The notes below the pieces were generated by a model. That model worked only from the letters and a program-made list of their open reading frames with translations. It did not search any database and was not told the origin of the DNA. A stretch of 29,296 bases of DNA from an uncultured archaeon (lineage in GTDB: Archaea > Asgardarchaeota > Lokiarchaeia > Sigyniarchaeales > SOKP01): positions 2,397 to 31,692 of the forward strand of contig CAYUTF010000031.1 in assembly GCA_964447495.1 (NCBI GenBank). Reading direction: 5' to 3'. The position numbers were made by a program, and so were the translations under genes. Positions within the stretch are counted from its first letter, which is position 1. Each line of letters begins with the position of its first letter. Below, piece by piece: positions 1-29,296 of the stretch.

Positions 1-407
1 TGACAATGAGTCATAACAACAAATTGTTTACTATTTTCTGGTTCTGGAAATCTCCTTGCCCCAATCTCAGCAATTTTTTTTTTAGCGGTATTAACCATTT
101 CTTTATATTCCTCTTTACAATCTGAGATTATGTCTAAAATTTTATTGATTTTTAGACCCTCTTTTTGCTTTTCTAATCGATTCATAATAAAATTAAGACC
201 GTTTCTCATTGCTGGCTCAGTATCACGAGTTTGAAATAATATATCCCTTGCTTCATATAATCTATTAATAATTTCATCTATCTTTAAATCTTTATTGATT
301 CTATTCGCATATTCGCATAAAAAATTAATTGCGCTTATTGCAACATTTGTAGCGCCTTGAATTTCTAATGATTTTATTTTTCTTGAATCATTTAACAATT
401 GTTCCAT
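1..407 (-). CDS. Ribose-1,5-bisphosphate isomerase / eIF-2B alpha-beta-delta family protein (partial, runs off the window start)
   Basis: Not in the ORF track. Manual translation from ATG at 407: MEQLLNDSRKIKSLEIQGATNVAISAINFL...QTRDTEPAMRNGL...IAEIGARR...VMTHC. The I(Q/R)GA, TRxTEP and THC(HS) motifs are typical of this family. An alternative in-frame GTG lies at 416. Confidence 0.85.
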   Translation of the reverse strand, partial: MEQLLNDSRKIKSLEIQGATNVAISAINFLCEYANRINKDLKIDEIINRLYEARDILFQTRDTEPAMRNGLNFIMNRLEKQKEGLKINKILDIISDCKEEYKEMVNTAKKKIAEIGARRFPEPENSKQFVVMTHC

Positions 408-455
408 ACTAATCACTTACTTCAATTTATTTTTGGTTATAAACATTCAAAGAAA

Positions 456-674
456 TTATATTTGATGAGTGCTTGAATTTTTATCTTCATTCTGACCATT
501 GAATATCCCTTCTTTAATCTTCTCAAATTCATCAGCATCTACTTCAATATAAAAAGCACCAATATAATTGCAATTGGTACATTCAAGTAGGTTTGGAGCC
601 AACCATCCACTAACATTCATAGCGGGTTTTAATTTTGCTTGCTTACATTTCGGGCAGAGTTTCACTGATCTCAT
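456..674 (-). CDS. Small zinc-ribbon protein
   Basis: 72 aa with CPKC and CTNC pairs; co-directional with and just upstream of the isomerase gene. Confidence 0.7.
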   Translation of the reverse strand: MRSVKLCPKCKQAKLKPAMNVSGWLAPNLLECTNCNYIGAFYIEVDADEFEKIKEGIFNGQNEDKNSSTHQI

Positions 675-865
675 AATTCTTTTTATATACTACTTTTTTT
701 TAGTTTATTCAAATATTTGAGATTGATTTATTAACTTTTATTTAATCACTATAACAATTAAATATTTATCTCTTTCATAATAAATGTAATCTAGACTATT
801 CTATTATTAGGTTTTATTCAATTTTTGACTAAAATTAAACGTTATTTTCTAAACTTGTAAGGTAG

Positions 866-2704
866 ATGTCAGATTTAGAGTTTCAAAGGAAAAGTTTGCC
901 AAATGAGCCAGGCGTTTATTTATTTATTGATAGTGACAACAAAATCATTTACATTGGAAAAGCTAAGAATCTTCGGAAGCGAGTAAATCAGTACTTCTTG
1001 AAAACAAGCTATAATGATCCCTTTTATGAAGAGAAAATACGAGAACTAGTTAATAATATTGTACGGTTAGAATTCATCGTTACAGAAAATGAGAAAGAAG
1101 CATCGATTCTTGAAAACATACAAATCAAAAAACACCAACCTCGATTCAATGTAATTATGCGAGATTCTAAGACTTATCCCTGGGTTGCCATATTTTATTC
1201 CGAAGAATATCCTCGTATTAGGGTGATCCGCGATCCAGAAAAATATTCCAGAGATAATTTGTTTCTTGGCCCCTATACAGACAAAAAAGAAATTATCAGA
1301 ATCTTACGAGATTTAAGGAAATTATTTCCCTATTGTTCATGTAAAAAGAAAGTTAAACAGAAGACAAGACCTTGCTTATACTATCAATTAAAACTTTGTC
1401 CAGGCCCTTGTATTGGAGCTATCAGCAATGATGATTATATTGAAAATATTAAAAAAATAGAACTCTTTTTGAAAGGCGAAACTACGCAATTGAAACATCA
1501 AATTAAGAATAAAATGGCAAATGCTGCAAACACTTTAGACTTTGAAGTTGCTGCGTTCTGGAGAGATAAGTTACAAGCAATAGAGCACTCTATATCAACT
1601 CAGAATGTTTTATTAGATACAGGTGAAAATAAAGATATTATCGGCTATTATAATGATAAAAATCAAAGATACCTTGCAATTATTATAATTCATATTCGAG
1701 AAGGAAGAATTTCTAACAGAAGTTCTTTTGTCATTACTTTAAAAGGAAAAATCTATCTAAAAAGTGAGACCTTATCTTCTATAATTCAACAGTTTTATCA
1801 AAATATGAAACAAAATTTACCCGATACCATCATTTTACCAGAAATATTTGAAGAAATCGAAGTTGTATCGCAAATTCTTAAAGAGTCTAATCCAGTTATC
1901 CGCATAAGAACGCCGCTAGAAATTGAATCCGGATTATTAAGAATCGCAAATAAAAATGCAAAAGTAATGGTGAATCAAACAATTGAAATGGATGAGATTA
2001 AAAAGAAAAGTGAGGATAAGTTAAGGATTGCATTGGAGGAAGCAAAGACATTACTAAATCTCCCTAATGTCCCACGAATAATCGAAGGTTTTGATATTTC
2101 AAATATTGAAGGAAAAGACGCAACGGGGTCAATGGTATATTTCCTTGAGGGAAAACCTTATAATAAATATTACAGACATTTTAAAATCCGTTCTAAAGCA
2201 TCGCCTGATGATGTAGCCATGATGAAGGAAGTGATAAAAAGGCGTTATTCAATGCTCTTAGAAAAAAATTATGAACTTCCAGATCTAATCCTCGTAGACG
2301 GAGGTAAAGGGCAACTTAATGCAGGAATTTCAGTGTTAAGAGAACTAGGTCTTGATGGGATACCAATTTTTGGTTTAGCGAAAAAATTTGAAGAAATATA
2401 TATACCAAACCAAAAAGAACCAATTGTTTTACCTAATAATTCTCCCTTATTAGAGTTATTTCAGAGAGTTAGAGATGAGGCTCATCGTTTTGCTGTTAAA
2501 TTACATAAAAAGCAAAGATTGAAAAGAATTACAGGTTCAGTTTTAGATAACATAAAAGGTATAGGACCTGTTTATAGAAATAAATTGCTAACTCATTTTG
2601 GAAGTGTAGCAAATATTAAAAAAGCTTCCCTAGAAGAAATTTCTCAGGTGGTTGGACCTAGTGTCGCTCAAACCATTATTAAAGAATTAAATAAGTTAAT
2701 TTAA
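866..2704 (+). CDS. uvrC: Excinuclease ABC subunit C
   Basis: N-terminal GIY-YIG (PGVYLF..IIYIGKAKNLRKRV), Cys cluster (CSC, PCLYYQLKLCPGPC), UVR coiled coil, RNase H-like domain (IEGFDIS, PDLILVDGGKGQ, RDEAHRFA) and C-terminal HhH (IKGIG). Confidence 0.97.
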   Translation: MSDLEFQRKSLPNEPGVYLFIDSDNKIIYIGKAKNLRKRVNQYFLKTSYNDPFYEEKIRELVNNIVRLEFIVTENEKEASILENIQIKKHQPRFNVIMRDSKTYPWVAIFYSEEYPRIRVIRDPEKYSRDNLFLGPYTDKKEIIRILRDLRKLFPYCSCKKKVKQKTRPCLYYQLKLCPGPCIGAISNDDYIENIKKIELFLKGETTQLKHQIKNKMANAANTLDFEVAAFWRDKLQAIEHSISTQNVLLDTGENKDIIGYYNDKNQRYLAIIIIHIREGRISNRSSFVITLKGKIYLKSETLSSIIQQFYQNMKQNLPDTIILPEIFEEIEVVSQILKESNPVIRIRTPLEIESGLLRIANKNAKVMVNQTIEMDEIKKKSEDKLRIALEEAKTLLNLPNVPRIIEGFDISNIEGKDATGSMVYFLEGKPYNKYYRHFKIRSKASPDDVAMMKEVIKRRYSMLLEKNYELPDLILVDGGKGQLNAGISVLRELGLDGIPIFGLAKKFEEIYIPNQKEPIVLPNNSPLLELFQRVRDEAHRFAVKLHKKQRLKRITGSVLDNIKGIGPVYRNKLLTHFGSVANIKKASLEEISQVVGPSVAQTIIKELNKLI

Positions 2705-2730
2705 AAAAAAGGAGTTAATATTTCTTCTGG

Positions 2731-3981
2731 TTAAAGAAATTCATGTTTTACTCTTGTAAATATCGCAGCAATTAGTACAATTAATCCTAATATGATAAAA
2801 GTTGCACTTAAATTAATCATTACTAAATTTCCAATTAATGGGTAGCATATCGTTCTCGTTAAGCTTGTGATCATGTTAATAGTGCTTATAACTGTTGCTC
2901 TGTTTCTAGATTCTATTTGTTTGTTTATTCCATGTACGAAAATAATATTTCGTGTGAAGCCAAATCCGATAACTATCAGAATTAAAGCTATACTAACTGG
3001 AGTAAAGTGTATTACCGCCATAAATATAAAGCCTAAACCTGGAATGAAAGTATAAATTTGTAGGAATCTGCGTTTATTTTTAAATCGGTTTTTAATGTTA
3101 TTAACGATGTTTGCGAAAAAAAGTTGCATCATAGTCATGGAAGCAGATACAAATCCAAAGAATTCTAATGGAAAAAACAGTTTTTCAAGATACACCTGAT
3201 ATGTCCATATTAAGAAAAATATCATTGATTCAGTTATTATGAGATCAAGAGCTAATATCCTTAGAATTTTGTTATTTTTTAACTCTTTAAATCCTGTTTT
3301 TATGATATATAGATATTTTTCTGATTGCGAATTTTTTTCCTCATTCAGTGGTTCTTTTAAGGTAATTGATATCATCGTCGCTAAAATGAATGGTATAAAC
3401 ATAAATGTCATCACTAAATTTAAAGAAAGGACACTTCCAATTAGACTTCCTAGTGGTGCAGACAATGTTATTCCTAATAACATATAACTCCTATTTCGTG
3501 CTACAACTTTTGAAAGTTCGCCACTTTTGTCCATTTTCTTTAAAGTATCATATAAAAACGCTTGATCTGTACCTGATATTAAAGAATTTCCCAATGCAAA
3601 GAGAGTTTCTCCTATCATAAACACAAAGATATTTGAATAACTCCCATAGACTAGTACAGCCATTGCTGTCGTTAGCGCTCCCAAAATTAGTGAAAACCTT
3701 CTACTGATATAGTCTGCTATTGCTCCGCAAGGAATCTCTAATACTAATATCATTAAGGTAAAATAACTTTGAAGCAGCATGATTTCAACAAACGTTAATT
3801 TACCCCATGTAAGAAAAAACGGTAAAAGAACTCCCGATATCATATGAAAACCCATGAAAAAATTAAATAAATATGATTTCCATATATTTAGTTTCCAATT
3901 GACTTTCAAACCTTTTTCCTCTATTGGAGATTGAATTATTCTTTCTCCAGTATATTTCTCTAATTCTGACATATTTTTCAT
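2731..3981 (-). CDS. MFS transporter
   Basis: About 12 hydrophobic segments; motif-A-like EIPCGAIADYISRR; SGTDQAFLYD; RNRATVIS. Confidence 0.9.
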   Translation of the reverse strand: MKNMSELEKYTGERIIQSPIEEKGLKVNWKLNIWKSYLFNFFMGFHMISGVLLPFFLTWGKLTFVEIMLLQSYFTLMILVLEIPCGAIADYISRRFSLILGALTTAMAVLVYGSYSNIFVFMIGETLFALGNSLISGTDQAFLYDTLKKMDKSGELSKVVARNRSYMLLGITLSAPLGSLIGSVLSLNLVMTFMFIPFILATMISITLKEPLNEEKNSQSEKYLYIIKTGFKELKNNKILRILALDLIITESMIFFLIWTYQVYLEKLFFPLEFFGFVSASMTMMQLFFANIVNNIKNRFKNKRRFLQIYTFIPGLGFIFMAVIHFTPVSIALILIVIGFGFTRNIIFVHGINKQIESRNRATVISTINMITSLTRTICYPLIGNLVMINLSATFIILGLIVLIAAIFTRVKHEFL

Positions 3982-4202
3982 CTAATATTTTTAATTTCTA
4001 TCAATTTGCTTTATTAAACATAGATTATGGTTTCGAATTAATGGATTGAAGGTATTAAAAAGATACAAAAGCTTAAAGGTAAAGATCTGTTTAAACAAGA
4101 AGATAAAAGAGGTATGCGAAGTTAAGAAGAGGGTTAGTGTATTATTGCATTTATAAATTCAATGTTATTGGGATTTTTACAATATAACCAATAAACATCG
4201 AA

Positions 4203-4294
4203 GTTATGGTATTTGGTTGAATAGCAGATGGACTATGAACCAATATATCATTCATACAAAAATCCATCCATCTATTGCTTTTAACTACCATAAC
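4203..4294. promoter_or_regulatory. Long interrupted hairpin upstream of the MFS gene
   Basis: Nested complementary blocks: GTTATGGTA/TACCATAAC, GTTGAA/TTTAAC (one G-U), AGCA/TGCT, GATGGA/TCCATC, TATGAA/TTCATA. Confidence 0.45.
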
Positions 4295-4496
4295 ATTATC
4301 AACAAATATGTTTAATATAATTCTATATTACAGTTTAATTTATAAATCTAGTGTTTGTAATTGCCATGGAAATGAAATAGATGGGAAATAAATGGGAAAA
4401 CTATAACATTAATTTCAGTAGATCAAAAAATAGGAATGCAATAGAGATATTAAAATTACTAATTTTTCTATTAAAATTTAAACGGTATTGTGTTAA

Positions 4497-5936
4497 TTAT
4501 AATCTTGAAATTACATACTTAATTAATTCTGCTGTTGCTTCACAATACAATCTGGCTAAAGAATCAATTTTTGCTTCACTAATTACTCTAATTATTGGTT
4601 CTGTATTTGATGGATGAATTAATACAAACCATTCTTTTCCTTCTCCAAATCTGAGATCATTGTTGACATGATTGATCTCTTCACCCTCTTCAATCAACTC
4701 TTTCATCGTTTCACTAATTATATCCTTAAAATCTCGATTTTCAATAGGTATTACACTTCTATATGAATGATATTTAGGTAATTGCTTCACTAATTCTGAA
4801 ATTTTTTGATTAGTATCAACTAATATCTCGATTATCATAGCTATGGCGAGTGTAGCATCTCTTGTTGGGTTAAAGTCTGGAAAGATGAGCCCTCCGCAGG
4901 ATCCCTCGCCTCCAAGTATTAAGCAGTTCTTAGCACTGTCTCCTTTTTCATTCATTAAAATTGATATTTTTTCGACTAAAAATTTTTCTCCAATCGGAGT
5001 TCGTATGAGTTTTGCTCCGTATCTCTCTGCAAGAACTTCAAACATAAGAGATGAGGCCAAATTAGTAATGAATATTATTTCATCAAAGTCTTTAGCATAT
5101 TTATTCAAAAAATACTCAGTTATAAGGGCTAAACCTACATCCTCAGGGTAGCATATACCATTCTCTCCAATAATAGCCAGCCTATCCGCATCACTATCAT
5201 GAGCAAATCCCACATCATATTTACCTTGCCACACTTCCATAATTAAATCTGTTAAATTACTCTTTACCGGTTCTATGGCTCGTGGGAATGCATTATTAAC
5301 ATATAAGTCATTATTAATAACCTTAACCTCACATCCTAGTTCCCTTAGAAGTTGGGGGGTTGCATATTTTCCTGCACCTGCTCCTGTATCAACTACCACT
5401 CTCAAATGATTTTTTTTCCTTATTTTCACATAATCAATTTGTCGATATAAATCGTTTAGGTATTCTGGAATTGGATTTAGATATTGGATTTTTTGAATAA
5501 TATTATCTTTTATAGCGGGATAGGAATCTAAACTGATAATTTTTAATCTTTCTGCTATTTCAGATAAATCCTCATTTCCTAAGAAAGTATTTTTAGAAAT
5601 AAGCTTAATTCCATTCCATTCTTCAGTGTTATGAGAACCAGTTATTATTATTCCTGCCGGAATATTTAATTTATTTTTTGTATGAATTATAATAGGGGTT
5701 GGACAAACTCCAACGTTGATTATTTTAAAGTTTTTTAACAATAAACCCTCGATTATTCCCTTTTCTAATATCGTGCTGCTAGGTCTTGTATCCTTACCAA
5801 TGATAATTTCTCTATTTGAATAAGGATACCATTCACCAAAAGCGATTCCAAGCTTCTTAGCAACTTTGAAATTTAATCCTTTATTGATTAATCCGCGTAT
5901 TCCACTAAAAGTAAAGATTAAATTGTTTTGAATCAT
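4497..5936 (-). CDS. Phosphohexomutase (phosphoglucomutase / phosphomannomutase / phosphoglucosamine mutase family)
   Basis: SGIRG N-terminus, GKDTR, catalytic TGSHN, metal loop DSDADR, sugar loop GGEGS, C-terminal PSNTEP..R. Confidence 0.93.
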   Translation of the reverse strand: MIQNNLIFTFSGIRGLINKGLNFKVAKKLGIAFGEWYPYSNREIIIGKDTRPSSTILEKGIIEGLLLKNFKIINVGVCPTPIIIHTKNKLNIPAGIIITGSHNTEEWNGIKLISKNTFLGNEDLSEIAERLKIISLDSYPAIKDNIIQKIQYLNPIPEYLNDLYRQIDYVKIRKKNHLRVVVDTGAGAGKYATPQLLRELGCEVKVINNDLYVNNAFPRAIEPVKSNLTDLIMEVWQGKYDVGFAHDSDADRLAIIGENGICYPEDVGLALITEYFLNKYAKDFDEIIFITNLASSLMFEVLAERYGAKLIRTPIGEKFLVEKISILMNEKGDSAKNCLILGGEGSCGGLIFPDFNPTRDATLAIAMIIEILVDTNQKISELVKQLPKYHSYRSVIPIENRDFKDIISETMKELIEEGEEINHVNNDLRFGEGKEWFVLIHPSNTEPIIRVISEAKIDSLARLYCEATAELIKYVISRL

Positions 5937-5956
5937 AGCATTTCCTATAAATTTTT

Positions 5957-6970
5957 TTAAGGAATAATGGGATTTCCTTCTAATTTATACTTAACTAAGA
6001 CTAATGCACCTCTTAAACCAATATCATCTAAATACTTCGTAACCTTAATTTTTGGTGGGTGATTTATAGTATATTGAATCGGATCGGTCTCAAATTGTCG
6101 TTTTAATTCAGGGATGATTAGTTCATGGTCATGCATAATAGCACCTCCAAAATATATTGTTGAAGAATCATAGAAATTATTAACAAGCCCAACTCCAATT
6201 TTAGAATAAAAAATACTCATATTAATGATACTTTTTGAAAATTTATCTCCTCCCTTAGCTGCTTGAAATATATGTTTAGTAGTAATCTTTTCAATATCAT
6301 TATCAATCATAATCATTAAAATTCTAGAACTTAATTTCGTATCCTTTATACGTTCTAAGGCTCTATTTCTAATTCCCGTACCTGAACTATAGACTTCCCA
6401 ACACCCATGAGCCCCACAATTACATTGAATTATGCTATTAGGATCAACAACTCCATGCCCTATTTCAGCAGCATTTCCATCCTTCCCGAGTAAAAGTCTA
6501 CTGTTGCAAATAACGCCTCCTCCAATCCCAGTTGACATAGTAATATATACAAGATTGTTTTTTTCATCATCACCTGCTTCGAAATAATGTATTCCTAAAA
6601 CAGAAGCATTACAATCATTTATCATATAAATTGGAATTCCTGGAAATTTATCTTCAAGAGGAGCTTTTAAGGGAATTATTTTAAAACCTAAATTAGCATT
6701 ATTAAAAATTTCTCCTTTCTCCATATCTATTGGACCAGCTGAAGCTAATCCTATTCCAATAATTTGATTTTCATTGACGTTATTATCATATAGAAGTTCT
6801 GTAATTATTAATATTAATGTATTGACTATTGAATACTCATGTTCCTTCGGGGTCTTTACTACTTTAAAAATCATATTTGTTTCATCTAAATCCTCAGTAC
6901 ATAACACAACCCGAATCCACGTTCCACCAATATCGATTCCAATAATATAATTTAGTATTTTTATCACCAC
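5957..6970 (-). CDS. ROK family sugar kinase (glucokinase-like)
   Basis: IGIDIGGT, NDCNA, STGIGGG, EIGH and Zn motif CNCGAHGCWE; no N-terminal HTH. Confidence 0.93.
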   Translation of the reverse strand: MVIKILNYIIGIDIGGTWIRVVLCTEDLDETNMIFKVVKTPKEHEYSIVNTLILIITELLYDNNVNENQIIGIGLASAGPIDMEKGEIFNNANLGFKIIPLKAPLEDKFPGIPIYMINDCNASVLGIHYFEAGDDEKNNLVYITMSTGIGGGVICNSRLLLGKDGNAAEIGHGVVDPNSIIQCNCGAHGCWEVYSSGTGIRNRALERIKDTKLSSRILMIMIDNDIEKITTKHIFQAAKGGDKFSKSIINMSIFYSKIGVGLVNNFYDSSTIYFGGAIMHDHELIIPELKRQFETDPIQYTINHPPKIKVTKYLDDIGLRGALVLVKYKLEGNPIIP

Positions 6971-7001
6971 CTTAGATTATATAAGAATATAGAATTAATT
7001 C

Positions 7002-7793
7002 TTAATAATAATTTATTTCCATAGAATCATTATTAATAATCTCTTTTAAAGTCTTAACAATCTTTTTTTTTTGTTCATTAATAATTGCATAAACATAATA
7101 TTCTGAAGGAATTCTTGCAATAGAATATATCTGAACGATATCGGGGTTTATTTTTTTAAGAGCATGCGCTAATTGAATTATATTTTCTTCATTATTATTC
7201 GAATTAAAATCTTTTCGGTATGAATTATAAATCAAACATTGTATCACTAATTTGTTATTTTTCATCAAACCACTTAACTCACTTAATGAATCGATAATGA
7301 TCTGAATGTTTGGTACATCTTCATTTGGTCTATTAGTCCTTATAAAGTCATCCATAGTACCTACATCTAATTTTGCTAATACATAATCAAAATTCTTTAT
7401 TCTCTCTCTTATTTCTGCTAAAAAGATGGTACTTGAATTTGTAAAGAGTGTTATTAAAGGAACTTTATCAAACCATTTAATCTCTGAACGAACTTCAGAA
7501 GTAATGTTATAGAATTCTAACAAGTTTTTATTAAGTGTGGGCTCTCCATTGTAGCCAAAAGTAATTGAGTTTAAATTGGGGAATAAACTCATCATTTCTT
7601 TTATTTCTTTCCGAAAATGTTGAGATGGGGGATTCTCTATTCTAAAAGTTGGTGATACTAACCGTAAAGTGGGTCCAATTTCACAATAAACACAATCATA
7701 GGTACAAAGTTTTTCTCGTGGTAATACATCTACTCCTAATGATAAACCCAGTCTTCTCGACTGAAATGGTCCATATGTATATCTTCTCGGCAT
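7002..7793 (-). CDS. Radical SAM protein of unknown function
   Basis: YGPFQSRRLGLSLGV followed by CxxxCxxC (CTYDCVYC), GEPTL and TNSS. Confidence 0.88.
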   Translation of the reverse strand: MPRRYTYGPFQSRRLGLSLGVDVLPREKLCTYDCVYCEIGPTLRLVSPTFRIENPPSQHFRKEIKEMMSLFPNLNSITFGYNGEPTLNKNLLEFYNITSEVRSEIKWFDKVPLITLFTNSSTIFLAEIRERIKNFDYVLAKLDVGTMDDFIRTNRPNEDVPNIQIIIDSLSELSGLMKNNKLVIQCLIYNSYRKDFNSNNNEENIIQLAHALKKINPDIVQIYSIARIPSEYYVYAIINEQKKKIVKTLKEIINNDSMEINYY

Positions 7794-7802
7794 AATAACA
7801 GT

Positions 7803-8564
7803 TTAATTTAATTCTTGAGTAAAATTTATTATGGAATTATTAACTTTTTCATATTTTTCTAACATTACCATATGACCTGCTTCTTCAATTAACACCAGTT
7901 CAGAGTTTAGAATTTTGTCATGAAAGTATTTTGAATACTTTATCGGAGTTAATTTATCCTCTGTACCGCAAATAATTAAGCAAGGAGCTTTGATTAATTT
8001 TATCTTTTCGAACATATCAAATGAATCACAGATTTTAAAGTCAAAGTAAGTAACTTCAGAACCAATTAATGATGATTGGTTTTTGTACTTATCTACTATT
8101 AATTTTGAAGTCTTATCATAAAAAGCGGCAGATTTTAGAGATTCTAAATAAAACTCATAATCCTTTTTAAGAGATTCTAATATTGCTGGACTTACTCTAA
8201 GTTTTGCTCCAGTACTCATGAGGATTAATGCATTTATTACTTCTGGATACATAAAATAATAGGATTGAATAATAACACCCCCCAAAGAATGACCACATAA
8301 AACTAACGTTTCATACTTTAATGAGTCTATAAGATTTTTTAAAACATCAACATACAAATTCAACGAAAGATTTTCAAATTTATCTGATTTACCATGAGAC
8401 GGTAAATCCAAGGCAATAATACAATAATTATTGTCAATCTCTAATTGGTTCTTCCAAGTGCTAGAATCTCCCCCCGATCCATGAATGAAAATCATTACTT
8501 TTTTAGACTTTACATTTTTAATTTCATAAAAGATTTTCTTTCCATTATACTTTAAAAAAGCCAT
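7803..8564 (-). CDS. Alpha/beta fold hydrolase
   Basis: FIHGSG, DLPSHG, nucleophile GHSLG, GTEDKLTP, catalytic His in AGHM. Confidence 0.92.
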   Translation of the reverse strand: MAFLKYNGKKIFYEIKNVKSKKVMIFIHGSGGDSSTWKNQLEIDNNYCIIALDLPSHGKSDKFENLSLNLYVDVLKNLIDSLKYETLVLCGHSLGGVIIQSYYFMYPEVINALILMSTGAKLRVSPAILESLKKDYEFYLESLKSAAFYDKTSKLIVDKYKNQSSLIGSEVTYFDFKICDSFDMFEKIKLIKAPCLIICGTEDKLTPIKYSKYFHDKILNSELVLIEEAGHMVMLEKYEKVNNSIINFTQELN

Positions 8565-8660
8565 ACTCTTCTACCATAACATAATTCTATAATTAGAAAA
8601 GAAAAATAAAATAAAGATTTTATTTAAACGCGATATCAATATTAAATTCATGACATATTG

Positions 8661-11210
8661 CTAATCATTTATCTGAATCTCACGATGTTGCATCTCTAAA
8701 AGTCGCTTATATTTACCATCTAATTTGAGCAGTGATTCGTGAGTTCCTTGTTCTACTATCCCTTTTTTATCTGCGCTTAACACGATTATGTGGTCTGCAT
8801 TTTTAATGGTAGAAAGCCTATGTGCGATTATAATTGTTGTTCTACCCTTTCGAGCTTTATCTAAAGCATCTTGGATCAATGTTTCAGTATAAGGATCAAC
8901 AGAAGAAGTTGCTTCGTCGAGGATTAAGATCTTTGGATCCATGATTAACGCTCGAGCAAAAGCTATCAATTGACGCTGTCCAATTGAGATGTTAGAGGCA
9001 TTTTCTTTTAGTTTCGTATCGTACTTTTTGTGCAATGCTTCAATGAAATTATGTAAACCGAGAAATTTCGACACTTCAACCATTTTCTTTTCTATCTCTG
9101 GTGTAGGATTGTCGAACGCATAAAGTAAATTTTCTTTAATCGTCCCTGTAAAAAGAAATGCATCTTGTGGCACTAAACCAATCAGGTTCCGAAGATCTTT
9201 CTTACTGATCTCTCTGATGTTTACATTGTCTAGCGTAATCTCCCCATCATTTACGTCATAGAATCGAGAAATCAATTTAGTTATAGTCGTTTTGCCAGCG
9301 CCCGTTTCTCCAACAATAGCCATAGTCTTACCCGGAGGAATCTCTAAATCTATGTTCTTTAACACATAACCCTTAGATAGTTCATGCTGAATAATTGTCT
9401 TCTCTTCTTCAATTGCATCTCTAACTATTTTAGGAAGTTGTTCATAAATCTCTTTATTAATTTTTGTAGTTGCTAACATCCTAACCATTGATTGAGGGGA
9501 CATTCGTGGCATTCCTCCCCCCATTATTCCTCCCCCTTCGCCCATTTCACTTCCTGAAGATTGGATTGTAGCTTTACTTTTCAAATTTTTCTCTAGGAAA
9601 ATACTCATTTGCAAAATAGCTGCAGGAGGTAGAGTTGGAAATGCAGATACACTATCTCTTTCACTTTTAGTTGTAGCTTCTTTAAAGGAAGTTATAAATT
9701 CCGGATGATTATTAGCATTATCTGTGCCTGGTACAGCGTAACTAAATTCGGCTAAAATGGAATCAATTAGCTTAGGAGCTTCAGAAGGATTTTGCCTCAT
9801 AAGACTCATAAATAATTTCTGTCTAATATTTTGAGGCATGAGCATGACATTCTTCATCATAAAAGAAGAGTAAGGCTCGGGAAGTGACTTCATAAAATCC
9901 ATTGCTTGTTGCATCATTTGTTTCATCATTGGATTATCTGGCATACCTGGAGGGCCTGAAATTTCTATTGGTCGTGTAACTTTAGGCTCAATTTGAGTTA
10001 ATTCAGATTTTCCATTAATATCTACTCCATTTTTCAAAATATAACCAAAATTCACTGAATCAAATCTTATCTCACCAATAATATTTTCAAGCTGTTTTGG
10101 GTTCTCAATGTCGGGAATCTCTACTTTTTCCTCGAGTAACGTAAATATTCTATCGCTCGCTGCTAAAGCAGAAGCGATCATTTCCTGAATTTGCATCAAT
10201 GTCATAAAAGGTCTAAAGAATTGACCCAGAATACCAATATATGCACTTAGAACTCCTACTGTAACTGTAATACCAAAAACAGAAACATTTCCTAAGACAG
10301 TAAACCCTCCAGCTAATAGAATACCTGCGGTGAGTAGTGATGTAACAAGGTTAATTAGAGGAAAGATAGTTGCCATAAATCTCCTTATTTTCATCATTGC
10401 GTTATAATTAGCTGTATTTGCTTCGTCAAACTCAGTAGAAGCCTTCTTTTCTTGTCCATAAGCTTGAACAACCTTTGCTCCTGCAATATTTTCTTGGATT
10501 GAGGAGGTTACTTTACCAATTGTTTTTCTTGATTCCTTAAAAAGGCCCATTGCTACTTTTCTAAAGATAAATGTGAATAAAAAGAATACTGGAAAAATCA
10601 CTAAAGAAAGCAGAGCTAGATATGGATTGAGGAAAAACATTATGAAGATTGTAAGAATCAAACTAACAATACTCGTTATAATTGATACAAATTGGCCTCC
10701 GACTAATTGATTCAACTGAGTTACATCGTTGGTTGTTATAGACATTATATCCCCTGATGATCGTCTATCAAAATAACTTAAAGACATATTTTGTAATTTA
10801 TGGAAGAGGTCATTTCTAATTTCATAAGTTATATTTTGCGATATTTTTCCCATACCATACATCGCAAAATAGGTTGCTATCGCCATGAATACGAGTAAAG
10901 AGAAGTAGATGGTACTCATAAAAATAATATAAACAGTATCTTTTGCTATGATACCGTAGTCTACGATGTTTGCTGAAATAATAGGACTTACCGATGTTAC
11001 TAGTGTTCCGATTAGTAACAAGATTAGAAAGGATATGAATTTCCACTTATAACGACCCAAGTATGAAAAAAGCCATTTCCATAATTCACGCCGCGGGTGC
11101 TCTAATTTGGATTTTTCACTACCCATCATTGGGGGGCCGTGGTGCATGCCAACTCTTGGTTGAATAATTTCCTGTTCTTCTTTTTTATCCTCACGATTAT
11201 TGCTCATCAT
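8661..11210 (-). CDS. ABC exporter half-transporter (TMD-NBD), catalytically consensus subunit, with a ~220-aa insertion in the NBD
   Basis: TM domain, Walker A GETGAGKT, degenerate signature ISIGQ, Walker B ILDEA, H-loop AHR. Start moved from 11273 to ATG 11210, which follows GGAGGAG and overlaps the upstream stop by 14 nt. Confidence 0.92.
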   Translation of the reverse strand: MMSNNREDKKEEQEIIQPRVGMHHGPPMMGSEKSKLEHPRRELWKWLFSYLGRYKWKFISFLILLLIGTLVTSVSPIISANIVDYGIIAKDTVYIIFMSTIYFSLLVFMAIATYFAMYGMGKISQNITYEIRNDLFHKLQNMSLSYFDRRSSGDIMSITTNDVTQLNQLVGGQFVSIITSIVSLILTIFIMFFLNPYLALLSLVIFPVFFLFTFIFRKVAMGLFKESRKTIGKVTSSIQENIAGAKVVQAYGQEKKASTEFDEANTANYNAMMKIRRFMATIFPLINLVTSLLTAGILLAGGFTVLGNVSVFGITVTVGVLSAYIGILGQFFRPFMTLMQIQEMIASALAASDRIFTLLEEKVEIPDIENPKQLENIIGEIRFDSVNFGYILKNGVDINGKSELTQIEPKVTRPIEISGPPGMPDNPMMKQMMQQAMDFMKSLPEPYSSFMMKNVMLMPQNIRQKLFMSLMRQNPSEAPKLIDSILAEFSYAVPGTDNANNHPEFITSFKEATTKSERDSVSAFPTLPPAAILQMSIFLEKNLKSKATIQSSGSEMGEGGGIMGGGMPRMSPQSMVRMLATTKINKEIYEQLPKIVRDAIEEEKTIIQHELSKGYVLKNIDLEIPPGKTMAIVGETGAGKTTITKLISRFYDVNDGEITLDNVNIREISKKDLRNLIGLVPQDAFLFTGTIKENLLYAFDNPTPEIEKKMVEVSKFLGLHNFIEALHKKYDTKLKENASNISIGQRQLIAFARALIMDPKILILDEATSSVDPYTETLIQDALDKARKGRTTIIIAHRLSTIKNADHIIVLSADKKGIVEQGTHESLLKLDGKYKRLLEMQHREIQIND

Positions 11211-12942
11211 ATTCTCCTCCTTTCGATTTTTGTTTTTGATACAGAGTCTCAAATATTTGTTTGTATAACACATTCGATTCTATTAAATCTTCATGATTGC
11301 CTAATCCAACTACCCGACCTCTATCTAAGATTAGTATTATGTCTGCATTACGAATCGTTGATATACGCTGGGTTATAATTATAGTTGTCGTTTCTTGTAT
11401 GATTCTCATTAAAGCTTCTTGAATTTTAAATTCAGTTTCTACATCAACCGAACTAGTAGAATCATCAAAAATTAGGATTTTGGGTTTCACAATTAGAGCT
11501 CGGGCAATAGATAATCGTTGTTTCTGTCCTCCAGACAGTCTAGTTCCTCTTTCCCCGACTATTGAATCATAACCATCTGGTAGGTTTTCGATAAAATCGT
11601 GTAATTCTGCGATTTTAGCAGCCTCTACGATATCCTCATAAGTTGCATCTTCCTTGCCATAAGCTATATTTTCTGCAATACTTTTATTAAATAAGTAAGT
11701 TTCTTGGGAGACTAGCCCAATATTTCTTCGTAAATCTTTTAGTACATACTTTTCTATACCAATACCATCGATCTTGATAGTGCCCCCATTGATTTCGTAA
11801 AATCTTGGGATTAAGTTTATAATCGTTGATTTACCCGAACCTGTTGTTCCCAGTATTGCCAATTTCTTTCCTTCCGGAATTTTAAAGGATACATCCTTTA
11901 ATATTCTATGTTCGGATGTGTAACCAAACGAAACATTATCAAAAATAATTTCACCCTTAATTAGTTTTATTGGCACTGCGTCAGGAGCATCCTCAATTTC
12001 TGGTGCAGATTCAATAATCTCCCTCACGCGCGTAAGGGCAGCATCAGCTTGTACATAAATTAACATAATTTGTCCTAACATCACTAAGGGGAAGCCTAGA
12101 GACGCTACATATGATATCAGTGTAATAATCACACTCAACTCCATTTTACCCTCAATAAACCACATTCCACCAAGGAAAAAAGTAATAATTGTCATGAAAC
12201 CTATTACTACATATACAAGAGGCATGTACAAAGAGTTAAATTTAACGGATTTAACGCTAGCCTTGTAGAATCTTGTATTACTTTCTTGGAACTTATGCAG
12301 CTCTTTATCTTGTGTACTAAACATCCTAACAACCTCAGCCCCAACGATGTTTTCCCTTATTGTACTGGTTAAATCGCCAAAACTTTCGCGAGTTTCCAGA
12401 AAAATTGGTTTTAGTTTTTTTGCGATGAAATAAGATACAGTTAGAGACCCTCCAAATACAATTATTAATAATATCGATAGTTCGAAACTAAAAAGGAAAA
12501 AACCTACCAATACGCCTACCAATTGAAGAATAGATTGCAATCCCATAATTAATCCCATACCAAAAATCATTTGAGTTTCCTCAATATCGCTTGTAGCTCT
12601 TGAAATTAATTGACCCGTTTCTGTCTTATCAAAAAACGAAAAAGATTGACGATATATCGCATTACTAATATCTGTTCGTAAATAATAAATAGCTCTTGCC
12701 GATACTTCGGCACCTTTAAGCCTGCCAGCCCGGTTGGTAAAATATACCAAAAGTGCGAAAACTAACACGAGTAAGAAATTTATTAGTAATTCGTTAACAT
12801 TAACTAATGCTCCAATCATTCTTCCTATAAATATAGGAGTAAATGTGTAAAAAATCGTCGATAATATAAGAAATAACAATTGAAAAATGAAATCTTTTTT
12901 CGATTTTGCCCAATATTTAACTATCATTCGCATTGAATTCAT
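11197..12942 (-). CDS. ABC exporter half-transporter (TMD-NBD), degenerate subunit of a heterodimer
   Basis: Walker A GTTGSGKS, LSGGQ, Walker B IFDDS (catalytic E replaced by D), H-loop ITQR (H replaced by Q). This is the TM287/288-type asymmetry. Confidence 0.93.
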   Translation of the reverse strand: MNSMRMIVKYWAKSKKDFIFQLLFLILSTIFYTFTPIFIGRMIGALVNVNELLINFLLVLVFALLVYFTNRAGRLKGAEVSARAIYYLRTDISNAIYRQSFSFFDKTETGQLISRATSDIEETQMIFGMGLIMGLQSILQLVGVLVGFFLFSFELSILLIIVFGGSLTVSYFIAKKLKPIFLETRESFGDLTSTIRENIVGAEVVRMFSTQDKELHKFQESNTRFYKASVKSVKFNSLYMPLVYVVIGFMTIITFFLGGMWFIEGKMELSVIITLISYVASLGFPLVMLGQIMLIYVQADAALTRVREIIESAPEIEDAPDAVPIKLIKGEIIFDNVSFGYTSEHRILKDVSFKIPEGKKLAILGTTGSGKSTIINLIPRFYEINGGTIKIDGIGIEKYVLKDLRRNIGLVSQETYLFNKSIAENIAYGKEDATYEDIVEAAKIAELHDFIENLPDGYDSIVGERGTRLSGGQKQRLSIARALIVKPKILIFDDSTSSVDVETEFKIQEALMRIIQETTTIIITQRISTIRNADIILILDRGRVVGLGNHEDLIESNVLYKQIFETLYQKQKSKGGEYDEQ

Positions 12943-12949
12943 TAATATT

Positions 12950-13489
12950 CTACACCTCTGATTTCATAGTATTTAATTTTTGTAACTTTACTTTTTCTTT
13001 TCTTATTTTTCGCAATATTTCATTCACATCGTTTTCCATATAGGTTAGAACATTCAATTTTTCTTCATTGGGAATATTTTTTTGCATTATGTACTCGACT
13101 GGACTAGACCACACACTAAAAGTCGCTTCTTTTAGAAATTCCTCGTGATCAAATTCTATACCACTTTCCGGAAATCTATGCTTAATAAACTCAAAAATCT
13201 TACTAATATTTTGGCGTAGTTCTGATAGTTTACTTTCTCCTTTATCAGTTAGAAAATACAGGTGCTTAGGTCGTCCCGTATCCTTGCTTACATCGTCTTT
13301 TACTGATAAAAAACCTTCTTCTGCTAATTCCTTCATCATTCGATAAATCTTCGAATGTGGTATGTTTCCAAACTTTTTCAAATCGTAGTAAGTTAAACCA
13401 TCTTTAAAATCTTTCACTGTATTGAATATGAAAAGCGTTTTTAAGTTCTCTGAGAATTCTATGAAAAATTTAAATCCTTTTGGCCACAT
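12950..13489 (-). CDS. PadR-like winged-helix transcriptional regulator
   Basis: KIYRMMKELAEEGFL...GRPKHLYFLTDKG wHTH pattern. ATG at 13489 (MWPKG) preferred over TTG 13549; 7 nt upstream of the ABC pair. Confidence 0.85.
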   Translation of the reverse strand: MWPKGFKFFIEFSENLKTLFIFNTVKDFKDGLTYYDLKKFGNIPHSKIYRMMKELAEEGFLSVKDDVSKDTGRPKHLYFLTDKGESKLSELRQNISKIFEFIKHRFPESGIEFDHEEFLKEATFSVWSSPVEYIMQKNIPNEEKLNVLTYMENDVNEILRKIRKEKVKLQKLNTMKSEV

Positions 13490-13521
13490 TTTTGTTAAAA
13501 GATAATAAATAAGAAAGTTTT

Positions 13522-13609
13522 TTTCAAAATGAAATATTATGAAAAGCAAAATAGTTAGTAATTTATAATTTTTTTCATTTTGAAATATTAAGATTTTTTA
13601 AAAAATCTT
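13522..13609. promoter_or_regulatory. Candidate operator palindromes in the divergent padR/DUF362 promoter region
   Basis: TTTCA-AAA-TGAAA (13522-13534) and TTTCA-TTT-TGAAA (13573-13585), both followed by TATTA and 51 bp apart; perfect 20-bp palindrome AAGATTTTTTAAAAAATCTT (13590-13609). Confidence 0.5.
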
Positions 13610-13660
13610 TTTATAATCAATCATGATTATTAATATTAAGACTAGTTTTAAAAGATTGAA

Positions 13661-14995
13661 ATGACAGAAGTTTTTATATCTGATACGAAAAATGGTGTTG
13701 ATAAGGCTGTAAGCGAGATATTTTCAAATTTATTAAAATCAGGACCAATTTTAAAAAGTTCAAAAGAAGTGTATATAAAGATTAATGGAATAGATTCTAA
13801 AAAGCACACTCATACATCTCCCGTAGTTCTTAGAGCAGTTATTGAATATGTTAAGAGGAAAGGAGCAAAAGTGTATGTAATGGAAAATTCAACGCAAGGA
13901 AATATGACAAGAATAGTGTTTGGAGCAACCCAATATAAAAACATATGTAAGGAAACTGGAGCAAAACCTGTGTATTTGGATGAGGAAAAATCAAAGATCT
14001 ATACATTTAAAGGAAAACCCTCCATTCAAGAAGATGAGAAAGGATACATTTTGAAAACATTTAAACTACCAAAGACTATTGTTAAAATTATAAATAACCG
14101 CGATACGATTACATATATTAACTTACCTAAACTTAAAACACACTCGATGGCTGTTGTAACACTTGGAATTAAAAACCAATGGGGTTTTCCTCAACATGAT
14201 GATCGAAATAAAGATCATAATTATAACTTACATTCGAAATTTATTGATGTATTTGAGTTAATTAGACCAGATATTACAATAATTGATGGCATCGAAGGTA
14301 CAATCCATGGCCACTTCCCTCCAACAATTTTAGAGGATCAATTAGTGGTGAATTTCAATGTTTTAATTGGTGGAAGAGATACGTTAGCAGTTGATGTCGT
14401 TGGTTCAAGATTATTTGGTTTAGAGTTAAATGAAGTCCCCCATTTAAAGATTGCATATGAAAGAGGTTTAGGAGAGGGTGATTTGAATAATATCCAAATT
14501 CATGGAAAAGATATTTCACAATACAAACAGAAATATGACTGGGATTTAATAGATAAATTTCCTGAAGATGTTAAAATAGTAAAGGGAAAAGAACTTCTAT
14601 GCCGGGAAGGATGTAAGAATAATCCGTTAACAACGCTTCAAGTGTTTTTTCTTGATTATCATGAAAAATTTAGAGGCGGTTTTTTCATAATTATGGGAAA
14701 AGGTTTTGATGATGATATTGTTGAGCAACTAATAGAAGAAGGATATACTAAAGGACTAGTTGCGGGATTCTGTGCTATTGAAGAGGTTGGAAATAAGATT
14801 AGACAAGCTTTTGGAAAGAAAAATGTCTATTTCTCCCATAATTGTAATAATTTAGCAGAAACAATAACCGCCATCTCAAAGTTATCAAAAGTGCCAATTC
14901 TAGATTTAGTACCCATTTCTGCTTTTAAAACACTAAAATTAATCATTAGTGCTAAAATTCATGGATCAAAAGCACTCATTCCTAAAATATTATAA
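13661..14995 (+). CDS. DUF362 domain protein (putative Fe-S protein)
   Basis: NLPKLKTH..VTLGIKN.WG and IIDGIEG motifs typical of DUF362; C-terminal CREGC, GFC and HNC. Confidence 0.85.
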   Translation: MTEVFISDTKNGVDKAVSEIFSNLLKSGPILKSSKEVYIKINGIDSKKHTHTSPVVLRAVIEYVKRKGAKVYVMENSTQGNMTRIVFGATQYKNICKETGAKPVYLDEEKSKIYTFKGKPSIQEDEKGYILKTFKLPKTIVKIINNRDTITYINLPKLKTHSMAVVTLGIKNQWGFPQHDDRNKDHNYNLHSKFIDVFELIRPDITIIDGIEGTIHGHFPPTILEDQLVVNFNVLIGGRDTLAVDVVGSRLFGLELNEVPHLKIAYERGLGEGDLNNIQIHGKDISQYKQKYDWDLIDKFPEDVKIVKGKELLCREGCKNNPLTTLQVFFLDYHEKFRGGFFIIMGKGFDDDIVEQLIEEGYTKGLVAGFCAIEEVGNKIRQAFGKKNVYFSHNCNNLAETITAISKLSKVPILDLVPISAFKTLKLIISAKIHGSKALIPKIL

Positions 14996-15059
14996 TTCTT
15001 TCTTTTTTGTCTAAAAAAAATATAAGTCTTATTAATAGAATGATTCAATTAAATAATTA

Positions 15060-15803
15060 ATGATTCATGAATCAAAATACTTAGAAATACAACACTTTTT
15101 GTCAATCCCAGATGAAAAATTTAAATTAAACCATAAGATTGATTCATATTTTGATTCAGAGGATATGAAAATTGAGATTCTTAGTAAGATTCTTCTTTTT
15201 ATTCATAAATTCTCAATGTTTAAAGATGTAGCACCCTTTATGGAATCAGTTTATCAATGCATCGAAAAAACAATTGAAATTAAAATAGACACACTAAATG
15301 ATTTTAATGAATTATTAATAAAAAATTCATTGATGCAATTTATCCAAAATTATATTGATTATGCCCAATTATCTCAAAAGAGACAAATAGTACGGTTATT
15401 ATCTGATTCTTTAGATAAATTGCAAGTTCAGCCATTAATTATTAATTTAGGGCTATTACTTAAGCCAATGTATCAAGATATCAATTATCTTGAAAATTTG
15501 AAGAAACTTAAAGAAATTGAAATCCAATATACCCTTAATAATGAGATTGAAAAAACCATTAAAACCGACATAGATAATTGGCTCCGAATTAATTTAATTA
15601 CTCTTGAAAATCAAAATCAGTTTAAAGATGAATTATTAGAATATTATGATTTTTTAATAGAAAAATATGAAATTTCAACAGAATCTGAAAGATATCTAAA
15701 GTTAAAAACAGAAGTAATGGAGATGTATTCTATGAAATTAACTATGTTAAGTTTAATGGAAACCTTTATTGATGAATCTATTGAACCTCTTCCTATTAAA
15801 TAG
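15060..15803 (+). CDS. Hypothetical alpha-helical protein
   Basis: 247-aa ORF in a very AT-rich context, in line with its neighbours; no motif recognised. Confidence 0.75.
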   Translation: MIHESKYLEIQHFLSIPDEKFKLNHKIDSYFDSEDMKIEILSKILLFIHKFSMFKDVAPFMESVYQCIEKTIEIKIDTLNDFNELLIKNSLMQFIQNYIDYAQLSQKRQIVRLLSDSLDKLQVQPLIINLGLLLKPMYQDINYLENLKKLKEIEIQYTLNNEIEKTIKTDIDNWLRINLITLENQNQFKDELLEYYDFLIEKYEISTESERYLKLKTEVMEMYSMKLTMLSLMETFIDESIEPLPIK

Positions 15804-15825
15804 TGTTAAAAAAAAAAACACTATT
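15799..15825. terminator. Hairpin at the gene end (possible terminator or binding site)
   Basis: AATAGTGTT-A9-AACACTATT, a 9-bp stem overlapping the stop codon. Confidence 0.3.
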
Positions 15826-15900
15826 AATTCTTGCATAAATAAATTATTAAATACAAATTTTGATATTATATTTAAAAATAAATCATTATAATTTCCATAA

Positions 15901-17271
15901 GTGAGGAAATTGGAAGAAAACGAAAAGCAATTAACGCCAGAAGAGATTGAGAAACAGAAGAAAATCGTTAATGAACTATATCAAAAAGAAAAAGCACATA
16001 GAGCAGAATATTTAAAAAAATATGAAGAGGATAGAAAGAAAGCATTTGAGGATAGCAAAAATTTAATCTCTGACCTAATTACTGAGAAGAGTTTTTTAAG
16101 AGAGAAACTGAGAGAGAAAGATTTGGAAAGAATGGCTATAAAACCTGAAATTGAAGAAACTAGCGCTGTAATTGAAAAATCTATTGAATATAAAGCATTC
16201 ATAAGAGAAAAACGACGTGAAGATGATTTACAAAGAATAGATTTAAAACCTGAGATTAGAAAAACAGGAGAAGTGATCAGTAAATCTATAGATGAGAAAG
16301 CATTTATGATAGATAAGAGGCGGGAGAGTGATATGCAAAGATTAAATGTGAAGCCCGATAGAGAACAAATAAGTGAAGCTATCAGTAAAACTATTGATGA
16401 TAAAGCCTTTCTAATTGAAAAAAAAAAAGAAAAAAAATCTCAACTTTTAGAAATCAAACCTGATATTAAAAAGACGGGGGAAGCTATTGAGAAATCCATC
16501 GGAGAAAAAGCTTTTATGCAAGAAAAGTTGAGAGAACGAGAGCAACATCGTATGAGCCTTCAATCTGATTTCATGTCCACGGGAGAGGCTATAAGTAAAA
16601 CTGTTGCAGAGAAAGCATTTAGAATTGATAAACAACGCGAAGCTGATCTTAAACGGAGTGGATTTAAACTTGATATTGAAAAAACAGGAGAGGCTATTGA
16701 AAAAAGCATCGGAGAAAAGGCATTTAGAATAGATAAACAACGTGAAATAGATCTTAAAAGGAGAGAGATCAACTTAGATTTAGAAAAAGCTGGAGAGGCT
16801 ATAGAAAAATCCATCGGAGAAAAAGCTTTTATGCAAGAAAAGTTGAGAGAACGAGAGCAACATCGTATGAGCCTTCAATCTGATTTCATGTCCACGGGAG
16901 AGGCTATAAGTAAAACTGTTGCAGAGAAAGCATTTAGAATAGATAAAAAGAGGGAAAGTGAAATCAAAAGAAGAGAATTAAAGCCTGATTTTCAAACAGC
17001 CGGAGAAGCAATTAAAAAATCGATAAGTGAAAAAGCATTTATGCAAGAGAAAAGAAAGGAATCAGAACTTTCAAAATTGAATATCAAACCTGATCTTGAA
17101 ACAGCCGGAGAAGCTATTGAAAAATCGATAAGTGAAAAAGCATTCATGCAAGAAAAATTGAAAGAAAGAGATTCTCATAGAATGGGCTTAAAGCCAGATA
17201 TCAGAGGCATCGGTGAAAAAATAGAAAAAGAGATAGAAAAACGTGAAGCTAAGAAAAATGACACTGATTGA
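15901..17271 (+). CDS. Highly charged 35-aa tandem-repeat protein
   Basis: 11 full repeats plus a partial twelfth, consensus about (K/T)(T/A)GEAI(E/S)KSI(G/S)EKAFx3KxRExxxxRxxhKPDhx. Confidence 0.88.
   Translation: MRKLEENEKQLTPEEIEKQKKIVNELYQKEKAHRAEYLKKYEEDRKKAFEDSKNLISDLITEKSFLREKLREKDLERMAIKPEIEETSAVIEKSIEYKAFIREKRREDDLQRIDLKPEIRKTGEVISKSIDEKAFMIDKRRESDMQRLNVKPDREQISEAISKTIDDKAFLIEKKKEKKSQLLEIKPDIKKTGEAIEKSIGEKAFMQEKLREREQHRMSLQSDFMSTGEAISKTVAEKAFRIDKQREADLKRSGFKLDIEKTGEAIEKSIGEKAFRIDKQREIDLKRREINLDLEKAGEAIEKSIGEKAFMQEKLREREQHRMSLQSDFMSTGEAISKTVAEKAFRIDKKRESEIKRRELKPDFQTAGEAIKKSISEKAFMQEKRKESELSKLNIKPDLETAGEAIEKSISEKAFMQEKLKERDSHRMGLKPDIRGIGEKIEKEIEKREAKKNDTD
16492..16940 (+). repeat. 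Perfect 134-bp direct repeat inside the repeat gene (16492-16625 and 16807-16940)
   Basis: Identical copies offset by 315 nt, equal to 3 x 35 codons. Confidence 0.92.
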
Positions 17272-17272
17272 A

Positions 17273-17776
17273 TTAAAAACGTATATCAAATCTATATAAA
17301 GTATTTAAATTAATGTTTTCTAATCTCTTTTTATACATTTTTATCTGAGGATCAATAATTCCGTTAAATTGGTTAATACTATTTTCAAACCGTTTATAAA
17401 AATCGTTTACAATTTCGTTCAGTATGCCACGTTCTATTTGAAGATTTGTTTTTTTTGTAATAGCTATGACTAATAACCTTTCTCTCCTAGCATATAGCAA
17501 TCTGGTTTCTTGAAAATTGATTTCTTGTATCTCATCATTTATTGATGGAGATTTGATTTCTTTAATAAATAAATTTAATGCATTTAAAAAACCGCTTATG
17601 AGATCCTCATTTGAAGAAAATTCAGAATTATCAGTATATTTTTTGCTTAATAAGAGTGCCCCCGTTAAATTGTCTAAAAAATATATTGCATGAAATCGGG
17701 ATTCATGGATATTGATTTTTTCAATTGGAAACCCAAACGTCTTATTAGAATTTTGATTATTTCTCCTGAACGACAT
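17273..17776 (-). CDS. Stand-alone longin-like domain protein
   Basis: beta-beta-alpha-beta-beta-beta-alpha pattern: HAIYFLD..TGALLLSKKY...DLISGFLNALNLFIKEI...IQEINFQETRLLY..LLVIAIT...ILNEIVNDFYKRF, typical of Asgard longin-fold proteins. Confidence 0.72.
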   Translation of the reverse strand: MSFRRNNQNSNKTFGFPIEKINIHESRFHAIYFLDNLTGALLLSKKYTDNSEFSSNEDLISGFLNALNLFIKEIKSPSINDEIQEINFQETRLLYARRERLLVIAITKKTNLQIERGILNEIVNDFYKRFENSINQFNGIIDPQIKMYKKRLENINLNTLYRFDIRF

Positions 17777-18058
17777 AATTTTGATTTAGGATATGTTTCT
17801 ATAATTTATTCTATTACTTTTTTACTCTCAATAAAGGATTATTTATTTTTTATTTAAAATGTAAATGTTATCTTTATGTTATTTAGAGTATACATCCTCC
17901 CAGTCCGATTGCATTCAGAAACTCTTTTACTTTTTGATAAATAAATAAGACTATTATTATATGAAAAGAAAATATAAAGAAAAATAAAAAAGATATAAAT
18001 AAATTAAAATTCTTATTAGAAATATTATCTTTTTACTTACTTGCAATATTTGATAGAT

Positions 18059-18526
18059 ATGATTGAAAAAAACAACGAGGAATCCCAAAAAAATAAAATA
18101 TCAAATGGGTTAATCATAACTAAAGAACATCTAAAGTCTACCATTTTTCCCGAGGAAGTTCAGAACGAAATTAATGATTCACCTTATTATTTATTGATTT
18201 TTATCTCGCGAGAAGATGTTATCAAAATTTTTTGCTTTCCTACAGAAAATAAAGTGATAAAAAAGATTCTTATAAAACTACAGGAATTTTCACCAGAAGT
18301 AGTAAAGGGAATTTCAGAAATTTTAAACAATCTTCAATTAAATAAAGATATTCTCCATACAACAGGAATTTGTTATGAATTAGAAAAATGCTTCTATGAA
18401 ACATATTTAATAGGAGAGGCTCTTCAACAAGGAAAAGTAAGCGTCTCCTTAATTACTGAGAAATTTATGTCACTTGCACGAGTAAATAATGTTACAATAG
18501 AAGATATCCCGATGATTAATGAATAG
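18059..18526 (+). CDS. Hypothetical protein, possible C-terminal ACT-like fold
   Basis: ORF track starts at TTG 18041; ATG 18059 preferred. Pattern KILIKL..SPEVVKGISEIL..ILHTTGIC..CFYETY. Confidence 0.65.
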   Translation: MIEKNNEESQKNKISNGLIITKEHLKSTIFPEEVQNEINDSPYYLLIFISREDVIKIFCFPTENKVIKKILIKLQEFSPEVVKGISEILNNLQLNKDILHTTGICYELEKCFYETYLIGEALQQGKVSVSLITEKFMSLARVNNVTIEDIPMINE

Positions 18527-18592
18527 CTTCAATTTTTTTAAAATTTTACCCTCGTATTTGAGGCTTTTAACTACATCTTAATACTGATTAAT

Positions 18593-18799
18593 ATGGATAA
18601 TAAAAATATTCCCCCACCACCAAGCCTTCCCCCTACATATGAAATCTCCAAAGATTTTTGTCTGTTTCATAAAGGTAAAATTCATGGAGAAATATATACA
18701 TGCCCTCGATGTAATGCGCAGTATTGTTTAAATTGTGCAATTAACGCCAAAAACGAGGGAAAATTCTGTGTTAAATGTAAACAACTGATAGACATCTAA
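18593..18799 (+). CDS. Small RING-like zinc-finger protein with Pro-rich N-terminus
   Basis: C-x2-H-x10-C-x2-C-x4-C-x2-C-x10-C-x2-C (8 ligands), preceded by PPPPSLPPTY. Confidence 0.75.
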   Translation: MDNKNIPPPPSLPPTYEISKDFCLFHKGKIHGEIYTCPRCNAQYCLNCAINAKNEGKFCVKCKQLIDI

Positions 18800-18817
18800 A
18801 TTTTTCATTAATGAGCT

Positions 18818-19207
18818 TTATACTTGTTCCTTTTTGATAGAACTTAAAGAACGCCACGCCTTCCAAAAAATTAACCATAGAATTATAAAAATAAACAGCG
18901 TCGTCACAAAGGTATAGCCACCAATAAATAGATCAATTATTACCATAAAAGGAATACCAGATAATGAGAAACCAGTGAGATATCCATATCCCCAATATCG
19001 ATTTTTCAAAGCAAGGATTATTCCAGGAATCATTGTTGTCAAGATAATTGAGAGATATGCTACCACTTCAATATAATAAGGTGCGTTGAAGATGATCAAC
19101 ATATTTCCCCAAGATGCGAAGAAACCAATAACTAGAAAAAGTATTGTCCCTATATCTACCTTTAATTCTGGTTCTTCTTTTCCTACTATATGATTTGAAG
19201 AAGTCAT
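18818..19207 (-). CDS. Hypothetical membrane protein (about 4 TM segments)
   Basis: Hydrophobic segments; ATG 19207 (MTSSNH) preferred over GTG 19318. Confidence 0.72.
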   Translation of the reverse strand: MTSSNHIVGKEEPELKVDIGTILFLVIGFFASWGNMLIIFNAPYYIEVVAYLSIILTTMIPGIILALKNRYWGYGYLTGFSLSGIPFMVIIDLFIGGYTFVTTLFIFIILWLIFWKAWRSLSSIKKEQV

Positions 19208-19423
19208 CCCTGTTATCTCAATTGTATATATTCTACTTTTTGTCTTTGTAAATGCTTCATATTTAATAAAAGAAATCTTCCTATCACCATTGGGTGAATG
19301 AATATTCTTTTCGAACACTATCTATAATGAAATTCTTCTCTTACAAAATTGACTAAGGATTCATTTTTAAGACAATTATTTTAAATAGGTCAAAACATAT
19401 ATAATTAATAAGATAGAAATTTA

Positions 19424-19456
19424 ACCACAAAATGAATGATCATTCAATATTGTGGT
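19424..19456. promoter_or_regulatory. Palindromic operator or 5' hairpin just downstream of a TATA-like box
   Basis: ACCACAA-AA-TGAATGATCATTCA-ATA-TTGTGGT, with a perfect 14-bp core at 19433-19446; TATATAA at 19398-19404 is preceded by an A-rich BRE-like stretch. Confidence 0.6.
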
Positions 19457-19536
19457 ACAAACAAAATATATCATCTAAATAAAAAAGAAATAAAACAACC
19501 AAATAAAATAGGGAAAATGACATCAAATTCTAATCA

Positions 19537-19657
19537 AGACTCCTGCTACCGCCCTGGATTTTTGTCTTTTGGTAGTGTGTCTTAACACACTCTGATTTCG
19601 CCCTCCTCCCCCTATTTTATTTCTGACCTTGTATTGAGGTCTTGGTGGCAGGAGTCT
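19537..19657 (+). ncRNA. Putative structured RNA element of unknown family
   Basis: 14-bp closing stem AGACTCCTGCTACC/GGTGGCAGGAGTCT; hairpins AGTGTGT-CTTA-ACACACT and GACCTT-GTATT-GAGGTC; C-rich unpaired loop. The non-Watson-Crick positions are G-U on the + strand. GC-rich island in AT-rich intergenic DNA. Confidence 0.6.
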
Positions 19658-19914
19658 CCCTTTCAAAACCCTTATCCTCTTATAGAAGTTTATAGATTCT
19701 GCTACTGTTTCGTTTAAGAAAAAAATTTTATGTCCTCAAAACTTCTTAATGATCTAATCAATAGATTTACCTGATAATGCCAGAATCAATTTAAATAAAG
19801 GTTAAATTAGAGAATAATACCTATCGAATTTAAGCAAATAAAATTAAGTAGAGAATTATAAATTTAAGATAAATAATCATTAATTATTATAAAAAAAAGT
19901 AATTTAAGGAAAAA

Positions 19915-20865
19915 ATGATGAAAACTTCAACATTTACTTTTAAAGATCAAGATGGTATTGAAATTTTTGTATATAAATGGGAACCAGATACATCTCCGAA
20001 AGCTATTGTGCAATTTGTACATGGATTAGCAGAACATGCAAAAAGATATGAAGGTATCGCAGAGGCTTTATGTAAAGAAGGATTTCTTTGTTATGCACAA
20101 GATGCCCGCGGCCATGGTTTAACTGCTGGTGATTTAACCGAAGCAACTTTAGAGGGGCATGCAGGAGTTTTAGGACCCAATGGATGGAACGGTGTAGTTA
20201 ATGATATTCATGAATTATCTAACTTAATCAAGAAGGAATATCCTACTCTTCCTCTATTTATGATAGGTCATTCTTGGGGCGCAATGTTATTACAAGATTA
20301 TATTCAAGAATGGGGAAATGAAATAAAGGGATGCATTCTTAGTGGAACTAATGGTAAAGTAAGAGCTCTAGTGCTAAAAGCGGGTAAAGTAATAATTAAA
20401 GGAGAAATCAAAAAGCTAGGACCTACCGCTCCAAGTGTGAAGATGCATGAGATGAATTTCGCTTCACATAATCACGATTGGCAGAATGATGAAGGAGCCA
20501 CAGGGTTCGAATGGCTCAGTAGAGATAAATCTGAAGTACAAAAGTATGTAGATGATCCATGGTGTGGATTTATCAGTCCAGCTCCTCTATGGCTAGAATT
20601 TATAAAGGGGATGGAAAAAATTTATGAAAAGAAAAATGAGGAGAAAGTGCCCAAAGAACTACCAATCTATTTCATTGCGGGAACATTAGACCCCGTTGGG
20701 AATAAAACAAAAGGCGTCTCTGCAATGATTAATCGATTTGAAAAATACGGAATAAAAGATATATCATATAAATTCTATGAAAATGCTCATCATGAAATTT
20801 TTAACGAAATTAACCGCGATGAAGTTTTTAGAGATGTGATAAGCTGGTTAAACTCTCATTTATAA
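19915..20865 (+). CDS. Lysophospholipase / monoacylglycerol lipase-like alpha/beta hydrolase
   Basis: HGLAEH, DARGHG, GHSWG, WLSRD..V..Y..DP.CGF, AHHEIFNE. Confidence 0.9.
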   Translation: MMKTSTFTFKDQDGIEIFVYKWEPDTSPKAIVQFVHGLAEHAKRYEGIAEALCKEGFLCYAQDARGHGLTAGDLTEATLEGHAGVLGPNGWNGVVNDIHELSNLIKKEYPTLPLFMIGHSWGAMLLQDYIQEWGNEIKGCILSGTNGKVRALVLKAGKVIIKGEIKKLGPTAPSVKMHEMNFASHNHDWQNDEGATGFEWLSRDKSEVQKYVDDPWCGFISPAPLWLEFIKGMEKIYEKKNEEKVPKELPIYFIAGTLDPVGNKTKGVSAMINRFEKYGIKDISYKFYENAHHEIFNEINRDEVFRDVISWLNSHL

Positions 20866-21225
20866 CCTGAGTTTTTATGTTTTCTTTTTTTATTATTTTG
20901 AAAATACTAATTTTATTCAATTTTCTATTCTTTGCTGGGTTCATAATTAAGATAACCTAAGTTTCGTATTTTACTAATACGATTTTTAACTCCAAAATAT
21001 ATATGAATTTTGACTCTTTATATAGACTTGCGCATCTATATGCGCCTTTCGATGCTATTAAGTAATGTGCTTTTATTCATTATTAAAAATAGCGCTGATT
21101 TTTAATAATTTTAATAATACTTATCCGATTATGAAACCTACTAAAAAGCTTAAATTAAAAGCTTAACTAACCTTTTAATTAAATAACTATTTTATTAAAA
21201 AAGAAAAACGTGAGTATTGATATAA

Positions 21226-22926
21226 ATGACTGAAGAGATTATAAGGCGCACCACAAGCATATGTCCTGAGTGCCTTCAAACGATACCCGCTGAAATCTAC
21301 GTTGATCCCGCAACTAATTTTGTTATGATGCGTAAAAACTGTAAAGAACATGGTGACTTCAAAGATAAAATTTCGATTGATCCTGAAGAATATAAGTGGA
21401 GTCAAACTTTCACAGATGAGATTGGTTCGACAATAAATAACTCTACAAAACCTGAAAGTGTCTCATCAGGAATTAAAGAAATTAAAAATGGTTGTCCCTA
21501 CGACTGCGGTCTGTGCGATAACCATAAAAGTGCCCCAAATATTTGTTTAATTGATATCACCAACCGGTGTAATCTCACGTGCCCAATCTGCTTTGCTAAT
21601 GCAAGTGCTAAAGGGTATGTGGTAGAACCGACTTTTGATCAACTAGTTCAGATCATGGAACATTTCCGATCAATGAAACCCGTTGCTGCTGTTATGCTTC
21701 AAATATCTGGAGGAGAACCTACGGTACGAGATGATCTTCCTGAAATCATCCGTAAAGGGAAAGAATTAGGGTTTACCGAAGTAATGGTAACCACCAATGG
21801 CGTTCGATTCGCAAAATCGATAGATTTTATGAAAAAATGTAAAGATGCTGGGATGGATGCCATTTATCTGCAATTTGACGCCACTGATAACCCAGAAGTG
21901 TGGAAAAAGATTCGAGGCGTCAATTTATGGCCCTTAAAACAAAGAGTCATCGAAAATGCTAGAAAAATTGGTTTCTTTGGCCTCATGTTAGTACCTGTCA
22001 TTGCGAAAGGCGTAAATGATAATGAAGTCGGCAACATCTTGGATTATGCAAAAGATAACTGGGATGTAGTCTCAGGCGTAGTTTTTCAGCCAGTATCTTT
22101 ATGCGGACGTATCAGCTTCGAAGAATTAATGGATTTACGATATACAACTTCGGACCTTAAAGTTGCAATCAACAAGCACACTAACAATGCTATTGAAAAA
22201 TTCTACCCGATTGCGACCACTGCTAAAATGACTCGCCTTCTGGCTTGGTTTGATGATATGCCCGAATTCGGGATGACAAGCCATAAAGATTGCGGGTTTG
22301 CTACGATTATTGTTGTCAATGAAAAAGATGAGTGGGAACCTATTGAAAAATATTTCGATGCTGAGGGCTTGGTTCGATGGTCGAATAAAGTTTATGATAT
22401 GGTTCAGGATAGAGAAATTCCGAAACCAACTGGATTCTTGAAAGGAGTGAACTTAGAAGACTTTGGTGGTGTTGCGTCAACAGTAGGTAAATTTATTGAT
22501 GACATGACCAGCCTTGGTTATCGCCAGATGATGAAAGCCTACTATTTCGCTGGAGCTACACGCTACATCAAACATCCTGAAAAAATCCTCACTAGTAAAA
22601 CACTTCAAGGTTTTGCGCGACTGGTAGCCTCACCGAACTTAGCATCTGCCGCAAATTTTCTGCACAGTAAGAATTTGATGATCTCAGCGATGCATTTCCA
22701 GGACGCATACAATTTCGACCTTGATAGGGTATGTCGCTGCCTTGTGCATTACGGAGTAATCGATCCAGATGATAAAGCTAAAGTTTTAGAAGTGCCCTTT
22801 TGTGCCATGAATACTATACACAGGGAGCGTTTAGAGCTAGCTAACGCAATCAAGGGTGCTGAAGCAAAGAAACCCGAGGTTATCCAATCAGAAATAAAAG
22901 AACTTTTAGAAACTGTAAAAGATTAA
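21226..22926 (+). CDS. tes: Tetraether lipid synthase (GDGT macrocyclase, MJ0619-like radical SAM enzyme)
   Basis: N-terminal rubredoxin-like SICPEC..CKEHG, CPYDCGLCDNH, radical SAM TNRCNLTCPICFANA, SGGEPT, C-terminal MHFQDAYNFDLDRVCRCLVHY..PFCAMN. Confidence 0.85.
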   Translation: MTEEIIRRTTSICPECLQTIPAEIYVDPATNFVMMRKNCKEHGDFKDKISIDPEEYKWSQTFTDEIGSTINNSTKPESVSSGIKEIKNGCPYDCGLCDNHKSAPNICLIDITNRCNLTCPICFANASAKGYVVEPTFDQLVQIMEHFRSMKPVAAVMLQISGGEPTVRDDLPEIIRKGKELGFTEVMVTTNGVRFAKSIDFMKKCKDAGMDAIYLQFDATDNPEVWKKIRGVNLWPLKQRVIENARKIGFFGLMLVPVIAKGVNDNEVGNILDYAKDNWDVVSGVVFQPVSLCGRISFEELMDLRYTTSDLKVAINKHTNNAIEKFYPIATTAKMTRLLAWFDDMPEFGMTSHKDCGFATIIVVNEKDEWEPIEKYFDAEGLVRWSNKVYDMVQDREIPKPTGFLKGVNLEDFGGVASTVGKFIDDMTSLGYRQMMKAYYFAGATRYIKHPEKILTSKTLQGFARLVASPNLASAANFLHSKNLMISAMHFQDAYNFDLDRVCRCLVHYGVIDPDDKAKVLEVPFCAMNTIHRERLELANAIKGAEAKKPEVIQSEIKELLETVKD

Positions 22927-23210
22927 GCAAAATCAAACTATAATTTTTATACTATATTTAATCAAACTTTTTCTTCATTATTTACAAGTTGAAATTACTT
23001 TTTTTAGTCAGTACCATTCTGTTTAGGAGTATTTGAGTTTGTTGAAAAAAGTGCAAGTCATATTCTTAGGATCAGATACAGATTATGTATAACCGCTTTA
23101 CTCACAGTTTATTGAAAAATAAAACCTTAAATGGTTTCAATATTCTACAATTATAGAGAACAAGAAAAAAAGAGCATTAGACATTTTAGACGAAACAGCA
23201 TCGTAAAAGC

Positions 23211-23798
23211 ATGTTTGATAATACGGATATTATAGGAGATTATAAGGGGACGGTTAAAAATAAAGTGATAACCGCACTTTTGCAATCCTACTTAGATACT
23301 CTCGATTACGATGGAATGAAATCGATCCTTAGAGAAGCAGAATTATTAGAATTAAAGGATATGCGAGATGTGGACCCAAACGGGTATATTGATTTTTTTT
23401 CGTTTAAGAAACTTATATCTGCTCAGAATTGTCTGCTCTATGATTCAAATGATCTCTTGCACGAGATTGGGAGGAAATTTGCCTTTTATCTCTTTCCTTT
23501 TGGTAAAAATTTTGGAGAAATCATCAGTGAAATTAATGAACTCATTAATACTGACTGGAAAGTATCAATTATAAAACAAGAGGATTATTCAGTAATTATT
23601 AGAGTGAATAAATGTGTTTTTTGTTCTGAAATTGGAGTATCATGTGATTTATTTAAAGGGTTTCTTATTAATTCCTTAGAAAAGACGTTACCGACAGATT
23701 TTCAAGTGATACAAGTAAGTACAAAGGAAAACGTGAGTGATCCTAACCATAATTCATTTATTTTGAAATTAACGATAGAAAAAACATTTAAAACCTAA
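23211..23798 (+). CDS. V4R / HNOB / Bet3-fold protein
   Basis: Helical N-terminus (GMKSILREAEL), LHEIGRKF, IIRVNKCVFC and SCDLFKGFL, typical of V4R domains. Confidence 0.7.
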   Translation: MFDNTDIIGDYKGTVKNKVITALLQSYLDTLDYDGMKSILREAELLELKDMRDVDPNGYIDFFSFKKLISAQNCLLYDSNDLLHEIGRKFAFYLFPFGKNFGEIISEINELINTDWKVSIIKQEDYSVIIRVNKCVFCSEIGVSCDLFKGFLINSLEKTLPTDFQVIQVSTKENVSDPNHNSFILKLTIEKTFKT

Positions 23799-23900
23799 AG
23801 CAACGAAAAATAAATAGTAACAAAAATCAAAAAAGAGTTATATAGATCTTAAGTAAATATAAATTTGCATAAAAATTATTGATGGAATAATTGAAGGGAA

Positions 23901-24452
23901 ATGTGTGCCGAAGAAGCAAAGGAATATGTGTTTAAAGTGACGATATTAGGAGATGCAGCAGTCGGTAAAACCTCTCTAATCAATCAGTTTGTGGAAGGTG
24001 CTTTTGAAGAGGATTATAAACCTACACTTGGAGCGAATATTATCCGAAAAGACGTAATCCTCGAAAAATTTAATGCAAAAATTAGATTAATTATGTGGGA
24101 TCTTGCCGGTCAAGAAAAGTATAATGTTATTAGATCTATGTATTTTCAGGGATGTGTAGGTGCACTTGTTGTTTATGATATTACCAGACATAGTACCTTT
24201 GATAATGTAGATTCGAAATGGCTTAAGGATTTTAAAAATTACGTAAAAAAAGAAGGAGCATATATATTGATCGGTAATAAAAGCGATTTAACTGATCAGC
24301 GGGCGGTCTTAACGGAAGAGGGGAAGAAGTTGGCAGAAGAAATACAAGCGAGTGATTTCATTGAGACGAGTGCGAAATTTGGTGAGAATGTGGAGATGGC
24401 ATTTAAAAACTTAGTTTATCAAATATTACGTAATTATGGAGAAAATGTGTAA
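23901..24452 (+). CDS. Rab-like small GTPase (Ras superfamily)
   Basis: G1 GDAAVGKTS, G2 PTLG, G3 WDLAGQE, G4 GNKSD, G5 ETSAK; no C-terminal prenylation Cys. Confidence 0.95.
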   Translation: MCAEEAKEYVFKVTILGDAAVGKTSLINQFVEGAFEEDYKPTLGANIIRKDVILEKFNAKIRLIMWDLAGQEKYNVIRSMYFQGCVGALVVYDITRHSTFDNVDSKWLKDFKNYVKKEGAYILIGNKSDLTDQRAVLTEEGKKLAEEIQASDFIETSAKFGENVEMAFKNLVYQILRNYGENV

Positions 24453-24551
24453 AACTACTGATTCTAAATTTAAAAAGACTCCATGACTTCATATAAAGTA
24501 GTTTGCAGTAAAAATCAAATCTTTTAAATAGAATTGAATAGTGCATAATTT

Positions 24552-25703
24552 ATGAAAGAATTATCTCAAAAAGTAGCTCAAGCACCAAAATCTAAGATTC
24601 GTGAGTTATTTGATCTCGCAGCGGGTCGGGAGGATGTAATAAGTTTAGGGATCGGACAACCTGACTTTAAAACCCCAAAACCGGCAATCGAGGGTAATAT
24701 TAGCGCATTAAAGAAAAATATAACATACTATGCTCCAACTCGGGGTATTCCTGCGTTATTGGAGCAATTAGAAAAAAAAGTAAAGGAATTCAACAACATT
24801 AATGTTCATTGGAAAGAGAATATCATCGTTACTAATGGTGGCTCTCAAGCACTTTCTCTCACATTTGCTTCGATTTTTAACCCTGGGGATGAGCTAATAA
24901 TGTCCTCTCCTAACTTCATCTCTTATTTCTATTTAGCAGTATTTTTTGGTGTAAAACTCGTAGAAATTCAAAGGAAGGAAGATTTTAGCTTAAATCTTGG
25001 AGCAATTAAACAAGCAGTTAATCCTAAAACTAAAGCGATTTTAATAAATACGCCAAATAATCCTACGGGATATGTTATAAGTTCCAATGAATTAAATGAA
25101 CTCGTTGAAATTATAAAAGAAAATGATTTATATTTGATTTCAGATGAAGTATATGAAAATTATCTATACGATGGATTAAAACATATTAGTCCTGCATCTC
25201 TTGACGGGATGTTTGAAAGAACTATTACTTTAAATGCTATGTCAAAGTTATTCTCCGCTACAGGTTTCAGATTAGGTTACGTAATCGCCCGAAAGGAAGT
25301 TATTGATTTAATGGAAAAATATCATCAGTATACTGCTGCAGGAACGAATCATCCTGCTCAATATGGCTTTCTTGAGGCCTTAAAGATGGATAGAGCTTTT
25401 TTTATAGACATTCTAAAGAGTTTTGACAAGAGACGCTTGTTTGTCTTTACTAGATTAAAAGAAATGGGATTCGAGGTGGTGAAACCAAAAGGAGCATTTT
25501 ATATAATGCCTTCTGTCAGGAATTTTAATATAGATGGAGAACTATTTTCTAAAAATCTCATGAAGGATTATGCAATTGCTCTAGTCCCAGGTAAAACATT
25601 TGGTTCCTACTCAAATGATATGGTAAGAATTTCTTATGCAACTGAATTAAGTAAACTTGAAGAAGCTATGAATAGGATTGAAACATTCGTAAATGATTTA
25701 TAA
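24552..25703 (+). CDS. PLP-dependent class I/II aminotransferase (aspartate aminotransferase-like)
   Basis: ISLGIGQPDF, NTPNNPTG, SDEVY, MSKLFSATGFRLGY (PLP lysine), VRISYA. Confidence 0.95.
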   Translation: MKELSQKVAQAPKSKIRELFDLAAGREDVISLGIGQPDFKTPKPAIEGNISALKKNITYYAPTRGIPALLEQLEKKVKEFNNINVHWKENIIVTNGGSQALSLTFASIFNPGDELIMSSPNFISYFYLAVFFGVKLVEIQRKEDFSLNLGAIKQAVNPKTKAILINTPNNPTGYVISSNELNELVEIIKENDLYLISDEVYENYLYDGLKHISPASLDGMFERTITLNAMSKLFSATGFRLGYVIARKEVIDLMEKYHQYTAAGTNHPAQYGFLEALKMDRAFFIDILKSFDKRRLFVFTRLKEMGFEVVKPKGAFYIMPSVRNFNIDGELFSKNLMKDYAIALVPGKTFGSYSNDMVRISYATELSKLEEAMNRIETFVNDL

Positions 25704-25784
25704 AAATTTTAAATCTAATTAAATGTTTAAGCTTTTGAAAAAAATTAAAATAAAAAAAAAGATCAATTAAAGCTCCTAAAAATC

Positions 25785-26315
25785 CTACCTATTTTCTTCT
25801 TTTTCATGATGGAGCATTAAAACAATTCCTAAAACTAGCATAGCAGAATCATCATCTAAATCAGGTATCATCTTGATTCCATAGGTCCCTTTAAGAATAC
25901 TTTTGAAGAATTTTTTATGAATCTCAGCAATAACCTTATTATCTTTTAGAATGTTGAATTTTAAGGTAAAAATATTTCCCTTCATAGTAAAGACTTTATT
26001 TTCATTTGGGTCTTCAAACCAATACTTAGGTTTGACAGAGACTATTTTACGTTTCAGTTTTCCAATATATTTATCTTCGTCTTGTTCCCCGCCTTTATAG
26101 AATGTATAAGCAGAACGCATGGAGATTACTTTTTCATGAACTGTTAACACTGGATTGTCTTCAAGATCACGTATCCTGTAAGTATTTCCTATTTTAATTA
26201 GCTTTCCTCCAAATGTACCAATAACTTCTTTGTTTGTATTCATTATTGTTCCTTTGTCAGTTAACGAGATCATTTTTTCTTGAAGTATAAATTCTCTAGT
26301 TTTTTGTAATGACAA
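25785..26315 (-). CDS. LURP-one / scramblase / Tubby C-terminal-like protein
   Basis: Repeated beta-strand pattern (LQEKMISLTD, IGKLKRKI, MKGNIF, IAEIHKK, TYGI) ending in a hydrophobic helix (AMLVLGIVLML); TTG start. Confidence 0.8.
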   Translation of the reverse strand: MSLQKTREFILQEKMISLTDKGTIMNTNKEVIGTFGGKLIKIGNTYRIRDLEDNPVLTVHEKVISMRSAYTFYKGGEQDEDKYIGKLKRKIVSVKPKYWFEDPNENKVFTMKGNIFTLKFNILKDNKVIAEIHKKFFKSILKGTYGIKMIPDLDDDSAMLVLGIVLMLHHEKEENR

Positions 26316-26498
26316 TTTTCATATCCTCATTCTGTTTTTTATTTTTATACCTAGAAGTTTCTAAATTACTTTGTTCAAACTAAGTATCGGGTTTATACTT
26401 AAATATTTATTGCAACTTGAGAGCAATGATAAATAAATTAAAATAGGTGATAAAATATTGAGAAAATAGAAAGCTATTAATTATAATAATAATATTAA

Positions 26499-27008
26499 AT
26501 GGGAGTCATGTCATTAATATACAGTTCTGCAGGATATTTCTGTGAGGGAGAAGTGGATAAGAATTGGCAATTTAGTATGGAATTTGGAAAAATTCTACTA
26601 ACAAGTCAAGTATTATCCTTATTAAAAAAATCGAATATCAATTTAACAGAGATCGGCTCTTCTGTGGATAATTTCAACGAAGGTTTCAAAATTCCATTAA
26701 AAAACATTAAAAAAGTATATCCTTTAAAACAAGGAAAAATATTTATTGTAAAAGTTGAAACAAGAGACAGTCACATCTTTTCTATAACCTTGGCAGATAA
26801 TGAAACGTATGGTAAAAATAAGAGCTATGATTTAAGTGATTTAATCAACACAACGATCTTAAATGAAATCAATGTAAAAAATGTTGTTACAAATATCGAT
26901 AAAGAGTCTAATTCTTATGTTCTGGGGGGAGTATGTAAATATTGTGGTGCAAAAATTGTACCTAATGCTCATTTCTGTAAGGATTGTGGTATGCAACTAG
27001 ACCATTAA
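26499..27008 (+). CDS. Hypothetical protein with C-terminal zinc ribbon and possible PH-like N-terminal domain
   Basis: CKYCG..NAHFCKDCG zinc ribbon; IPLKNIKKV..IVKVET pattern recalls PH-like folds. Confidence 0.75.
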   Translation: MGVMSLIYSSAGYFCEGEVDKNWQFSMEFGKILLTSQVLSLLKKSNINLTEIGSSVDNFNEGFKIPLKNIKKVYPLKQGKIFIVKVETRDSHIFSITLADNETYGKNKSYDLSDLINTTILNEINVKNVVTNIDKESNSYVLGGVCKYCGAKIVPNAHFCKDCGMQLDH

Positions 27009-27036
27009 AACAAGTTAAAAATATTCTCATTCTATT

Positions 27037-28245
27037 TCAAATAACAGTATCAACAATGTTTTGTTGTATTATTTGTGGCATCAGTCCGAATGTCTCTATC
27101 TCATCAACCGAAATGGCATTTGGGAATGCCTTTTTCATGATATTATATGCCCCATTTACATCAGCATTAACTAAAACACCTTTGGATGTTTTAAACAATC
27201 CTCTAGAAATTCTTTTTCCTCCATATTTTTCATGCTTTTTAATTGGTTCATTATCCAAGAAAGAGCATTTAGAAGTGTGATTTTCATTGACTATTAAGAC
27301 ATGAATTCCTTCTAATTGAGCTTTATATTCGATTTGTTTTACTAATTTCAAGAAAGGGATTTGTACAAATTTCTGATTATTTCTTTTTCCTATATTGATC
27401 TTTTACTTCCACACATGATTATATCCTATTACTATTGTTTCAATGTTGTGCAAAGTGCAATATTCAATTACATTCTTTAAAATTCGATGAAATAAGGTAG
27501 TAAGTTTATTGTTTCGAGTTAAATGAAGTTTTTGAATTCGTCTTGTATCAGTAAAATTGCCTTTCTTGTTTTCGATATTCCTATAGTATGCTAATTGTTT
27601 GTTATAATATTGATTTATAGAATTTATCATCCCACCTTTAATAATAAACGGTTTACATCCGTTATTATTTATCGCATTTATGAGATTATTTAAATCTAAA
27701 TCCATGCTTAACATATGACTTTTATCTAATCCTAGATCCTTCTCTTTTTTTTCATACACAAGATCAATTTTATACTTTACTCCTAAAGGGATTATCCTTA
27801 CTTCTTTTAATCTTTCATTAATTCTTGTTTTAATGGGATTAATATGTACTCTTTTCGGAAAGTGTAAATATCCTTGTTCTCTCTTACATTGCTGATTAGT
27901 GAAACTTACTACAGATTCCCCGTTTTTCTTTTTATATTTAGGTATTTTAGGCTTTTTCTTAAATTTCCTAAAATTACGACTATACTCCTTAATACTTTTA
28001 AAATATGATTTCCAATTTTGAGTTACACATTTGAGAATTTGTTGTGATGTTTGAGAAGGAAGGTTCTGGTAAACTTGTTTGGTTTTAAGAATGAAATCTA
28101 AATCATAATAGGTCAAAAAATTATTGAGATTAAAGAAATCCTGTCTGATATACCAATTAGCTAAATTATACAAATTTTTAGCTAAATGACATAACTCTGA
28201 TAATTTCAATGAATATTCTACTTGCATAACTTCAGTTAATCTCAT
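27037..28245 (-). pseudogene. tnpB: TnpB RNA-guided nuclease interrupted by an in-frame TAA at 27403-27405
   Basis: ORFs 27403-28245 and 27037-27351 are in the same frame: ...IVIGYNHVWK*KINIGKRNNQKFVQIPFLKLVKQIEYKA..NENHTSKCS..NADVNGAYNI; N-terminal AKNLYNLANW. Confidence 0.9.
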
Positions 28246-28513
28246 CTTCTCTTAATAAAGCCTCAATAATCTTGTTTTTTCTTTTTGAAGATAACTTCAT
28301 TGAATAACAATGGAGGCGCGGCACGATTTCTTCAAAGATCTCTTGTGAATCTAACTTTTCATTTCCTCCTTCAGAAATCACAATAATAATTGTGCCAAAT
28401 TTTTGAAATAAATAATAAAATAAACTAAATCCAACTCTACTTAATCTATCTTTATAGGAAATAATAATATTTGCTACCTTGTAGTCAATAATCTCATCGA
28501 GTAAATTAAAAAA
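28232..28513 (-). pseudogene. tnpA: 5'-truncated IS607 serine transposase
   Basis: Not in the ORF track. Manual translation: FFNLLDEIIDYKVANIIISYKDRLSRVGF...EIFEEIVPRLHCYSMKL...EDEIN*. An in-frame TAA lies four codons upstream; the N-terminal HTH and catalytic Ser are absent. Confidence 0.88.
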
Positions 28514-28633
28514 GAGGGAACATTATCATTCTTTCAATTAAGGATCGTTTTACTTCTTGCTATCCGCTAGTCCATCATACTTAGGAGAAATCCTTAAAGT
28601 TCAAAAAATAATTGAATTTACTAAAAATGAAAA

Positions 28634-28882
28634 TTAGGAGTCTTTTTTTCCTCTCGATTTTGGGTATCTAATAATTCCCGTTACGAACAATGGCGTAGCC
28701 CACATTATACTAAATAGTATACCGTATAAAAATGCAATTATCACAGGTTCTCCTTGATTAATTGAAATTACACTTCTGGATAATCCCGTAAACAAGCCAA
28801 TAAGAGTTCCCATGATGAAACACCCTTTTTTTGTATTCCCTCCATGGTATAATTTTTTTAACCATGTATTTGCCCACTTCAT
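28634..28882 (-). CDS. Small hypothetical membrane protein (2 TM)
   Basis: 82 aa with ATG start, two hydrophobic segments and a basic tail. Confidence 0.55.
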   Translation of the reverse strand: MKWANTWLKKLYHGGNTKKGCFIMGTLIGLFTGLSRSVISINQGEPVIIAFLYGILFSIMWATPLFVTGIIRYPKSRGKKDS

Positions 28883-29296
28883 TTTTATGCTCTTTATTCT
28901 ATAAAGTATATTTTTTACATTATAGTATATTTTTTATCATATATGATATATCAATTAAGATATTAAAAAGAATCGTAATTCTAAAATTGTTTCATAAACC
29001 TATTGAAAGAATTAACTGAAATTAAGAATTCTTTAAATAATTTTGATGTTATAAAAGATACTGATGATAATTCTGTAATAAAGAATTTTGTTTATAATAT
29101 TTTGAATCTAATACCATTTATAGAAAATGACAATCTAGATAAAAAATTTAAAATGATATACCCTTAAAGACCATCCAAAGCCTTCAAGTGGAAAATCGCT
29201 ACTCATTTAAGTTGCTAATAAAATTAAAAGAAAGAAAGTTATTATTTATAGAAATCTACCGTTGATTCTTTTATATTTCTGGATTCAGTAATTTCT

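What the first reader, a model, noticed from the sequence alone, without database searches (positions are those of the whole stretch)
19501..19710. Unannotated structured RNA with a uORF and mutually exclusive pairings (candidate switch/attenuator or novel sRNA)
Seen: (a) a 121-nt GC-rich core, 19537-19657, closed by a 14-bp stem and containing two clean hairpins (19574-19591, 19625-19641), with wobbles that work as G-U on the + strand; (b) the 3' arm (19644-19657) can instead pair with a degenerate downstream copy of the 5' arm, AGATTCTGCTACT (19694-19706), followed by GTTTCGTTT; (c) the 5' arm can instead pair locally with GGTAGTG (19571-19577); (d) a 22-codon ORF, 19517-19585 (MTSNSNQDSCYRPGFLSFGSVS), runs through the 5' arm. 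Inference: a ribosome on the uORF would free the 3' arm to form the downstream hairpin, which is attenuator-like logic. I know of no such element in Asgard archaea. The downstream lipase gene has its own TATA-like box (19887-19894), so an independent sRNA is equally possible. I could not match it to 5S, tRNA, C/D, H/ACA or SECIS patterns.
Basis: partly seen in the sequence, partly recalled or inferred. Interest (0 to 1): 0.78.

Follow-up and report, generated by a model that had tools for sequence, protein, structure and literature searches.

The report
Conserved structured RNA element in Asgard archaea
The GC-rich folded stretch is a real, unannotated non-coding element, probably a small RNA gene, that recurs in many Asgard (Promethearchaeota) genomes, but it does not look like a switch for the neighbouring lipase gene.

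Summary
The 121-nt core (19537-19657), with its 14-bp closing stem and two hairpins, is there. It is the most stable 130-nt fold in the window and sits in a GC island within a ~20% GC spacer. No Rfam family and no tRNA match it.

I translated the minus-strand frame that spans the core and searched protein databases. This found 33 short ORF clusters from Asgard genomes and unnamed metagenome records. They share only the core, and 21 of the 33 read it in shifting frames. So the conservation is in the DNA or RNA, not in a peptide.

The "unpaired" tracts are nearly invariant, and the stems stay pairable with a few compensated changes. A further 13-nt segment (19501-19513) is exactly complementary to 19610-19622 and recurs in relatives.

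The attenuator reading is not supported:
- The downstream alternative hairpin is no better than chance.
- Conservation stops at about 19664.
- The ORF's start codon lies in a variable spacer.
- None of 43 lipase orthologue loci carries the element.

The best reading is a new, low-copy family of structured non-coding RNA genes. The transcribed strand and the function are unresolved, because I could not fetch the homologues' DNA.

The parts
19501..19513 (.). Outer conserved segment (+ AAAUAAAAUAGGG, - CCCUAUUUUAUUU). It is exactly complementary to 19610-19622 and is a candidate pseudoknot or alternative helix.
   Evidence: There are only two exact copies in the window, here and at 19610-19622 on the other strand. 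A 13-nt exact complementary run is reached in 4 of 2000 flank shuffles. The duplex is -13.4 kcal/mol. A compatible motif sits 14-16 residues after the KRQ anchor in 8 of the 16 homologue ORFs that reach that far.
19514..19536 (.). Variable spacer. By my reading it is about 10 nt longer here than in relatives.
   Evidence: Homologue read-throughs differ in sequence and length between the arm and the outer segment. Only 19532-19536 is conserved.
19537..19550 (.). P1, arm nearer the low coordinate.
   Evidence: In relatives the arm is read in three different frames (12/9/3 of 24).
19551..19573 (.). Nearly invariant single-stranded tract. On + it is U-rich (GGAUUUUUGUCUUUUGG); on - it is A-rich.
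   Evidence: At each position from 19553 to 19578 the window's base is allowed in 30-33 of 32-33 homologues. The same bases are read in all three frames (KRQKS / YQKTKIQ / KDKNP).
19574..19591 (.). P2 hairpin, a (GU)n/(CA)n stem with a variable loop.
   Evidence: Pair probabilities are 0.85-1.0. 42 of 54 informative cells are forced Watson-Crick (2 of them changed on both sides) and 10 are broken. The loop positions 19581-19585 are the most variable.
19592..19624 (.). Nearly invariant tract. On + it is C-rich (CGCCCUCCUCCCCC) followed by UAUUUUAUUU; on - it is G-rich (GGGGGAGGAGGGCG). It includes the partner (19610-19622) of the outer segment.
   Evidence: From 19595 to 19613 the window's base is allowed in 24 of 26 up to 31 of 31 homologues.
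19625..19641 (.). P3 hairpin. Five pairs are kept in the closest subgroup. The sixth pair (U.G on +) is specific to this copy.
   Evidence: The pair 19630/19636 is broken in 20 of 29 homologues, and the loop is variable.
19644..19657 (.). P1, arm nearer the high coordinate.
   Evidence: It is read in two frames in relatives (17/10 of 27).
19658..19664 (.). Short conserved flank (+ CCCUUUC, - GAAAGGG). Conservation ends here.
   Evidence: At 19658-19663 the window's base is allowed in 18-23 of 22-25 homologues. At 19665-19669 it is allowed in only 5-8 of 11-14.

Best explanation
The element is one copy of a previously undescribed, low-copy family of structured non-coding elements in Promethearchaeota (Asgard archaea). 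It is most likely a small RNA gene with its own transcription unit, of about 130-165 nt (19501-19664).

Shown:
- A 14-bp helix (P1) closes a domain with two hairpins (P2, P3) and two long, almost invariant unpaired tracts.
- A third conserved 13-nt segment outside P1 is complementary to part of the inner tract.
- The conservation is at nucleotide level. It is independent of the neighbouring genes and of any reading frame.

Inferred:
- The RNA acts in trans, with P1 giving stability and the invariant single-stranded tracts forming the working surface for a protein or for base-pairing. On the + strand these are a U-rich AUUUUUG-type tract and a CCUCC-containing C-rich tract. On the - strand they are an A-rich tract and a GGAGG-containing G-rich tract.
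- The helix 19501-19513/19610-19622 either forms a pseudoknot with P1 or competes with it.

The strand is unresolved. My estimate is about 0.55 minus and 0.45 plus.
For: Structure:
- z -6.56 on + and -4.51 on -.
- Rank 1 of 3890 sliding folds.
- GC island in the spacer.

Family:
- A phmmer search with the 47-aa minus-frame translation against 1.84 billion representative proteins gave 11 hits at E<=1e-3. I kept 10 and dropped P0010, a 1267-aa repeat protein.
- A profile search gave 33 clusters at E<=0.01 among the 8000 candidates scored, each with 1-5 member sequences on 1-3 contigs.
- 7 of the 33 carry a source name, and all 7 are Asgard labels: Lokiarchaeota, Promethearchaeota, Hodarchaeota and Hermodarchaeota.
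- Two hits share the locus-tag prefix ACFFB0, which I read as two divergent copies in one assembly.

Non-coding:
- The ORFs share only the core. Their starts, ends and flanks differ.
- 21 of 33 change frame inside the element.

Pairing kept:
- P1: 44 of 64 informative cells are forced Watson-Crick, 6 of them changed on both sides. 9 (14%) are broken, against 23-54% when the partner is slid by 1-3 nt.
- In each of 5 in-frame divergent homologues, 0 of 14 P1 pairs are broken in the true register, against 2-4 at shifts of +/-1 and +/-2.
- Forced double changes: A-T to T-A at the terminal pair (P0006), and C-G to T-A at 19540/19654 (P0011, P0024).

Not tied to the lipase:
- 0 of 43 orthologue loci hold the element by blastn, nhmmer or a covariance model.

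Standing alone:
- Homologue ORFs run on into 70-100 codons of sequence with no similarity across the family on either side of the element. This is my reading of P0004 and P0014.
Against: - I could not fetch any homologue DNA. The pairing test therefore rests on back-translated codons, where about a third of positions are free. 169 of the 233 covered P1 cells are only 'can pair'.
- The outer ~10 bp of P1 are conserved in sequence rather than covarying. A DNA-level repeat bound by a protein would look the same.
- There is no transcription evidence for either strand.
- Strand evidence conflicts:
  - This copy has two G.U pairs on +.
  - P0006 has two forced G.U pairs on -.
  - The raw count of wobble-only cells is 18 for + and 3 for -, but most come from uncertain alignments.
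  - Base composition leans minus: 52 of the 67 unpaired bases on + (78%) are pyrimidines.
  - T-runs lean minus: T4, T4, T4 and T6 within 56 nt downstream on -, against a single T4 at +69 on +.
- P3 is poorly supported outside the closest subgroup, with 30 of 61 informative cells broken.
- Homologues were found through called ORFs, so copy number and the in-frame conservation of the core are biased by how they were ascertained.
Confidence: 0.6

Rival explanations
1. It is a cis-acting leader, either a riboswitch or an attenuator. The folded domain would sense a ligand or a ribosome and control the gene downstream: the alpha/beta-hydrolase 19915-20865 if read on +, or the membrane protein 18818-19318 if read on -.
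For: - The architecture resembles an aptamer: a closing helix, a multi-stem junction and invariant junction bases.
- There are two long helices that cross or exclude each other. On the - strand the MFE of 19495-19668 uses the 19501-13/19610-22 helix instead of P1 (-47.2 kcal/mol). On + the MFE keeps P1 (-48.1).
- A gene lies 219-258 nt downstream on either strand.
Against: - 0 of 43 lipase-orthologue loci carry it.
- The uORF's start codon is in a variable spacer, and frames shift in 21 of 33 relatives.
- The lipase has its own TATA-like box about 25 nt before its ATG.
- A 14-bp, largely sequence-conserved P1 is much stronger than the P1 of known riboswitches (general knowledge).
- No Rfam riboswitch family matches.
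Confidence: 0.15
2. It is a DNA-level element: two interleaved inverted repeats bound by a protein, such as a recombination, replication or regulatory site. In that case the RNA folds would be incidental.
For: - The arms are conserved in sequence, and there are mismatches on both strands.
- It always lies in long AT-rich non-coding DNA; here the spacer is 596 bp at 15-26% GC.
- It occurs at one or a few copies per genome.
Against: - The most conserved parts are the 23-33-nt tracts between the repeats, not the repeats themselves.
- P2 is a tight hairpin with a 4-8-nt variable loop and compensated changes.
- No Orc1/Cdc6, integrase or recombinase gene was found among the 26 window ORFs scanned against Pfam.
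Confidence: 0.08
3. It is a miniature inverted-repeat mobile element, or a relic of one.
For: - It has a 14-bp terminal inverted repeat, is about 121 bp long and lies in an intergenic spacer.
- There are at least two copies in one assembly, by my reading of the shared locus-tag prefix.
- A TnpB-like ORF lies 8 kb away.
Against: - There is no direct repeat flanking the arms (left ...AATCA, right CCCTTT...).
- Conserved, asymmetric sequence continues outside both arms.
- There is no second copy in the window, nor in 43 loci from related genomes (665,106 bases in all).
- The two copies in one assembly are divergent subtypes, not near-identical.
- P0004, P0005 and P0020 share flanks over about 100 codons, which I read as stable vertical inheritance.
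- There is no match in the phage or plasmid collections.
Confidence: 0.07
4. It is a small protein gene: the 47-codon minus-strand ORF, or the + strand 22/49-codon ORF.
For: - ORFs across the element were called in 33 database clusters.
- The block GGGGRN..TTKRQKSR stays in one frame in 30 of 33.
Against: - The same conserved bases are read in two or three frames at both ends.
- Starts and stops are not conserved.
- There is no Pfam match.
- The in-frame block is what the search selects for.
- A search with the + frame translation found nothing.
Confidence: 0.03

Closest known systems
GC-rich, stem-closed small RNA genes found as GC islands in AT-rich archaeal genomes (the Hgc RNAs of Methanocaldococcus; Klein, Misulovin & Eddy 2002, recalled, not read here)
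   Same: It is a GC island in a very AT-rich spacer. It has a highly stable fold with a long terminal helix and stands apart from the neighbouring genes.
   Different: It has no sequence or structure match to any Rfam family. It has no C/D or H/ACA boxes. It has an extra long-range complementary segment outside the terminal helix.
Y RNAs (Ro60-bound RNAs of animals and bacteria)
   Same: The size is about 100-130 nt. A terminal helix is formed by the two ends. On the + strand there is a large pyrimidine-rich internal region. There are several paralogues per genome. A Ro60 gene has been reported in Asgard viruses (passages of 10.1101/2021.07.29.454249).
   Different: No Rfam Y-RNA family appears among the matches listed at E<=10. 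P1 has no bulged helix. No TROVE-domain gene was found among the 26 window ORFs scanned.
Trans-acting sRNAs with C-rich seed loops that pair with ribosome-binding sites (RsaE/RoxS in Firmicutes; sRNA41 of Methanosarcina mazei; recalled, not read here)
   Same: If the + strand is the RNA, it has an invariant unpaired CCUCC-containing C-rich tract and a U-rich tract, held in a stable scaffold.
   Different: There is no homology to these RNAs. The strand is unknown and no targets have been identified. Few genes in the window show a strong GGAGG-type site upstream (my reading).
   Same: There is a short ORF overlapping one arm of a helix, and alternative pairings are possible.
   Different: The ORF, its start codon and the proposed alternative hairpin are not conserved or not above chance. 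The element is not linked to the gene. Archaeal termination is not known to need a hairpin (general knowledge).

Membership tests
Any Rfam 15 family (including 5S rRNA, tRNA, C/D, H/ACA, SRP, RNase P, riboswitches, ribozymes, Y RNA) | A covariance-model score at or above the family's gathering threshold | tested here: not met
   There were 0 matches in the whole window at gathering thresholds. At E<=10 the best scores on 19350-19900 and 19525-19670 were 9-16 bits, against thresholds of 38-75.
tRNA / tmRNA | Cloverleaf recognised by ARAGORN | tested here: not met
   0 genes in the window.
Leader-peptide attenuator | A conserved leader ORF with a start codon inside the conserved unit | tested here: not met
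   The ATG at 19517 is in the variable spacer. 21 of 33 relatives shift frame inside the element. The stop lies in the most variable loop.
Leader-peptide attenuator | Alternative terminator and antiterminator hairpins that are more stable than chance and conserved | tested here: not met
   The 19644-19706 hairpin has z -0.04, with 86 of 200 shuffles as stable. Conservation ends at about 19664.
Leader-peptide attenuator / riboswitch | Constant linkage to the regulated gene family | tested here: not met
   For the lipase: 0 of 43 orthologue loci carry it. Linkage to other gene families could not be tested without the homologues' DNA.
MITE | Terminal inverted repeats | tested here: met
   The arms are 14 bp with one mismatch.
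MITE | Target-site duplication flanking the repeats | tested here: not met
   The flanks are ...TCTAATCA and CCCTTTCA..., with no direct repeat.
MITE | Many dispersed, near-identical copies | tested here: not met
   There is one copy in 665,106 bases of the window plus related loci. Database clusters have 1-5 member sequences on 1-3 contigs. No whole genome could be scanned.
C/D box sRNA | Box C (RUGAUGA) near the 5' end and box D (CUGA) near the 3' end, forming a K-turn | tested here: not met
   The element has only an internal CUGA (19591-19594) and no box C. The one snoRNA hit lies elsewhere (19744-19813), at 15.4 bits against a threshold of 39. The box motifs are recalled.
H/ACA sRNA | ACA triplet just 3' of the basal helix, a pseudouridylation pocket, and a K-turn or K-loop | tested here: not met
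   There is no ACA after P1 on either strand and no Rfam match. The motif is recalled.
Y RNA | Conserved Ro-binding helix with a bulged base in the terminal stem, and a Ro60 gene in the genome | tested here: inconclusive
   P1 has no bulge. No Rfam Y-RNA family is among the listed matches. No TROVE domain was found in the 26 window ORFs. The rest of the genome was not seen.
Sm-class RNA | Single-stranded RAU(4-6)GR site flanked by stem-loops and bound by an Sm/LSm ring | tested here: inconclusive
   On the + strand GGAUUUUUGUC (19556-19566) is invariant and lies between P1 and P2. Its last base is U rather than a purine. The consensus is recalled. Binding cannot be tested here.
Small protein gene | One conserved reading frame with conserved start and stop | tested here: not met

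The most novel reading that the evidence does not exclude
The element is the RNA subunit of an Asgard-wide small ribonucleoprotein of eukaryote-like type. It would be an Sm/LSm- or Ro-type RNA whose invariant U-rich (AUUUUUG) and pyrimidine-rich tracts are protein-binding sites. Its paralogues would differ in P3 and the junctions. This would be a prokaryotic forerunner of the snRNA or Y-RNA classes.
Probability: 0.07. Interest if true: 0.9.

Novelty: new variant of a known kind. Interest (0 to 1): 0.62.

Why it matters
Little is described about non-coding RNAs of Asgard archaea beyond rRNA, tRNA and guide RNAs. My seven literature searches found no description of this element.

A sequence-conserved, low-copy, structured element was found across database records whose named members all carry Asgard labels. 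It has invariant single-stranded tracts and a possible pseudoknot. That makes it a concrete, testable candidate for a new RNA or RNP in the archaeal lineage closest to eukaryotes.

It is also a practical warning. Gene callers have annotated at least 33 spurious "hypothetical proteins" across it.

Tried and rejected
- Rfam at gathering and at E<=10: nothing credible.
- ARAGORN: no genes.
- Search for a second copy of the arm in the window: none.
- blastn, nhmmer and a single-sequence covariance model (R1) against the window plus 43 loci: only the self hit (172 bits). The other hits were 10-12 bits at E 2.5-7.5.
- Synteny: none of the 16 other window genes tested lies beside the lipase in any of the 43 loci; only weak Ras-family and ABC-transporter paralogue matches appear in 5 loci. 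Orthologous spacers could therefore not be compared.
- Phage and plasmid collections, blastn: no match.
- Search for a decayed second copy of the core in the flanks by transition-tolerant local alignment: not above shuffles. That scoring also under-rated the exact 13-nt complement, which I re-tested.
- Sigma-70 promoter and hairpin-terminator scan: 3 promoter-like sites against 4.1 expected, and 0 terminators. The scan is not informative for an archaeon.
- Upstream regions of 23 window genes: too AT-rich to derive a promoter model.
- Protein search with the + frame translation of 19586-19714: no candidate.
- The listing of cluster members for 10 hits: not available, so accessions, contigs and copy numbers per genome stayed unseen.
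- Strand assignment from G.U against A.C cells: inconclusive.
- Pfam on the two overlapping small ORFs and on the neighbours 17273-17776, 18041-18526 and 18818-19318: no family. By my reading of its sequence, the last of these is hydrophobic and membrane-like.
- Literature: seven searches gave no paper describing such an element. I saw the listings only. I read passages of one preprint.
The homologues' DNA, their neighbouring genes and per-genome copy number therefore stayed unchecked.

Full report
**What is in the sequence.** The window is AT-rich. Its genes include UvrC, sugar kinases, ABC transporters, radical-SAM enzymes and a Ras-family GTPase, which fits an Asgard archaeon. The finding lies in a 596-bp spacer between two divergent genes: 18818-19318 (-), a hydrophobic protein with no family, and 19915-20865 (+), a Hydrolase_4 alpha/beta-hydrolase.

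The core 19537-19657 folds as described.
- + strand: -44.9 kcal/mol, z -6.56, 0 of 200 shuffles as stable.
- - strand: -37.8 kcal/mol, z -4.51, 0 of 200 shuffles as stable.
- The 14 closing pairs have probabilities of 0.73-1.0.
- The interior alone is only moderately structured (z -2.75 on +, -2.29 on -).
- Among 3890 sliding 130-nt windows on both strands, the element ranks first by raw energy and after regression on GC.
- It is a GC island (0.46) in DNA of 0.16-0.26 GC.
- An inverted-repeat scan of 665,106 bases (the window plus 43 related loci) found six repeats of >=12 bp with arm GC >=0.45 and spacing 40-160. This is the only one of >=14 bp in archaeal DNA.

**What is not above chance.**
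At -13.7 kcal/mol its z is -0.04, and 86 of 200 shuffles do as well.
- The "degenerate arm copy" scores below the shuffle mean in a local alignment.
- The 22-codon ORF is the tail of a 49-codon ORF.

**Known families.** Rfam gives nothing at gathering thresholds for the whole window. It gives only noise at E<=10 on two sub-ranges. ARAGORN finds no tRNA. There is no second copy of the arm in the window and no match in the phage or plasmid collections.

**Relatives.** I spent the one genome scan on the lipase, because that directly tests the attenuator idea. It returned 43 loci, 40 of them from Asgard or unclassified archaeal MAGs, with 45-82% protein identity.
- None of the 16 other window genes tested lies beside the lipase in any of those loci.
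- blastn, nhmmer and a covariance model built from the element find the element nowhere in them.
- So the element is not a conserved companion of this gene. It is also not a high-copy repeat in those genomes.

The breakthrough came from a trick. The minus strand has a 47-codon ORF that spans the whole core. I translated it and searched 1.84 billion representative proteins.
- That search gave 11 hits at E<=1e-3. Ten are short "proteins" of 43-148 aa that share only the core at 58-86% identity. I dropped the eleventh (P0010), a 1267-aa repeat protein.
- A profile of 13 sequences then gave 33 clusters at E<=0.01 among the 8000 candidates scored. Each has 1-5 member sequences on 1-3 contigs.
- The 7 clusters that carry a source name are all labelled Lokiarchaeota, Promethearchaeota, Hodarchaeota or Hermodarchaeota. 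The other 26 are unnamed records.
- Two hits carry the same locus-tag prefix (ACFFB0). I read this as two divergent copies in one assembly.

**It is not coding.** I mapped each hit onto the window's minus strand with a frameshift-aware alignment.
- 21 of 33 change frame at least once inside the element.
- The high-coordinate arm is read in two frames (17/10).
- The low-coordinate arm is read in three frames (12/9/3).
- The U/A-rich tract appears as KRQKS, YQKTKIQ or KDKNP.
- Starts, stops and flanks are unrelated.

This is nucleotide-level conservation. The database ORFs are spurious calls. Its ATG lies in a spacer that varies in length and sequence, and its stop lies in the most variable loop.

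**Conservation map.**
- Positions 19553-19578 are nearly invariant: the window's base is allowed in 30-33 of 32-33 homologues.
- Positions 19595-19613 are nearly invariant: allowed in 24 of 26 up to 31 of 31.
- These are the tracts that the fold leaves unpaired, together with the P2 stem.
- The loops of P2 and P3 are the most variable places.
- Conservation stops near 19664. At 19665-19669 the window's base is allowed in only 5-8 of 11-14 homologues.

**Pairing test.** The test uses only what the amino acids force.

| Helix | Informative cells | Forced Watson-Crick | Broken |
|---|---|---|---|
| P1 | 64 | 44 (6 changed on both sides) | 9 (14%) |
| P2 | 54 | 42 | 10 |
| P3 | 61 | 23 | 30 |

- For P1, 23-54% of cells are broken when the partner is slid by 1-3 nt.
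- In each of five in-frame divergent homologues, 0 of 14 P1 pairs are broken in the true register.
- The test is weak where third codon positions are free. The outer 10 bp of P1 are conserved rather than covarying.

**A new feature.** 19501-19513 is the exact reverse complement of 19610-22.
- The 13-mer occurs exactly only at these two places in the window.
- Such a run is reached in 4 of 2000 flank shuffles.
- Of the 16 homologue ORFs that read far enough, 8 have residues compatible with the same motif at a fixed distance (14-16 residues after the KRQ anchor), beyond a variable spacer. All 8 are from the subgroup closest to the window.
- The other 8 lack it. Seven of them are from divergent subgroups whose inner tract also differs.
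- With P1 this helix makes a pseudoknot topology. Alternatively it competes with P1. On the - strand the MFE of 19495-19668 uses it instead of P1 (-47.2 kcal/mol), while on + P1 wins (-48.1).

**Strand.** This is unresolved.
- This copy has two G.U pairs on +.
- P0006 has two forced G.U pairs on -.
- P0007 has a forced C.A on - in P1, which reads as G.U on +.
- The bulk wobble count (18 for + against 3 for -) rests mostly on doubtful alignments.
- Composition favours -. On +, 52 of the 67 unpaired bases are pyrimidines. Known structured RNAs tend to have A-rich unpaired regions and G>=C (general knowledge).
- T-runs also favour -: T4 at +20, +29 and +42 and T6 at +51 downstream on -, against one T4 at +69 on +.
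- Some relatives would have a T-run right after P1 on + (KK codons before the arm; my reading).

**Conclusion.** The switch mechanism proposed is not supported. I place it as a new family of small structured non-coding RNA genes of Asgard archaea, with function unknown. A trans-acting or protein-bound role through the invariant tracts is the most likely reading. A cis-regulator, a DNA-level site and a mobile relic are the rivals. Nucleotide alignments of the homologous loci and stranded transcript mapping would settle the open points.

Noticed in passing
window 4156-4345 (-), in the spacer 3982-4496: A long AT-rich imperfect hairpin is the second strongest GC-corrected fold in the window (-34.2 kcal/mol at 25% GC, residual z -4.26). 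It lies between an MFS transporter gene and a phosphoglucomutase gene.
   Followed up: partly
window 15901-17271 (+), repeats at 16159-17156: The gene contains about 7-9 tandem 105-nt (35-residue) repeats at 61-78% identity. Pfam gives only weak, below-threshold or low-complexity matches.
   Followed up: no
window 27403-28245 (-): A 280-aa ORF carries an OrfB_IS605 (TnpB-like) domain match (E 4.4e-14) covering only residues 174-276. It may be a truncated transposon-associated nuclease. Its guide-RNA region was not examined.
   Followed up: no
window 19915-20865 and loci L001-L043: The Hydrolase_4 lipase-like gene has 64-82% identical orthologues in 38 of the 43 loci fetched. None of the 16 other window genes tested lies beside it in any of the 43 loci. 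L011 carries two tandem copies. L024, L040 and L041 are labelled as bacterial (Nanopelagicaceae, Clostridiales, Clostridiaceae).
   Followed up: partly
public protein databases (P0001-P0034): At least 33 clusters of annotated 'hypothetical proteins' of 33-148 aa in Asgard and unnamed metagenome records are spurious ORF calls across this non-coding element.
   Followed up: yes
window 17273-19318: Three consecutive small ORFs (167, 161 and 166 aa) on alternating strands have no Pfam family and are separated by long AT-rich spacers. I did not examine whether this is a variable or foreign region.
   Followed up: no
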